Assembly (NCBI GenBank): GCA_019058295.1
Contig: JAHPZI010000030.1
Location: 96,001 to 160,000 of the forward strand
Direction: 5' to 3'
DNA: 64,000 nt
Source: Promethearchaeota archaeon
GTDB lineage: Archaea > Asgardarchaeota > Lokiarchaeia > Sigyniarchaeales > SOKP01
Below are positions 1 through 64,000 of this stretch, one piece after another. The notes below the pieces were generated by a model. It did not search any database. It had not been told where the DNA came from and saw only the letters and a program-made list of their open reading frames with translations. Positions within the stretch are counted from its first letter, which is position 1; every line of letters starts with the position of its first letter. Position numbers and translations under genes: made by a program.

Positions 1-1542
1 TTGTATTGGGGAGATATTTTTTATGATTCAATTCCCTGGATGGATATTGAGATCATTAAGAATGATTCAGGTGTGCCAGTGAGCAATTTTACTTTAACAA
101 ATAGATCCAATACTGAGATATCCTATAATTTAATCCTCGGTTATAGTAGTTTTCAGCCGGGTTTTCTTATTCCTATTGATAATCTAACAAATATAAAGAA
201 AATAGCGATAGAAGAGGTTGATAAAGCTTACTTTTCAGGGCAGTCTATTGTTGAAGAGTCTTATCATTTTCTTTATATTGGTTACGAGAACGTAGGTGGA
301 ATGAAAACTAATATGCTTTATGACAAATCGACTGGTTTATTAGTATGGGCAAAAACCTCATTAGGTGGATATCAAATGGAAATAAGCTCGCTGAATTTTA
401 CTTATAATTTAGATTTAACTTATAATTACACTGTAAAGGCATTTGGTGAGCCTTTTAAATGGTTTAATATGTCAGGTGATTTCAAAGGGAATGTAAATAC
501 AACTATTAATGGTTTAGTAAGAGTTAATTTTACAGGCTACCATGATAAAGATGTTAATGATAATAGTATTTTTGAAAATCCCATTCCATGGATAGATATT
601 GCTTTTATTGAGAATAATACTGGAATTTTAAATACAAATTTTACACTTAATGATATATCTAATAGTGAAGCAGCACTAAATCTACACATTGGGTTTAATA
701 ATTTTAGTTCTGGATTTCTCATTCCTACAAATAATTTAACATCTTTAAAGGAAAATGCAACACTTGAAGGATCAGGAGACCAATCAAACTATCTTCTTTT
801 TTCAATTGAAGAAACAGGACTAACAGTTAAATTTATTTTTATTGAAACGGGAGGCGAGAATTATTCAATAACAACATATGATAAACGCACTGGTCTCTTA
901 ATGGCGATGAGAGCAGTTTCAGGCAATTTTTTACTTGATATGGAATTAGTACTATATTATGAAGAATCAAATCCAATTCCACCACCTAATCCCTATACTA
1001 AAACTATTTATAATATTGATGTAGAGGAAAAAAAGGGAGAAAAAGAATATTCTAATTTTACAATACCATTTATACTACTTGGATGTGGCGCTGCGGCATC
1101 ATTTGGTTTGTTAGTATGGAAAAAAGAAACTAAAATGTTAAAATATTTGTTCACTGGAATTTTTGGTGCCATATGTTTTAGTTCATTGTTAGTTTTTAAT
1201 TATTGGCTTAATTCAGGTGCAGCCTCTACTGATGAGAAAAGTAATGAAACGGCTTTAGAAGTTGTAGAAGACATTACATTGATCGTAGATTTTGGAGACG
1301 GAAACATAAAGAGTTGGAAAGGTTTCACTCTTTCGGGAGGAAAAACTACTGTTTTGGATGCGCTTGATAAATATTGCGATATAAAATATGATGATTATGG
1401 TTGGGGTATTTTGGTTACTGAAATTGATGGAGTTGATGGTAAATGGATTTACGAAGTTAATGGTGAAAAACCAGGTCATGGAGCCGATAGGCATTATCTC
1501 CGTGATGGGGACACAATTAGATGGGAATTTCAAGGAAAATAA
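1..1542 (+). CDS. Membrane-anchored protein (5'-partial) with an internally repeated domain, two TM helices and a C-terminal DUF4430/transcobalamin-C-like domain
   Basis: ORF open at the window edge; repeated IPW..NFTL..GFLIP..NLT block; two hydrophobic helices; C-terminal TVLDAL..YG..VTEIDG..WIYEVNG..GA..L.DGD.I.W motif. Confidence 0.7.
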   Translation: MYWGDIFYDSIPWMDIEIIKNDSGVPVSNFTLTNRSNTEISYNLILGYSSFQPGFLIPIDNLTNIKKIAIEEVDKAYFSGQSIVEESYHFLYIGYENVGGMKTNMLYDKSTGLLVWAKTSLGGYQMEISSLNFTYNLDLTYNYTVKAFGEPFKWFNMSGDFKGNVNTTINGLVRVNFTGYHDKDVNDNSIFENPIPWIDIAFIENNTGILNTNFTLNDISNSEAALNLHIGFNNFSSGFLIPTNNLTSLKENATLEGSGDQSNYLLFSIEETGLTVKFIFIETGGENYSITTYDKRTGLLMAMRAVSGNFLLDMELVLYYEESNPIPPPNPYTKTIYNIDVEEKKGEKEYSNFTIPFILLGCGAAASFGLLVWKKETKMLKYLFTGIFGAICFSSLLVFNYWLNSGAASTDEKSNETALEVVEDITLIVDFGDGNIKSWKGFTLSGGKTTVLDALDKYCDIKYDDYGWGILVTEIDGVDGKWIYEVNGEKPGHGADRHYLRDGDTIRWEFQGK

Positions 1543-1551
1543 AACTTTTTA

Positions 1552-1974
1552 TTATTTTGGGGCGATCTCTTTTAAAATTGGTCCCATTAGCTCAAAAGAC
1601 TTTTTGAGTTTATGAATGTAATAACCAAGCTTAAAGGCTTTCTTACAGTTGGTAAAAAGCATAAAATCGTTATCTTTATCGCCTACTAAAATAATAGTGT
1701 ATCCACTTGTGCCTCTAATTAAGATTTCTTTTAATTCACCTTGATTTAATCCTTCACTTATTTTTTCTCCAAGGGAAATTAACGTTGCTGGTGAAGCAGA
1801 ATAAACATCAGCTACTACATCTGCTGTCTCAGAACTAGCAACCCTTAATCCTGTCTTAGAGACAATTGCAGTTCCTTCTAAATCAGTACTGCTCTCCAGT
1901 GTTTCTAATGATCGCATCAATACATCTAATGTCTCTTGTTTAATTTCAAATTCCGATTCTCCAGTATTTGCCAT
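1552..1974 (-). CDS. Roadblock/LC7 domain protein
   Basis: 140 aa with GTAIVSKTGL..AS, L..LGEKIS..L.QGELKEILIRG..GY pattern. Confidence 0.8.
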   Translation of the reverse strand: MANTGESEFEIKQETLDVLMRSLETLESSTDLEGTAIVSKTGLRVASSETADVVADVYSASPATLISLGEKISEGLNQGELKEILIRGTSGYTIILVGDKDNDFMLFTNCKKAFKLGYYIHKLKKSFELMGPILKEIAPK

Positions 1975-2014
1975 TTTTACAACCTCACTTATGATTATTA
2001 TATTTTCTGAAAAT

Positions 2015-3430
2015 TTAAATCTTTTTTAAATGGAAACTTCTTAACTCTTTTAAAACTGGCTCGCTTTTTTTTAATTTTATCTCTTTGCTTTCAATTCCGA
2101 CAATTACTGCTCCTTTGGTTCCAAAAGTGCTTAAAATCTTTGTGAATGGGGACTCTAATTTTTTCCCAACAATTTTTTTTGCTCCGATAGCGCTCTTAGC
2201 TAATCCTTCACATACTATTCCTTGAGGATGATTAGGATTTTGAATTCGCCCTTTTTTTATTTTATATTTGTAAAATAAAGGAGGTTCAGTATGAATTTTT
2301 ATTATTTCTGCTGAACCTATTATTCTAAGCGTGGTCGGCGGTAAATCTAATCGACTAATAAGCATAATTGCTTTTTCTTTTCTTATTAAAACTCTTTCTT
2401 TTAACCATAAAATGGCTATAAATCCTTTATTATTGCTTGATGCTGTAGTTTTAACTCTTTTACCATCCAGTTCGTAATAAGGATAAATATTTCCTACCGC
2501 CGTCACCATTCCTATTGTAACATGGACTTGAGTACCAAAACGGGTTTCAGGTTTAAATAAATTATTATTATTGACTTTTACTTCTATAATATCGCAATAT
2601 TCAAATGCATTTTTATTATTTGTAGCATAACACCCCCGATAAATCTTGTTGATATTTAGATTCTTTACATTGATACCAACACGATCACCTGCTTTAGCAG
2701 ATTCAACATTTTGATGAAAAATTTGAATATTTTTAACTCTTCCTGAAGTATTTACTGGTAACACTTCTAAATATTGATTTAAAGTTAATTTTCCTTTTAA
2801 TATTGTCCCTGTGATAACAGCACCCATTCCTTTGATTGAAAAATGGTGATCAATAGGAATTACCACATCCCCCTCAAAATCTCTTTTAATATCTAAAGTT
2901 TCAATTGTTTTTAAAATACCATCTTTTAAATTTTCAAATCCATCTCTATTCTTAGCAGAAACCGTGTAAATCGGTATATTTGCTCCAAAAGAGGTGGATT
3001 CAAAAAATTTTTTGGTTTTCGTAATTTCTTCATCAAGGTTTCCCTTAAATAGATCTATTTTGTTAAGAATTACTATTATCTTTTTTATATTAAGCGCTTC
3101 AATCATGATTAAATGTTCTCCAGTTTGAACTTGAGGACCTTTATTTATATCAATAACTAATAACGCACAATCTATTATCTCTATAGAAGAAGCGCTTATT
3201 TTAATCAAATCAGCATGTCCAGGACCATCTACTAAAGTTACCAGATAATTATCTAGTATAAAGCTTGTAAATCCCATATCGATTGTAATACCTCTTTCTT
3301 TGCTTTGTGGATGTGCATCAATACCAGCAGTTGATATAAATTCGCTTAAAACAGCAGCAATAGCCGTTTTGCCACAATCAATATGACCAAATAATCCAAG
3401 ATGAATTGGAATTTTTTTCTCAATTTCCAT
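2015..3430 (-). CDS. selB: Selenocysteine-specific translation elongation factor (SelB/EFSec)
   Basis: GHIDCGKT, D.HPQSKERGITID, DGPGHADLI, NKID, IDHHF.IKG.G.V.TGT; archaeal C-terminus RLDLPPTTLRI and FGTKG; tRNA-Sec and SepSecS nearby. Confidence 0.95.
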   Translation of the reverse strand: MEIEKKIPIHLGLFGHIDCGKTAIAAVLSEFISTAGIDAHPQSKERGITIDMGFTSFILDNYLVTLVDGPGHADLIKISASSIEIIDCALLVIDINKGPQVQTGEHLIMIEALNIKKIIVILNKIDLFKGNLDEEITKTKKFFESTSFGANIPIYTVSAKNRDGFENLKDGILKTIETLDIKRDFEGDVVIPIDHHFSIKGMGAVITGTILKGKLTLNQYLEVLPVNTSGRVKNIQIFHQNVESAKAGDRVGINVKNLNINKIYRGCYATNNKNAFEYCDIIEVKVNNNNLFKPETRFGTQVHVTIGMVTAVGNIYPYYELDGKRVKTTASSNNKGFIAILWLKERVLIRKEKAIMLISRLDLPPTTLRIIGSAEIIKIHTEPPLFYKYKIKKGRIQNPNHPQGIVCEGLAKSAIGAKKIVGKKLESPFTKILSTFGTKGAVIVGIESKEIKLKKSEPVLKELRSFHLKKI

Positions 3431-3575
3431 TTTTAAAATTAACTTTTAATTAAAACTAAAAAAATTTTAACGAAACACATAAAAGATGAATGGTAAAATT
3501 TGGACTAATATAACTTTTTTAATTATAAATTTCATTTAAAATATATTATAATAATATGTAAAAAAAACCTAAATC

Positions 3576-4469
3576 ATGCCTAAATTTTGCGTATATTGTG
3601 GGAAACCAACCAAAAAAAATGATAAATTCTGTATCTCCTGTGGGAAACCATTACTTGCTAATTTACCAAAAACCGAAAAAAAATCCGAAACGGCGGTTTC
3701 TGAAAAGTCTAAAGAAAAAGATCTCGATAAAAAGAAAAAAAAGAAAGATAAAAAAGAAAAAGAAGTAGAAACGGAACTAGAAGAAGAAATGGAATTGGAA
3801 GAAGATTTTGATGAAGTCGAAAAGAAATTAAAAAAAAAACAACAACAAAAAAAAGAAGTAAATCCCCTTTCAGAGGACGTAAAAGAACAAATAGAATTTC
3901 ATCTTGAACTTAACGAAATTAGTGAAAAAAAGAAAAATCTAGCTGAGAAATTGAAAGAATTACAAAAAATGGTGAAAAGTCCACAATATGATACCGATTT
4001 TGAGTTCGGGGAAAAAATAAATATTCAATTAAAAGCAGTTAAAACACTTATCGGAGAATTAAAACAAAAAGAAAATGAGTTAAAAGAAAAGGTTACAGAT
4101 AAATTTATTGTAGAAAAATTAAATACCGATATTGCAGTCAAGAGAGATCAGCTTAAAAATCTATGGAGAGAGCATAAATTAAAAAAGATAAGAGATAAGG
4201 ATGTAGTTAGAAAATTAAAAGAAAAGTATAAACAGCAACTAGAAAATTTTATTTCTGAAAAGGAAGAATTGATTGCTGGAATAAATTTATGGATTGAAGA
4301 TCTAATTGACAGAAAAAGCGAGCTTACAACAGAAAAAAACTTTAATAAGGCAAGATTTTCTTCTAAAGAAATATCAGAAAATGAGTTTAAAGAAAAAGAC
4401 AGTGAGTTTGTAAAACAAATAGATAATGTGGATAGTAAAATTAAAACCTTAAAGACTCTTATAAAATAA
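3576..4469 (+). CDS. Zinc-ribbon plus long coiled-coil protein
   Basis: N-terminal CxxC..CxxC, K/E-rich linker, heptad-rich remainder. Confidence 0.75.
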   Translation: MPKFCVYCGKPTKKNDKFCISCGKPLLANLPKTEKKSETAVSEKSKEKDLDKKKKKKDKKEKEVETELEEEMELEEDFDEVEKKLKKKQQQKKEVNPLSEDVKEQIEFHLELNEISEKKKNLAEKLKELQKMVKSPQYDTDFEFGEKINIQLKAVKTLIGELKQKENELKEKVTDKFIVEKLNTDIAVKRDQLKNLWREHKLKKIRDKDVVRKLKEKYKQQLENFISEKEELIAGINLWIEDLIDRKSELTTEKNFNKARFSSKEISENEFKEKDSEFVKQIDNVDSKIKTLKTLIK

Positions 4470-4522
4470 GGTATTCTAACGAAAATTTAATTGCTTTCTA
4501 TTATTTTAAAAGTTGATAAGAA

Positions 4523-4663
4523 ATGAGAAAAAGTTTGATCGCTTTTATAATACTTCTAATAGCCTTGTCATTTTTAGTTGTAGGGATTATTGAGGGGCAA
4601 ATCCTTCTTATAGAACCATTTTACGAGGAGATGTCTGAATTTGAAGCATATGGCACTTCCTAA
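4523..4663 (+). CDS. Small single-TM protein (46 aa), absent from ORF track
   Basis: MRKSLIAFIILLIALSFLVVGIIEGQILLIEPFYEEMSEFEAYGTS then TAA TGA; fills an intergenic gap. Confidence 0.5.
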   Translation: MRKSLIAFIILLIALSFLVVGIIEGQILLIEPFYEEMSEFEAYGTS

Positions 4664-4681
4664 TGATTGTTATCTCTAGTT

Positions 4682-5011
4682 TTAATCCCATTTTCCCCTT
4701 TTGGTAGAAGTGGAATCTTCCAAAAAGCCCTTTTTTTGGATTAATTTTTCGTCTGATTTTCTCATTTTATTGGCCTCTTTATAGTGTTTTTTACATAAAA
4801 AAATTTTACGTAGTCTATTTTCATTAAGCTTTAAGTTTGCTTTTTCACAAACCTTTGACCATTTATTCTCTGAAAGAGAACGTATAGCTGATTCACCACA
4901 TTCTATTACAGAACATTTTTTTGCTTTACTTGCCGTTCCACTAAGATCGCTTTTCTCTCTGAGTTCTTTTGGAAGTTTCATAGTGTTTGAATGGGAAAAA
5001 ATTTTATTCAA
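4682..5011 (-). CDS. Small archaeal Zn-finger-like protein (true start probably the ATG of MKLPKEL)
   Basis: CSVIEC...A.RSL...LCKKHYKE motif. Confidence 0.7.
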   Translation of the reverse strand: MNKIFSHSNTMKLPKELREKSDLSGTASKAKKCSVIECGESAIRSLSENKWSKVCEKANLKLNENRLRKIFLCKKHYKEANKMRKSDEKLIQKKGFLEDSTSTKRGKWD

Positions 5012-5052
5012 ATAAATATTAAGTTTTGTAAATAACTGATATCTTAAAATTT

Positions 5053-5775
5053 TTGCTAGAACTCATGGACAAATTAGACTTAATTTTTAATAAAAATTTG
5101 ATAAAGAAAAGGATTTTTCCTTTTGACTCTTCTAAGAGAATCTCTATCAAAGACGAATTTTTTAAATCATCAGCCGTTTTATTTGCAATAATTCCCTATA
5201 AGGAAAAGCCTTATGATTTAATATTAATACATCGGACTAATAGGGGTTCAAAACATGCAGGTGAAATGAGTTTTCCAGGAGGAAGTTTCGATTCTAATCA
5301 TGATACATCTTTAAAAGATACAGCATTGAGAGAGACCGAAGAGGAAATTGGAGTGCCTAGGGAAAAAATAAAAATATTAGGCTGTCTCGACGACTTTCCC
5401 ACGATGACCAGGTTCATCATTTCCCCCTTTATTGGTATTATTGATAAAGATCAAATTTTAACTAAAGAAGAGAGAGAAGTCCAAGAGATTATAAAAATCC
5501 CCATCGATTTTTTTATCAGTAAAAAAAATTTCAGGGAGCAAGCTATTGATATTGAGGGCAATAAATTCCCAATTTTCTATTTTAATTATAAAAATAAAGA
5601 AAATAATAAAACATATACAGTGTGGGGTGCAACTGCTTATATGATTTCAAATTTTATTGAAATTGTCTATGACATAGATCTATCGGAACTTGGATTAAAA
5701 CGTTTTAAATTGGAAAATATCAAACAATTAAAGGATTACATAAAATACAGAAGAAAGATTACAAGTAAATTTTAA
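5053..5775 (+). CDS. Nudix hydrolase, CoA pyrophosphatase (NudL/NUDT7-like)
   Basis: H.GEMSFPGG..D......TALRETEEEIG Nudix box, VWGATA. Confidence 0.9.
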   Translation: MLELMDKLDLIFNKNLIKKRIFPFDSSKRISIKDEFFKSSAVLFAIIPYKEKPYDLILIHRTNRGSKHAGEMSFPGGSFDSNHDTSLKDTALRETEEEIGVPREKIKILGCLDDFPTMTRFIISPFIGIIDKDQILTKEEREVQEIIKIPIDFFISKKNFREQAIDIEGNKFPIFYFNYKNKENNKTYTVWGATAYMISNFIEIVYDIDLSELGLKRFKLENIKQLKDYIKYRRKITSKF

Positions 5776-5803
5776 TATGTAGAAAATTATAAAAATAAAT
5801 ATT

Positions 5804-6469
5804 ATGACCTATATCGATTTTATTTTTAATGAAGATTTTATTAAAAATAAATTAAAATCTTTTAATTCTAATAATAGGCTCTCTCTTGTAGATGAAAAAT
5901 TTGTTAATTCCGCAGTAATTTTTCTAATTATCCCTTACAATAATAAACCTTATGATTTAGTCCTGATTCGCCGTACTAGTAGAAAAGGTGACAAACATTC
6001 AGGAGAAATGGCATTTCCTGGAGGTAAATTTGACGAGCATTTTGATAATACTTATCAAGATACTGCGTTAAGAGAGATAAAAGAAGAATTAGGCATTCAA
6101 AATGAAGAAATCAAATTATTAGGATGTTTTGACGATCACATAACGCCAAAAAAATTTATTATTACTCCTTTTGTTGGATATGTTGATGAACATCAAAAAA
6201 TGACGAAATGTGAAGAGGAAGTACAAGAAATTGTTAAGATTCCAATTACATTTTTCACCAATAAAAAAAATTATAGAGAAAGAACTTATAAACTTAAAAA
6301 TAATACAATTGCGGTAGGAAAATATAATTATCGAGCACCCAATAATGAAAAAAAATATGTTATCTTCGGAGCGACTACGCATATGATAGTGAGTTTCATT
6401 GAATTAGTTTACGATCTTAAACTTATAACTCTTGGAGCAAGACGACTAATATGTGAAGATTTTGGATAA
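5804..6469 (+). CDS. Nudix hydrolase, CoA pyrophosphatase paralog
   Basis: HSGEMAFPGG..TALREIKEELG, IFGATT; clearly similar to the preceding ORF. Confidence 0.9.
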   Translation: MTYIDFIFNEDFIKNKLKSFNSNNRLSLVDEKFVNSAVIFLIIPYNNKPYDLVLIRRTSRKGDKHSGEMAFPGGKFDEHFDNTYQDTALREIKEELGIQNEEIKLLGCFDDHITPKKFIITPFVGYVDEHQKMTKCEEEVQEIVKIPITFFTNKKNYRERTYKLKNNTIAVGKYNYRAPNNEKKYVIFGATTHMIVSFIELVYDLKLITLGARRLICEDFG

Positions 6470-6580
6470 AAATGTTTTTTTATTTTATCTTTTTTAGGCT
6501 TAGGAAATTAATATTAAAAAATAATAGTTAATTTCATTTAAAATAATAGATAATTTGATTTAGGTAAAATAATTTTTTAT

Positions 6581-6703
6581 GGCCCTTGACGGTCGGAATT
6601 GATCAAAAATTAGTTGGTCAACGATAAGTGGTCTCTGACGCTGGGCTTCAAACCCAGTTATCCTGCGGAGGGATAGGGGTTCGATTCCCCTCGAGGGCCG
6701 CCA
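6581..6703 (+). tRNA. selC: tRNA-Sec(UCA) with a 30-nt BHB intron (6598-6627) in the D-arm; CCA encoded
   Basis: 9-bp acceptor GGCCCTTGA/TCGAGGGCC, 4-bp T-stem GGGG-TTCGATT-CCCC, anticodon TCA at 6648-6650, long variable arm, G73; spliced D-arm GTCGGAG-TGGT-CTCTGAC. Confidence 0.97.
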
Positions 6704-6730
6704 TCTTAAATTAAAAAAATGTGATCTTAT

Positions 6731-8098
6731 ATGGTTGATTTTAATAAAATAAGCGAATTTTTTGAAAATTCTTCTATTCCTCAAAATATGTTAAATAGAG
6801 GTCAGATTGTTTTAGATAATTTCTTGAAACCAATAAAAATTCTATTTGAACAGAAAAGTGTGCCAAAAGAACCTTGGAGCGACGAGCAAATTGAGTTTTT
6901 ACTTCAGATTCTTTCTAATATGGATACTGATAAGGATGATAGAGCTGCTAGAGTGGGTGAAAGAGAAGCAAGAATCGCTTCTAAACTACAATTAAAAACT
7001 TCTGGTGGTTTTTGTCATGGAGTTGGTCGCTCTGGTTTTTTAACAGCTCCACAACCAAAGGCTCCGGGTGGGTCAATAATGTACGAAATCTCTAATTTTT
7101 TAGCACGAAATTTTCTAAAAAATTTTGGCTTACCTAATATTAAAAAGGCAATAGTAGTACCTCTCTGTACTGGAATGTCATTGGCATTATGCCTAGGCGC
7201 TTTAAAACCTGATTGGAATGATAATAAGTTCATAAATAAGAGAAAAGTTATACTTCCCAGAATTGACCATCAATCAATATTAAAAGCAATTGATTTAATA
7301 GGTTGTAATGTAAAGCTCGTTAATGGAAAGATTTTTGGAGATGCTGTTCGAGTTCCTATTGAGGATATTAAAAGCAATTTGGATGACAATTGTTTTGCCA
7401 TTATTTCAATTACGAGCTTTTTTCCACCGCGAGAACACGATAATATTAAAGAAATTAGCAAATTTGCGAAGGAACATGACCTTGTGCATATCATTATTAA
7501 CGCTTATGGTGTTCAAGGTATAGAATGGATGAAATTAATTCGTACTGCCATTGACGCGGGAAGAGTCGATGTGATCATTCAATCTACAGATAAGAATTTC
7601 CTTACTCCCGTGGGTGGAGCTATAATTGCATCTCCGCACGATGATTTAATCACTAAGATTAGCCATACATACGCTGGTCGTGCATCTGCAACTCCCATTG
7701 TGAATTTTTTAATTTCCACGCTTTCGTTGGGACTCACTGGTTATCAAAATCTGTTAGAGGAACAAGAAAAAAATCGTAAATTACTTGAAAAGAGATTAGT
7801 AGAGATTGCAAAAAAAATAAATGAAAGAATTTTAGAAATATATAATCCAGTTGCTGTTGCATTATCTCTTGAAAAACTAAAGAAAGAACAAATTTCCGAA
7901 TTAGGAGGGGCTCTCTATAATTTACGGGTTACTGGACCTAGAGTTTTTAATCCAGAGGATAAAAATTTTGGTATGTGCTGTGATAACTATCCCATACCAT
8001 ATATTGTAATGAACGCCTCAATAGGAGCTAAATCTAATGATATTATAACTGCAATCGAAAGATTTGAAAAAGCTTATGAACAAATAATTAAGAAATAA
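6731..8098 (+). CDS. spcS: O-phosphoseryl-tRNA(Sec) selenium transferase (SepSecS)
   Basis: GEREARI, HGVGRSG..TAPQPKA.G.S, TGMSL, NAYGVQ, PLP lysine motif QSTDKNF.TPVGG, YAGRAS. Confidence 0.97.
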   Translation: MVDFNKISEFFENSSIPQNMLNRGQIVLDNFLKPIKILFEQKSVPKEPWSDEQIEFLLQILSNMDTDKDDRAARVGEREARIASKLQLKTSGGFCHGVGRSGFLTAPQPKAPGGSIMYEISNFLARNFLKNFGLPNIKKAIVVPLCTGMSLALCLGALKPDWNDNKFINKRKVILPRIDHQSILKAIDLIGCNVKLVNGKIFGDAVRVPIEDIKSNLDDNCFAIISITSFFPPREHDNIKEISKFAKEHDLVHIIINAYGVQGIEWMKLIRTAIDAGRVDVIIQSTDKNFLTPVGGAIIASPHDDLITKISHTYAGRASATPIVNFLISTLSLGLTGYQNLLEEQEKNRKLLEKRLVEIAKKINERILEIYNPVAVALSLEKLKKEQISELGGALYNLRVTGPRVFNPEDKNFGMCCDNYPIPYIVMNASIGAKSNDIITAIERFEKAYEQIIKK

Positions 8099-8216
8099 AA
8101 AATATTTTTTTACTATCGTAATCGAAATGAAAATATATATAAAAATTATAATTATTATAAGAATATTGTATATTGTATAATCAAATTCTAAAAAATAACA
8201 TGGGTTCTAATCAATT

Positions 8217-8897
8217 ATGGAAAATCGATTGTTAGATCAATTTAACTCTGTAATCACATCCGAATGGTTATCCACAAATATAACTGAAGAGTTCGCTCCT
8301 TTAAACCATAAAGAATTGTTCGAATTAGGGTATCACACGAATAACAATGTAAGTACGAGAAATATTTTCATAAAATTATCCCAAAATGAAAATAAAGGTG
8401 GTTCAAAAGCAATTCTTTATTCAAATACAAAAAAATTTATTTTAATCGAAGCTTTAGATGATAATTTATCTATTACAAAGTATTTCAATGAGGGCACTAC
8501 TGGTGATAAATTAATTAATGAAATAGCCCCCAAACTTAAAGCTAGGAAGGAAATTTTTGCTAAAAAAGAAGAGAACGAGAAAGAGCAAATTCTTAAATCT
8601 ATTTTGGTTGAAAGAAAGCTGGATGAATGTGCTAATCTAGTAATGATAAAAGGTGTCAATAGAAAGATTTATTTCGCAATTGGGGATGCCCGAGAATCTG
8701 CTGCGGTTGTGCCAATGTTTATGGAAGCTGAAGGAGCAAGTTTAGTGCAATTAGCATTGAACAAGTGGATGAGCGTTACACAAAAATTAGAACCAGATAA
8801 AACTTTCCCAGAAAACCATGTCCCTGGATTACTCAAGAACTTAATGCAAATAAAGAAATGGTTGTTAAATTTAGTTTCTATTAATTTAGATAAATAA
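8217..8897 (+). CDS. Hypothetical protein
   Basis: 226-aa ORF with normal composition; no family recognised. Confidence 0.7.
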   Translation: MENRLLDQFNSVITSEWLSTNITEEFAPLNHKELFELGYHTNNNVSTRNIFIKLSQNENKGGSKAILYSNTKKFILIEALDDNLSITKYFNEGTTGDKLINEIAPKLKARKEIFAKKEENEKEQILKSILVERKLDECANLVMIKGVNRKIYFAIGDARESAAVVPMFMEAEGASLVQLALNKWMSVTQKLEPDKTFPENHVPGLLKNLMQIKKWLLNLVSINLDK

Positions 8898-8951
8898 GAA
8901 AAAGCTAATCCTTTTTTTTCCAATAAACTGGGCGATAAAAAAAGTATAAAA

Positions 8952-9134
8952 TGGTCCATCGGGGATTCGAACCCCGGATCTCAGGTTTTTACTAGAATCA
9001 GACGAGTTATCAATATTTATTTTATGTCTGACGGCCACTTATAAGACCTGCGCTTGTTGACCAAGCTTTTTTAAAACCTGTTAACCAATTCAGAGGGTGA
9101 AATAAATTTTCACTATTGGCTGAGCTAATGGACC
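8952..9134 (-). tRNA. tRNA-Ile(UAU) with three BHB-type introns (9088-9117, 9056-9081, 8987-9038)
   Basis: Spliced 75-nt cloverleaf: GGTCCAT TA GCTC AGCCTGGTTA AAGC G CAGGT CTTATAA ACCTG AGATC CGGGG TTCGAAT CCCCG ATGGACC A. Confidence 0.9.
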
Positions 9135-9259
9135 TATAATTTAGTAAAAACTAAAAAAAAATAAAAGTTTTTTTATAATTACATTGTTATATATAGATTA
9201 AATTAAATAAAAAATTACACTTATTATTTTAATATAATAGCTAAATAAGGTGTTTAAAC

Positions 9260-9673
9260 TTGGCAGAAATGCTAACAGACTTGTTGCAAAATATTTATAA
9301 ACGTATTGCACAATTAGGGCAAGCAATTCAAGGTTTAAAGAATACTTTAGACGAATTAAACATGAATATTGAGCAGAAAATAAGCAATTTGAATGAAAAA
9401 ATCTCAGAATTCTCAAGAGAGATAAATGTAACTCAAACAATATATATCGACGCATTAAAAGAGATTGGAGAAGGAATTAAAAATGAGTTTGGAAAAATTC
9501 GACAAGGTTTTGCACTCGATTCCTTTGAAAAAATGCTTTCTTCACTCGAAGATTTTGAAAAATTAGCCTCTGAAGTGCTAAATCAAGATACTGTAAATTT
9601 ACTTTTATCAGAAGCAATTGAGTCTGTAAATAAAATGAAAAAGAATCTACGTGAGGAGGAGGTGAGTAGTTAA
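9260..9673 (+). CDS. Coiled-coil protein
   Basis: 137 aa, heptad-rich, TTG start. Confidence 0.7.
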   Translation: MAEMLTDLLQNIYKRIAQLGQAIQGLKNTLDELNMNIEQKISNLNEKISEFSREINVTQTIYIDALKEIGEGIKNEFGKIRQGFALDSFEKMLSSLEDFEKLASEVLNQDTVNLLLSEAIESVNKMKKNLREEEVSS

Positions 9674-9674
9674 T

Positions 9675-10091
9675 TTGGCTGAACAACTCTTAGACCAAAT
9701 GATTGAACAAATTAACTCAATTACCCAATCATTGGACGGTACAATTGCCCAAATTCAGAATATGGGTAATGCTATTAATGCTATGAGTCAAAAATTTAGT
9801 GAGGAGACCGTAAGCCTAACGGAGAATATCAGGTTAATCGTAGAAGTTTTAAAACAATTTCGCGTGCAGTCTTCTAAAAGTTTGAAAGATTTATCTGATG
9901 AATTAGGTGAAAAAATACAAGAATTATGGGATAAAAATTCTATAGACACTATCCTAAAACAAGAAAAGAAGGCAATTGACGCAATAAGACAAGGAGAAAA
10001 AGCTGTTTCCAATAATCTATATTACGCCCAATTACTTTCTATAATTCGTTCTATTAGAGAAGAAACAAATAGAGTTTTAAAAAAAACTTAA
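9675..10091 (+). CDS. Coiled-coil protein, probable paralog of the preceding gene
   Basis: 138 aa, MAEQLLD vs MAEMLTD start, similar length, 1-nt spacing. Confidence 0.7.
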   Translation: MAEQLLDQMIEQINSITQSLDGTIAQIQNMGNAINAMSQKFSEETVSLTENIRLIVEVLKQFRVQSSKSLKDLSDELGEKIQELWDKNSIDTILKQEKKAIDAIRQGEKAVSNNLYYAQLLSIIRSIREETNRVLKKT

Positions 10092-10155
10092 GTTAATTTT
10101 TTTTTAACATTTAAAATTACTTTTTAATAGTTAACTTTAAGGTGACTTAAATTTT

Positions 10156-11052
10156 ATGCCAAAAGGCTTATTTATTGTATTATTGCCAAGAGAAGCGGAT
10201 TATAAAATTCTAGGCTATTATTTAAAAAACACTGAAATAGATTTCGAAGTATCAAATGATTTGTTTTTAAGGCTAAATTTAGACCACTCAAAGAATACAT
10301 TTAATTTTTTAAAATTAAAAAATTATATTATAATTTCTTATCTTCATAATTTCACAGGAAAAATAAGTCGAAAAGCCTCTGGAATAATAGTTGGAGTATT
10401 ACTAAACGAGGGTGAAGAACCCGAAAAATTTAGAGCTCCGATGAAAAATACCGCAATTTCTATAGAATCTTTAAACTTTTTAGAGATTCCAAAAGAAGAA
10501 TTTGAAGAAAAATTAAAAGCCATTTATGAAAAACATATTGAAACGTTAGATGATATTTTAAACGCTGATGCATTAAAAGAAAGTATAATCAATCTAACTA
10601 AAGAAATGTTAAGCGAAGGTAAAAAAGAAAGAAGAATTGCGCAAGAATTATTACAAAAAATTGAAGATAAAGTGCATACAAAAATTTCTGAATATTATAA
10701 GGCTGCTGAGAGCGCTTTAAAATCGCTAGATTACGAAAGAGCTGGAAAGCTTTTCAATAAAGCCGCAGAAGTTGCAGAAGAGTTAAAAGTAAGAGATCTA
10801 GCTAAATCGTTAAGGGAGAGAGCTAGTTTATCTGTAGATATACCAGATTTGTCTAAAAAACGTGATGAAATCGTGAGAGAGGCAAGAAGCGCGTTAAGGA
10901 AAGAAGACTTCCACGCCGCTTATACATATTATAAAAAAGCAAGCGAGTTATCCAAAAAACTAATGCAAACTGAAAAAGAAGAAGAATATACTTTAAAGTC
11001 AAAAGCATTACAGGATTTTTATCAAGCAGAACAAAGATTTCAGAAAAAATAA
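10156..11052 (+). CDS. Protein with a possible longin/uDENN-like N-terminal domain and TPR-like helical C-terminus
   Basis: MPKGLFIV..ILGYY beta-rich start; C-terminal AE.AL...DYERAGKLFNKAAE and AR.AL...DFHAAYTYYKKASE repeats. Confidence 0.55.
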   Translation: MPKGLFIVLLPREADYKILGYYLKNTEIDFEVSNDLFLRLNLDHSKNTFNFLKLKNYIIISYLHNFTGKISRKASGIIVGVLLNEGEEPEKFRAPMKNTAISIESLNFLEIPKEEFEEKLKAIYEKHIETLDDILNADALKESIINLTKEMLSEGKKERRIAQELLQKIEDKVHTKISEYYKAAESALKSLDYERAGKLFNKAAEVAEELKVRDLAKSLRERASLSVDIPDLSKKRDEIVREARSALRKEDFHAAYTYYKKASELSKKLMQTEKEEEYTLKSKALQDFYQAEQRFQKK

Positions 11053-11071
11053 TAATTGTAATGACAGAATC

Positions 11072-11887
11072 TTGACAAATATTATTGCTATTTTAACTGA
11101 TTTTGGTCCTCTTGGAGGTCATTATGTCGCAAGTATGAAGGGTATCATTCTAAAAATTAATCCTAATGTTAAAATCATTGATATCACTCAAAATATTTCC
11201 TCTTATTCTATAATTGAAGGATCATATCTTATTAAAACTACATATAAACATTTCCCTGAACATTCAGTTTTTGTAGTAGTAGTCGATCCTGGTGTTGGTA
11301 GTTCAAGAGAAATTCTTGCCTTCAAATCTGATTCTAACTATTATTTTATTGGACCTAACAATGGTATATTTTCAACCATATTCTCAAATGAAAAAATTGT
11401 TGAATGCGTAATCGTTAACAATGATGAATATTTCAATAAACCTGTCTCAAATACATTTCACGGACGAGATATTATGGCTCCTATAGCCGCTCATATTACC
11501 CTTGGAGTCCCCCTACGTAAATTTGGTCCTAACTTCAATTTAGATAATTTAACTGAGATTAACGTTGAGTATAGAGTAATTCCTAATGAGAGAACTATTC
11601 ATTGCACAGTACAATACATTGATAATTTTGGAAATATAACAACAAATATCCCAATAAAAGATAACTTAATTGAAGGATCATCTCTCTCACTAAAAGATAC
11701 AATAGAATTAGAATCTAAAAACAAAAAATATCGGGGGAAATTTGTAACCCATTTTGCTAGCGAATCTCTCCATTCTTTATTATTTCTTGTTGGATCCACT
11801 GGTTATCTTGAAATCTCGAAGAATCAAGGAAATGCTGCTAAAGATTTCATACTTAAAGTAGGTGATATTATTACTATTAGAATATGA
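11072..11887 (+). CDS. SAM hydroxide adenosyltransferase (DUF62, chlorinase/fluorinase family)
   Basis: LTDFG, YV..MKG, VVDPGVGS.R, GPNNG, TFHGRDI, YIDNFGN. Confidence 0.93.
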   Translation: MTNIIAILTDFGPLGGHYVASMKGIILKINPNVKIIDITQNISSYSIIEGSYLIKTTYKHFPEHSVFVVVVDPGVGSSREILAFKSDSNYYFIGPNNGIFSTIFSNEKIVECVIVNNDEYFNKPVSNTFHGRDIMAPIAAHITLGVPLRKFGPNFNLDNLTEINVEYRVIPNERTIHCTVQYIDNFGNITTNIPIKDNLIEGSSLSLKDTIELESKNKKYRGKFVTHFASESLHSLLFLVGSTGYLEISKNQGNAAKDFILKVGDIITIRI

Positions 11888-11898
11888 GGTATTATTGA

Positions 11899-13035
11899 AT
11901 GAAATCAAATGATGAAATTTTAGCCTGTATCAAAAAAGAAGATATTAAATATCTACAAGCGGGGCAACTTTCCAATTATATCTTTCCTATGAACCGTAGT
12001 GAAGCTCATCAGAAAAAGATTAGCCACCTCATCGTTCGACTCTTTTTAATGGCAATTACAGCTGATAACAAAATCCTATATTTAGTACAAAAAAGAGGTA
12101 AAAGTAAAAGAGGGTATCCTGAATACTTCACAGATTCCGCTTCAGGCCATGTTGAATATAAAGATAAATTAACGCTTAATGACATAAAAAAAAATGCGTT
12201 AAGAGAGCTTGAAGAAGAATTTGGGATTGCTGAAAAATATATTCAAAAGATTTTATTCTACAATTTACACACTGAAGAAGATAGCTTCACTCCAGAAATC
12301 GCATACATTTTTTTCGCGTTAGTTGACTACCCTATCAAACTATACCCAAATCCCAGTGAGTTAGAACTCAACGGGAGCCAGTTTTATACCAAAGAGGAGC
12401 TAAAAAATTTAATGAATTATGAAAAATTAGTTGATTATTCTCGAGAAATCTGGGAATTTTTATTGAAACAGAATATAAAAACACTTTTTGAGAAAAAACA
12501 AGGCTCTAAAATCGAAAAAGATAAAGTAGGATTGTTTATTGGAAGATTTCAGCCATTTCATAATGGTCATTTATATGTGATAAAAAAAATGTTAAAGAAG
12601 TGTGAAAAAGTCAAATTAGGAATTGGGAGCTCCCAATTCTCTCATACTATGAATGATCCTTTCTCTGCAGAAGAAAGAAAGCAATTTATCATATCTACAT
12701 TAGAATTCGAAAAGATACCTAAGGAAAGGATTGAAATCTTTGACATAGTTGATATTTTTAATGCTCAAAAATGGGTCGATCACGTAATAGGTATAATCGG
12801 AGATGTCGATATTATTTATTCTAATAGCGACTGGGTGAGAACTCTATTTACTAACAAGAGTTATCTGGTCGCAGACAAATTACCCTTGAAAATGGATAAA
12901 TTAAATGCTACACGCATCAGAGATCTAATCTACAATGATGATGATGAATGGCTAGATTTAGTACCTAAAGAAGTCTCAAAATTAATTAAAGAATTTAAAG
13001 GGATTGAAAGAATAAAATCGCTTAAAAATAATTAA
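11899..13035 (+). CDS. Fusion of an IDI-like Nudix domain (N-terminal) and nicotinamide-nucleotide adenylyltransferase (C-terminal)
   Basis: QKR..K..YP...TDSASGH, ALRELEEEFG; then IGRFQPFHNGH, GS.Q.SH...DPF.A.ER, NATRIR. Confidence 0.88.
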   Translation: MKSNDEILACIKKEDIKYLQAGQLSNYIFPMNRSEAHQKKISHLIVRLFLMAITADNKILYLVQKRGKSKRGYPEYFTDSASGHVEYKDKLTLNDIKKNALRELEEEFGIAEKYIQKILFYNLHTEEDSFTPEIAYIFFALVDYPIKLYPNPSELELNGSQFYTKEELKNLMNYEKLVDYSREIWEFLLKQNIKTLFEKKQGSKIEKDKVGLFIGRFQPFHNGHLYVIKKMLKKCEKVKLGIGSSQFSHTMNDPFSAEERKQFIISTLEFEKIPKERIEIFDIVDIFNAQKWVDHVIGIIGDVDIIYSNSDWVRTLFTNKSYLVADKLPLKMDKLNATRIRDLIYNDDDEWLDLVPKEVSKLIKEFKGIERIKSLKNN

Positions 13036-13040
13036 AGGAT

Positions 13041-14138
13041 TTATTTCATATAGTCTAATCTTGATTCACTTTCAGGTTTTTCGTAAAAAATTAACTTATT
13101 TTTATCCAATTTAATGTAAAAACCTTTTTCTCTAATCGTTTCAAAAATTTTGAATTTTATCTCGTTATTGTTAAATTCTGAACTTAATTCAGGTGTTTTA
13201 TATTTGACGTATTCAATAATATCCCTTAATAAAGCGGAAGTTGAAATCGAGGAAAATAAATCCAATGCATCTTCTATCCTTTTCAATAATGTTGAAACCA
13301 TATCAAATTTAGACTTAGCTTTCTCAATTTTTTCATAAAGTTTAAGTGCCTCATTACTTTGATTAAGCTCCAAAGATCGATTACATGCGTCAAGAGCCCT
13401 TTTATATGCTTTTGCCACATAAAACCCATTAGCTAAATTATTCCACATTATAGAATCATTGCTGTTATCATTAATCATGTTTTTATATATTTTGATCATA
13501 TTTGAAAAAGGCAAATCGTAAAGCCAATCTATTTCAAAAGCTTTTGTATAAGCATCAATCGCTTCAGCGTATAGTTTCTTGCAATAATAGACCCACCCAA
13601 TATTATTCCAAGCGATCTTAGAGTATTTATCGAGCTTTAAAGCTTTCTTGTAAGCGGCTATTGCCTCATCATATTCCTCCAAGAACCTATGAGCTCGTCC
13701 TAAATCTATCCAATTCGCAGTATTTAAATGATCTATATTTAACGCTTTTTTCAACACTTTTATCACGTCGGTATACTCTTCTCTCTCGAAATAGATATTT
13801 GTAAGATTTACCAAAGGAACATCGTAAGATGGATCTATTTCTAAAGATTTCTTATACAATTCAATAGCTTCTTCTATTTGACCCTGGCATTCTTTAGTGT
13901 AACCTATGTTGTTCAGAGCTGTTTTATTGTCTGGTTCGATGTCTAAAACCCGATCATAATAATCAATAGCTCTATCATATTCTTCTAAATGTCGATAAGA
14001 TAACCCTATTTTAATAAGCAAATCTATATTATTAGGCTCTAAATCCAAGGCCCTTTTATATACATTAATGGCCTCATTATATTTGCCTTTATCGAAATAA
14101 TTACTTCCTTTGTCCATTAATTCTTTAGCTTTAGCCAT
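13041..14138 (-). CDS. TPR-repeat protein
   Basis: Multiple 34-aa Y..AI..Y..AL.L.P repeats. Confidence 0.9.
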   Translation of the reverse strand: MAKAKELMDKGSNYFDKGKYNEAINVYKRALDLEPNNIDLLIKIGLSYRHLEEYDRAIDYYDRVLDIEPDNKTALNNIGYTKECQGQIEEAIELYKKSLEIDPSYDVPLVNLTNIYFEREEYTDVIKVLKKALNIDHLNTANWIDLGRAHRFLEEYDEAIAAYKKALKLDKYSKIAWNNIGWVYYCKKLYAEAIDAYTKAFEIDWLYDLPFSNMIKIYKNMINDNSNDSIMWNNLANGFYVAKAYKRALDACNRSLELNQSNEALKLYEKIEKAKSKFDMVSTLLKRIEDALDLFSSISTSALLRDIIEYVKYKTPELSSEFNNNEIKFKIFETIREKGFYIKLDKNKLIFYEKPESESRLDYMK

Positions 14139-14297
14139 TATTTTAACCTTAAATTATTTCTTTCCTATTAATATGAATAAAAAATGGTTAGAATAAATTA
14201 ACACTAACTCTTTATGTATTATATAGTGTAGCATTTTTAATAATTGTTTTAAATCATACTAATTATTTAAATTAAAAAAAAAAAGAGAAATAGAATT

Positions 14298-16589
14298 ATG
14301 ATAACGAGATTATTAGAATCCAATGGAGTTGTTCAACATAGAGTAGATAGCATAAAACTTCAAAAAAAAGAAGGAGATTCATTAATTTTTGATACTTCAA
14401 TTAATATCAGGAAAGGAACTCTTAACGACTCTTTTAATGGATTTGAAGATCTTTCTGAAGCATTTAAAGAATATAGAAAATTGAAAGAAAGTCCAGGGGC
14501 TCTCCGAATTGATGTTATTACTGATAGCATTATACGGATTCGCTATAAAGAAGCAGAAAAAGTAAATAATAATGAAAATCCTATGGTTATAGGAAGGTTT
14601 GAGGGTCCCTCAAAACTGAAAATAAAGAAAGGATCAAAACAAATTTTAATTACGACTGGACAAATATTTTTTTCTATAAGACTAAAACCGTTCCGAATAG
14701 AAATATTTACTCTAAATAATGTTAAACTATGTGGTATAAGTGGATTAGAAAAAAATAATTTTAACAATTGGGATGCTTTTGGCACAGCTATTTGTTATTC
14801 AAAAAAAAATAATTCTCCAATTGGTGTAGAAAAGTTTGATCTTCATCCTCATGAAGCCATCTATGGATTTGGTGAGCAATTCACTAGATTAAATAAAGTA
14901 GGACAAACTCTTGATCTTATCATGAAGGAAGCGTTAGGCACAACTTCGCCCCGTAGCTATAAGAACACTCCTTTCTTCGTAAGTACCAAAGGTTATGGTG
15001 TATTTTTTAATCATTCATGTCCTATGACAGTGTGGGTTGGCAGCATGAGTGCTACCGATGTTCAAGTTGCTGTGGAAGATGATTTTCTAGATTATTATGT
15101 AATTTTAGGGAATATTAAAGAAATCTTATCGCAATATACTGATATTACTGGAAAAGGAGTGCTCCCTCCAAAATGGACATTTGGATATTGGCAAAGTAAA
15201 ATATCTTATAAATCAGCTGAAGAAACACTCAAAGTTGCTACGAAATTGCGAGAAAATGAGATTCCTTGTGATGTAATTCATATAGATACACACTGGTTTA
15301 AAAAAGATTGGTATTGTGATCTTGAATTTGATAAAGAGCGCTTTGCTGACCCTAAGAAGCTGTTTGAAGAATTATATAAAATGGGATTTAAAGTATCTTT
15401 ATGGCAACTTCCATACATACCTGAAGGTTCCAAATATTATGAAGAGTTAAAATCTGTTGATGGATTTGTTAAAACTAAGGAGGGAGAAATTTATGATACA
15501 GGGATTTGCATGGTTCAAGGATTCAAGGGAGTTTCCGCTTGTATTGATTTTACTAATCCAAAGGCAGTAGAGGTTTATCAAAAATGGATTGGTAAACTCC
15601 TCAAATTAGGGATTAAAGTTATTAAAACAGATTTTGGTGAAAGCGCACCTTTAGATGGTGTTTATTATGATAGAACACCAGGACATCGAATGCATAATCT
15701 TTATCCATTATTATATAATAAAGCTGCATGTCAAATTACAAAAGAGATGACTGGTGGGATTTGTATGTGGTCTCGTTCAGCATGGGCCGGCAATCAGCGT
15801 TATCCAGTTCATTGGGGTGGAGATAGTACATCAAATTGGGCTAATATAATACCTCAACTTGAAGGAGGATTATCCTTCGGACTTTCAGGATATCAATTCT
15901 GGAGTCAAGACATAGGAGGGTTTGCAGGTTTAACTATCGGCAAACTTCTTATACGTTGGATGCAACTAGGACTATTTCATTCACATAGTCGTATTCATGG
16001 GATGGGAAAGCGGGAAATCTATAAGTTCCGTCCAAATATCATGAGAATTTGTCGAGATTATATTCAGCTTCGATATCAACTTCTCCCTTATATTTATGGC
16101 TCTGCATTTGATTGTGTAGAAAAATCCCTTCCTATGACACGGGCATTAGTAATTGAATTTCAAGATGACCCTAACGTATGGAATATTTCAAATGAATTCA
16201 TGTTTGGAGATAATCTGCTCGTAGCTCCAATAACAGATGATACTAATACAAGAGAAATATATTTCCCCAAAGGTGTTTGGACTGACTGGTGGAATGGTGA
16301 ACGTATTAAGGGTGGAAAATGGATAAATGTTGAGGTAGATATTGAAACGTTACCACTTTATATTCGTGAAGGAGGAATTATTCCTATAGGTCCTGTCATG
16401 AATTATGTTGATGAAATTGAGACTGATGAAATTGAATTACGAATTGGTAAGTTCGAGGGAGATGGTAAATCAACATTTATGGTTCCTGTTAAAGATGACA
16501 GGATAAAGGTAGAATATATAGCATCAAATGATAAACATGAAATTAATGTAGGAAAAACTGATGTTAAATTTTTAATTAATATGGGATAA
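14298..16589 (+). CDS. GH31 glycoside hydrolase, alpha-xylosidase (YicI-like)
   Basis: YGFGEQF, KTDFGE nucleophile motif, HN.YP, HWGGD, WSQDIGGF, HSR.HG. Confidence 0.9.
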   Translation: MITRLLESNGVVQHRVDSIKLQKKEGDSLIFDTSINIRKGTLNDSFNGFEDLSEAFKEYRKLKESPGALRIDVITDSIIRIRYKEAEKVNNNENPMVIGRFEGPSKLKIKKGSKQILITTGQIFFSIRLKPFRIEIFTLNNVKLCGISGLEKNNFNNWDAFGTAICYSKKNNSPIGVEKFDLHPHEAIYGFGEQFTRLNKVGQTLDLIMKEALGTTSPRSYKNTPFFVSTKGYGVFFNHSCPMTVWVGSMSATDVQVAVEDDFLDYYVILGNIKEILSQYTDITGKGVLPPKWTFGYWQSKISYKSAEETLKVATKLRENEIPCDVIHIDTHWFKKDWYCDLEFDKERFADPKKLFEELYKMGFKVSLWQLPYIPEGSKYYEELKSVDGFVKTKEGEIYDTGICMVQGFKGVSACIDFTNPKAVEVYQKWIGKLLKLGIKVIKTDFGESAPLDGVYYDRTPGHRMHNLYPLLYNKAACQITKEMTGGICMWSRSAWAGNQRYPVHWGGDSTSNWANIIPQLEGGLSFGLSGYQFWSQDIGGFAGLTIGKLLIRWMQLGLFHSHSRIHGMGKREIYKFRPNIMRICRDYIQLRYQLLPYIYGSAFDCVEKSLPMTRALVIEFQDDPNVWNISNEFMFGDNLLVAPITDDTNTREIYFPKGVWTDWWNGERIKGGKWINVEVDIETLPLYIREGGIIPIGPVMNYVDEIETDEIELRIGKFEGDGKSTFMVPVKDDRIKVEYIASNDKHEINVGKTDVKFLINMG

Positions 16590-16657
16590 ACTGATGTTAA
16601 ATAATTATTTTAAATCAAATTAATTAAAATCAAAAAAAAAGAGAAAAAGAAGGATTA

Positions 16658-17725
16658 TTGAACGACACTTTTTTGGAAATAGATGGTTCTTTTGGAGAAG
16701 GGGGTGGTGCAATACTTCGATTAAGTGCTGGATATTCTATTCTATTTAATCAACCAATTAGAATTAATAACATACGTGCAAATCGTCCAAAACCAGGCTT
16801 AAGGTTGCAGCATGTATTAGGACTTAAAACTCTTGCTGAATTAACTAATAGTCAATTAAGTGAATGTAAAGTTGGCACGCGTGAAATAACATTAATCCCT
16901 AATAAACAGCTATTGCCCAAAATAAATGTTAATATCGCCACTGCTGCAAGTATTGGTCTTCTATTGCAACCAATTCAAATTGCTTGTTTGAATCTTAAAA
17001 GACTCAACCCAATCGAAATCTCTCTTTCAGGAGGAGGTACTTTTGGAAAATGGGCGCCTGACCTCAATTACCTTAATGAAGTTACATATAAAATCTTTAA
17101 AAATTCAGGATTAAACATTGAAATAAAAATTCAAAAACATGGATTTTATCCCAAAGGAGGAGCTCAAGTAAAATGTATCATATCTCCTCTTAAACAAAAT
17201 CTAATACCTATAAATTTAACAGAATTAGGAAATATTGATATAATTGAAGGTGAAATTATTATTACCAATCAATTAAGGAGAAAAAGAGATAATATAGCAG
17301 AAAGAATTCGAAAATCAATAAAACAGCAAATTAAAAGAAACCTAAAGATAGAAACAGAGATAAAATATACTTGGGTAAGTTCAACTAGTCCTGGAGTAGG
17401 GCTTTCTTTATGGGCTCACTCCGATAATGGTGCTATTATATCAACAGGAACTATTTTGGGAGAAAAACGCATTTCTTCGGAGAAACTCGGGATTATTGCA
17501 GCAGATGAACTGATAAAATATGTGAAAAACGAGATTCCAGTTGATAATTATTTAAGCGACCAATTAATACCGTTAATGGCTTACGTCAAGGAACAACCTT
17601 CCAGAATAAAAGTTTTAGAAATTACAAATCATACCAAAACAAATTTAGAGTTAATTAAAAAATTTATAAATCGAGATTATATAATTACCAAAGAAAAACA
17701 TTATTTTTTAATAGAATATCAATAA
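16658..17725 (+). CDS. rtcA: RNA 3'-terminal phosphate cyclase
   Basis: IDGS.GEGGG.ILR, IRANRPKPGL..QH, GFYPKGG, VD.YL.DQLI, H..TN. Confidence 0.95.
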   Translation: MNDTFLEIDGSFGEGGGAILRLSAGYSILFNQPIRINNIRANRPKPGLRLQHVLGLKTLAELTNSQLSECKVGTREITLIPNKQLLPKINVNIATAASIGLLLQPIQIACLNLKRLNPIEISLSGGGTFGKWAPDLNYLNEVTYKIFKNSGLNIEIKIQKHGFYPKGGAQVKCIISPLKQNLIPINLTELGNIDIIEGEIIITNQLRRKRDNIAERIRKSIKQQIKRNLKIETEIKYTWVSSTSPGVGLSLWAHSDNGAIISTGTILGEKRISSEKLGIIAADELIKYVKNEIPVDNYLSDQLIPLMAYVKEQPSRIKVLEITNHTKTNLELIKKFINRDYIITKEKHYFLIEYQ

Positions 17726-17817
17726 TCCCCTTTTTAATGAAACATTAATAATCAAAAGAAATTTTTATAAGATCATTATTATATGAATATTAAAATTAAT
17801 TTTCAAATTCTCTATAA

Positions 17818-18729
17818 ATGTCAACCACCGCACTCTTAAGATGTCCAAGATGTGGAAACGAAAATCCTGCTGATAGTTTTGTTTGTTCTTTCTGCGGCAA
17901 TAGATTAAAAATGGAGACTATTGAAAATTTTTTCCTATTTCGTCGAATTGAAGATCCCTGGATAACTCCACTCCCATGGTATATGAAAATCTATTATCTT
18001 TTTAGAGATCCAGCTCGCGCATTCAATGATATCAATCATAAAAGAAGTGCAGCTCCCGGTTATCTCATTTTGTTATTGAACTCTTTTTTATGGGGTCTTA
18101 TGGGTTTGGCTTTTATTTCACATTTTATATTTCAACCGCCTTCAATTAGATTTATTTTCGCATTTACATTTTTTTTAGTTTTTTTTACGTTTGGACTTAT
18201 TATCAATTTTATTTTTTATACAATTCTAACTTGGTTTTTTATTAAAGGTGCTAATTACTCCGTTGGATTTTCCGAAAGATTGGAACTCCGTTTTGGAGGT
18301 GAAAAAGAAATAAAAGAAATGCAAAAGAAAGCTGAAATGAGTCCATTTTCTATTTATAAAGGAGGTACACTATTACAAACACAAGAAGCGAATAAATATA
18401 AAATGCTGTTCTGCAGTTTTGCTCCCTTGTTATTAATTAACTCACTTAAAATTATTATAATTCTTGTTGCGTTCCCAACAGTTAACATTTATACTGAAAG
18501 TGAAATCTCTCCTATTGTTTTTAATAGTATATTTCAATCTCAAGTATGGGCCGTTCTTGATGTTATGGATGCCTTAACTATTGCAATATGGGTTCCTATT
18601 TTAATGACTCTCGCGATCAGAGACTTGTCTAATTCATCTACATTTCGTGTTTTAATATCATCTCTGATAATAGGTGGATTTGTTGCAGTCATCATATTTT
18701 TTCTGAGACCTACTCTCCTTGGAATTTAA
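17818..18729 (+). CDS. Zinc-ribbon plus Yip1-like multi-TM protein
   Basis: CPRCG..CSFCG; LFRDP.RAF..I before about five TM helices. Confidence 0.7.
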   Translation: MSTTALLRCPRCGNENPADSFVCSFCGNRLKMETIENFFLFRRIEDPWITPLPWYMKIYYLFRDPARAFNDINHKRSAAPGYLILLLNSFLWGLMGLAFISHFIFQPPSIRFIFAFTFFLVFFTFGLIINFIFYTILTWFFIKGANYSVGFSERLELRFGGEKEIKEMQKKAEMSPFSIYKGGTLLQTQEANKYKMLFCSFAPLLLINSLKIIIILVAFPTVNIYTESEISPIVFNSIFQSQVWAVLDVMDALTIAIWVPILMTLAIRDLSNSSTFRVLISSLIIGGFVAVIIFFLRPTLLGI

Positions 18730-19375
18730 AATGAAAGAAAATAAAGAATTTTACGTTGAAATAGAATCTGAAATCTTTTCTTTAGTCAATTCAATAAATA
18801 ATTTATATTTTAAATACCAAGAAGGAACAATTAAAGACGAGTTTTTCCAAAAAGCCGTTAAAAACGCTATGAATGGTTTGTTAAAGATTGAGTCATACTT
18901 AAGAGAGAAAAATATTACCCTTTCAGATTTCATTGAAAAAATGAATTTCGTTAAAGAATATGATAATGCAATTAAAATATTTAAAGAGATCTCAAATCTA
19001 GATCCATCTAACGAATTTATTGAAAGTAATAATGGAATCATTTCCCAATCTACGGAAAAAATGAAGTCATACATTTTAGAACTGCCTGGAATTGCTTCAG
19101 AGATAACATCTTCATTTATAACGCTTATGGATGCGTTAAAACTAGAAGGACAAAGCCATCTTATAATAAAACTCATGAAAGAATTAAAAGCTAATATTAA
19201 GAAATTTGATTTTCCCGGATTGGAAGATATTCAACTTAAAATAAAAAAGATTTATAAAAAAGCCTCAAAAAATAAGACTAAACTCGTTAGTGACACTCAA
19301 TTCAGAGAAAAAATAGTAGATCGGCTGTATTCTGTTTTAAAAGAATTTCAGCAAAATCTAAATGTAAAAACTTAA
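18719..19375 (+). CDS. vps28: ESCRT-I subunit Vps28 homolog (start probably ATG 18731)
   Basis: EIFSLV..I..L...Y..G.I N-terminal motif and SEITSSFITLMDALKL matching the Vps28 FIT.MD.L.L signature. Confidence 0.8.
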   Translation: MEFKMKENKEFYVEIESEIFSLVNSINNLYFKYQEGTIKDEFFQKAVKNAMNGLLKIESYLREKNITLSDFIEKMNFVKEYDNAIKIFKEISNLDPSNEFIESNNGIISQSTEKMKSYILELPGIASEITSSFITLMDALKLEGQSHLIIKLMKELKANIKKFDFPGLEDIQLKIKKIYKKASKNKTKLVSDTQFREKIVDRLYSVLKEFQQNLNVKT

Positions 19376-19476
19376 GTAAAATAATAAAATTAATATTTCT
19401 TCTATAATTTGAGAAGATATTAGTTTATCAATAATTTTTAGTACTATAATCATTATCATTATAGGTATGAATTAAA

Positions 19477-19746
19477 ATGCCACGACCTGGTTTGAGATCT
19501 CACTCGCAAGCACGAAAAAAAATAAGAACCCCCGGAAATCGGAATGTAGTGCATTATTGGAGAAGAAAACCTAAAAAGAGCCATTGTGCCATCTGTAAAA
19601 ATCCAATACCCTCTATCCCAAAACTAAGACCCTCAAAAATGAAAAAGACTGATAAAATCACAAGAAGACCCAATAGATTGGAAAGTGGAAGGTATTGTAG
19701 TAAATGTCTTCAAGATTTAATAAAACAAGCAGTTTGGAACCAATAA
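19477..19746 (+). CDS. rpl34e: Ribosomal protein eL34
   Basis: MPRP..RS, RTPG, C..C..P, RRPNR, CSKCL. Confidence 0.95.
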   Translation: MPRPGLRSHSQARKKIRTPGNRNVVHYWRRKPKKSHCAICKNPIPSIPKLRPSKMKKTDKITRRPNRLESGRYCSKCLQDLIKQAVWNQ

Positions 19747-19795
19747 TAACTTTTTATTATAGAAAACAACTTTTCTGTTTCTACACCCTTTAAAA

Positions 19796-20326
19796 ATGAT
19801 CCTAACAATTTCTGGAAAGCACGGTTCTGGTAAATCGGTAATCGGTAAAAAAATTGCTTTAGCTCTTGATATTAAATATTATTCAACCGGTCAGGCATTT
19901 AGAGATTTAGCGAAAGAAATGAATATGTCTTTAGAAGAGTTTACCCAATATGTAGAAAACCATCCTGAGATCGATCAAGAATTGGATAAAAAAATCGTGG
20001 AAATCGCTAAAAAAAGGGACATCATAATTGATAGTCAATTAAGTGGCCACATCTTACAAAATATCGCAGACTTTAAAATCTTGCTTAAATGCCCTTTAGA
20101 AACTCGAGTTAAAAGAATGGCAGATAGAGATCAAACTTCTTATGATGAGAAATTAAAAGAAACTAAGGTTAGAGAGAAATCAGAACAAGAAAGATTTAAA
20201 ATACTATATGATATTGATTTAGAAGATAACAAAACTTATGATTTAATAATAGAAACAGAAAACTTGTCTATTGAGGAAGTTTTAAACAAAATTCTCTCTG
20301 TAATTAGCAGTATAAAATTAAAATAA
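19796..20326 (+). CDS. cmk: Archaeal cytidylate kinase
   Basis: ISGKHGSGKS, STG..FR.LA.E..MSLEEF; follows rpl34e. Confidence 0.92.
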   Translation: MILTISGKHGSGKSVIGKKIALALDIKYYSTGQAFRDLAKEMNMSLEEFTQYVENHPEIDQELDKKIVEIAKKRDIIIDSQLSGHILQNIADFKILLKCPLETRVKRMADRDQTSYDEKLKETKVREKSEQERFKILYDIDLEDNKTYDLIIETENLSIEEVLNKILSVISSIKLK

Positions 20327-20411
20327 ACTTCTTTTTAAAAAATGGTAAGAAAATTAAATCTTGTTTTCAGTTTAAGGGATAAAAAAATAAAAAAAAAAAT
20401 TAGTAATAATT

Positions 20412-23400
20412 TTAGGTTTTTCTTTTCAGTTTGGATAAGTCAATTATTTGCTTTTTAATTAATATGAAAACAACAACAGCACCAGCACCAATACATGCAA
20501 GAACAACTATAACTACGACTACAACAACTACACCAGTATCTTCTTCATCATCGTCATCATCATCACCAGCGGCAGGAGGAGCAGGACCACCTGGGAATAC
20601 ATCCTGACCATCCCAGCAGATAGGATAGAGATCTTGTCGATTTCCTTCTCCCGTAATATTGTATGGTATATTTCCGATTCCATCATCATTAGGATCACTC
20701 CCCGTGTAATTATCCCAGAAATTACCAATTTTATCTATAGGATCATACCAGTAATTTATTCCAACATCCATATCGTCCACAGCATGTATGGTATTATTAC
20801 GGAATTCATTCTTGTAGAAATAATTATTCTTGCAATTATCAGCTTCGGTATCATCGAGATATGCGCCAATAACAGTGTTATTTCCAATTGTGTTGCCAAT
20901 AATGTAATTATGATCGCAGTTATCATATAACCAAATGCCGTATTTTGAGTTGTTACAAGTATTTTCTGTAATATAATTCCAATAAGCATTGTCATCTAAC
21001 CAAATATTACATTCTATGTTATCTATCACAAGATTGTTATGAATTGTGTTGTTATAACTTCCAGAAAGAAACCCTTCGAGATATATCCCATAATAATTGT
21101 CAAATATAGTATTATCAGAAATATTGTTAAATTTACTAGTAGATATTCTTATTCCACGATAGGTGCCGCTATTAAATCCATATATAGTGTTTCCTGAAAT
21201 ATTATTATGATCGGCGATACTTGTTATATATATGCCAACGGTACCCTGATAAGGAGCGGGTGTATCTATGACGATATTATCTAAAATTATATTATACTTG
21301 CAAGCATCAATTTTAATTCCAGAACCGGCATTATCACTGACCGTATTATTCCAGATTCTATTATAGTAACCATCGCCTTGAATGAATATCCCGTCAGCAC
21401 CGTTACTATTGACAGTGTTATTCCAAATTCTATTATGGCAACACTCAGTATCTAGGAATATCCCTTCCACATCGTTATTTTGAACAGTGTTATTCCATAT
21501 GAGAGTATAATTACTCATCCAGAGATATATCCCCTCCCCTCCGTTATTTTGAACGGTGTTATTCTTTATGATACTTCTATGGCTATTATCAATATAAATT
21601 CCCTCAGAGTTACCCATTATTATATTACTAAAAATCTTATTATCATCAGCATTATCCAAAAGAATTCCAGATGAGGTATGATCATAAATTTCGTTTTTAT
21701 ATATAGTATTATTCCCGCAATCTGTCTCCAAGAAAATCCCTCTTGCTTGTGTCAAAGGTGCACCGGTCTCACGAATATCATTATTAAAAATGAAATTATC
21801 ATCACAATCGGTTATTAAGTAGATTCCATAATCATCGTTGTCATATATTGTATTATTTATAATTTCATTACCGACTGCGTTATCTTGTAGATAAATTCCA
21901 TAATCATTATTACCGTTTGCTGTATTATTTAAAATAAGGTTACGATTAGAGCCATCAATGCTTATTCCATAATTATTTGATTTTACCGTATTATAGGTAA
22001 CATTATTATAATTGCTACTAGTGGTTAAGATTATTCCATATTGTTGGTTTTCAGCTGTATTTTCAGTTATATTGTTTTCATTGCAATTATAATATAACCA
22101 TATACCTCTTTCTACATTTAAACTCACCGTATTGTTATAAATATTATTCTTATTACTAAATGTAATTAAATAAATTCCGGCAAGAGTGTTATATTTGGCT
22201 GTAACGTTCCTAATAGTTATATTTTCTGAATCGCATAACTCAATTCCAACTGAGCTTCTGGAAATGTTAAAATCTCTTATTTCTGAATCTTGACACGAAG
22301 CCAAAATAATTTGACCCGGCTTACCATCAGTCATGAAATCACTTTTTACTAAGCCATTTTGGTTTTTATAAAAATAAACAGGATTTCCATTGACGGTATT
22401 GTTTCTATAAATAGTAAATGTACTCACTTGAAATCCAAAAACGACTACACCACAATTAATCATCTCATTATCCGATAATGTTGGACTTATAACATTATGT
22501 AAATTTATCCCATATTGATTGATATCTTTTATCGAATTGCCTCTGACAATGACAAAATTCGCAGAATTTCTTATATGTATCCCATAAGTATTACTGTCTC
22601 TTATAGTGTTATTAATAACTTCAGTCCCTGAAGAGTCAATGTGAGTTACATAAATACCATTAAGAGAATTCTGATAAATTGTATTGTTCACAATTTGACA
22701 CTTAGAATCATCAATTTCAATCCCATTAGTTATATGACCAAAAATGGTATTATTTTCTACAATAGTATCATGTGATTGGGCTTGTATTGATATCCCATAA
22801 TTTTGAGCTTGTCCTGTTGGTGTTTCGCCTATGGTGTTATTAAGTATTGTAACATTATAACATTGGTTATTTAAGATAATACCTTTATCATCATTATCCT
22901 GTATAATATTATTTTCAATTGTACAATTTTCACATGAATTTATTAATGTAATTCCATTCATTTGATTATTTGAGCAAGTATTATTAAATATTGTCCCGTT
23001 GCTAACGTTCTCTAATCTGATACCTGCGTCCCATCCATTAGTACCTCCATTATATAATGTACAATTCTTAATAATAAAAGGAACAGTTGAATCTCGGATA
23101 AATATTCCACTACCAGACCCACCAGCATCAATGGTCACATTTTCAATAACATAGGGTTCTCCCCAATTACCTGAACCAGTACACCATCCAGCAGGTTCAG
23201 CTAATGCTTCAGCCCAAGTCAGAGCTCCAATGGTTCCCCCATTATCATCAATAGTAATATTACTCATTACCCAATCTCCTGAATCAATTGGAGGCTCTGA
23301 ATCAATTTCTTTAATTGATTGACCTTTTGCGTTATCATTGCTAATATTTTTCTCATCAGGTTCTTTTTGTGTGTTTAAAATGATGCTCCCGAAAGCAAAA

Positions 23401-23447
23401 ATAAGTATAACAATCCCAAATAGTATTAATTGGTTTTTATTTTTCAT
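20412..23447 (-). CDS. Cell-surface parallel beta-helix (NosD/CASH-like) protein
   Basis: N-terminal hydrophobic segment, many I.NN.I..N..GI.L repeats, GNFWDNY...D.DGIG..PY, acidic linker plus C-terminal TM. Confidence 0.9.
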   Translation of the reverse strand: MKNKNQLILFGIVILIFAFGSIILNTQKEPDEKNISNDNAKGQSIKEIDSEPPIDSGDWVMSNITIDDNGGTIGALTWAEALAEPAGWCTGSGNWGEPYVIENVTIDAGGSGSGIFIRDSTVPFIIKNCTLYNGGTNGWDAGIRLENVSNGTIFNNTCSNNQMNGITLINSCENCTIENNIIQDNDDKGIILNNQCYNVTILNNTIGETPTGQAQNYGISIQAQSHDTIVENNTIFGHITNGIEIDDSKCQIVNNTIYQNSLNGIYVTHIDSSGTEVINNTIRDSNTYGIHIRNSANFVIVRGNSIKDINQYGINLHNVISPTLSDNEMINCGVVVFGFQVSTFTIYRNNTVNGNPVYFYKNQNGLVKSDFMTDGKPGQIILASCQDSEIRDFNISRSSVGIELCDSENITIRNVTAKYNTLAGIYLITFSNKNNIYNNTVSLNVERGIWLYYNCNENNITENTAENQQYGIILTTSSNYNNVTYNTVKSNNYGISIDGSNRNLILNNTANGNNDYGIYLQDNAVGNEIINNTIYDNDDYGIYLITDCDDNFIFNNDIRETGAPLTQARGIFLETDCGNNTIYKNEIYDHTSSGILLDNADDNKIFSNIIMGNSEGIYIDNSHRSIIKNNTVQNNGGEGIYLWMSNYTLIWNNTVQNNDVEGIFLDTECCHNRIWNNTVNSNGADGIFIQGDGYYNRIWNNTVSDNAGSGIKIDACKYNIILDNIVIDTPAPYQGTVGIYITSIADHNNISGNTIYGFNSGTYRGIRISTSKFNNISDNTIFDNYYGIYLEGFLSGSYNNTIHNNLVIDNIECNIWLDDNAYWNYITENTCNNSKYGIWLYDNCDHNYIIGNTIGNNTVIGAYLDDTEADNCKNNYFYKNEFRNNTIHAVDDMDVGINYWYDPIDKIGNFWDNYTGSDPNDDGIGNIPYNITGEGNRQDLYPICWDGQDVFPGGPAPPAAGDDDDDDEEDTGVVVVVVVIVVLACIGAGAVVVFILIKKQIIDLSKLKRKT

Positions 23448-23697
23448 TTAAATTTCACTTAAAAAATTTTTTTTTTAAAAAATTGAATAGTAATAAATTA
23501 GATAAGTTACTATTAAAAGTTTTTACATGATTGTTAAGCAACTTAAAAATAATAAGGAAACACTGAGATAGTTTTGACAGTTAAAATCGTAAAAAATTTA
23601 TTATTAAAAATATTTCATATCTTACATAGCATTGTTTATCTTTACTGGAAATAAACCAGTATGGATAAATTTACTAAAAATGATTTGGTGACGAATT

Positions 23698-23976
23698 ATG
23701 AGTAATTCTGCTTACGATATAGGACGAATTGTTGTAAAAACTAAAGGTAGGGAAGCAGGAAAATACGCCGTAATTGTGGATGTTATAGATAAGAATTATT
23801 TGCTCATTGATGGGTTAAAAGTTCGAAGACGTCGTGTTAATTATAATCATGTTGAACCCACGACTGAAGTAATTGATCTTGAAAAAGGAGCAGATCACAC
23901 AGCGGTTGAGGCAGCTATTAAACAAGCTAAAAAGACAAAAAAAATGAATGAAACAATGTCAATCCCTATAAAATAA
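23698..23976 (+). CDS. rpl14e: Ribosomal protein eL14
   Basis: IGRIVVK..GREAGK.AVIVD.ID.N..LIDG..VRRRRVN..H.EPT. Confidence 0.95.
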   Translation: MSNSAYDIGRIVVKTKGREAGKYAVIVDVIDKNYLLIDGLKVRRRRVNYNHVEPTTEVIDLEKGADHTAVEAAIKQAKKTKKMNETMSIPIK

Positions 23977-24037
23977 GTTAAATCTATAACTTATTATAAT
24001 TCTTTTAAAATTTTTTATTATTTTTCTTTATTTTTAT

Positions 24038-24173
24038 GCAACGGTTGCCTAGCCTGGTACGGCGCTGGCTTGGAGAGGATAAATAAAAAATTACCAAATA
24101 GCCAGTGTGCTCTGCACTCGGGGGTTCGAAGTTTCTATCCATTTCGCAAGAAACGAAATTCCCTCCCGTTGCG
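24038..24173 (+). tRNA. tRNA-Ser(GGA) with two BHB introns (24076-24099 at 37/38; 24131-24159 in the T-loop)
   Basis: Acceptor GCAACGG/CCGTTGC, G73, long variable arm; BHB central helices TTGG/CCAA and TTCG/CGAA. Confidence 0.95.
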
Positions 24174-24235
24174 CTTTCTAATTAACTCTTAAGACAATTT
24201 TAAAAAAAATAAAAATTTTGTATTGACCCAATTGG

Positions 24236-24841
24236 CTAAACATCAGGAAATTGCATAGCAGTAGACTTTTGTCCGCCAAACATTTGTTCCATCCCTCCTG
24301 AAGCTTGTGTTTGCAGTTTAAAAAGTCTTTGGAGCAATGTATTTATCCCTAATGAACAAATGAAATACCAACCTGTAAATATTAATGCCCTACTTTCTAA
24401 AGGATCTTTGCTTCCTGGATTTACCATAGCATTTTGAGTTACAAATCTTAAAAATCCATAAAGATCAGGGCTCATAGGTGTATAAGCAACTGCTGTTCGA
24501 CCATAAACATAAACATTTAGAATGATGAATATTATTATCATAGGTAAAAAGGTAATACAAGTGGGTTTTAATCTCTGCATTGACATACCCTGTTGCGTTT
24601 TCTTAAGCATCTCCTCCCGACGCTCCCATCTTTTACGCTGTTTTCGATATTTCTCAACATCGTTTTCCGCTAATTCAATAATTTTTTTCTTCTCTTCTTG
24701 GTGTGCTTTTATTTGCTTTTGCTTTCTCTGAAGTTCTTCAGTATCAACAAGTAATTTTGTTAAAAGAACACTTACTAAAGCAATAATAAATGATAAAAGC
24801 AATATGAATAACATTGAATCAGGAGGGCTTAATAACGACAT
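24236..24841 (-). CDS. EMC3/TMCO1 (DUF106, Oxa1 superfamily) membrane insertase
   Basis: TM, coiled coil, KP..IT.LP, WYF.CS; co-oriented downstream of secY. Confidence 0.9.
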   Translation of the reverse strand: MSLLSPPDSMLFILLLSFIIALVSVLLTKLLVDTEELQRKQKQIKAHQEEKKKIIELAENDVEKYRKQRKRWERREEMLKKTQQGMSMQRLKPTCITFLPMIIIFIILNVYVYGRTAVAYTPMSPDLYGFLRFVTQNAMVNPGSKDPLESRALIFTGWYFICSLGINTLLQRLFKLQTQASGGMEQMFGGQKSTAMQFPDV

Positions 24842-25058
24842 GATAATAACCTTTAGAGATTTGAGTATATTAATGTTTTATATTTAATAATATTAACATT
24901 ATTTTAATATTTTATTGGGAGGGTTTTAAAATCTTGAAATAATAATTCCATAACTTACTCTTTGAAGAATTCATAATAGATAGCAATATATAATTTATAA
25001 TATTAAAAGGAGTGTACTTTTCTCGAATTAAAAAAAAATTAACAGAGTTTTTATAAAA

Positions 25059-26477
25059 ATGACTGAAGAAAAACCGTCAATAAAGACATCAAAAAGAGCT
25101 CTTTTTGGTCTAAGTGCTATTCCCGACCAATTAACATATCAAGCTTTTACAATTCTCGTATTTACTTTCTATTTTGCCGTAGTAGGAATACCGGTTCTAT
25201 TAGTAATGATTGCTTATATCGTCTGGGGGGTGTGGAATGCCGTAAATGACCCTATTTTGGGAGCTTTATCTGATAGAACCAAATATAAGAAACGGTTAGG
25301 CAGACGGAAATTCTTTTTAATTATTTCTATGATTCCTCTAAGTTTAATAATGATACTATTATTTTCAGTTCCAATAGGTAATGACTTAATAGAATTTATA
25401 TATTTCATTATAATAATATTAACTTTTGAGCTAGTTTATACGATGTGGAGTGTCAACGTGAACGCGATTTTCCCAGAAATGTTTCCTACTGAAGAGGAAA
25501 GGGCTAAAACCAATATATTTGTCAAGGGCTTTATTATAATTGCTGTAATCTGTGCTTCTCTTATTCCCACCATTATTATATCTCCTTTAATTCCGACTGA
25601 GGAAAATCCTTCCCAATCAACAATATTACATTTCCAACTAATGTATATCAATGCAGGATTAATTATGGCAGTTATAATATTTCTTACTGCGTTGATATTC
25701 ATAACTAAAGGTGTTCAAGAGAAGGAGCAGTTGACAGAAACACTTGAAAAACAACCTTCTTTTATAGACACTTTAAAATTTACTTTAAGAAATAAAACCT
25801 TTCTAAAATTTACATTGGCAAATATGTGCATCTGGTATTGCTTTACTACATTGCTTACTGCATTACCTCTATATTGTACATGGGTTCTTGGAATTAAAAA
25901 AGATGCTTTACTTATAGGGATCGCATTAATGTTAGCATTACTAATAGCTGCCTTTGTATTGCCTTTGCATATGAAGATCGGTCAAAAAATAGGCATGAGA
26001 AATGGGTTAATGCTTACATTAGGTTTATGGATTTGTTTATTATTTCCTCTTGTACTTTTATATGATGATCCGATCATAAGAATTATAGGAATTATTGTTA
26101 TTGCAATCCAAGGATTAGCATTAGGCGGAGCATTATTTTATGTGGATATTTTAATTGGTGATGTAATTGATTCTGATGAGGTAGAATTTGGAATTAAAAG
26201 ATCAGCTAGTTATTATGGTGTTAATGCTTTTATACACAGGTTTTCGCAAATATTTTCTATTATAACAATCGCCATAATTTTTCAAGGTACAGGTTGGTCT
26301 AGCTATAAACCTAATCCTGGCACAAATATTATTATCGGATTGAAATTGATTATGTTTTTATTTCCAGCTATTGCTCTCATAATTGGAATTCTTTTCTTGA
26401 GGCTTTTTGATCTCCATGGAGATAAATTAAAAGAAATGAGATCTAAATTAGAGCAAATACATTCAAAAAGGAAATAG
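25059..26477 (+). CDS. MFS transporter, GPH (glycoside-pentoside-hexuronide) family
   Basis: WNAVNDP..G.LSDRT....GRRK, DVID.DE...G.KR...YYG, 12 TM. Confidence 0.9.
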   Translation: MTEEKPSIKTSKRALFGLSAIPDQLTYQAFTILVFTFYFAVVGIPVLLVMIAYIVWGVWNAVNDPILGALSDRTKYKKRLGRRKFFLIISMIPLSLIMILLFSVPIGNDLIEFIYFIIIILTFELVYTMWSVNVNAIFPEMFPTEEERAKTNIFVKGFIIIAVICASLIPTIIISPLIPTEENPSQSTILHFQLMYINAGLIMAVIIFLTALIFITKGVQEKEQLTETLEKQPSFIDTLKFTLRNKTFLKFTLANMCIWYCFTTLLTALPLYCTWVLGIKKDALLIGIALMLALLIAAFVLPLHMKIGQKIGMRNGLMLTLGLWICLLFPLVLLYDDPIIRIIGIIVIAIQGLALGGALFYVDILIGDVIDSDEVEFGIKRSASYYGVNAFIHRFSQIFSIITIAIIFQGTGWSSYKPNPGTNIIIGLKLIMFLFPAIALIIGILFLRLFDLHGDKLKEMRSKLEQIHSKRK

Positions 26478-26503
26478 AAGATTCTGTTTAACGATAATAA
26501 TAT

Positions 26504-27973
26504 TCAATCTAATCCAAGAAATCCCCGCATGCTTGGATATTGCTGAGCAGCGATCTCCTTTGATATAGTCTCAGCATATTGATGTATGATGCCTATAGCG
26601 ATGAGGAGTCCAGTACCTGAAGTCAATGCACCTAAACTATCTGCCATAAAACTCAATAACGCTATGAGTATCCCATTAAGCACAATAAGAACGGGGATAT
26701 AACGGTCCAATATCTTTTCTATGATTTTCGCTGAACTGCGAAAGCCAGGAACCATCATTCCTGAGTCTAAAATTTGCTGTGCGATGTCACGGCTAGCGAG
26801 ACCGCTTACCTCGACCCAAATCTTCCCAAGATATATACATAGAATTATAAATATGAAAAGATAAATGACCGCCCGTAACGGATCGTCCACTAGTGCATCA
26901 ATCCCTAAAGGTGGTGAAAGATAATATATCAAACCTGATTTCGGTAGGAGATAGCCTCCTGTGCCCGCCCCTGTATCTTGGTATTCAAAAGTACCAAGTA
27001 AATCAAGCCAGAAGTCATTACCTTGACCGCGTAATCCGGACTGTGGTCCTGCTAACAATTGACCAAAAAACAGTAAATTGGCATATAAAGCGTTAACTAA
27101 AATAACTGGAATATTAGAAACATAGAGCAATTTCATTGGATATTTGCCTTTAAAACCTCGATAGCCTCGATACGCTAACGGAATCTCCACACGCGTGCCC
27201 TCAAACCACACAACAACAACAAATATAAACACCGTAGTAATAATTCCTAAAAGAGACGGTAACTGCCCTCGTATCCAGATATCATCTAAATTTGTCGTAG
27301 GATCGTCATCAAACAAAACGTAAAAAAATGCTATAATTATACCTCTTGGTATACGTCCTTCCCCTGGAGCTTCGATAAAACTAAAGGCATTCCAAAAGAT
27401 TTGACCAGCAACGCCTGCTGCGATAAATAAAGAAACACCGCTACCAAGCCCCCATCCTTTTTGAAGTAATTCATCTAGCAAAATAATAATGATCCCAGCA
27501 AATAATAATTGTAAAAAAATCAACACAATGCTTTCTACTCCAAGATCAGTTGGTCTACCAAAATGACCCCCAATAATATATGCTATTATATTAAACATGG
27601 TCAGAAAAATAGCCATAACTTTTTGTGTGCCACTAAACATTGCCCGATCGTATGGATCGTTCATATCAACGTCGATAATCTTAGATCCAAGTAGTAGCTG
27701 CATAATAAGTCCCGCTGTTACTATAGGACCAATTCCTAATTCAGTCAATGTTCCTCTTTTGCTTGCGAGTATTACTCTTAACCAATAAAAATAATCTGTT
27801 GAATTTTCAAGTTGAACACCATATAAAGGAATGTTTGACATTATAAGATATATAACCAAGACCAGGGCGGTCCAGATAAATTTTTCCTTGAATGACACTT
27901 CTCTCTGAGGATTCCTTATTTCTGGCATTACTTTGACGAATGGAGTAAAGAATCTTAAAAATGCTCCTGTCAT
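26504..27973 (-). CDS. secY: Preprotein translocase SecY/Sec61alpha
   Basis: ELGIGPIVTAGLIMQLL, DELLQKGWGLGSG.SLFIA, KLLY.SNIPVIL, SGTGLL. Confidence 0.98.
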   Translation of the reverse strand: MTGAFLRFFTPFVKVMPEIRNPQREVSFKEKFIWTALVLVIYLIMSNIPLYGVQLENSTDYFYWLRVILASKRGTLTELGIGPIVTAGLIMQLLLGSKIIDVDMNDPYDRAMFSGTQKVMAIFLTMFNIIAYIIGGHFGRPTDLGVESIVLIFLQLLFAGIIIILLDELLQKGWGLGSGVSLFIAAGVAGQIFWNAFSFIEAPGEGRIPRGIIIAFFYVLFDDDPTTNLDDIWIRGQLPSLLGIITTVFIFVVVVWFEGTRVEIPLAYRGYRGFKGKYPMKLLYVSNIPVILVNALYANLLFFGQLLAGPQSGLRGQGNDFWLDLLGTFEYQDTGAGTGGYLLPKSGLIYYLSPPLGIDALVDDPLRAVIYLFIFIILCIYLGKIWVEVSGLASRDIAQQILDSGMMVPGFRSSAKIIEKILDRYIPVLIVLNGILIALLSFMADSLGALTSGTGLLIAIGIIHQYAETISKEIAAQQYPSMRGFLGLD

Positions 27974-28270
27974 TTTACGTCAGCTCTTTATTTCGGGTAG
28001 ATTAGGTTATAAATGCGATTTTAATATTAATCCAGATATAAAAATTAAAAGTGAATTAAAAAAAAACTTTTTGATCTAGGCAAATTTATTGCTGAAATCT
28101 TTTTGGAAAATAGAATGAAAGAGAAAAATATTATTCAGAATCCACTTTCTGGATTTTAATTATTCATAACAAATTGGATAAAATCCTAAATATAAAATAA
28201 ATAATATAGAGTTCTCATTTTTCTAGGAATATTAAAAAAAAATATTAAAAAAAAAATTAGTTATAATATT

Positions 28271-28570
28271 TTAGAAGAGAGAACCAATTCCAGTTGGCTC
28301 TGCTTCTGTTTCTTCCTCTTCCTTCTTTTTTTCTTTAGGAGCTTCTTTGGCGGCTTCAGCACCCCCACTAACAGATGTAGCCATTACTGGTGTTGCTGTT
28401 GCGGAAGCTATTATCTCATCAATTTTCTTTTGCTTTAAACCTGCAATTATTTTACTAATTTGAGATTTATCGGGTTCTACACCAGCAGCCGTCAGAACTT
28501 TTTCAATAGCCGCCTCTGTTATTTTTTTTGAAGCTGTATGAAGTAAGAGCGCCGCATATATACTTTCCAT
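28271..28570 (-). CDS. rpl12: Ribosomal stalk protein P1 (L12p)
   Basis: ME.IYAALLLH, acidic tail ending GIGSLF. Confidence 0.97.
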   Translation of the reverse strand: MESIYAALLLHTASKKITEAAIEKVLTAAGVEPDKSQISKIIAGLKQKKIDEIIASATATPVMATSVSGGAEAAKEAPKEKKKEEEETEAEPTGIGSLF

Positions 28571-28643
28571 ACTTCTTTACCTCTTTTTATTTTATTTTTT
28601 TCTATTGTTAGTTTTTTAATTTTAAATTTTTCATCTTAAATTC

Positions 28644-29543
28644 TCATCCAAATAGTCCTCCGATACCTGGAGCACTCTCCTCTTCTTCTTCTTCCTCATC
28701 TGGTTTTTCTTCCTCGGGTTTAACCTCCTCTTTTTTCAATGAAGATGTAATTCCACCTTCAAAAATTATAGTATTGATTATTTTTGCATCAAATACTGCT
28801 TTTTTAATATACTCATCTATCATTTCTTCAAGGAAAATAGGCAATTCAAAAAGAATTCCTAAAGCAGCTAAGTAGCATGATGCAACATCTCGTTGAAACG
28901 ATTCTATATCCATGTACAACGTATCTTCTGGTATTATTTCTCCATCACTCCATGCATAATGGATTTTAATTAACGATTCTATCGGTTTAATCCCAAGCTT
29001 TTTTAAAACTGCCGCCTGTTTAACATCTACAATATCTCCAGCTTTATGCGTTCTGGTCTTCTCGCGAATCCATATAGTATCGTTCTGAATACGGGTAGGT
29101 AATCGTAATGTCATATTTAGCTCCGAAATTACTTGTCCAGTAGGTAATCCTGTATCTCCAGCAGGAACCCAAATGTCTACGGGAGTGATTTCATCAGGTT
29201 TAGCAGGTACCATCCATTCACTCTCGTTGAAAATCTTTTTTAAATCAAATAGATTCATATTTGTAAAAACAAGACTTGATTGTCCAGGGATATTTTTCGC
29301 TAAATTATCAAGATTTGTTTTTTTTGACTGTTTTTTGTACTTTTCGATTGCTCTTATTTGTATACTCTTCTTAGACATTCGAATTTCCACTTTTCCTCTC
29401 AAAATCTTACGTGTATCTTGAATTTGCTTATCGTTAATACTCCCAACATTAATAACCGCAATATTTTTATATTTTTTAAATAAATCTACTAAGTATTCAA
29501 TTTCGTCTAATTTCCACTGTGGAATGTCCTTTTTTGATATCAT
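28644..29543 (-). CDS. rpl10: Ribosomal protein uL10 (P0)
   Basis: IPQWK, PAK....P.DI.VPAG.TG, LGIKP, tail GIGGLFG. Confidence 0.96.
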   Translation of the reverse strand: MISKKDIPQWKLDEIEYLVDLFKKYKNIAVINVGSINDKQIQDTRKILRGKVEIRMSKKSIQIRAIEKYKKQSKKTNLDNLAKNIPGQSSLVFTNMNLFDLKKIFNESEWMVPAKPDEITPVDIWVPAGDTGLPTGQVISELNMTLRLPTRIQNDTIWIREKTRTHKAGDIVDVKQAAVLKKLGIKPIESLIKIHYAWSDGEIIPEDTLYMDIESFQRDVASCYLAALGILFELPIFLEEMIDEYIKKAVFDAKIINTIIFEGGITSSLKKEEVKPEEEKPDEEEEEEESAPGIGGLFG

Positions 29544-29544
29544 T

Positions 29545-30276
29545 TTATTTCACCCCCAATGTCTCTAGATATTCATTATCTATCTTGATCGGTCGTCCCA
29601 TTGTAGTCTTAATAAACATCGATCTAAAGTTGTTATATTTATGAGGCATTTGATCTGCAACATAATCGACAATAGCTTTCATGTTTTCCAGAATTTTATC
29701 CATTTCCATTGATTTTTTGCCAATTTTTACCTGTAAAACTGGATTTTTTTTGACTATAATCCTAACAATTTTTTTGTATCTCTCAACAGCTACACTAAGA
29801 TCATCTATTGATGAAATAATTCCATATCCCGATGGAAAAGGTTTAGGCATTTTTCCAGAAGGCCCTAAAAATCTAGCCAAAAAACGAGCAACGTCGCGCA
29901 TATTCTTGTCTTCCACAACAAAAAAATCGTATTTTTTCACGAATTTTTTTTTGTCTTTCTTTTCTTCCCGATCCAAAGCTGCCAAACCATCTGGGTCAAG
30001 AGTATCCAATCCTATTTTTTTAGATTCTACTAATATCTCATCAGAAGCAATCACACATATGTTAGGTTTATCCTCTGTTATTACCTCGTTAGGCAATATT
30101 AATTCCTTGTCAATTCTCTGTTTTGGATCACTTAAATTAATATCCTTTAAGTTTATTATGAAATCAATAGTTTCGTCAAATTTGCGAATTTTATCTTTAA
30201 ATCCTTCTTTCTTTATAATCGAAAAGTCAATAGCAGCATTTAATGATTTTTTTAATAATTTATCATCAACTTTCAT
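29545..30276 (-). CDS. rpl1: Ribosomal protein uL1
   Basis: RKFDET.D, LGP.GKMPKP, IKTTMG. Confidence 0.96.
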   Translation of the reverse strand: MKVDDKLLKKSLNAAIDFSIIKKEGFKDKIRKFDETIDFIINLKDINLSDPKQRIDKELILPNEVITEDKPNICVIASDEILVESKKIGLDTLDPDGLAALDREEKKDKKKFVKKYDFFVVEDKNMRDVARFLARFLGPSGKMPKPFPSGYGIISSIDDLSVAVERYKKIVRIIVKKNPVLQVKIGKKSMEMDKILENMKAIVDYVADQMPHKYNNFRSMFIKTTMGRPIKIDNEYLETLGVK

Positions 30277-30279
30277 TTT

Positions 30280-30807
30280 TTACGATTCCTCCTTTATTTT
30301 ATCATCATATTCTCCATTGTCTATTCTCTCTTGAATGATTCTAGGATCCACACCCTCTACAGTTAGTCCTACGGATAAGGCTGTTCCTATTACTGTTTTA
30401 ACACAAGTTTTAAATGTCTTATCTAAAAAAATGTCTTTTTTAGCATTAGCTATTGAAATTATTTGGTCGAGTGTTAAATTGCCAATCTTGTCCTCCCCTG
30501 GATTTGAAGCCCCTTTCTCAACACCAACTTCTTTTAGCAATAATGATGCTGTCGAAGGAGTTTCTACAAATATTTCAAATTGCTTTGTTTCAGGATTGCA
30601 TTCAATCCTCACTGGAACAGTTAATCCTTTAAACATCATAGTTTGTTCATTTACAGCATCAACAACATCTTTGATATTAATCCCCGTAGGACCTTTGACT
30701 AAGTAATTCGAGTTGATTTACTTTACAACCGGTCCTATGGGAGGTCCCCCGCTTGCCGCTCCACCTTTCACCAGCGCTTGTACTACCACTATACCTTTTT
30801 CGCTCAT
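30280..30807 (-). CDS. rpl11: Ribosomal protein uL11, split gene: exon 1 30807-30725, exon 2 30694-30280 (165 aa spliced)
   Basis: Spliced MSEKGIVVVQALVKGGAASGGPPIGPVVGPTGINIKDVVDAVNEQTMMFKGLTVPV..; first gene of rpl11-rpl1-rpl10-rpl12; the ORF track only shows the C-terminal part. Confidence 0.93.
30695..30724 (-). other. 30-nt BHB intron in rpl11 pre-mRNA
   Basis: UAGGACC-GGUU-GU^A-AAGUAA..UUACUU-AGUC-AA^A-GGUCCUA forms a full helix-bulge-helix-bulge-helix; contains an in-frame UAA. Confidence 0.9.
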
Positions 30808-31047
30808 ATTTATCCTACAATTTTTTTTGTTATTTTTATTCAAAACCTGTTTCTAAAGGTCAAGGAACGCAAATAAAATGCTAACAGTATAATTTCTTAC
30901 TTTTCAATATCTTGACTATATTGAAACCGCTTTATTGCGTCCTAAGTCCTTCAAAAAAGATATTTTGAACTTAGTGTGTTGTAGAGTGAATTAAAATTAA
31001 AAAGTTTTATTAAAAATTTTCTTTAATTAGAAAAATAGGAATTGTAT

Positions 31048-31233
31048 TTAAAATTTGCAACATAATCTACGACCGTGGTCGAGATTGTTTCTTAAATATT
31101 CATTTGCTAAAATATCCATAACTTTATCATAATCGAGATTCAGTTTTTCCACAATATCTTCAATCTGAACTCCAGGTGTAGAGATTAATGTAAAAATTTC
31201 TTTTTTAATTTCTTCACTAACTTCTTCTGTCAT
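31048..31233 (-). CDS. Small HTH-like protein
   Basis: 61 aa, IEDIVEKLNLDYDKVMDIL helix-turn-helix pattern. Confidence 0.55.
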   Translation of the reverse strand: MTEEVSEEIKKEIFTLISTPGVQIEDIVEKLNLDYDKVMDILANEYLRNNLDHGRRLCCKF

Positions 31234-31294
31234 TAAGTTGTAGATCTTTTTTCCGTATTTTAATTTTTAGTTTACATTTAATAAATAGAATAAA

Positions 31295-32362
31295 TTAATT
31301 AGAACTCTTCCTTTTTCCTTCAAACATAGCTTTCCCTAACTCAAGAACTCTTTCAAAGGGCTCTTCTTGGTCTTCTCTTAAATGTAAAGTTATAGCTTCT
31401 TCTGGACAGACTCCAGCACATAAACCACAACCGAGACACATCTCTCTATTAACAGTAGCAATTTCATCTAATGTAATTGCGTCGACAGGACACCTTTCAA
31501 CGCAGTTTCCACAGCCAACACATAATTCTTGGTCAATTATAGATTCAAATAAGGCATTTAGGTACATGTGTTTATCGTATCCCTTTTTTGTGATTCCTTT
31601 CATGGTAGCACAACAGCAAGGGCAACAGTTACAGATATTTGATAAATGTTTAGAATTAACTCCTGCATGAACTAATCCTGCCTTATCAGTTTCTTCAATA
31701 ATTTTTATACATTCTTCCGGAGTAATTTCTCGTGCCCATCCATTTTCAATATAATATTCAGCAGCTGCTCCGAAGGCCAAACAAGTTTCTTCCATCGGAT
31801 AATCACATCCCTCTCCGAGTAATCGGGCTTCTTTTCGGCAGACACAATCATAAACTGCTATTTTTCTAGCATTTTTTATACTCTTCTTGAGTTCATGATA
31901 TGGATAGAGGACCGTGTTAGCTTCAATTGATTCATCTACAGGAAGTACTTTGAATCCTGGTACATTGCTCGCTCCCATTTCATCCACTATAGCTAAATCA
32001 TAATACTCTTTAAACATTTTTGCAAGATCCTTATCGATTTTATTTACAGAATATTCATACAATCCAATCATGTAAGGTGCTGAATTATAAAGTATTTTAC
32101 CCCCCCTTTGGACTCTAAATATGAGCCCTTTTTTAGACATCGATTCTAATTTTTTTTCCATTTCCTTTTTATCCATTTTAGCGCGTCTTGCAATTCTGGC
32201 AGCCGTATTTGGTAATGGAGTTAACAATACGGTAATCTTAGCTTCTTCCTCCGTAAAAAGTCTTTTTAAAATCTTGATTTCAATCCCAGTTGATGTTTTA
32301 GGGAATCCTATAGGGAAATGATCTAAATATTCTCTTAATTTTAAATAGGGGTTATCAGACAT
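31295..32362 (-). CDS. 4Fe-4S dicluster (ferredoxin-type) protein with N-terminal winged helix
   Basis: CVCR, ICNCCPCCC, two CxxCxxCxxxCP motifs. Confidence 0.9.
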   Translation of the reverse strand: MSDNPYLKLREYLDHFPIGFPKTSTGIEIKILKRLFTEEEAKITVLLTPLPNTAARIARRAKMDKKEMEKKLESMSKKGLIFRVQRGGKILYNSAPYMIGLYEYSVNKIDKDLAKMFKEYYDLAIVDEMGASNVPGFKVLPVDESIEANTVLYPYHELKKSIKNARKIAVYDCVCRKEARLLGEGCDYPMEETCLAFGAAAEYYIENGWAREITPEECIKIIEETDKAGLVHAGVNSKHLSNICNCCPCCCATMKGITKKGYDKHMYLNALFESIIDQELCVGCGNCVERCPVDAITLDEIATVNREMCLGCGLCAGVCPEEAITLHLREDQEEPFERVLELGKAMFEGKRKSSN

Positions 32363-32535
32363 TTATTCAATCCTTAGTTTGCTTTAAATCGATATATATT
32401 ATTCTTCGAGTAATTAGAACTTGATAATAAAAATTTCTTTTAAGTTAAATAATATGTTATATTTTGTATTAATTATTCCAACTATTATAGAAAATGCTTT
32501 AAAATAAATTCTTTTAATTCTAAAAGAGCTTATAA

Positions 32536-33441
32536 ATGATGATAACAAAGGTTATTTTTGATTGCGATAATACTATGGGAAAGATTGGTTGGGAGTTAGA
32601 TGATGGACTCGCTCTCTTTTATATTCTTGGTTCCTCCGATCTCAAGCTTTTAGGAATTACAACCGTATTTGGTAATGGAAAAATTGAAAATGTTATGCGA
32701 TATACAAAAAATCTTCTAAAGGTCATAGGTAGAGAGGATATCCCATTGAAAATAGGAGCAAACAGGAGAGGTGCCGCTCCCACTGAAGCCGCACATTTCC
32801 TTGCTAACAATGCTGCTTCTAATCCGGGAGAGATAGTCATATTAGCAGTAGGTACACTAGGGAATTTACAAGCGGCAGCTCAAATTGATCCTAACTTTTT
32901 TCGAAATTTAAAAGAAGTAATCTTGATGGGGGGTCATATTGAGCATCCATTTAAAATGGGGAATTTAATTCTTCCTGATGTGAATTTAAGACGCGATCCT
33001 AAAGCAACTTTCCGTGTTTTTCATGCAGAGTGCCCTGTAACAGTGATAAATAGTGAAATTTGTAAACAAGTTCCGTTTACAAAAGAACATTTTGAAAGAG
33101 TTAATTTTTGGCCTAAGAATATTAAGCACCTTATTGAAAGCCTTTTCTCAACGTACAATGAACATACTGGCCTTGATCTTATCTACATATGGGATGTCCT
33201 TGTACCTGTCTTTCTTAATCATCCGGACCTTTTTGATAAAAATCAGGTTCGAATTATTGCATCAAACGTGAAAGATATTAAAGAAGGACATTTAAAACTC
33301 ACTGACGATGAAGAGGGTGTATTGATAAATATGCCCTCCAAAATTATTGATCCAAATTTGTTCATGAATATCGTCATTGAAGCTTGGTTGCGGTTACATA
33401 ATATTACAATGGAAAAGAATAAAGGTTATTTAGATATCTAA
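32536..33441 (+). CDS. Inosine/uridine-preferring nucleoside hydrolase family protein
   Basis: FDCDNT.G..DDG.AL, GITT.FGN, G.L.NL, MGG, WD. Confidence 0.88.
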   Translation: MMITKVIFDCDNTMGKIGWELDDGLALFYILGSSDLKLLGITTVFGNGKIENVMRYTKNLLKVIGREDIPLKIGANRRGAAPTEAAHFLANNAASNPGEIVILAVGTLGNLQAAAQIDPNFFRNLKEVILMGGHIEHPFKMGNLILPDVNLRRDPKATFRVFHAECPVTVINSEICKQVPFTKEHFERVNFWPKNIKHLIESLFSTYNEHTGLDLIYIWDVLVPVFLNHPDLFDKNQVRIIASNVKDIKEGHLKLTDDEEGVLINMPSKIIDPNLFMNIVIEAWLRLHNITMEKNKGYLDI

Positions 33442-33470
33442 ATCACAAATAGTTTTAAATATTAAATTAT

Positions 33471-34154
33471 TTAATCTCCTTCTAAGAGTACTTTATTAGT
33501 AAGTGTTCCTATTTTTTCAATAGTGGCCTCAATTAGATCTCCTGGTTTAATAGCCCCTATTCCTCCAGGTGTACCCGTAGCTATAATATCTCCCGGTTCC
33601 ATCGTGAAAAATTGTGAGATAAATTCAAGTATTTCTGGAATCTTGAATAGTAAATGTTTCGTATTTGAAGATTGTTTAACTTCTCCATTTACTTTTAATT
33701 CGATATTTAGATTATGAGGGTCTTCTATGTCTTCAACAATTCTAGGACCAATAGGACCAAACGTATCTAGTGATTTCGATCTGAACCATGGTTGTTGCGA
33801 AGATATATCTTTTATTTGCATTTTTCTAGCTGTCACATCATTAAAAACAGTATACCCCAAGATATGATTGTAGACTTCACTAGAAGGGACGTTTTTACAT
33901 TTATCTTTTATAATGAATGCTAATTCTACTTCGTAATCAACTCTGTTGTATTTGCGATTATTGTATAATAATTTTGGATAAATAATTGGTTCTCCATCTG
34001 TTATAAGACAATTTAGAGTTTTGGGAAAAATAAGAGGTTCTTTTGGAACTTCTCTCTTGGTTTCCTCAATATGATCCATATAATTAGTACCTAAACATAT
34101 AATTTTCGTCGGATTAATTGTGTTATTTCCAATTTGTATCATTTTTTTCAACAA
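33471..34154 (-). CDS. Fumarylacetoacetate hydrolase family protein
   Basis: C.G.NY.DH, DYEVEL, NDVTAR, KS.DTF.P.GP, PGD.I.TGTP.G. Confidence 0.95.
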   Translation of the reverse strand: MLKKMIQIGNNTINPTKIICLGTNYMDHIEETKREVPKEPLIFPKTLNCLITDGEPIIYPKLLYNNRKYNRVDYEVELAFIIKDKCKNVPSSEVYNHILGYTVFNDVTARKMQIKDISSQQPWFRSKSLDTFGPIGPRIVEDIEDPHNLNIELKVNGEVKQSSNTKHLLFKIPEILEFISQFFTMEPGDIIATGTPGGIGAIKPGDLIEATIEKIGTLTNKVLLEGD

Positions 34155-34250
34155 ATAATAACTATTTTATAAGATGTAAAAACTTCATACAAATTTAAAA
34201 AATATTAAAATAAGTTTAATAATTAATTTACAAAATTTAAAGTAAATCAT

Positions 34251-34841
34251 GTGAAAACTATGGATGAAGAAAGTTCCGATCAAGTGGAAGAAAGAGCTGG
34301 AGAAAAAACAGTCCTACAAACAACTCTCACTAAAAGAGTAGCGACTGCTGGTATATTTATCGCAGTTGGATTAATTTTAAGTTATCTAAATCCTTTTGCC
34401 TATTTCACCATATTTGGTACTAAGATCAATCCTTTTGTACATTTTATTAATGCTATAGCAGGAGTTTTGATTGGAATGTCATTTGGTTGCATGGTTGCTT
34501 TGGGGATTGCTATTTTGCGTTTTGTTTTAGGAATAGGTACAATCCACGCTTTCCATGGAGGGATATCTGGAGCTTTTGTCGTCGGTTTATCTGCATATAT
34601 TTTGCGAAAAAAATATCCTAAACACGTAGAATTAGCAGCTTTAACTGAACCAATAGGCACGGTATTTATAGGAGGTACAATTGCACAATTAATTGCACCA
34701 CTCGGAGGTATTGAGGGCTTATTTATATATTGGGGTTTATTTGCTATGAGCTGTATCCCTGGCTGCATTTTAGGCTATTTAATATTAAGAATCTTAAAAA
34801 GAGCAGATATCACATGGGAAGATTATTTTCCGAGAGTTTAA
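34251..34841 (+). CDS. thiW: ECF transporter S-component, ThiW-like
   Basis: PF.H.IN.IAGVL.G, LR..LG.GT..AF.G, E.IGT..IG. Confidence 0.85.
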   Translation: MKTMDEESSDQVEERAGEKTVLQTTLTKRVATAGIFIAVGLILSYLNPFAYFTIFGTKINPFVHFINAIAGVLIGMSFGCMVALGIAILRFVLGIGTIHAFHGGISGAFVVGLSAYILRKKYPKHVELAALTEPIGTVFIGGTIAQLIAPLGGIEGLFIYWGLFAMSCIPGCILGYLILRILKRADITWEDYFPRV

Positions 34842-35407
34842 ATTTCAACGAGTTTATTGACCATCAAACTATATTATATGGAGAAACTAACACAAAAAAA
34901 ACTTATTATACTGCTCGATTTGTCCAATTTCTTTTAAAAATTAAAAAATTTAATCCTAAAAACATAAGCATCTTAGATTTTGCCCCTAAGTTGTTTAAAT
35001 ATTATGACATAAAAATCGGCGGTAAAATAGACGATTTTTATCCTCAGAGTATAAAATGTAATAATATTACTTTTAAAGGAGAAATAATACCACCAAGGTT
35101 AAGGGCAAGTAATAAAAAAGAACTATTTGAAAATGCCTGTAAAAACTACAAAAAAACCCATGAGATATTAGAAATTTATGATGAAAACCCTACTTCAGTT
35201 CTTATAATTAATGATATCTCGATATATCTTCATCTAGGGAGTAAGAAACTTTTATTAGATGCAATTAAGAAAGCAAACACATTTTTTGGAAATACTTATT
35301 ATGGCACTTCAATAAAGCGTGATTTTACCAGTCTTTTTAGTTTAAAGGAAAAGTGTGTAGTTAAATCTCTAATTAAAAAGATTGAAAATTCATATTCTAC
35401 GGATTAA
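34730..35407 (+). CDS. Conserved hypothetical protein with a degenerate P-loop (start probably internal ATG, MGRLF)
   Basis: ILYGETNTKKT, LDFAP, IGG, PPRL, INDISIYLH.G. Confidence 0.6.
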   Translation: MGFICYELYPWLHFRLFNIKNLKKSRYHMGRLFSESLNFNEFIDHQTILYGETNTKKTYYTARFVQFLLKIKKFNPKNISILDFAPKLFKYYDIKIGGKIDDFYPQSIKCNNITFKGEIIPPRLRASNKKELFENACKNYKKTHEILEIYDENPTSVLIINDISIYLHLGSKKLLLDAIKKANTFFGNTYYGTSIKRDFTSLFSLKEKCVVKSLIKKIENSYSTD

Positions 35408-35552
35408 AAGCTTTAAAACATATCTATTTTTCTTATTTTTTTTAAAGTTCGTCACTAATTTAATTATCCTTAAGGTTCAAAAAACATAAAAAGAAATTTT
35501 CTATTTTTCCTTTATTTCATTATCAAGTGTATGAAGTCAAAAAGAAAATTTT

Positions 35553-36401
35553 TTACTTGAGTTCCCTACCACAACTAGTACAGTATTTAGCTCCTGGTTT
35601 TACATTAATCCCACAAGCAGGACAGTAAATAATCGAGGAATCCGACAGTGTTGATACTGGAGTAAGCTGGGTGGCTGATGCAGCCGGTTGTACCCTTATA
35701 GATAGGGATGAACGAGGAGGTGCCGGGGCTATATTATCTTCTGTTAAATTATATAGATAAAATATTAACAGAATAAATCCAATTATTCTAAAAATTCCAC
35801 TTAATGATCTTAAGATAAACCAGAGCGGTATAATTACATCTATAATAGCACCAACCATACATAAAATAGCACCCGCTTTCGCATTATTAGCTGGTAAAAT
35901 AAGTGATAAACCAGAGCTTAAGCGAACCCAGGCAACAATCTCCAATATAGCAGCAATAAATAATACAATTAAACTAATTCCCATACAAATTGCTCCGAAG
36001 ACAATCAAATAGGAAGAGGTCGTTCCATACCTAGTAGACGAAATACTTGTTAATATATAAATTGCATTTAACTGGACAAAAAATCCAATGATCCGTAATA
36101 TTGATAATGCAATCATTTTAGAGCGAAAACTAAGGAGCTCACTATTAAGATGAGCATCAGCAATATTTTTAATATTCCCTAACATAAATAGAAAAATAAA
36201 CCATATCAAAATTTGTAAATAAATCCCATAGTACAACCACCTACTATAATTTAAATTATAAAAAATCAAATAAACCGAATGAGTAAGTAAATAAATAGTA
36301 AAGATTAAGAAAAAAACGGATGAAATGACTGTTAAAATTAATATAGGGATTAATTTATTACCAAATTTTCGAAATTGGGTTGTTATTTCTTGATTGGACA
36401 T
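35553..36401 (-). CDS. Multi-TM protein with C-terminal zinc ribbon
   Basis: About six TM helices; CPACG..AKYCTSCG. Confidence 0.8.
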   Translation of the reverse strand: MSNQEITTQFRKFGNKLIPILILTVISSVFFLIFTIYLLTHSVYLIFYNLNYSRWLYYGIYLQILIWFIFLFMLGNIKNIADAHLNSELLSFRSKMIALSILRIIGFFVQLNAIYILTSISSTRYGTTSSYLIVFGAICMGISLIVLFIAAILEIVAWVRLSSGLSLILPANNAKAGAILCMVGAIIDVIIPLWFILRSLSGIFRIIGFILLIFYLYNLTEDNIAPAPPRSSLSIRVQPAASATQLTPVSTLSDSSIIYCPACGINVKPGAKYCTSCGRELK

Positions 36402-36599
36402 TTTAATCTTGTCTTAATGTTTAGTCTTTTATTTTGTCTTATTATAAATATAATTTCATCCTATAATTTATAAAACTTTTCACAAATAAATCCTATTTAA
36501 AGTTTAGGAAGTTAATAATAATAAGATTCAAATGATATTTAACATAATAATTGTTTAAACAAATTCTATAATTAAAAAACTTAATGTAATTGGTGTTTA

Positions 36600-37064
36600 T
36601 TATATCAATTCCTTATTCAAAATTATTTTGCTAAAAAAAATCTCTCCATTAACAATTTCAAATGGAATTCTCTTATTTTCAATCCAATCCTCTCCAAAAA
36701 TTGTATAATATTCCCTATATTTATCATTAGATATAATAAGTCCATGATTTTCAAATGAAAGTTGTAAAACATAAAGATCTGCTTTAATCTCTTTTGGAGA
36801 GATGATTATTTCTTTTTTTTTTATATAACCAATAAATTCATCTCGCTTATCAATACAATATTTTAGTGATTCATCACAAATAATTCTATTTTGCTTAACT
36901 CCATATTTATTGAGTTTTTTTCTAATATTTAGAATATTAGAAAGTTTAGGTTTATTATTTTTATCTCTTTCTTCAAAAGCGACATTAGATCCATCAATTA
37001 TTGTATATGGATTTAATAACTCGTATTTTTTATCATTTTTACCATCAAACACTATAACTGTCAT
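36600..37064 (-). CDS. NYN/PIN ribonuclease, Zc3h12a (Regnase)-like
   Basis: IIDGSNVA, AD.Y.L, IISNDKYREY acidic catalytic set. Confidence 0.85.
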   Translation of the reverse strand: MTVIVFDGKNDKKYELLNPYTIIDGSNVAFEERDKNNKPKLSNILNIRKKLNKYGVKQNRIICDESLKYCIDKRDEFIGYIKKKEIIISPKEIKADLYVLQLSFENHGLIISNDKYREYYTIFGEDWIENKRIPFEIVNGEIFFSKIILNKELI

Positions 37065-37088
37065 ATATCAACCTCTCTTCGTTCGTTT

Positions 37089-39650
37089 CTATTCTCTCTC
37101 TCTTGATTGTTTCATTGCTTTTTCTAATGTGTCTCTTTTTTCAATTGCCTTTTTTCTTATATTTTTTGCTAAATTTACCAAATATTTAGATTTTGAGTTT
37201 TCTCCCAATATTATTGTGTAATCCATTAGTGTATTCAAATTTATATAAAGATTAATCAAATTCCCTGTTTTAATTGAAAAACCTGGTCTCTTCAATTTAG
37301 ATTTACTTATTTTAATGTAATATTCCATTCTCGATTCTAAATCCAGTCTATTAATTTCGTATTTTTCTAAATATTCGGGATTTTGATGATAGGATTCTGC
37401 ATTTACTATTGCTTTTAAAAATTTAAAATAAAATAAAGGAAAAATTTGTTCAAAATCAACGTAGTATTCTCCAGTAAAAAATGGGCTCGTTTCGCTCTCT
37501 TTAATGCTATCAAAATATTGCTTAAAAAGATCAAAAGAAAGTAAAAAATTGTGCTCTCTATTAAATTTAATTCTCGATGATAGTTCTATGATATCATACG
37601 CATTATCTAAAAGAATTTGAATTTTATTTGGTATTTTTTTAACCACTTTCCCATATTGTTCAATTTCTTTGATTGGATTTTCATTTAACTCAATTAAAAT
37701 CTCTTTTCTTATTAAATCTAATTTTAAAAAATTTAATTTCAATTGATTCAATTCTAAAATAATAATTTCTATAAAAGTCTGATTTTTTCGAAAATTAGGA
37801 TTTTTTTTTAATTGAGAAATGTGATAGATATCGAGATCCTCAATTCTTAAATCGTCAATAAATTTAAATTCTTCATTAATTTTATTTAGTCTAATCTTAT
37901 ATGCTGTCTGGATTTTCTTTTCTAATTCATAAACTCTTTCAGATAGATCTGAATAATCTCCTTTACATCTTTGAATTTTTAGCATCTCTACATTGAATTT
38001 AAACAAATTCCTTTCTGATTTACTCTCTATTTCATTACCCTCTGAAAAAATAATTAATGCTTTGTCCAAATTCCACATCTTAAAATAGATCTCTCCTAAA
38101 TAATAGAGAATCTGTGAATAAATAATTGATTGATCTTTTAAGGGCTCAGGATATGATGAGTATATTTTTTTAAGTATTTTCTTAGCCACATCAAATTGTC
38201 TATCAGTATAGTAGAACATTGCTTCCTCATACTCTAACATAACATCATACGATTCTTTTGTATAATCATTAGTTGCTAAACTAATCTGCGTAATATCTTT
38301 TTTAATCTTGATATAATTAATCTCTCGCTCTGGTGGGATTATTCTAAATTCTTCACCCCCTCCTGGTTTTAGCCTTTCTCTTTTCTCAAAATTATTGATT
38401 TTGGTTGCTATTTTATCGAATTTATTATAAAATGTTCCTTGAGAAACTTTTAATTGTTTTTGATATTTATCGAAAAATTCCTTTTTACTTCTAAAACCTG
38501 CATCATCATCTTCTATACCATTCTTAATATCTTTATTATATTCCTTTAAAAATAGGCTATATACTTTATCTAGAGTTAACTTCTTTTTTTTCGGTATTTT
38601 ATATTCAATTTTTTTTTCTGGAGTGAGTTTTTCATAAAGTATATCTTCAGCTTTCAAAAACAAATCTTTTCCTTTTACTAGAAAATCTTTTAGTTCATTT
38701 TCAAATGCATCATAGTAAGATTTTGGATTTAGGATATTAGAGTATCTTTCAATGATGATTTTAATTTCTTTTAGATTGTTTGCTAGAAATGAAAAGAGTT
38801 CATGAGCAGAATTATGTAATAAGTTCAAGTAAAATGCTTTAAATTCAATAGGGGGAAAGATCCTTTTCTCAGGACTGGAATTCGAAAATGGATCAAATGT
38901 TATTTCATTCTGAACGATATTATAGTAATTGTTTATTATATTCCCATATTTCAAATCATCAGATATGTAAACTTCTCTGCTAGCATACTCTTGATCTACT
39001 TCATTATACCCTAATTCGCTTAAATAATTAATAAGTTCATACATTATTATAAAAGAATGATAATATTCATTAATAAATTCCATAGAGAATTCCTGATTAG
39101 CACTTGGATAATTTACAGTCAAGTTGATTAAAATAAGAAAGTTAAAATTAATACTCTTGTTTAATCTTAAATGTAGATTAATTTTTAATGGCCCATTTTC
39201 AAAAAATTCAAAACTATAAAGATTAAATTTTTGGAATTTTGTCAAATCTTCATTGGATAGTATTCTTGGAGATTTCTTTAAAATATTCAGCTTTTCATAT
39301 TCTATATCTTTTTCTTTTAACTTATTATCTTTTATAGATTGTTCAAATGCGGAACTGATTTGACTGTGCTTTAAAACAAAATCTATAACAGATAAATTTT
39401 CTGAGTCTTTGAGAATTAACTTCCAATTTGATTTTTTCGATTGATAATTAAGATAGGAATTATAAAAATTAATCGCGTAATTATCGAGTTCCTGCCAATT
39501 ATTCTGCAAATACTGCCAGAACTCATCTAAATATAAATCTAGAAACTTTATTTCTCGCTCTTCAAATGGGATTTCTTTATTTTCTTCAATATTAACTTCG
39601 AAAATATCCTCTAAAGATTGTATAAATTTATCAATATTTTTTACCATCAT
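37089..39650 (-). CDS. Large hypothetical protein with central winged-HTH-like and TPR-like segments
   Basis: 853 aa; VSQGTFYNKF...GGGEEFRI; AMFYY..F..AKKIL and YYLGEIY....L.KAL helices. Confidence 0.65.
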   Translation of the reverse strand: MMVKNIDKFIQSLEDIFEVNIEENKEIPFEEREIKFLDLYLDEFWQYLQNNWQELDNYAINFYNSYLNYQSKKSNWKLILKDSENLSVIDFVLKHSQISSAFEQSIKDNKLKEKDIEYEKLNILKKSPRILSNEDLTKFQKFNLYSFEFFENGPLKINLHLRLNKSINFNFLILINLTVNYPSANQEFSMEFINEYYHSFIIMYELINYLSELGYNEVDQEYASREVYISDDLKYGNIINNYYNIVQNEITFDPFSNSSPEKRIFPPIEFKAFYLNLLHNSAHELFSFLANNLKEIKIIIERYSNILNPKSYYDAFENELKDFLVKGKDLFLKAEDILYEKLTPEKKIEYKIPKKKKLTLDKVYSLFLKEYNKDIKNGIEDDDAGFRSKKEFFDKYQKQLKVSQGTFYNKFDKIATKINNFEKRERLKPGGGEEFRIIPPEREINYIKIKKDITQISLATNDYTKESYDVMLEYEEAMFYYTDRQFDVAKKILKKIYSSYPEPLKDQSIIYSQILYYLGEIYFKMWNLDKALIIFSEGNEIESKSERNLFKFNVEMLKIQRCKGDYSDLSERVYELEKKIQTAYKIRLNKINEEFKFIDDLRIEDLDIYHISQLKKNPNFRKNQTFIEIIILELNQLKLNFLKLDLIRKEILIELNENPIKEIEQYGKVVKKIPNKIQILLDNAYDIIELSSRIKFNREHNFLLSFDLFKQYFDSIKESETSPFFTGEYYVDFEQIFPLFYFKFLKAIVNAESYHQNPEYLEKYEINRLDLESRMEYYIKISKSKLKRPGFSIKTGNLINLYINLNTLMDYTIILGENSKSKYLVNLAKNIRKKAIEKRDTLEKAMKQSRERE

Positions 39651-39810
39651 AATTAAGATTTATACGTTTTGGAGACTTTATAAATCCTTTTGATTATAGT
39701 TTATAAACCTAATATTTCCAAATATAAACCTATAAACTAAATATTTTTTATCTTTAAATTAAACATATTTAGCATTAAATAAAACCAAAATAAGAATAAT
39801 ATATTAGGTT

Positions 39811-40506
39811 CTATGGAATCTTCGCTAATATACAAATAGAATTTATTTGTTTTCTATAAGTAGAATCTAATAACCAAGCTAAAATCTGTAGATAATTAAT
39901 AGCATCATTTAAATCGATTTTGGTTATTTGAGATGCCATAGATACTTTATGAGCAACATTATTCCTTTTATCAATTATCCCAGATAATAATTCTTTTATA
40001 ATATTTGTAGAGACTATTTTTTTCCATCTTCTTTGAAATCTTTTTGTTATATGTTTAAAAATATCCTTAAACCCAATTTCTTTGAAAAGATTTATTATAT
40101 GAATTGGATTAGGATTAGAACTTTGTAATTTAAAAATAGCTGGATTTATCTCATCATTAATAATAGATCTGCATGAATTTTTTATATTGGTTAAATTATT
40201 AATATTCTTTTTCATTTTAAATTGTTTTAAGGTTTTATTAACATTTGTTATTATTAAATCAGGAGGCAATTTTGAGAAATCTATAATACTCTTGTATTTT
40301 TTTATGACACTTAAATAGACATTTGATAGATTATTTAAAAATTCATTAAAAGACGCAACAATTAAAACTATTGAACCCCCTCGTAAACCATAAACATAGT
40401 TCCTATCTTTCTTCGGGGGTGGTTCTTTATAAGTATCTAATTTAATTAATGCTTTGACAATTTCTAAGGATTCAAGAAACTCATTATAGGCAATTGAATT
40501 ATTCAT
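39811..40506 (-). CDS. HEPN-domain protein (RiboL-PSP-HEPN/MAE_28990-like)
   Basis: IVL.VA.F.EF, SNPN, RNNVAH (Rx4H). Confidence 0.85.
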   Translation of the reverse strand: MNNSIAYNEFLESLEIVKALIKLDTYKEPPPKKDRNYVYGLRGGSIVLIVASFNEFLNNLSNVYLSVIKKYKSIIDFSKLPPDLIITNVNKTLKQFKMKKNINNLTNIKNSCRSIINDEINPAIFKLQSSNPNPIHIINLFKEIGFKDIFKHITKRFQRRWKKIVSTNIIKELLSGIIDKRNNVAHKVSMASQITKIDLNDAINYLQILAWLLDSTYRKQINSICILAKIP

Positions 40507-40513
40507 TGAATAA

Positions 40514-41821
40514 TTACCTTTCTAAGGCATTCATTATTAAATTATATACTTTTTCCTTCCGTTTGAAAAAGGCAGTGGAAGAAGATATATGAAAAGAAAT
40601 AGAATCATTAAAGTCTTTATCTGAAAAAAGTTTTTTATATTCTGAAATAAAATCTTCTTTATTAAAATCATTTGGTATACTGACATTAACATCACGGTCG
40701 ACACATGCAAATATTACAGCATCAAATAATGAAGTTATCATTTTTTTCTTCCAATAACCCTTATCTTCCAACCATCTTTTAAAAGCAATTTCACCAAATA
40801 GTCTATTAATAAAATTAATAGTATTAAGAAATTTCTGTTCATATTCTTTAATTTTAGCCTCCTCCATCCTTTGATTTTTTCTAACAAAATCAGTCATTTT
40901 CCATGTAATATCTCCTGAAAAATATTTTGGATTCTCAAAGAAAGTAAAGAATCTAAGTACATACTCTACATCCTTCATCTCTTGATAAATTTTGGATTCA
41001 TTCTTATCATCTACTCCTAATAATTTGTGAAACGTTGGATTCACAGACAATCTTAGCGTCAAATCATTTAAATCTCCCGGAAAAGCACTATTCCGTATCT
41101 CTTGATCATTTAATTGTACACCTCCAGTATTTAAACGTTGAAAAACTGTATATTTAATATCTTCATCAGATTCATTGAGTATTATTATTGCCCTTAAAAC
41201 AGCTCGAGTTTTTAGATAATTTTGATATGGTAGTGGTAGATTAGAAAATGTTTTTCCATTTAATCCTTGAAATACTTTTAGACCAACCAGTTCTAATTCA
41301 TCTCTAAAAAATCTTTTAATAGAATTTAGCCTCTGTTTGCCATCTATAACAGAATATGTTCCAAAATCATCTTCATTTAAAAATATTGAAGGAACTGGAA
41401 CATTCATTATAAAGGATTCTATTAATTTCGATTGCCTTTCATCATTCCAACGAAATCTTCGTTGATATTCGGGGTGAAGATTAATTGTGTTTTTTTCTAG
41501 CAATTCTGATAATGTATTCAAGTTATAATCAACAAATTGAGTTATAAGATTACGTTGTTGATCTTTCAATGATTTCTTAATATCGATTTCAGTATTCTCT
41601 TCTGTTTCCTCATAATCAAGATCACTTTTTTGTATGTTTTCAATATAATAATCTTCTTTTGAATCTGCATTCTTGAAATTATCAAATATATCCTTTGGAA
41701 CATTTTCATAGATATGAACATCTCCACCTACAAATACAATTTTTATGATTTTACCATATGGTTCAAATCCGATTTTATCAATATTTTCAGAGATATCCTT
41801 AATATATTCCATAATCATCAC
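40514..41821 (-). CDS. KTSC-like domain fused to DUF262 (ParB/GmrS-like) protein
   Basis: N-terminal IG......L.I.F..G..Y.NVP..IF..F..A.S pattern; PEYQR.FRW, S.LIES....P.P, IDGKQRL, F.RLNTGG..L..QEIRN. Confidence 0.85.
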   Translation of the reverse strand: MMIMEYIKDISENIDKIGFEPYGKIIKIVFVGGDVHIYENVPKDIFDNFKNADSKEDYYIENIQKSDLDYEETEENTEIDIKKSLKDQQRNLITQFVDYNLNTLSELLEKNTINLHPEYQRRFRWNDERQSKLIESFIMNVPVPSIFLNEDDFGTYSVIDGKQRLNSIKRFFRDELELVGLKVFQGLNGKTFSNLPLPYQNYLKTRAVLRAIIILNESDEDIKYTVFQRLNTGGVQLNDQEIRNSAFPGDLNDLTLRLSVNPTFHKLLGVDDKNESKIYQEMKDVEYVLRFFTFFENPKYFSGDITWKMTDFVRKNQRMEEAKIKEYEQKFLNTINFINRLFGEIAFKRWLEDKGYWKKKMITSLFDAVIFACVDRDVNVSIPNDFNKEDFISEYKKLFSDKDFNDSISFHISSSTAFFKRKEKVYNLIMNALER

Positions 41822-42084
41822 ATTATTAGGTATTTTATTAATACTGAATATTTATTACTTTTTATGCATTTTGGTTAAGCTCATTTTTTCTCAAATTGTC
41901 TCAAGCTGAGCTACAGAACATGAGCAAATTTGATCATTTTTTATTTTTATCACTTAGTTTTGTATTCTAGTTGTTATTAGCTTTATGTTTTTTACTTGTT
42001 TTTGATTTCCCCGCCTCTTTTAATTGGGCTTTAAAATAATTATATTTGAAGAACAACCTTATTTTTTATATTTTATATTTCTCT

Positions 42085-42408
42085 TTAATTAAAGAATAGT
42101 AGATTGAACAAGGTCGTAATTATAGTAATTGATAAGAATAATATAATAAAGATTAAGGCACTTTTAGCTTCCTTAAGATAATCATCATTTTTTAATAAAT
42201 AGTTAGGGGCTGTTTTAAATGATATTAACAACAGATATGCAATTAAAATCATAATAATAGCTGGAAATAATGTTAAAAGAACCAACGATTCTAAAAGAAA
42301 AGCTAAATAAAATATGATTGGAAAACCAATAATTAAGCAGACTATTGAAGTAAAGAATAAAGTTATTGTTATTTTACCTGAAATCGTTAAATCTTTAAAT
42401 TTTCCCAT
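42085..42408 (-). CDS. Small three-TM membrane protein
   Basis: 107 aa, three hydrophobic segments. Confidence 0.6.
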   Translation of the reverse strand: MGKFKDLTISGKITITLFFTSIVCLIIGFPIIFYLAFLLESLVLLTLFPAIIMILIAYLLLISFKTAPNYLLKNDDYLKEAKSALIFIILFLSITIITTLFNLLFFN

Positions 42409-42502
42409 TTTTATGAATCACTGGTGTTTTAATAGATTTCTATAGAGAAGTTAAGTCTCTTGTTTTATATTTTTTATTCTATAAGAGAATATTGTTATTA
42501 AT

Positions 42503-42556
42503 TAAATATAATATTTATATAGCGTATAAGCGCAATATATATTAAGATAAAATTCA
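42503..42556 (+). repeat. 54-bp intergenic element, copy 1 (copy 2 at 47163-47216)
   Basis: taaatataatatttatatagcg-N6-cgcaatatatattaagataaaattca; 51/54 identical. Confidence 0.85.
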
Positions 42557-42596
42557 GATCGGATTGGCTTAAGTTCTAAGGAGAGTTTTATAATAT

Positions 42597-43484
42597 TTAG
42601 TTTTCATCAACTATTTTCTTGAGCGCACTCTTTTTAATCCGATTGACGCTACAGTTTTTTAGAGTAATTATTCCTTCCACTTTCTCTCTCGCTATGATTT
42701 TATCTATTGAGGAATTCTCGATAATTATATCATGGCACGCACCAAACTCGAGCTTCTTAATTTTTACATCTCTTAACATAATGTTGGAGCAATTGTCAAG
42801 AGAAAATGAGTTTGTAAAGCTACAGTTTTCGAAAATCATGTTTTGAGTGTCAAATAACTTGACCTTCTTGGGGTGATAATTTTTCATAATTACATTAAAC
42901 CTATTCTTATATACTAAAATATCATTGAAATGATGTTTATAACCATATTTCGACTTAACTTTAGATTTTGCGTTGACGTTCTCGATAATTATAGGGTCGG
43001 TTTTCGTACCAGCACCCCTACATTCAAAAAAATCATTATATATAGTAAACTCATCGTCTTTCAAAACTGGTAGTTTATCGATGTCCTTTAGTTTTGAGTC
43101 CAACTCAACATCCCTGAAACTAAATTTGTTGTTTTCGAGAACATTACCCCTACTTTTATTTCCAAAGTTAGTGAATCTCCATAAAATCTCAGAGTTTTTT
43201 ATCGTACTTTCATCAAGCTTCGCAAGATAAAGCCACTCGATTTCAATATTATCTAAAGAACACTTTTCACATTCTACAAAATCTAAATTGTTGCCAAAAA
43301 AATTTCTAATATCTATATGAGAACAGTAATAGAAGCCCGTTGTATCGATTTCACAATTTTCAATAGTTATGTTTTTGCAATAATGACATGATAATTGATT
43401 AATCGGTCCTGATTTCCACTTAATGTCCCTGAACACTATGTGTGAATTCGACTCAAAAATCTCTATTCCTGAAGGGAGATTCAC
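42597..43484 (-). CDS. Beta-helix/solenoid-like protein with two internal repeats (frame stays open to about 43600)
   Basis: C.G.G....P.II motif twice, repeated C.NI.I.N units. Confidence 0.65.
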   Translation of the reverse strand: MNLPSGIEIFESNSHIVFRDIKWKSGPINQLSCHYCKNITIENCEIDTTGFYYCSHIDIRNFFGNNLDFVECEKCSLDNIEIEWLYLAKLDESTIKNSEILWRFTNFGNKSRGNVLENNKFSFRDVELDSKLKDIDKLPVLKDDEFTIYNDFFECRGAGTKTDPIIIENVNAKSKVKSKYGYKHHFNDILVYKNRFNVIMKNYHPKKVKLFDTQNMIFENCSFTNSFSLDNCSNIMLRDVKIKKLEFGACHDIIIENSSIDKIIAREKVEGIITLKNCSVNRIKKSALKKIVDEN

Positions 43485-43693
43485 ATCAGGGTCGATAATG
43501 TAAGGATTTTCTTTTATCCCCTCCCCTTCACAGTCGACTTCAATTATCTTTATTTTTTCCCAATCCGCATTGCGCTTAAATTCTTGAATTCTTAATGGGA
43601 TACTTTCTCACTTTTTTTTAATAATTTCTCTATATTAATTATATTATCTTGAACTAAATATAATATTAAATATTCTATAGTTAATTGTTAATA

Positions 43694-43741
43694 TTAGGAA
43701 TGAAATAATAGACAAAAAATCATTGAGAATATGGAAAAAAT
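43694..43741 (+). repeat. Upstream-plus-start repeat shared by paralogs (copy 2 from 46452)
   Basis: ttaggaatgaaataatagacaaaaa[a/c]tcattgagaatATGgaaaaaat precedes both 43731 and 46489. Confidence 0.85.
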
Positions 43742-44465
43742 AGACTCTTATTTAAAGCCAAATGAAAAAATCTTATGGAAAAAGTGTAAAATTTTCAATT
43801 ATTATTTAGATTCAATTAAAGAGGTAATGTTTTCCCTAGTTTTTATTCTTGTTCCAAGTGCCTTGGGCATTTATGCGTTAATAATGTTTATAATCACCTT
43901 TAATTTCATTCAATTAGGAGTCTTTATTTTTTTAGTCGTTATTTTGCTAGTCCCATTCGTAATTCTCTCTAAAAATCTAAAAGAAATGAAAAGACAGAGA
44001 ACAATATTACCTAAAAACGAGCTGAAGAATTATAAATATTGCTCAATAATAACTAACATGAGATATATTCACAAGCACCTTAAAAACTTAGAGAAAGCCT
44101 ACGTTGCACAAGTTGCTATTACAATTTCTGACCATAAGGATGATATTTTTTCAGTCAATCTTGATAATATCAAAATGGTTGGCGTTGAGTATATGAATGA
44201 TAAAGAATGTGAACTCTATCTATTCAGTAAAATTGATTTTAGCTTTCCTCTCACTCTGTATATCGAATTAACATTGCAAGAACTAATAAATGCAGTGAAA
44301 ATCTTAAATGATTTACTACATTTTGAACAAGAGGAGCATCACATTTATGGAGGGATAATATATCTTCGTTCAAAGCAAACAATCCCTAAAAATTTTGAAA
44401 ATTTTTTTAAAACTGAAAAAAACAATATAAAACCTGTTTCAGATGTTATAAAAACAAATAAATAG
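43731..44465 (+). CDS. Two-TM protein with possible PH-like C-terminal domain
   Basis: L..NEKILW, two TM helices, Y.IITN.R motif. Confidence 0.7.
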   Translation: MEKIDSYLKPNEKILWKKCKIFNYYLDSIKEVMFSLVFILVPSALGIYALIMFIITFNFIQLGVFIFLVVILLVPFVILSKNLKEMKRQRTILPKNELKNYKYCSIITNMRYIHKHLKNLEKAYVAQVAITISDHKDDIFSVNLDNIKMVGVEYMNDKECELYLFSKIDFSFPLTLYIELTLQELINAVKILNDLLHFEQEEHHIYGGIIYLRSKQTIPKNFENFFKTEKNNIKPVSDVIKTNK

Positions 44466-44485
44466 AAATTAACAAGAAATAAATT

Positions 44486-45565
44486 ATGACTGATTTAGTT
44501 TCTTTCAGAGGCGCTGAAATCCCGAAATCTGAAGCTGAAGTTCTAGAGGAGTTAGAAGCTTTAACAGAAAAACAATTTAAGTTAGTTGGTGAGATTATAA
44601 TTGATGTTGAAGTAGTGTTTTCAATCAAAAATAATCGAGTTATCGGGTTAGGACTACCTCTATGTAAACTAAAACAAGTTCCAGAGGTAATTGCTAAATT
44701 ACATTCACTTCAATCATTATCTTTACTAAATAATCGTATAGAGACTATTCCAGAATGGATTGGGGATTTGAAACACCTTAAAGTTTTACATTTAGGTCAG
44801 AATTATATTCGGACTCTTCCTAGTTCAATCGGAAATCTAAAGTCCTTAGAAGTATTAACTATATATGCCTCTGAGCTAGTTTCCTTACCAGAGTCAATCG
44901 GGAATCTTACATCATTAAAGGCTCTATGGTTACAGGATAATTATTTATTAAACACTCTTCCTGATTCAATAGGGAATTTAACATCTCTTGAAGAATTAGT
45001 ATTTCATGACCATGAAATTTTAAATCTCCCAGATTCGATGGGAAATCTAACGTCACTTAAGGAATTATATTTAATTGGAACAGGATTAAAAAGGATTCCA
45101 GAATGGATTGGGAATTTAACATCTTTAAAACTTCTCGATCTTAGCTTTAATGAGTTAAAAATCCTTCCAGAATCAATAGGAAAATTAAAATCACTTGAAA
45201 TTTTGAACTTAAAGCGTAATAAAATGGAACCACTTCCAAAATCAATATATAGTCTAACTGCTCTCAAAGAATTTCATGTGAATAGGAAAGTATATAAAAA
45301 GTCACCTGATTTAATAAAAATCTTAGAACAAAAAGGAGTTGATATTTCTAAATATGGAATAGATTTATTCAATGTGCTTGTTGCTATATCCTTAGGATTA
45401 CCTTTCTATATATTCATAACTTTTATTATAACTGTGGTTTTCATTAGTCAAGAAACAATTATAGTTATAATTATTCTTCTGACTTCAATATTTTTATATT
45501 ATCTTTTAGGAAGAGCTATAATTGATATTGGAACAAAAAGAAAAAATAAAAAAGATAAGGAATAA
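44486..45565 (+). CDS. Leucine-rich repeat protein with C-terminal TM helices
   Basis: Repeated LxxLPxSIGNLxxLxxLxL units. Confidence 0.93.
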   Translation: MTDLVSFRGAEIPKSEAEVLEELEALTEKQFKLVGEIIIDVEVVFSIKNNRVIGLGLPLCKLKQVPEVIAKLHSLQSLSLLNNRIETIPEWIGDLKHLKVLHLGQNYIRTLPSSIGNLKSLEVLTIYASELVSLPESIGNLTSLKALWLQDNYLLNTLPDSIGNLTSLEELVFHDHEILNLPDSMGNLTSLKELYLIGTGLKRIPEWIGNLTSLKLLDLSFNELKILPESIGKLKSLEILNLKRNKMEPLPKSIYSLTALKEFHVNRKVYKKSPDLIKILEQKGVDISKYGIDLFNVLVAISLGLPFYIFITFIITVVFISQETIIVIIILLTSIFLYYLLGRAIIDIGTKRKNKKDKE

Positions 45566-45613
45566 CTATTTGGATTTGAAATTTGAGATAAAATTCAATC
45601 GTGAACTTTAATT

Positions 45614-45728
45614 ATGAGTGAGTTAGATTCTTTCAGAGGCGCTGAAATTCCAAAAAAAGGAGCCGAAGTATTAGAAGAGTTAGAAATTTTAATAAAAAAA
45701 ACAATTCAAGTTAGTTGATGAGATTATG
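45614..45728 (+). pseudogene. Truncated, frameshifted copy of the LRR gene 5' end
   Basis: tctttcagaggcgctgaaat..gagttagaa..aagttagttg..gagattat shared with 44486-44598; early TGA. Confidence 0.8.
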
Positions 45729-45766
45729 TATTGCAAAATATGTTTTGTATAAAATAGTGAAGAATT

Positions 45767-46426
45767 ATGAAAGCCAATAGGGAAAGATGTATTTACTGCG
45801 ACTCCGTACTTAAAAGAAGCAAGTTAAGTTGTCCTCAATGTAATGAAAAAATTTTTACTAAAGAGAATTATATTAAAAATCTCCCGTGGCTTTTTATTTT
45901 ACGCACATTAATAATAGCTAGTATTATACTTGCTATTATAATGTTCTCAGGGTGGTTATTTGTATTTTTAATTTCAGGGAATGACGCTTTAAGGTTTGTT
46001 GTTATTTTTTATATAGGATTAATAGTTGCTATGATATCTGCTTTAATTATACATAAAATATTTGAAAGTGGACAATTTATAATCTCAAATAAAAGTATTC
46101 AATTTAAGATGAGGAATGAGAAAGCTATTGAATTTGTATGGAATGAAATAAATAAAATAGAAATAATAAAAGAAAGATATCGAACGAGGTCAGGTTCAGA
46201 AACAGGATCCTCAATTGTAACAGGATATAACCTAAAATTCTATCTTCCCGAAGGAGAAAGATCTTTGAGACTTTGGTGTTTATACTTTACAAGAGACAAA
46301 TCTGTTGAAAAAGTAATTGAACTAATAAAAGAATTCTCTAAATATTTTAAGAAAGAAATAAAGGAATCAGACGATTTAGAAGATATTAAATATCGTAGAT
46401 TCGATTGTCCCAAAAAAATAAAATAG
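45767..46426 (+). CDS. Zinc-ribbon, two-TM, PH-like membrane protein
   Basis: CIYC..CPQC, two TM helices, W.EI.KIE. Confidence 0.7.
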   Translation: MKANRERCIYCDSVLKRSKLSCPQCNEKIFTKENYIKNLPWLFILRTLIIASIILAIIMFSGWLFVFLISGNDALRFVVIFYIGLIVAMISALIIHKIFESGQFIISNKSIQFKMRNEKAIEFVWNEINKIEIIKERYRTRSGSETGSSIVTGYNLKFYLPEGERSLRLWCLYFTRDKSVEKVIELIKEFSKYFKKEIKESDDLEDIKYRRFDCPKKIK

Positions 46427-46488
46427 ATTTTTTAGATTGAATATTAAATGTTTAGGAATGAAATAATAGACAAAAACTCATTGAGAAT

Positions 46489-47130
46489 ATGGAAAAAATT
46501 GAAGCTTTATTAGAAGAGGATGAGAGAATCTTATGGAAACATGTTAAGATTGAATATATCTTGAGATATATTTATAAGGCAATAATTGTTAGCTTGTTTA
46601 TTCCAAGCTTTATTCTCATATTTTTTCTTCTAATTTATTTATTTGGTGAGATAAAAAGTATTTTAATGTTGATACTCTTTTGTGTCATCCTCCTGTCTAT
46701 GGAGGTTGCTGTTATTTTTATTTTTTATGAAGATTTTGAGACTAAAAAGAAATCTTTTGAAAATATCCATTTAAACCTTAAAGATTATAAAAAATACAAT
46801 GAAATGTACATCATAACGAATAAGAGATGGTTTCATAAACATTATGGCTATACGGAAGAATTTATCTGCGATGCTTATTCATTTCATCAACAAAAAGATG
46901 AGATTCTGTTTTTTCCTTTTAATTCTATTAAAATAATTAGATTTGAATTGAAAAAACGCAAAATTACATTTTTTAATAATTATGATCTTTATATTATGAA
47001 GAGCGGATTAGAATATGAAATATCTTCAAAATCGGATTTTCAGGAATTAGTGAGGATTATTAAAGATACTTTTCCAATTGAAAAAGAAGAACTTCATAAG
47101 AAAGGAGAGATATTATTTTTACAGAATTAA
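46489..47130 (+). CDS. Two-TM protein, paralog of 43731-44465
   Basis: MEKI..LL..DERILW, YIITNKR. Confidence 0.7.
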   Translation: MEKIEALLEEDERILWKHVKIEYILRYIYKAIIVSLFIPSFILIFFLLIYLFGEIKSILMLILFCVILLSMEVAVIFIFYEDFETKKKSFENIHLNLKDYKKYNEMYIITNKRWFHKHYGYTEEFICDAYSFHQQKDEILFFPFNSIKIIRFELKKRKITFFNNYDLYIMKSGLEYEISSKSDFQELVRIIKDTFPIEKEELHKKGEILFLQN

Positions 47131-47229
47131 TTTTAACATTCAGAGAATCTTATATCTTGGACTAAATATAATATTTATATAGCGAAGAATCGCAATATAT
47201 ATTAAGATAAAATTCAAGTTGTATAAATT

Positions 47230-47664
47230 GTGGTAAAGAAGTTTCGAAGAGATAGAATAGATGAAGTTTCAATAGTTTATATGCGGTTGGTTTTTTTAGG
47301 TTTTGTTTTAAGCCTTAGTACTGCTGGAATATGTTTACTATTATACGATTTTCTTCCTAAAATTTTAGCATCATTTATTATATCAATAAGCATTAGTCTC
47401 ACATTAATATTTTTTTACTTATTTGACCGAATTTTCCTTTTTCTTCCGAGTTATACTGGGGGGATAATGTTTTTTTTGCTCGGAATAACTCTTTTTTTGA
47501 TATTTCTTATATATGATCCATTTGGAGATATTACCCTGATCGCATTTCTAATTCTCACATTTGTTATGACAGTCTTCGGAATTATCTATATTTATGAAGG
47601 AATAAGATTTAGTCTCGAACAAAGAAAGAAGAAAAAATCCAAGAAACATGGAAAAAAAAGCTAA
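47230..47664 (+). CDS. Four-TM membrane protein
   Basis: Four hydrophobic segments, basic tail. Confidence 0.6.
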   Translation: MVKKFRRDRIDEVSIVYMRLVFLGFVLSLSTAGICLLLYDFLPKILASFIISISISLTLIFFYLFDRIFLFLPSYTGGIMFFLLGITLFLIFLIYDPFGDITLIAFLILTFVMTVFGIIYIYEGIRFSLEQRKKKKSKKHGKKS

Positions 47665-47823
47665 ATACGATATTTAGGAAGAAAAAGCAGAAATTATTAA
47701 TTAGATTTAGAGAATCTTATATCTTAGAATAGATATATGACTTCTCAATGTGATTTAAATAGAGTAGTTTAAAACCTTTTTTTTAAAAAATTGAATTGAT
47801 GTTAATATTCATTTTTTTTACTT

Positions 47824-49335
47824 TTGATAAATATTTATAAATACCGGGGTATAATTAGTTCTGTATTTATTATGATTGAAAAAAAAGAGAATAATGATAT
47901 TTATTTAGATTATGAAAACCATCGTTGTATTAGCGGACATTGTAAACCAAATCAACGAGCCATTTTTGGAAAAGCTTTAAAAAATTCTCAGGGAAAAATA
48001 ACTTTCAAAAAATTTGATGTTTTTACAAGTTCTGAGTGGGGTAATTATTATGGAATTATTTATAGAATCATTGATACTAATAAGGATAATTCATTACAAA
48101 GAAGAAAATTTTACATCGGGAGAACAATCCAAAAGCTAAAAGAGAGGTTTAGACAACATTTCAAAAGTCCTCCAAATTCTTTTCTTGCCAAAGCTTTTGC
48201 TCGTTATAATAAAAGATTTACAATTGTTGAAAATGGGATAATAAATGACTCAATGTCATACAGAACTAAAGGTGGTGAATTTATTATTGAAGTACTTAAA
48301 TATTGTATCGATGTCGATTCAATTAATAAAAATGAAATCGACGAAATTGAACGCCATCAATCATGGATTACTAAATATGGTACTCATTATGGTTATAATA
48401 TAAATAGAGGTGGAGGAGATCGTGGGGTTCCTAAGGAAGGGCAAAAGGGCGAAGATCACTATAGATGGATAAATATAGATGAAGGTTTATTAATTCAATT
48501 AATTCAAAAAGGATTATTATTGGATGAAATCGCAGGTGAATTTGGTACATCAACTCCTACGATTGAAAGAAGAATTAGGGATTTTAAAATTAAATATAGT
48601 GTAAAAAATATAACTGAAGCCAGAAAATTATTTGGCGGGGAACAAAAAGCCAATAAAAGGAGAAGTTATATTAATTCAATGGCTCATCCAAATAAAAAAA
48701 TAATCTTAGATGAAGATATGATTGAACAAATTGAACTATTAAAAACCAGATTAGAAATTCAAAAAATTCTAAAAATAGGGCATGTCCAATTTTATGATAA
48801 GTTGAATGAAATGGGATATGAAGGGTTAGATGATATTCGAGATGATCTGGGTGTATTAGAAGATTATAAAAAACAGTATGCAGAGAGATTGAGCAGATCA
48901 TTGTCAAAAGATGTTGATATAGATAAATTTATCGAAGCGATTATATCTGGTTTAAATAAAGAGGAGCTAGAAGAAAAATTTGGAATTGGTGATATATTGT
49001 TTTATAAGACATTAAAAAAGATTGGATACGATAGTCTTCCTATTGCTAGAAAGGATTTAGGTGGGCAATTAAATTTTGAATTTCGAAGATATATAAAATA
49101 TTCTAAACATGTTTTAGAAGCTTTGAATGTTCTTTTGAAAAATAATAAAGATTTTACAGCACAAATGCTTGGTGAAAGTTTAAATATATCAGAAAACGGT
49201 GCTTACCATCATATATCAAAACATTTAATACGTTATGGATTAGTTGAAGAACTCCCAAATCAAGAATATAGAAAAAAAAGACGATATAGATTAACTAATT
49301 TTGGGAATGAATTATTGTATAAGCTATTTTCTTAG
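47824..49335 (+). CDS. GIY-YIG endonuclease with repeated HTH modules (homing-endonuclease-like)
   Basis: GIIYRI..FYIGRT..L.ERF.QH, E...I, GYN...GG; several HTH-like repeats and a C-terminal wHTH. Confidence 0.8.
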   Translation: MINIYKYRGIISSVFIMIEKKENNDIYLDYENHRCISGHCKPNQRAIFGKALKNSQGKITFKKFDVFTSSEWGNYYGIIYRIIDTNKDNSLQRRKFYIGRTIQKLKERFRQHFKSPPNSFLAKAFARYNKRFTIVENGIINDSMSYRTKGGEFIIEVLKYCIDVDSINKNEIDEIERHQSWITKYGTHYGYNINRGGGDRGVPKEGQKGEDHYRWINIDEGLLIQLIQKGLLLDEIAGEFGTSTPTIERRIRDFKIKYSVKNITEARKLFGGEQKANKRRSYINSMAHPNKKIILDEDMIEQIELLKTRLEIQKILKIGHVQFYDKLNEMGYEGLDDIRDDLGVLEDYKKQYAERLSRSLSKDVDIDKFIEAIISGLNKEELEEKFGIGDILFYKTLKKIGYDSLPIARKDLGGQLNFEFRRYIKYSKHVLEALNVLLKNNKDFTAQMLGESLNISENGAYHHISKHLIRYGLVEELPNQEYRKKRRYRLTNFGNELLYKLFS

Positions 49336-49489
49336 TATTTTTATAGATAAAGTCATTTTAACTTCTGTATTAGTTAATTTGTAATTAGCAAGTAAAAAAT
49401 ATCTATAGAATTACAAAAAATTATTATTATTTTTTTAACTTTTTATACTACTGTAAAAAGTATTTAAGAATCTTCGATGTGATGATAAA

Positions 49490-50149
49490 TTGAAAAGAAT
49501 TGTGCTTCTGGGAGCACCAGGAAGTGGTAAAGGAACCTTTTCTGCGCAAATAAAGAAGGTCTTGCCAGATATTATTCATGTTAGTACTGGAGATATATTT
49601 AGAGAAAACGTAAAGAATAACACTGAATTAGGAAAAAAAGCTAAATCATATATGGATCGTGGAGAGCTTGTTCCAGACAGTTTAGTTATCGATCTTGTTA
49701 TAGATAGATTAAATAAAAAAGATATTCTTGAAAATGGATTCATTTTGGACGGTTTTCCAAGAAATATTGAACAAAGTAATGCATTACAGGAGAACAGTAG
49801 CATTGACATTGTACTTTTACTAGAAGTCAGTAGAGACGTCATAACGAAAAGAATTTTAGGAAGGTTTGGTTGTAATAAATGTGGCGAGATATATAATAAA
49901 TATACCTTACCGCCTAAAATAGAAAAAGGGGAGGATCAATGGATTTGCGATAAATGTGGCGCCGAAATAAAATTTGAGCAAAGAAGCGACGATACTGAAG
50001 AAACATTGAAGAATCGTCTAGATGCCTACGAAAAAAATGCCAAACCGATAATTAAATATTATAAAAAGAAGAAATTATTGAAAAAGGTTGACGCCGAAAA
50101 TACTTTAGAATTGTCTGCTGCTGATATTAAAAAAATAATTGAAGTTTAG
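49490..50149 (+). CDS. adk: Adenylate kinase (bacterial type, Zn-LID)
   Basis: GAPGSGKGT, STGD.FR, LDGFPR, CxxC..CxxC, QRSDD. Confidence 0.95.
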   Translation: MKRIVLLGAPGSGKGTFSAQIKKVLPDIIHVSTGDIFRENVKNNTELGKKAKSYMDRGELVPDSLVIDLVIDRLNKKDILENGFILDGFPRNIEQSNALQENSSIDIVLLLEVSRDVITKRILGRFGCNKCGEIYNKYTLPPKIEKGEDQWICDKCGAEIKFEQRSDDTEETLKNRLDAYEKNAKPIIKYYKKKKLLKKVDAENTLELSAADIKKIIEV

Positions 50150-50171
50150 TATAAAATCAAATTGATATTAC

Positions 50172-50924
50172 ATGAAATTTAACATTTGCGTTGCAATTCC
50201 AATTAAATCAGGAAATGTAAAGGAGAATGAAGAAATAATTAAAAGAGTGTTAGAAACTAAGCCTGATCTAATTGAATTTAGATTTGATTACATTGATGAA
50301 ATTTCGGAATTAACACCTGATTTTATAAAGAGCTTACTAGATCTTGTAGGATCTAATATTTTATCCATTTTTACATTTAGGGATCCCTCTGAAGGAGGTC
50401 AATGCGATTTAAATAAAGAAGAGCGCATAAAAATAATAAAATTATTGATTGAAGCTCAGCCTGAATATCTTGATATTGAAATGAACACAGAAATAGAAAA
50501 TCTAAGAGAAATTATAAATTTCGCTAATGAAAATGTAAAGCTCATATTTTCTTATCATGATTTTGATAAAACCCCATCTTTGGAAGTGGCAACTAGTATA
50601 TTTGAAAAATTTAAAGATAAATTACTTAATAATCATTTAGTTGATTTTTTAAGTTTTAAAAAAATTACTTATAAATTGATATTTACTGCTAAAAAATTTG
50701 AAGATAACTTAATTCCAATAAAATTATGTAGAGATATATCTGCGAAAGAAAAAAATCAGGGCATTATTAGTTTTTGTATGGGAGAATTAGGCATTTTCTC
50801 AAGAATAACATGTGCAAAGCTTGGCTCACTCTTAACTTATGGTTCTTTAGAGGATAAAACTGCACCAGGACAAATAAATATTAAAAAAATTAGAGAAATA
50901 CATCAATTATTATTTAATAATTAA
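50172..50924 (+). CDS. aroD: 3-dehydroquinate dehydratase type I
   Basis: EFRFD, TFR...EGG, SYHDF..TP, MGELG..SR, APGQ. Confidence 0.95.
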   Translation: MKFNICVAIPIKSGNVKENEEIIKRVLETKPDLIEFRFDYIDEISELTPDFIKSLLDLVGSNILSIFTFRDPSEGGQCDLNKEERIKIIKLLIEAQPEYLDIEMNTEIENLREIINFANENVKLIFSYHDFDKTPSLEVATSIFEKFKDKLLNNHLVDFLSFKKITYKLIFTAKKFEDNLIPIKLCRDISAKEKNQGIISFCMGELGIFSRITCAKLGSLLTYGSLEDKTAPGQINIKKIREIHQLLFNN

Positions 50925-50933
50925 AAATTAGAA

Positions 50934-52463
50934 ATGACGCTAAAAAAGGAAAGATCAATTTCAGAAATTTCCATTATACCCGAACCAGTAAAGATTATTC
51001 CGGAAGATGGAGAATTTATTTTAACCAATAAGACAGTTATTCTAACGGATGCACAATTAAAAAAGAATGCTGAATTTTTAAAAAAAATACTAACTCAAGC
51101 GACGGGTTTTAATCTACCCATCAAAGAGATCCCTCCAAGAGATAAAGATTCCAATGTTATAATCCTTAAAGTTAATGATAATAACAAAAAATTAAAGCCA
51201 GAAGGATATTCTCTTCATATTTCTCCAACAGAGATTAATATATCTGCTATCACGCCCGCAGGAGTATTTTATGGCATCCAAACATTATTACAGATTCTTC
51301 CCCCTGAAATAGAAAGTTCCAATGCAACAAACTTAGTATGGGCTATTCTATGTGTTAAAATTGAGGATTATCCCCGTTTTCCTTGGAGAGGATTTATGCT
51401 GGACGAATCAAGACACTTTTTTGGCAAAGATGTAGTAAAAAAATTGCTTGATCAAATGGCGCGTCTAAAATTTAATAAGTTTCATTGGCATCTTACAGAT
51501 GATCAAGGCTGGCGCATTGAGATAAAAAAATATCCTCTTCTTACAGAGATAGGATCGAAAAGGAAAGGAACAATCACTCCTCAAAATCGATTAGATGGAA
51601 TTCCTGTTTCTGGTTTTTATTCACAAAATGACTTAAAAGAAATTATTGATTATGCTGCTGAACGATTTATTACAATTATTCCTGAAATAGATGTTCCCGG
51701 TCATACTACAGCATTTATCGCTTCATATCCAGAGTTAAGCTGTACAGGTGGACCCTTCGAGGTCAGCACTCATTTTGGTATTCATAGAGAGGTTTTATGT
51801 ATAGGAAAAGAAAAAACATTTCAAGTTGTCCAAGATATTTTTGATGAAATCATAGAGATCTTTCCTTCTGAGATAATTCATACTGGGGGAGATGAAACTC
51901 CTACAAGAAGATGGAAAAGATGTCCTGATTGTCAAACTCGATTGAATAAAGAAGGGCTTGAGAAATTAGGAGATTTACAAGTTTACTTCACAAATAGAAT
52001 TGCGGATTACTTATCTTCTCAAGGATGCAGATTAATGGGTTGGAATGAAATTCTAAATGAAAAGTTATCTAAAAATGCCGTTTGCCAATATTGGTTCGGT
52101 CAAATATTGGAAGTTATAGATCATATAAGAAACGGAAGGGACGTAATTATGTCAGAAATGACTGCTGTCTATTTAAATTATCCTTATAAAATAACTCCAT
52201 TAATTAAAACTTATCAATATGATCCTATTCCAAATGATTTAGAAGAAAAATATCATCAATATATCCTTGGAATTGAAGCTTGTTTATGGGCTGAATTTGT
52301 TAAAGATCGTAAGCGTTTGGAATGGCAAGTATTTCCGCGCCTAATTGCTGTAGCAGAAACAGGATGGACTCCTAAAAAGAAAAAGAATTTCAACTCATTT
52401 GAAAAACGTCTTGATTCTTATCTTAAAAGATTAGAAATAAGTGGAATTAATTACGGTCAGTAA
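50934..52463 (+). CDS. GH20 beta-N-acetylhexosaminidase
   Basis: D.PRF.WRG.MLD.SRHF, HWHLTDDQGWR, PEID.PGH, H.GGDE. Confidence 0.95.
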   Translation: MTLKKERSISEISIIPEPVKIIPEDGEFILTNKTVILTDAQLKKNAEFLKKILTQATGFNLPIKEIPPRDKDSNVIILKVNDNNKKLKPEGYSLHISPTEINISAITPAGVFYGIQTLLQILPPEIESSNATNLVWAILCVKIEDYPRFPWRGFMLDESRHFFGKDVVKKLLDQMARLKFNKFHWHLTDDQGWRIEIKKYPLLTEIGSKRKGTITPQNRLDGIPVSGFYSQNDLKEIIDYAAERFITIIPEIDVPGHTTAFIASYPELSCTGGPFEVSTHFGIHREVLCIGKEKTFQVVQDIFDEIIEIFPSEIIHTGGDETPTRRWKRCPDCQTRLNKEGLEKLGDLQVYFTNRIADYLSSQGCRLMGWNEILNEKLSKNAVCQYWFGQILEVIDHIRNGRDVIMSEMTAVYLNYPYKITPLIKTYQYDPIPNDLEEKYHQYILGIEACLWAEFVKDRKRLEWQVFPRLIAVAETGWTPKKKKNFNSFEKRLDSYLKRLEISGINYGQ

Positions 52464-53955
52464 TAGAAATTACATTAAAATTGTTGTTGGAATCAAAATG
52501 AACGGGAAAAGTTTGTCCAACGAGTTCTTGTTGCTCCAGATTTAACAATACCTCTGTGTTTGCTTCTATATATGCAAGAGTGCGACGAGAGTTCTCAAGA
52601 TGGCCGATTACAACACCTCGCCTCGGATATCCTTTTCTGTCGTAAATAAATGTATAACCCTCAATAGTAAGTTGACCATTTGCTTCTTCAACTGGTTCTG
52701 GTAAAATCTCTGCTAAAATTGATTGTTGTACCTTGGCCTCATCATTATCGCCCCATAATTTAACAGGTGGATCATTACCATAAATTCCAAATGATTGTTT
52801 ATTATTATATCCTCCATTGGCTACAACCATTATTTTTAATGAGGGATTTTTACGAATAAGATTAATAGTTGATACAATTGCATGCATCGTATAATTACTC
52901 CAGGGACCACCAAAAAAAGGATTTCCTCCCGTTACAGTTAGGTCTCGAGTATCATTTTCAGGAATGCCAATTTCTTTCATCATGATTTCTACAATGGAAG
53001 GAAAGCAACTATATAGGTCAAATTTATCAATATTTTCCAGCGTGAGACCAGCTTGTTCTAAGGCAAGTCGTGATCCTTCCCTAGATGCTGGAGAATCGTG
53101 AATTCGTGGACGTCGTGTAATATCGTGGATGTTTTTAAGATCGGCACAACCCATTAGATAAATCCAACGTTTTTTATCAATTTTGAATTTTTCAGCAATC
53201 TTCTCATTCGTCATTATTAGAGTGGCAGCTTGATCGACGAACATATTTGAACACATGCGTTTAGTGTAAGGATAATTTATAATACGATTTTCAGGAGTAG
53301 CAGTGGCTATTTCTTCAGCACTATAAGCTTTTTTAGTCCAAGAATTTGGATTTTTGGATGCAATTTTAGCAAATCTTTCAAAAAGTTCTCCTATATACCG
53401 TTTATGCTCTTCCAGACTTCTACCAGACGCAGCGCGTATAGCTGTCTCAAAAATGGCATAACTACAAGAAGGGAATATCAGTTTGTAGTGATTCTCAAAA
53501 TGATTTATACCATTCCAACGTTCTCCTTCCATGTATTTAGGATTTTTGCGTTTAGGCCAATTTCTAGGTGTTAAACTGGTTCGTGAAGCTGTATAGTGAG
53601 CTTCACCACCTGTAATAAGAATTGCTTGGCTTTTTCCAGAGTATATGGCCTTAGCAGCCCGATTTACCATCATCTGAGGTGTATTACCACCATCTGGCAA
53701 ATAAACTTTTTGGACAGGCTTTATTCCGAGTATTTTGCTAAGTTCACCTGGAGCATCCTCATAAGACCAGCTAAAGACATTAATCATGTAGATTGTATCT
53801 ATTAATTCCTTTATACCATCTGTTCCAACATCTTTAAGAGCCATTTGGCCAGTTTTGACCATTAAATTAAGAGGATCAACTGCTTGAGTAGTTTCTTTAG
53901 GTTGTGTATACTGAGCTACTCCTACAATTATAGGATTATTTTCTTTACTCACCAT
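52447..53955 (-). CDS. Acetyl-CoA acetyltransferase/thiolase-like protein (start MVSKENN)
   Basis: P.IVGV.Q, GGNTPQ, YPYTK.M, DLYSCFPS.V, TGG.PFFGGP..NY. Confidence 0.85.
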   Translation of the reverse strand: MVSKENNPIIVGVAQYTQPKETTQAVDPLNLMVKTGQMALKDVGTDGIKELIDTIYMINVFSWSYEDAPGELSKILGIKPVQKVYLPDGGNTPQMMVNRAAKAIYSGKSQAILITGGEAHYTASRTSLTPRNWPKRKNPKYMEGERWNGINHFENHYKLIFPSCSYAIFETAIRAASGRSLEEHKRYIGELFERFAKIASKNPNSWTKKAYSAEEIATATPENRIINYPYTKRMCSNMFVDQAATLIMTNEKIAEKFKIDKKRWIYLMGCADLKNIHDITRRPRIHDSPASREGSRLALEQAGLTLENIDKFDLYSCFPSIVEIMMKEIGIPENDTRDLTVTGGNPFFGGPWSNYTMHAIVSTINLIRKNPSLKIMVVANGGYNNKQSFGIYGNDPPVKLWGDNDEAKVQQSILAEILPEPVEEANGQLTIEGYTFIYDRKGYPRRGVVIGHLENSRRTLAYIEANTEVLLNLEQQELVGQTFPVHFDSNNNFNVISITDRN

Positions 53956-54875
53956 TATCAAATTAAAATATAGAAAAAAATATATCAATTATGATTTGAT
54001 AAAAAATTATTAAGTGCTTTCTATTGAAAGCCTAAAAAGATCAAAATAACCCCTACACACTTTATAATGTGAGAAATTGCATGAATTTGTATTCGGTCTA
54101 AGCCAGTCATATTTACAATCACAATTAGAATATATTCATTTAGCATTAATGATCCAACAAATAATATTATAAAACCGAATAATGCTAATAGAGCTCTTTT
54201 TCTTATTATTCCATCACTTTTGATTGCGATATAAATATATGCTATAGGAATATAAAGCACCATAATTGTTGGCAGGAACAAAAAGAAAGTGGCAAGTAAA
54301 AGATCTGTTGCGATCATTCCAAGAGATACAAATGTAATATAAATAAAAAACAATAGATATTTATCACGACCATGTAGTATTCTTTTTTCTAATAAACCTA
54401 TTAATAAACCAAGAGTAACTAATTGAAATCCATTTCCTATTTTCCACATGATAAGATTTTCTGAAGTCATGTTTTCAGATACGTTAAATTCAGTTGCAAA
54501 GTCAAAAATAGTATAAAATATTCGCCCAATACACAAGAAAAAAAAACATAACCCATATATTAAAAATATATAATATTTTTCTCTTGTAGATTCATGTTCT
54601 TTATTCATAACATAAAATTTTCTAATGAAAAATAAACCAAATATTATATAACAACCTAAGAGTACTCCTAATGCAATAAAATAAAAAATTAAAATTGTGG
54701 TATCAATTTCCATTTTTTCATCCCATCTAACTTATAATTTACAAAATTTTCTTAATTATAATTATTATATAATACAATTATAGGATTAAATTCTTTAATT
54801 ACCATTATCAAATTAAAATATGGAAAAAAATATATCAATTACGATTTGATGAAAATTTATTAAGTGCTTTTTATT
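53923..54875. repeat. About 100-bp direct repeat (53923-54025 and 54773-54875) flanking one gene
   Basis: tacaattataggatta..ttcttta..accattatcaaattaaaata..gaaaaaaatatatcaatta.gatttgat..ttattaagtgcttt.tatt occurs twice, 850 bp apart. Confidence 0.9.
54021..54713 (-). CDS. Seven-TM membrane protein
   Basis: About seven hydrophobic helices. Confidence 0.75.
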   Translation of the reverse strand: MEIDTTILIFYFIALGVLLGCYIIFGLFFIRKFYVMNKEHESTREKYYIFLIYGLCFFFLCIGRIFYTIFDFATEFNVSENMTSENLIMWKIGNGFQLVTLGLLIGLLEKRILHGRDKYLLFFIYITFVSLGMIATDLLLATFFLFLPTIMVLYIPIAYIYIAIKSDGIIRKRALLALFGFIILFVGSLMLNEYILIVIVNMTGLDRIQIHAISHIIKCVGVILIFLGFQ

Positions 54876-54992
54876 ACTTAGAAAAGTAGAAACTTCTGAA
54901 GATTATTATATCTTTATAAGAATTTAAAAAAAAAAATTAGTATTTATTATTCTTTCCCTCCGCTGAAGTGTCGCAACCAAATGTGAGATTGG

Positions 54993-55160
54993 TTACCGAT
55001 CGAACACAAAACCACAATCTCCACATTTAACTTGCTTCGCATAAACAGGTGTTCCTTGCATAGAATAATATAATACTTTAGTTTTATCAGGGGTTTCATG
55101 AAGTTTACGTGGATTCTCATTTCCACAATTAGAACATTTAACTCGCTTATAATCAGACAT
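54993..55160 (-). CDS. Small zinc-finger protein (55 aa), absent from ORF track
   Basis: MSDYKRVKCSNCGNENPRKLHETPDKTKVLYYSMQGTPVYAKQVKCGDCGFVFDR. Confidence 0.8.
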   Translation of the reverse strand: MSDYKRVKCSNCGNENPRKLHETPDKTKVLYYSMQGTPVYAKQVKCGDCGFVFDR

Positions 55161-55218
55161 AATAAAATATATTCTTTTGTTTATAATTAAACAATGGATG
55201 AGTTTTATAAATTTAAAT

Positions 55219-55749
55219 TTAGGTTTTTAAGTTTGTTTTCGAGATGATTTCGATAACAATATCTTCAATTTTTTTTCCTGTTGTCTCAATAATTATCTCT
55301 GCTGCGGCTTCATAAAAAGGTTTTCTAAAGTCTAAAACTTTTTTAATCTCAGCTTCTGGATCTTCTTTATCAATGACAGGTCTAGTCTCTTGACCATCTT
55401 TCATGGCTCTTTTGTAAATTTCCTCTGCTGAGGCGTTTAATAAAACAATATGACAATTTTCTTTTAAATTATCAATGTTAATTTTATTTAAAACGACACC
55501 ACCTCCACATGAAATTATAACATTACTAAATTTTGCAGCTTTCTTACAAGCAGCAATTTCATACTCCCTAAATCTAATTTCTCCATCTTCAGTAAAAATT
55601 TCAGGAATCGTTTTCCCAGCGTCTTCAATAATAATTTGATCAGTTTCTATAAATCTATAATTGTCTCCGAGAGCATCAGCTAATGCATTTCCTACCACAG
55701 TTTTTCCAGTTGCCATGAAACCAATAAGCGCAATAGAATCCTTAGTCAT
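55219..55749 (-). CDS. aroK: Shikimate kinase (bacterial type)
   Basis: GFMATGKT.VG, IF..DGE..FR..E, GGG.V, RP, R.P.Y. Confidence 0.95.
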   Translation of the reverse strand: MTKDSIALIGFMATGKTVVGNALADALGDNYRFIETDQIIIEDAGKTIPEIFTEDGEIRFREYEIAACKKAAKFSNVIISCGGGVVLNKINIDNLKENCHIVLLNASAEEIYKRAMKDGQETRPVIDKEDPEAEIKKVLDFRKPFYEAAAEIIIETTGKKIEDIVIEIISKTNLKT

Positions 55750-55805
55750 TTTTTCTCTTAAAATTTTAAAATTTTACTTATTTCAATAATTATATAATAT
55801 TTATT

Positions 55806-57851
55806 TTAAATATTTTTTAGTTCGCTGAATAGTTGTGAAAATTCTGATATTGCTCTATAAAATACAGGAGGTTCTCCAATTGGTGTAGATATATCTAGCC
55901 ATCCTCCTTTGTAACTTCTACCTGACCAGAGATGGACCCAATTATCTTCTGGAAGATAAACTTTCCAGGTGGTTTTATCTTTTGAATATACTGGAGCAAT
56001 AAGGAGATCTCTTCCATAAAGATATTGATATTTAATACGATGGAGGATTGGCTCATCTTCATAATGAATATAAGGATGTCGCATTGAAGGCAACCCAGTA
56101 GTTCGATACTCGTCTAATATATGACGGGTATAAGGTACAAGATGTGAATGAATACGTGTAAATTTTGCTAAATGTGCTAGGGTCTCCTCATCGGAATCAA
56201 ATTTCCAGTCTATACGCCCTTCATATTCATGTCCTTCATGAGATCGCATAACACATGTGAAAGCTGCATGTTCAGTCCATCTCATAAATAGCTCTTTTGT
56301 GCGTTTAAATGCAGAAAAAGTAAATAAACCTCCGATATCAGAGTGAAAATGACCAATTCCGCAAAAACCTATTGATAATCCGGCACAAATGACGGATGCC
56401 AATCCATTATTAATAGAAAAACTTGCGAGTTGATCACCCCCCCATATTAATGGTGAATATTTCGAAGTTCCAATACCTCCAGAACGATTGAAGAAAATAA
56501 TCTCATCCTTTCCTTCTTGTGATTCATATTCTTTTGTGGCTTCATAGTTTACTTTTGCCCAAAGGACGGGATATTTATTATGATGAATACGCGGGGCCTC
56601 TCCTGAATATAAAGCACAATCCATAGGAATATATTCAGCATAATCACACATCCAACCGCTCAATCCTATCTTAAGCATATTTTCATTAATAATTTCTTTT
56701 ATCCATTCCCATGCTTCTGGATTTGAGAGATCAATCATACCTACAGAAAATGTCAGCATTAAAATATCGTAAACATTTCCGTCTTTCTTCTTTATTAGAT
56801 AACCTTTTTCTTCTGCTTCCTTATATTGATCGCCGTGCTTCATTAGAAAACAATTGTTATATCCTAAGAATTTTATTCCCTTTGCATTTAATTGTTTAAT
56901 AAAATCTGGAAGGTTGGGGTATCTTTGATTATCATATTGCCAGTCCCAGAATAAACGGGTTTCAAATCGCGAGATTTTATAGAGTCCTGTCCAATCTTGC
57001 GACCATATTGCAGAGACCTTTATATTCGCATCAAGTGCTCGTTTTAATTTCTGAGGAATACTCCATTGACTATTCTCATCAAGACCTCCTCCTACTCCTA
57101 ACCATAAACCATTAATAGACCAATCAGGAAGGTTGGGTTGTCGTCCTAAATAATTTGAGAGCGATTGGATCACCTCTACAGCTGTAGGTCTAACATCAAT
57201 GATAATTCGATTTGGTATTTCCCAAAAATGAAGCCTATGGAAGTTTCTACTACAAAAATTAAATCTTGCATATGCATAGCTCTCCACATGTATGAAATAA
57301 TTTCGTGAAGAAACAAAAGTAGGTTGCGGATAATATGTCGTATGCCAGGCGCCTGAACCACCCTCTAAATATAATTCTGCCAATTTTGAGAATCTAGAAT
57401 GATCTCGTCCAAAACCAGGTTCCCGACTCCAAAGAGGCACGTTTCGGCGACGCATATTTAACACAGAGAATTGTTCACCAAGCCCATAAATCGATTCATC
57501 TTTAATTGCGGGAATATGGATTGTGAAACGATTGTAATTTTGATTATTCTTCAGTAAAGATATATCAACTTCAAGACGATCAGATATTATATTTAACTGG
57601 AGTTTGAGTAAGTCGTCGAATTCGACTATTATCCTAATTTCACTAATTTCTACAAATTTAAATTCTTTAAGCCCCTGCATTTGCAGGTTATTATCTTTAG
57701 GTCTGTAAATTCCACAATGTTTATCATTCATGCGATAATTTTCTTGACCAGTACCAATTTCTATACAAGGATTTTTATTAGAATGTCTTAAAAATTCAAA
57801 TTCTTTGAAGAATATTTTAAATTGGTTTTGATCCCGTTCAAGTCTTAACAT
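55806..57851 (-). CDS. GH31 alpha-glucosidase, YihQ/sulfoquinovosidase-like
   Basis: TYYPQPTFVS, W.QDW.G, RLFW.W, WMCDYAEY, HSDIGG, RSHEG. Confidence 0.85.
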   Translation of the reverse strand: MLRLERDQNQFKIFFKEFEFLRHSNKNPCIEIGTGQENYRMNDKHCGIYRPKDNNLQMQGLKEFKFVEISEIRIIVEFDDLLKLQLNIISDRLEVDISLLKNNQNYNRFTIHIPAIKDESIYGLGEQFSVLNMRRRNVPLWSREPGFGRDHSRFSKLAELYLEGGSGAWHTTYYPQPTFVSSRNYFIHVESYAYARFNFCSRNFHRLHFWEIPNRIIIDVRPTAVEVIQSLSNYLGRQPNLPDWSINGLWLGVGGGLDENSQWSIPQKLKRALDANIKVSAIWSQDWTGLYKISRFETRLFWDWQYDNQRYPNLPDFIKQLNAKGIKFLGYNNCFLMKHGDQYKEAEEKGYLIKKKDGNVYDILMLTFSVGMIDLSNPEAWEWIKEIINENMLKIGLSGWMCDYAEYIPMDCALYSGEAPRIHHNKYPVLWAKVNYEATKEYESQEGKDEIIFFNRSGGIGTSKYSPLIWGGDQLASFSINNGLASVICAGLSIGFCGIGHFHSDIGGLFTFSAFKRTKELFMRWTEHAAFTCVMRSHEGHEYEGRIDWKFDSDEETLAHLAKFTRIHSHLVPYTRHILDEYRTTGLPSMRHPYIHYEDEPILHRIKYQYLYGRDLLIAPVYSKDKTTWKVYLPEDNWVHLWSGRSYKGGWLDISTPIGEPPVFYRAISEFSQLFSELKNI

Positions 57852-58017
57852 ATTTTTACGCTCCTAAAACATGTATAAGAAATAATATTTTAAGACAATT
57901 AATATATTCTAAAATTAATGTTAGAATTAAAAATAAAATATTAGTTTAAAAACACTTAATTTGAATCTTAAATTCTAAATTTAACAATATAATTAATAAT
58001 AAGAGTCTGAAAAAATT

Positions 58018-58875
58018 TTGAAACTCTCCGGACATACAAAAACTTTTTGTCTCATTGGACATCCCGTTGAGCATTCAATGTCTCCTACAATGTGGAATCC
58101 TGCATTACAAGAATTAGACCTTGATTATATGTATGTTGCATTTAACGTACATCCAGATGATTTAGAAAAGGCTATAAACGGTATAAGGGCTCTTGGGATA
58201 AAGGGAGTGAATGTTACAATACCTCATAAGGAAACAATTATAAAATATATAGATGAAATTGATCCAATTGCTCGCAAAATGGGTGCCATTAATACGATTA
58301 AGAATGACAATGGATTATTAAAAGGCAGAAATACTGACGGTGATGGCGCCAGGAAATCTCTTATAGATGCTGGTTGCGAAATATTAGGTAAAAAAATATT
58401 AATACTAGGCTCAGGAGGAGTAGCAAGAGCTATATGTTATATTTTATCTAAAGAAGCTGAAAAAATTATCCTAACTGATATTATTGAGGAAAGAGCTATA
58501 AATTTAGCTAAGGAAGTAAAAGATAAGATGAAGGCTGAAGTTATAGGGAAACTAAGCAGTGAAACCAATATTAAAGAAGATATTAAAGATACGGATATTT
58601 TAATTAACGCAACACCTTTAGGTATGTACCCTAAGGTTAACGCAACTCCAATATCCAAGGAATTGCTACAAAGTAATTTATTTGTTTTTGATGTGATATA
58701 TAATCCTTTAGAAACAAAGTTAATGAAAGAAGCTGCAGAAATTGGATGTAAAACCCTTGGTGGCTTAGATATGCTGATTAATCAAGGAGTTATAGCTTTT
58801 GAATGGTGGACTGGAAAATCACCAAATAGTGCCCTTATGAAAAACAAAATAATCGATTTTTTAGGAATTAAATAA
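58018..58875 (+). CDS. aroE: Shikimate dehydrogenase
   Basis: G.P..HS.SP, G.NVTIPHK, GA.NT, NTD, G.GG.ARA, NATPLGM, Y.P..T. Confidence 0.96.
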   Translation: MKLSGHTKTFCLIGHPVEHSMSPTMWNPALQELDLDYMYVAFNVHPDDLEKAINGIRALGIKGVNVTIPHKETIIKYIDEIDPIARKMGAINTIKNDNGLLKGRNTDGDGARKSLIDAGCEILGKKILILGSGGVARAICYILSKEAEKIILTDIIEERAINLAKEVKDKMKAEVIGKLSSETNIKEDIKDTDILINATPLGMYPKVNATPISKELLQSNLFVFDVIYNPLETKLMKEAAEIGCKTLGGLDMLINQGVIAFEWWTGKSPNSALMKNKIIDFLGIK

Positions 58876-60110
58876 TGTTAGGGAAGAAGAAAAAACCTAT
58901 TGTATCAGTAGCATGCAATGAAAATATTACCTTAGCGGTTAAAACATGTTTAGATCAAATTAAAATTCCTGATTTAACAGAAAAAACAGTCTTATTAAAA
59001 CCAAATGTTGGCAGAGAAGAGGATCCTTATTTAGGAATAAATACAAATCCTGAAGTTGTAATTGCTATTTTTAATTACTTAAAAAAAAAATTTAAGGCAC
59101 GATTTTTAATTGGTGACTCTCCTATAATAAATACTGATACAAGAAAGGCATTTGAGCAATCCGGCTATAATAATCTATTGAACGATGACGATATTCAATT
59201 TATCGATTTAGATGATAAACCTCCCATCGAATTAGATATACCAAATGGAAAAATTCTAAAGAAAATCAAGGTTACCGGTTACTGGAATGATATTGATTCT
59301 ATAATATCAATTCCCGTCTTAAAAATGCATATGCACTGTGGTGCTTCTCTAAGTTTTAAAAATTTAAAAGGGTTAATCTATAAAAGAAAAAAAGTTACTT
59401 TACATCATCTTCAAGCTCCCGAAGTAATAAGCCAATTGAAAGATTCGATAAGGAAAATTAAAGAATTAGATGTTGCAATCGCAGATCTTGCTCATATATT
59501 TCATCCTCACTTGATAGTAATAGACGCATCATATGCTCAAGAGGGGATGGGACCTTCTTCGGGAAATCCTGTGAAATTAGACACAATAATAGCATCTACA
59601 GATTACCTTGCAGCAGATATCATTGCCCTTGCATTAACTCAACCAGAATGGTCTTTAGAAAATGTCCCTCATTTGAAACTCATATCAGATATGATACCAA
59701 ATGCTCCAAAAAATTGTGAAGATATCTTAATAATTCCCGAAAATATTCAAGAATTTGTAAGACCTTTAGAACCCCCTCCAACTTCAATAAGCATTAAATA
59801 TAAAAATGTGAATTTAATTGACATTGATTCCTGCTCTGCATGTCTTTCCACAATATTTAATTTATTGAAAAATAATAAGGATTTTATTGATAATCATTTC
59901 ACTGCCGAAAATCCACTCAATTTAGCTATAGGTAAAGGAATAAAAAATTCCGATCTCTATGAAGATACATTTTTAATTGGAAATTGTACTTATGAACAAC
60001 GAGAAAATGGTACTTTTATTAAAGGATGTACACCCGTTGAGTCAACTATTTTAGAAATAATAAAGAACAACTTAAAAAAAATAAGAAAGAAGATTAAAAA
60101 AGAAAATTAA
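58875..60110 (+). CDS. DUF362 Fe-S protein
   Basis: VLLKPN, K.H......S.KNL.G, EG.GP..G, CSAC, G.C, GC.P. Confidence 0.88.
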   Translation: MLGKKKKPIVSVACNENITLAVKTCLDQIKIPDLTEKTVLLKPNVGREEDPYLGINTNPEVVIAIFNYLKKKFKARFLIGDSPIINTDTRKAFEQSGYNNLLNDDDIQFIDLDDKPPIELDIPNGKILKKIKVTGYWNDIDSIISIPVLKMHMHCGASLSFKNLKGLIYKRKKVTLHHLQAPEVISQLKDSIRKIKELDVAIADLAHIFHPHLIVIDASYAQEGMGPSSGNPVKLDTIIASTDYLAADIIALALTQPEWSLENVPHLKLISDMIPNAPKNCEDILIIPENIQEFVRPLEPPPTSISIKYKNVNLIDIDSCSACLSTIFNLLKNNKDFIDNHFTAENPLNLAIGKGIKNSDLYEDTFLIGNCTYEQRENGTFIKGCTPVESTILEIIKNNLKKIRKKIKKEN

Positions 60111-60442
60111 AATTTTTGTACTATATTATCTCCGCAAAAATTGCAGATTTTAGCTTCATCTCTATATTCTATTTCAGTTCCACAATTATAACAAAATTTT
60201 ACTTTTTCATTAGTTATTAATTTTGGTGTCACGTTTTCTAGTTGTGGGGGTTGACAGAGTGTACGACAAAATTCACAATATTTTGGCTTTTGGTCGATAT
60301 AGTATAAAATATATATGACTAATCCTATCCCTGTAAAAGCCAAAATGAATGCTAACAAAAAGCTAAAACTTCCTTTTTCTTTAACTACGTTTTTTTTACA
60401 ATTGGGACAATATCCTAATGATTCCAAATTTACTACCTCCAA
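60107..60442 (-). CDS. LITAF-like zinc-ribbon membrane protein
   Basis: CPNC, hydrophobic hairpin, CEFC, plus a second zinc ribbon. Confidence 0.7.
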   Translation of the reverse strand: MEVVNLESLGYCPNCKKNVVKEKGSFSFLLAFILAFTGIGLVIYILYYIDQKPKYCEFCRTLCQPPQLENVTPKLITNEKVKFCYNCGTEIEYRDEAKICNFCGDNIVQKF

Positions 60443-60585
60443 TTTTGAATTTTTAGTAATTAAATAAAAGGTAATATAGTTAATATTAAAATGATCTCGA
60501 GTCCAATTTTTACCATAAAATAGAACCGATTTAGAATAATATTTAAAAATATATGATCAAAATTGGTGTATAATAGAAAAAAAAT

Positions 60586-60945
60586 TCAATCTATTTCACT
60601 ACCGCAATGAGGACAAAAATTTTGGGTATGTTTATCTAATTTACCTCCACACAAATGACAATATTTAACTATATCAGATTCAATTGTTTTAACTTGAGCT
60701 TGTTGTTGATTTGGCAACTGGCTAATAGTCTGAGAATATTGGTTTGGTAATGCTGTAACTTGTGTACCGCAATGAACGCATCTGTTTTCGGATTTTGAAT
60801 AATATATAATTAAATAAATGAAAAAACCAATTCCGAATGTACAACAGATCAAAATAATGGCTAACTTTGGATTAATTGGCTCTCTATGTAGTAAAACGTT
60901 CTGCTGACAGTGCGGACAATAACCCATTGGAGTAGTGCTTGTCAA
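60586..60945 (-). CDS. LITAF-like zinc-ribbon membrane protein (paralog)
   Basis: CPHC, hydrophobic hairpin, CVHC, plus a second zinc ribbon. Confidence 0.7.
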   Translation of the reverse strand: MTSTTPMGYCPHCQQNVLLHREPINPKLAIILICCTFGIGFFIYLIIYYSKSENRCVHCGTQVTALPNQYSQTISQLPNQQQAQVKTIESDIVKYCHLCGGKLDKHTQNFCPHCGSEID

Positions 60946-61051
60946 AATATAATCTTCTTTTATTTTTTACTTTTTCAAAATGAATTAAATTCTAAGATAT
61001 TCAAAAATAATACTCTCTTATAATTTTTATACTTTTAAATATTTGATTTAA

Positions 61052-61663
61052 ATGAAAAAAATGAATTTAACTCAAAAATCTGTATTTATAGTCTTGGAAG
61101 GATTGGATGGTAGCGGTACAACCACTCATAGCCACCTACTTGAGGGTTTTTTAAAGAATGAAAAACTTAAAGTTCATTTAACTCAAGAACCTTCTAAAAA
61201 CGAAATTGGAGTCTTATTAAGAAAATTCTTGAAGGATAATAGTATTCCACCAACTACAGATGCTCTTTTATTTGCTGCAGATAGAAATCTCCATTATCAT
61301 AATGAAATTAAGAAAAAACTTGATGAAGGATATATAGTCATATCAGATCGTTATCTTGAATCTTCCATAATATATCAGTCATTACAATCTGATGAAATAT
61401 CTATTGATTGGGTAGAAGAACTTAATAAGTTTGTAGGTCAACCAGATTTAACTATTTTATTAGATATCGATCCAAAAGTAGCGATGGCTCGAAAGTCTGG
61501 AGCTTTAGAAAAATTTGAAGAAACCCCTTTTTTAGATAAAGTAAGGGATCTTTATCTAACTAGAGCTAAAAAATTAAAATATTACGTAATTAATTCTGAC
61601 GATATTATTGAATTTGTACAGGAAAAAATTCAAAAAATCGTTATAAATAAATTAAAAGCATAA
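61052..61663 (+). CDS. tmk: Thymidylate kinase
   Basis: EGLDGSG.TT, EP, LLFAADR, SDRY..SS..YQ, PDL. Confidence 0.95.
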   Translation: MKKMNLTQKSVFIVLEGLDGSGTTTHSHLLEGFLKNEKLKVHLTQEPSKNEIGVLLRKFLKDNSIPPTTDALLFAADRNLHYHNEIKKKLDEGYIVISDRYLESSIIYQSLQSDEISIDWVEELNKFVGQPDLTILLDIDPKVAMARKSGALEKFEETPFLDKVRDLYLTRAKKLKYYVINSDDIIEFVQEKIQKIVINKLKA

Positions 61664-61735
61664 GAAATTAATCCTTTGTTTTATTTCTAGTTTTAAGATT
61701 AAACTTTAATAATCCTAATTGAAATAAGATAAATT

Positions 61736-63019
61736 GTGAATACAAAAGCCCCTCTTAATAATCATTGGTATAGTAAAGATAGGATTTATAAAAATGTTCA
61801 AAAATTTAGTTTTCCTCGACTTGCAGGAACAGATGGTGAGAAAGAAGCAGTAAAGTTAACTATTAATACATTTAAAGAAATAGGATATACTGAGAATGAG
61901 ATTAAAAAAGAAAAATTTGAATTTTCCGATTTCTATTCTACGACGCTTGTTAAATTTATAGGGATAATTAGTTTAAACGCTCTTTTGGTTTTTGTTTTAG
62001 CCATATACCTTAACATCCTCTTTACATTTTTTATAATAGGATTGATGACATTAATAGTTTTTTTAATTATAAGAGGATTAAAACATCCCGAAGAAAAAGG
62101 ATTTTGGGGAGAATATTTCGGTAATACTATTCAAGCTACAAATGTTTTTGTGAAATTACCAGCGAAATCTCTGCCAATTGAAAAAGCAGGTAATATTATA
62201 ATATCTGCTCATCTTGATTCCAAATCTCAAACTTTTAAAACTGCCTGGAGAATTATTTCCTATAGAATATGGTTATTTTGCGGAATTATTCTTGGAGGGT
62301 TTTATATTGCTTCCCTGCTTTGTTATTACTGCATTTTAGAGCTTAATTATTTAATTTTACAAATTGGTATTTGGATATTAACGGGGTTAATTTCGTTCTC
62401 AAATCTATTATTGATATTTCTCAATACTCAAAATAAATCCCCTGGTGCTTTAGATAACGCCTCTGGAATGTCTATTGTATTTGAATTAAGTAGATTTTTT
62501 AAAGATAATATCTTAGAAAATTTTAATATATGGTTCTGCCAATTTTCTGCAGAAGAATTAGGAACGATGGGCTCAAGATTTTTTGTAAATAATCACGAAG
62601 ACCAATTTGTTAAAGGTAAGATATTTCAATTAAATTTTGATATGGTTTCAGCAGCAAAAAGCAAAAGAGGAAATAGAGTTGAATATTTAAAATCTTACGG
62701 ATTTATCCCTCGGAAAAAAGTTGCTCCAATTCTTAGTAAATATTTGGAAAACGCAGCATCAGAGGAAAATGTTGAACTTCATGGTTTTCATATAACAACA
62801 GGAGCACATACCGATTCTGTTCCATTTCATTTAAGGGATTATAGTGCCATTGATATTACCACTAAATTGGCTGCATTATATACTCATAGTGCCATTGATA
62901 CAACAGACAAAGTAGATTCTCAAGTTTTAGTAGAAGCATGCATAATTGCTCGAAGAGTAATTTTAATGCTTGATGAAGATTATAAAATATTAAGTGAAGA
63001 ACACGAAATAGGTTGTTAA
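61736..63019 (+). CDS. M28 family metallopeptidase with TM insertions
   Basis: SAHLDS, PGALDNASG, AEELG..GS, NFDMV, TD..PF, HS..D. Confidence 0.9.
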   Translation: MNTKAPLNNHWYSKDRIYKNVQKFSFPRLAGTDGEKEAVKLTINTFKEIGYTENEIKKEKFEFSDFYSTTLVKFIGIISLNALLVFVLAIYLNILFTFFIIGLMTLIVFLIIRGLKHPEEKGFWGEYFGNTIQATNVFVKLPAKSLPIEKAGNIIISAHLDSKSQTFKTAWRIISYRIWLFCGIILGGFYIASLLCYYCILELNYLILQIGIWILTGLISFSNLLLIFLNTQNKSPGALDNASGMSIVFELSRFFKDNILENFNIWFCQFSAEELGTMGSRFFVNNHEDQFVKGKIFQLNFDMVSAAKSKRGNRVEYLKSYGFIPRKKVAPILSKYLENAASEENVELHGFHITTGAHTDSVPFHLRDYSAIDITTKLAALYTHSAIDTTDKVDSQVLVEACIIARRVILMLDEDYKILSEEHEIGC

Positions 63020-63024
63020 AAAGA

Positions 63025-64000
63025 ATGAGCAAGACAGTAGCAGAAAAAATATTATTAGAACATTCGGATTTAAAAGAAATATCGCCCGGACAGTTTATTG
63101 AATGTGATATTGATTTAATAATGGTTCACGAGCAATTAGGAGGAAGAATTCATAAAGAATATGAAAAACTTGGAATTGATTACGTTTGGGACCCAAATAA
63201 AATCTTTTTTATATTGGATCATTGGGTGCCAGCCCCTACGATATCTGCAGCTCAAATGCATCAAGATTGTAGAGCCTTTGCCAAAAAGTATAATTTTATA
63301 CATGATATGGGAATGGATAAAGGAATTTGCCACCAAGTGCTACCAGAAATGGGTTTTTCACGACCAGGAATGTTAATTGTTGGCTCCGATAGTCATACAA
63401 CTACTTATGGAGCGTTTAATTGTTTATCTACTGGTATCGGAGCTACTGATGTTTCAGTTGTTTTTGCTACTGGAAAATTATGGTTTAAAGTTCCCGAATC
63501 ATATAAAATAACTTTTGTAGAGGAACTAAATAAAGGAGTTATGTCAAAAGATATTATTCTAAAAATTATTGGTGATATTACAACAAAAGGAGCAATCTAT
63601 AAGTCATTAGAATTTCATGGTATAGAATCTCTTTCAATAGATGGACGCATGACAATCTCTAATATGGTTGTTGAAGCAGGGGCAAAATTTGGCGTCTTTT
63701 TATCTGATAATAAATTAGAAAATTGGATACAAAAGCGTAGTAAAGAAGAATATAATGTTATTCACCCTGATAAAGAAGCAATTTATGAAAAAACTCTCGA
63801 ATATAATTTATCAGAAATTACTCCTATGGTGGCTAAACCCTCCAGTCCAGGAAATGCAGCTGAAATAGAAAACGTGGAAGGTATTGAAATTGATCAAGCA
63901 TTTCTTGGAAGTTGTACAAATGGAAGAATTGAGGATTTAAGGATCGCAGCGAAAATTCTAAAAGGAAAATCGATAGATCCAAAAACTCGATTTATAATTA
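63025..64000 (+). CDS. leuC: 3-isopropylmalate dehydratase/homoaconitase large subunit (3'-partial), absent from ORF track
   Basis: MSKTVAEKIL, DH.VP, GICHQV.PE, GSDSHTTTYGA, GSCTNGRIEDLR. Confidence 0.88.
   Translation, partial: MSKTVAEKILLEHSDLKEISPGQFIECDIDLIMVHEQLGGRIHKEYEKLGIDYVWDPNKIFFILDHWVPAPTISAAQMHQDCRAFAKKYNFIHDMGMDKGICHQVLPEMGFSRPGMLIVGSDSHTTTYGAFNCLSTGIGATDVSVVFATGKLWFKVPESYKITFVEELNKGVMSKDIILKIIGDITTKGAIYKSLEFHGIESLSIDGRMTISNMVVEAGAKFGVFLSDNKLENWIQKRSKEEYNVIHPDKEAIYEKTLEYNLSEITPMVAKPSSPGNAAEIENVEGIEIDQAFLGSCTNGRIEDLRIAAKILKGKSIDPKTRFII

What the first reader, a model, noticed from the sequence alone, without database searches (positions are those of the whole stretch)
30695..30724. 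tRNA-type BHB intron inside the mRNA of ribosomal protein uL11
Seen in sequence: the minus strand reads GGA CCT CCC ATA GGA CCG GTT GT^AAAGTAAATCAACTCGAATTACTTAGTCAA^A GGT CCT ACG GGG. The insert holds an in-frame TAA, so the unspliced product is a 29-aa peptide. It folds into a complete hBHBh': exon-exon helix UAGGACC/GGUCCUA (extended by CCC/GGG after one mismatch), 4-bp central helix GGUU/AGUC, two 3-nt bulges GU^A and AA^A, and intron helix AAGUAA/UUACUU. Cutting after the second base of each bulge removes exactly 30 nt and gives GPPIGPVVGPTG, the correct length for the conserved GPPxGPxLGP motif, in a 165-aa uL11. Established: archaeal EndA cuts BHB motifs at those positions and RtcB ligates; the well-known archaeal mRNA intron is in crenarchaeal cbf5. 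Inference: this Asgard archaeon splices a ribosomal-protein mRNA with the tRNA machinery, paralleling eukaryotic HAC1/XBP1-type splicing. This could gate the rpl11-rpl1-rpl10-rpl12 operon. VV in place of the usual AL suggests exon codons co-adapted to the BHB. I know of no report of this intron but cannot verify novelty.
Basis: partly seen in the sequence, partly recalled or inferred. Interest (0 to 1): 0.96.

Follow-up and report, generated by a model that had tools for sequence, protein, structure and literature searches.

The report
tRNA-type intron splits Asgard uL11 gene
The only ribosomal protein uL11 gene of this Asgard (Promethearchaeota) archaeon is interrupted by a 30-base insert shaped like the introns archaea cut out of tRNAs. 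Relatives carry such inserts at four different spots in the same gene, so the mRNA almost certainly has to be spliced, which papers I could search confirm for only one archaeal gene (cbf5).

Summary
On the minus strand, a 30-nt insert (30724..30695) with an in-frame TAA splits the genome's only detected uL11 gene. The flanks fold into a complete hBHBh' motif. Cutting after the second base of each bulge gives a 165-aa uL11.

Comparative evidence is strong:
- Of 93 distinct Promethearchaeota uL11 genes, 37 carry 28-37-nt inserts at four sites within about 20 codons. Many are frame-breaking, and one gene has three.
- At the window's site, the 4-bp central helix pairs in 6 of 6 orthologues.
- Synonymous third positions in the exon-exon helix covary.
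- dN/dS of the spliced genes is 0.06-0.11.
- The genome has two EndA paralogues, one catalytic-like and one lacking the catalytic His. RtcB is present in 8 of 9 congeners but was not found in this 79%-complete genome.

No RNA data reach the junction, so splicing is inferred, not shown. In the window's own allele, free-energy folding prefers an off-register fold.

The operon-gating idea is untested, and the patchy distribution argues against it. The VV co-adaptation remark is wrong in detail.

This scan has found similar BHB mRNA introns on other Asgard DNA. I class this one as a new member of a known kind (cbf5-type).

The parts
30725..30807 (-). uL11 exon 1 (ATG at 30807-30805; 27 codons plus the first 2 nt of a Val codon). 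It encodes MSEKGIVVVQALVKGGAASGGPPIGPV and the start of the junction Val.
   Evidence: purifying selection on the spliced CDS
30695..30724 (-). 30-nt BHB intron AAAGUAAAUCAACUCGAAUUACUUAGUCAA. It is in frame but carries TAA at 30720-30718.
   Evidence: The same site is occupied in G007, G004, G006, G002 and L078, with lengths of 30, 30, 28, 28 and 29 nt.
30280..30694 (-). uL11 exon 2 (third base of the junction Val codon, 137 codons, stop TAA at 30282-30280)
   Evidence: Pfam Ribosomal_L11_N positions 21-58 and Ribosomal_L11 positions 2-69
30731..30737 (-). Outer helix h, 5' strand UAGGACC (exon 1). It is extended by CCC at 30739-30741 after one mismatch.
   Evidence: 7 pairs; third-codon positions covary
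30727..30730 (-). Central helix H, 5' strand GGUU (exon 1)
   Evidence: H paired in 6 of 6 orthologues
30724..30726 (-). 5' bulge G-U^A. The predicted cut is between 30725 and 30724.
   Evidence: Read from the sequence. The rule of cutting between bulge bases 2 and 3 is as stated for cbf5 in PMC2738675.
30701..30723 (-). Intron hairpin h': AAGUAA (30723-30718) pairs with UUACUU (30706-30701). There are two inner pairs and an AACUC loop.
30697..30700 (-). Central helix H, 3' strand AGUC (intron)
30694..30696 (-). 3' bulge A-A^A. The predicted cut is between 30695 and 30694.
   Evidence: Read from the sequence; the spliced frame is restored.
30687..30693 (-). Outer helix h, 3' strand GGUCCUA (exon 2). 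It is extended by GGG at 30683-30685.
28271..30276 (-). Downstream genes of the same operon: uL1 (29545-30276), uL10/P0 (28644-29543) and P1/aL12 (28271-28570)

Best explanation
The 30 nt at 30724..30695 are an archaeal bulge-helix-bulge (BHB) intron inside the coding sequence of the genome's single uL11 gene.

Proposed mechanism:
1. In the pre-mRNA, the last 13 nt of exon 1, the intron and the first 8 nt of exon 2 fold into a strict hBHBh' motif.
2. The tRNA-splicing endonuclease EndA cuts after the second base of each 3-nt bulge. Here EndA probably has an (alpha-beta)2 architecture, built from one catalytic and one His-less paralogue.
3. An RtcB-type ligase joins the exons and probably circularises the 30-nt intron.
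4. The result is an mRNA for a normal 165-aa uL11.

Unspliced mRNA can only give a 29-aa peptide.

The intron is one of a dynamic set of 28-37-nt BHB mini-introns. In one family of Promethearchaeota these occupy four sites within codons 17-35 of uL11, with presence and absence varying between close relatives. The same genome has BHB-like inserts in other genes as well (argG, uS11). I think removal is most likely constitutive, and the intron a tolerated, possibly once-mobile passenger rather than a switch.

Shown here: the sequence, the structural fit, conservation and covariation, selection on the spliced reading frame, and the presence of EndA.
Inferred: cleavage, ligation, circularisation and constitutive removal.
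For: 1. The BHB cut rule removes exactly the insert defined independently by protein homology, and it restores a full uL11.

2. This is the only uL11 copy in the genome.

3. The same site is occupied in five other genomes by inserts of 30, 30, 29, 28 and 28 nt. The 28- and 29-nt versions shift the frame, so they cannot be read through.

4. On those six sequences, 98.4% of pair cells are standard pairs, against 16-54% when the partners are slid. The central helix is paired in 6 of 6 through GC/GU/AU exchanges. Four pairs change on both sides.

5. Three of those covarying pairs join synonymous third-codon positions of exon 1 and exon 2. Two of these positions pair in all 6 genes and the third in 5 of 6 genes with this intron, against 25-31% of 87 genes without it.

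6. The spliced CDS is 498 nt in all five genomes compared. dN/dS is 0.06-0.11 wherever dS could be estimated (six of ten pairs; the other four were saturated). This includes pairs whose synonymous sites are about 50-70% different. The intron of G004 is 26/30 identical to the window's although pS is 0.62 (alignment).

7. Three further insert sites in the same gene all have a 4-bp helix flanked by 3-nt bulges, and the cut rule restores the frame. In total 37 of 93 distinct genes carry at least one insert, and one carries three.

8. Two EndA paralogues are present. One best matches the catalytic subunit of the Aeropyrum pernix heterotetramer (3P1Z_B, E = 4e-36). The other has Asp-Ser where the catalytic His-Ser sits. 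A 2026 preprint reports the two-paralogue pattern for 44 of 60 Asgard genomes (10.64898/2026.10.13.758758).

9. RtcB is present in 8 of 9 congeners.

10. Other genes of the same genome have inserts with in-frame stops inside a Pfam match. argG has a 30-nt canonical BHB that restores SGGLDTS. uS11 has a 30-nt insert.
Against: - No RNA evidence. The only RNA contigs, from a roughly 93%-identical relative, cover 30374-30663 and stop before the junction.
- RtcB was not found in this genome, which is 79% complete.
- In the window's own allele the central helix has two G-U pairs. ViennaRNA prefers an off-register fold (UUG/CAA) by about 5 kcal/mol, with a probability near 0 for the H pairs. The same measure gives 0.97 in G007, about 0.85 in G004 and 0.4-0.5 in the other three. 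This allele may therefore splice less efficiently, or need the enzyme to capture a minor conformer.
- BHB-like geometry alone is common in this AT-rich genome (127 comparable sites).
- The six site-A sequences are related, so the covariation counts overstate the number of independent events.
Confidence: 0.88

Rival explanations
1. Programmed translational bypassing (a T4 gene 60-type hop). The ribosome takes off at Lys AAG (30723-30721), which is followed directly by UAA and lies in a hairpin. It lands on Lys AAA (30696-30694) and resumes at GGU CCU.
For: The window allele happens to have the ingredients: a take-off codon followed by a stop, a hairpin starting at the take-off codon, and a synonymous landing codon 24 nt downstream (read from the sequence).
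Against: - The product would have an extra Lys inside the invariant GP-x-x-GP spacing.
- The 28- and 29-nt orthologous inserts have no stop after a matching take-off codon and no matched landing codon, yet they keep the BHB.
- The other three sites also obey the BHB rule.
- Covariation between exon 1 and exon 2 third positions is what an RNA helix predicts, not a hop.
Confidence: 0.02
2. The gene is broken or decaying. The cell either lives with a truncated uL11 started at Met47 (ORF 30639-30280), or uL11 is supplied by a copy in the unassembled 20% of the genome.
For: There is an in-frame stop after codon 29. A 119-aa ORF starts at an internal ATG. The genome is only 79% complete.
Against: - dN/dS is 0.06-0.11 over the whole spliced CDS, including exon 1. 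All five spliced genes are exactly 498 nt.
- The insert site and structure are kept across species whose synonymous sites are near saturation.
- Congeners that are 98-99% complete (G006, G007) also have only the interrupted copy.
- Exon 1 encodes the most conserved part of the N-terminal domain.
Confidence: 0.02
3. It is a real spliced BHB intron, but it acts as a regulatory gate. Splicing efficiency, limited by EndA/RtcB capacity or by the competing off-register fold, sets uL11 output and perhaps that of the downstream operon. This would couple ribosomal-protein synthesis to tRNA/rRNA processing.
For: - The window allele has a competing fold 5 kcal/mol more stable than the BHB.
- All four insert sites sit in the first 35 codons, so unspliced mRNA gives only short peptides.
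- uS11 in this genome and rtcB in two congeners are also interrupted.
Against: - Presence and absence vary between close relatives. The congener G001 has no insert, and sister tips in the tree differ. The gene therefore works equally well without one.
- In G007 and G004 the BHB is the dominant fold, with no competing switch.
- No data on expression exist.
- The downstream genes have their own start codons.
Confidence: 0.12
4. The insert is removed from the RNA, but not by EndA. Another endonuclease or a self-cleaving activity does it, and the BHB likeness is incidental.
For: There is no direct enzymology. The window allele's predicted fold is off register.
Against: - Inserts at all four sites, which have largely unrelated sequences, share just the EndA geometry: a 4-bp helix, 3-nt bulges on opposite strands, and a cut after base 2 that restores the frame.
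- 30 nt is too small for a group I or II ribozyme.
- There is no Rfam match.
Confidence: 0.03
5. Assembly or binning artefact.
For: The source-run contigs were filtered out of the read layout, so the window's own raw data could not be inspected (run X1 laid 0).
Against: Orthologous inserts occur in independent MAGs from different studies and isolates, including AMARA_1S, DZ2S.378, DZ1B.199, QM1B.325 and DZ2S.411.
Confidence: 0.005

Closest known systems
BHB intron in the cbf5 (pseudouridine synthase) pre-mRNA of Crenarchaeota (Desulfurococcales and Sulfolobales; Watanabe 2002; Yoshinari 2006; Yokobori 2009, PMC2738675)
   Same: - A short non-ribozyme intron inside a protein-coding sequence.
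- A BHB motif built partly from exon sequence.
- Predicted cuts between bulge bases 2 and 3.
- A host with a hetero-oligomeric EndA.
- Lineage-specific presence and loss.
   Different: - A different phylum (Asgard/Promethearchaeota) and a different gene (a ribosomal protein).
- The window's motif is a strict hBHBh', whereas most cbf5 introns are described as unconventional BHB (PMC2738675).
- There are four alternative sites within about 60 nt of one gene, and up to three introns per gene.
- cbf5 splicing has cDNA and in vitro support. This case has none.
Archaeal pre-tRNA introns, including non-canonical and multiple introns (Marck and Grosjean 2003; Asgard census preprint 10.64898/2026.10.13.758758)
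   Same: The same motif, the same presumed enzymes and a similar size. ARAGORN calls tRNA introns of 13-54 nt in this genome. Dynamic gain and loss, and several introns per gene, are reported for Asgard tRNAs.
   Different: The host RNA is an mRNA. The exon half of the motif is made of codons, so it is constrained by the protein as well: only synonymous positions covary.
HAC1/XBP1 unconventional cytoplasmic mRNA splicing in eukaryotes
   Same: Non-spliceosomal endonucleolytic excision of a short intron from an mRNA, followed by joining with a tRNA ligase (RtcB in metazoa). The unspliced mRNA gives a different or no functional product.
   Different: The nuclease is Ire1, not the tRNA endonuclease. 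The substrate is a pair of 7-nt-loop hairpins, not a BHB. That system is a stress switch, and nothing here shows regulation. This is an analogy, not membership.
tRNA intron transposition in Thermoproteales (Fujishima et al. 2010; cited from memory, not read here)
   Same: Related short BHB introns appear at new sites. Here the uS11 insert of this genome is 21/30 identical to the window's uL11 intron, counted by hand.
   Different: A scan of 185,579 genomes for the intron core found only the uL11 orthologues and four matches in bacterial MAGs, which I take to be chance. Dispersal of this particular sequence is therefore not shown.

Membership tests
Archaeal BHB intron (EndA substrate) | [quoted passage not shown] | tested here: met
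   GGUU/AGUC flanked by GU^A and AA^A. H is paired in 6 of 6 orthologues. Caveat: the thermodynamic ensemble of the window allele prefers another register.
Archaeal BHB intron (EndA substrate) | Flanking helices h (exon-exon) and h' (intron) for the strict hBHBh' form | tested here: met
   h has 7 bp plus 3 more after a mismatch. h' has 6 bp plus 2 more.
Archaeal BHB intron (EndA substrate) | Cutting after bulge base 2 on both strands yields a functional joined RNA | tested here: met
   In silico only. The result is a 165-aa uL11 with contiguous Pfam domains. The same rule restores the frame for the 28-, 29- and 30-nt orthologues and at three other sites.
Archaeal BHB intron (EndA substrate) | The host encodes the splicing endonuclease EndA | tested here: met
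   Two 201-aa paralogues over the Pfam cut-off. One is like a catalytic alpha subunit. In the other, the catalytic His position reads Asp (alignment by eye).
Archaeal BHB intron (EndA substrate) | The host encodes an RtcB-type ligase | tested here: inconclusive
   Not found in this 79%-complete genome. Found in 8 of 9 congeners.
Archaeal BHB intron (EndA substrate) | Spliced RNA and the excised (circular) intron observed | tested here: inconclusive
   The one read layout allowed showed RNA contigs of a relative on exon 2 only. None reached the junction.
cbf5-type archaeal pre-mRNA intron | A BHB intron located inside a protein-coding sequence of a live gene | tested here: met
   Single-copy gene. 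dN/dS is 0.06-0.11 on the spliced CDS.
HAC1/XBP1-type splicing | Cleavage by Ire1 at twin stem-loops with conserved 7-nt loops | tested here: not met
   The cut sites lie in 3-nt bulges of a BHB, not in hairpin loops. I did not search for an Ire1 homologue.
Programmed translational bypass (gene 60 type) | Matched take-off and landing codons with a stop after take-off, conserved among orthologues | tested here: not met
   Present by coincidence in the window allele (AAG-UAA ... AAA). Absent in the 28- and 29-nt orthologues.

The most novel reading that the evidence does not exclude
One family of Promethearchaeota carries a large, evolutionarily dynamic population of EndA-type mini-introns in protein-coding genes. 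These genes include ribosomal proteins (uL11, uS11) and, in two congeners, the mRNA of the RNA ligase RtcB itself. uL11 codons 17-35 are a recurrent landing zone with four sites, where introns have been gained and lost repeatedly within genera. If so, routine mRNA splicing by the tRNA machinery, with ongoing intron turnover, exists in the closest prokaryotic relatives of eukaryotes. It would also link ribosome production to RNA-processing capacity.
Probability: 0.45. Interest if true: 0.9.

Novelty: new member of a known kind. Interest (0 to 1): 0.8.

Why it matters
The papers I could search confirm archaeal mRNA splicing only for cbf5 in Crenarchaeota. PMC2738675 states that no other gene had been confirmed. 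Searches for BHB or splicing-endonuclease mRNA introns in Asgard archaea found none.

- **Gene calling.** An essential ribosomal-protein gene that can only be read after tRNA-type splicing means that archaeal gene callers miscall such genes as truncated or split.
- **EndA substrates.** It shows that the EndA/RtcB pathway has mRNA substrates in Asgard archaea.
- **A natural comparison series.** The four sites, the 28-37-nt lengths and the intron-free sister genomes allow study of how BHB introns are gained and lost, and how codons adapt to being half of a splicing motif.
- **Eukaryote origins.** It bears on whether interrupted protein genes predate eukaryotes, though by a mechanism unrelated to the spliceosome.

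Tried and rejected
- **RNA evidence.** One search for runs and one read layout were allowed. The two RNA libraries held only 3-5% of the sampled words. Their contigs, from a relative, cover 30374-30663 and end before the junction. The source DNA run laid nothing because of a filter, and an independent DNA run left 30700-30762 uncovered. This says nothing for or against splicing.
- **Blind genome-wide search.** I tried three filters: strict hBHBh' geometry (16,881 hits), relaxed HBh' geometry (71,060 hits) with an ORF-repair test, and that test with a codon-usage score added. None gave more candidates with the correct cut rule than with the 3' cut shifted by 1-2 nt (671 against 688-750; 224 against 233-291; 125 against 126-165). 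The number of mRNA introns in this genome cannot be estimated this way.
- **Dispersed intron family.** A fuzzy search of the genome with the hairpin core gave 17 hits, against 12-23 for shuffled cores. Only uS11 and uL11 were close. An exact-pattern scan of 185,579 genomes found only the uL11 orthologues of G007 and G004 plus four matches in bacterial MAGs, which I take to be chance.
- **Rfam and ARAGORN.** Rfam gave no match at 30100-31100. ARAGORN found no tRNA in the window.
- **G080.** An apparently broken uL11 outside the family turned out to be a contig end.
- **Translational bypass, pseudogene and artefact.** Considered and rejected; see the rival explanations.

Full report
**Observation**

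On the minus strand, the uL11 gene starts at ATG 30807-30805. It reads MSEKGIVVVQALVKGGAASGGPPIGPVVK and stops at a TAA (30720-30718). Thirty bases (30724..30695) separate this from a continuation in the same frame, GPTGINIKDVV..., which runs to the stop at 30282-30280. Removing exactly these 30 nt gives a 165-aa protein. Exon 2 alone matches Pfam Ribosomal_L11_N from profile position 21, and Ribosomal_L11 in full.

- exon-exon helix UAGGACC/GGUCCUA, plus CCC/GGG
- central helix GGUU/AGUC
- bulges GU^A and AA^A on opposite strands
- intron hairpin AAGUAA/UUACUU

The region folds better than all 200 shuffles (z = -3.99).

**Organism**

The window is G000:C30:96001-160000 of a 3.2-Mb, 79%-complete genome. 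Its nearest named relatives are Promethearchaeota MAGs such as AMARA_1S and TEKIR_6S, so "Asgard archaeon" is right. uL11 is single copy in this assembly.

**Comparative evidence: four insert sites**

This is what turns a plausible fold into a strong case. In the same genus, some genomes have an intact uL11 (G001). Others have one interrupted at the same place (G004, G007, G006, G002) or elsewhere (G005, G008).

I collected 93 distinct Promethearchaeota uL11 N-termini. Of these, 37 carry at least one insert of 28-37 nt, at four sites within about 20 codons:

| Site | Position in protein | Genes with an insert |
|---|---|---|
| B | GGS^ASGG | 12 |
| D | PPI^GP | 11 |
| A (the window's) | GPxV^GP | 6 |
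| C | GIN^IKD | 17 |

The combinations were A 4, B 5, C 11, D 9, AB 2, BC 4, CD 1 and BCD 1. Many inserts are not multiples of three, so they cannot be read through.

At every site, the rule [quoted passage not shown] restores the uL11 frame:
- Site A is a strict hBHBh'.
- Sites B and C are HBh' with little or no exon-exon helix.
- Site D has the exon-exon helix, the central helix (3-4 of its 4 pairs) and the bulges, but an offset intron hairpin.

Such relaxed forms are the ones reported to need hetero-oligomeric EndA (PMC5829648 abstract; PMC2738675).

**Site A in detail**

The six sequences have introns of 30, 30, 30, 29, 28 and 28 nt. On the BHB structure, 98.4% of pair cells are standard pairs, against 16-54% when the 3' partners are slid by 1-3 columns. 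The central helix is paired in 6 of 6 while varying (GGUU/AGUC, GGCU/AGCC, AGCU/AGUU, GGCU/GGCU). Four pairs change on both sides.

Three of those pairs lie in the exon-exon helix and join synonymous third-codon positions. Examples are ATA...CCT against ATT...CCA, and GGA...GGT against GGT...GGA. Two of these positions pair in all 6 genes with the intron and the third in 5 of 6. They pair in 25-31% of 87 genes without it, and all three pair together in only 2%. The family norm is GPAVGP. The window's extra Val comes from a C-to-U change that weakens the central helix.

**The gene is alive**

All five spliced coding sequences I built are 498 nt. dN/dS between them is 0.06-0.11 wherever dS could be estimated (six of ten pairs; the other four were saturated), even where pS is 0.5-0.7. 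The G004 intron is 26/30 identical to the window's while pS between the genes is 0.62. The intron is therefore itself constrained.

**Distribution**

On a rough uL11+uL1 tree, inserts are confined to one crown clade and scattered within it, and sister tips often differ. In a sample of 161 Asgard genomes from 32 families, interrupted uL11 genes were found only in the window's own family. One apparent exception was a contig end. The single-contig genomes of the neighbouring family have none.

**Machinery**

The genome has two 201-aa EndA homologues.
- One best matches catalytic subunits of crenarchaeal heterotetramers (3P1Z_B, 3AJV_B, 2ZYZ_B) and keeps the Tyr...His-Ser...Lys pattern.
- The other is more divergent and reads Asp-Ser where the His-Ser sits (alignment by eye).

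This fits an (alpha-beta)2 enzyme, as a recent preprint infers for most Asgard genomes. RtcB was not found in this incomplete genome but is in 8 of 9 congeners. ARAGORN tRNA genes and an intron in 10 of them; nine of those are 13-54 nt, and the tenth (2,114 nt in a "tRNA-Stop") looks spurious.

**Other interrupted genes**
- In this genome, argG has a TGA inside its Pfam match. A 30-nt canonical BHB (GAUU/GAUC, 9-bp hairpin) removes it and restores SGGLDTS.
- uS11 has a 30-nt insert with a TAA. G009 has the same kind of insert, but six other congeners do not. Its BHB is off register and needs a 4-nt 5' bulge. Its sequence is 21/30 identical to the window's uL11 intron.
- In congeners G006 and G002, rtcB is split at GVGY^DINCG by a 29-nt BHB insert (UUGG/CCAA, 8-bp hairpin) that is absent from G007.

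Earlier notes of this scan list further candidates in this genome (actin, iorB, MoxR, Sec61beta), which I did not test. They also record confirmed cases on other Asgard DNA.

**Weak points**
- No RNA read crosses the junction.
- In the window's own allele, the central helix has two G-U pairs. ViennaRNA prefers an alternative pairing (UUG/CAA) by about 5 kcal/mol, giving the BHB helix a probability near zero. The same helix has probability 0.97 in G007, about 0.85 in G004 and 0.4-0.5 in the others.
- BHB-like shapes are common by chance in this AT-rich genome. My blind genome-wide scans showed no excess over shifted-cut controls.

**Rivals**

The window allele has, by coincidence, the ingredients of a gene 60-type ribosomal hop (AAG-UAA ... 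AAA). The frame-breaking orthologues lack them, and the product would have an extra Lys. Decay, artefact and a non-EndA nuclease are all poorly compatible with the comparative data.

A regulatory role cannot be excluded, but it is not needed. Close relatives do without the intron, and in G007 and G004 the BHB is simply the dominant fold.

**Verdict**

This is a genuine BHB intron in an essential ribosomal-protein gene. It is very probably removed by EndA and an RtcB-type ligase. It is a new member of the kind known from crenarchaeal cbf5 (PMC2738675), in a new phylum and gene. One feature I did not find reported for protein genes in the papers I searched is that four alternative sites are used in one short stretch of the gene.

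I found no paper reporting it. The library does not cover subscription journals.

Noticed in passing
L122 (G006:C13:33250-33600) and L123 (G002:C3:15780-16130); intron-free comparison L124 (G007): In two congeners the RNA ligase gene rtcB is itself split, at GVGY^DINCG, by a 29-nt frame-breaking insert. It folds as a BHB (H UUGG/CCAA, bulges AU^A and AA^A, 8-bp hairpin CAUAAAAG/CUUUUAUG). The ligase's own mRNA would need ligation.
   Followed up: partly
G000:C1:158644-159027 (minus strand; outside the window), locus L125: uS11 of this genome carries a 30-nt in-frame insert with a TAA. It is 21/30 identical to the window's uL11 intron and 22/30 to that of G004. Its central helix CAGC/GUUG fits only with a 4-nt 5' bulge (off-register BHB). 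The same +30 nt with a TAG is in G009, while six congeners are intact.
   Followed up: partly
G000:C2, around 55268 (minus strand; outside the window), locus L126: argG has a 30-nt canonical BHB insert (H GAUU/GAUC, bulges AG^A and AA^A, 9-bp hairpin) with a TGA inside the Pfam match. Removing it restores the SGGLDTS ATP-binding motif.
   Followed up: partly
Loci L032-L116, uL11 N-termini (list): By eye, about 36 of the 46 inserts at the four uL11 sites have a hairpin capped by a similar loop ending in YUCG (for example AUUUC-G, AUCUC-G, AAUC-G), although their stems differ. This could reflect shared ancestry or a constraint on the loop. It is not explained.
   Followed up: no
L111 (CAYPFJ010000040.1), uL11 N-terminus: One MAG has three inserts (sites B, D and C; 37, 36 and 28 nt) within about 20 codons of uL11. 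That would make a four-exon ribosomal-protein gene with micro-exons of 20 and 29 nt.
   Followed up: partly
G000:C30, about 56111 (minus strand), and G000:C2, about 59252 (plus strand): Two further strict hBHBh' candidates with GC-rich exon helices turned up in the genome scan. They are 32 nt and 28 nt long. I did not check them against protein homology.
   Followed up: no
window 30639-30280 (minus strand): Gene callers that ignore the intron would report a 119-aa (Met47 start) or 137-aa fragment as uL11. Public annotations of these MAGs probably contain such truncated uL11 entries.
   Followed up: no
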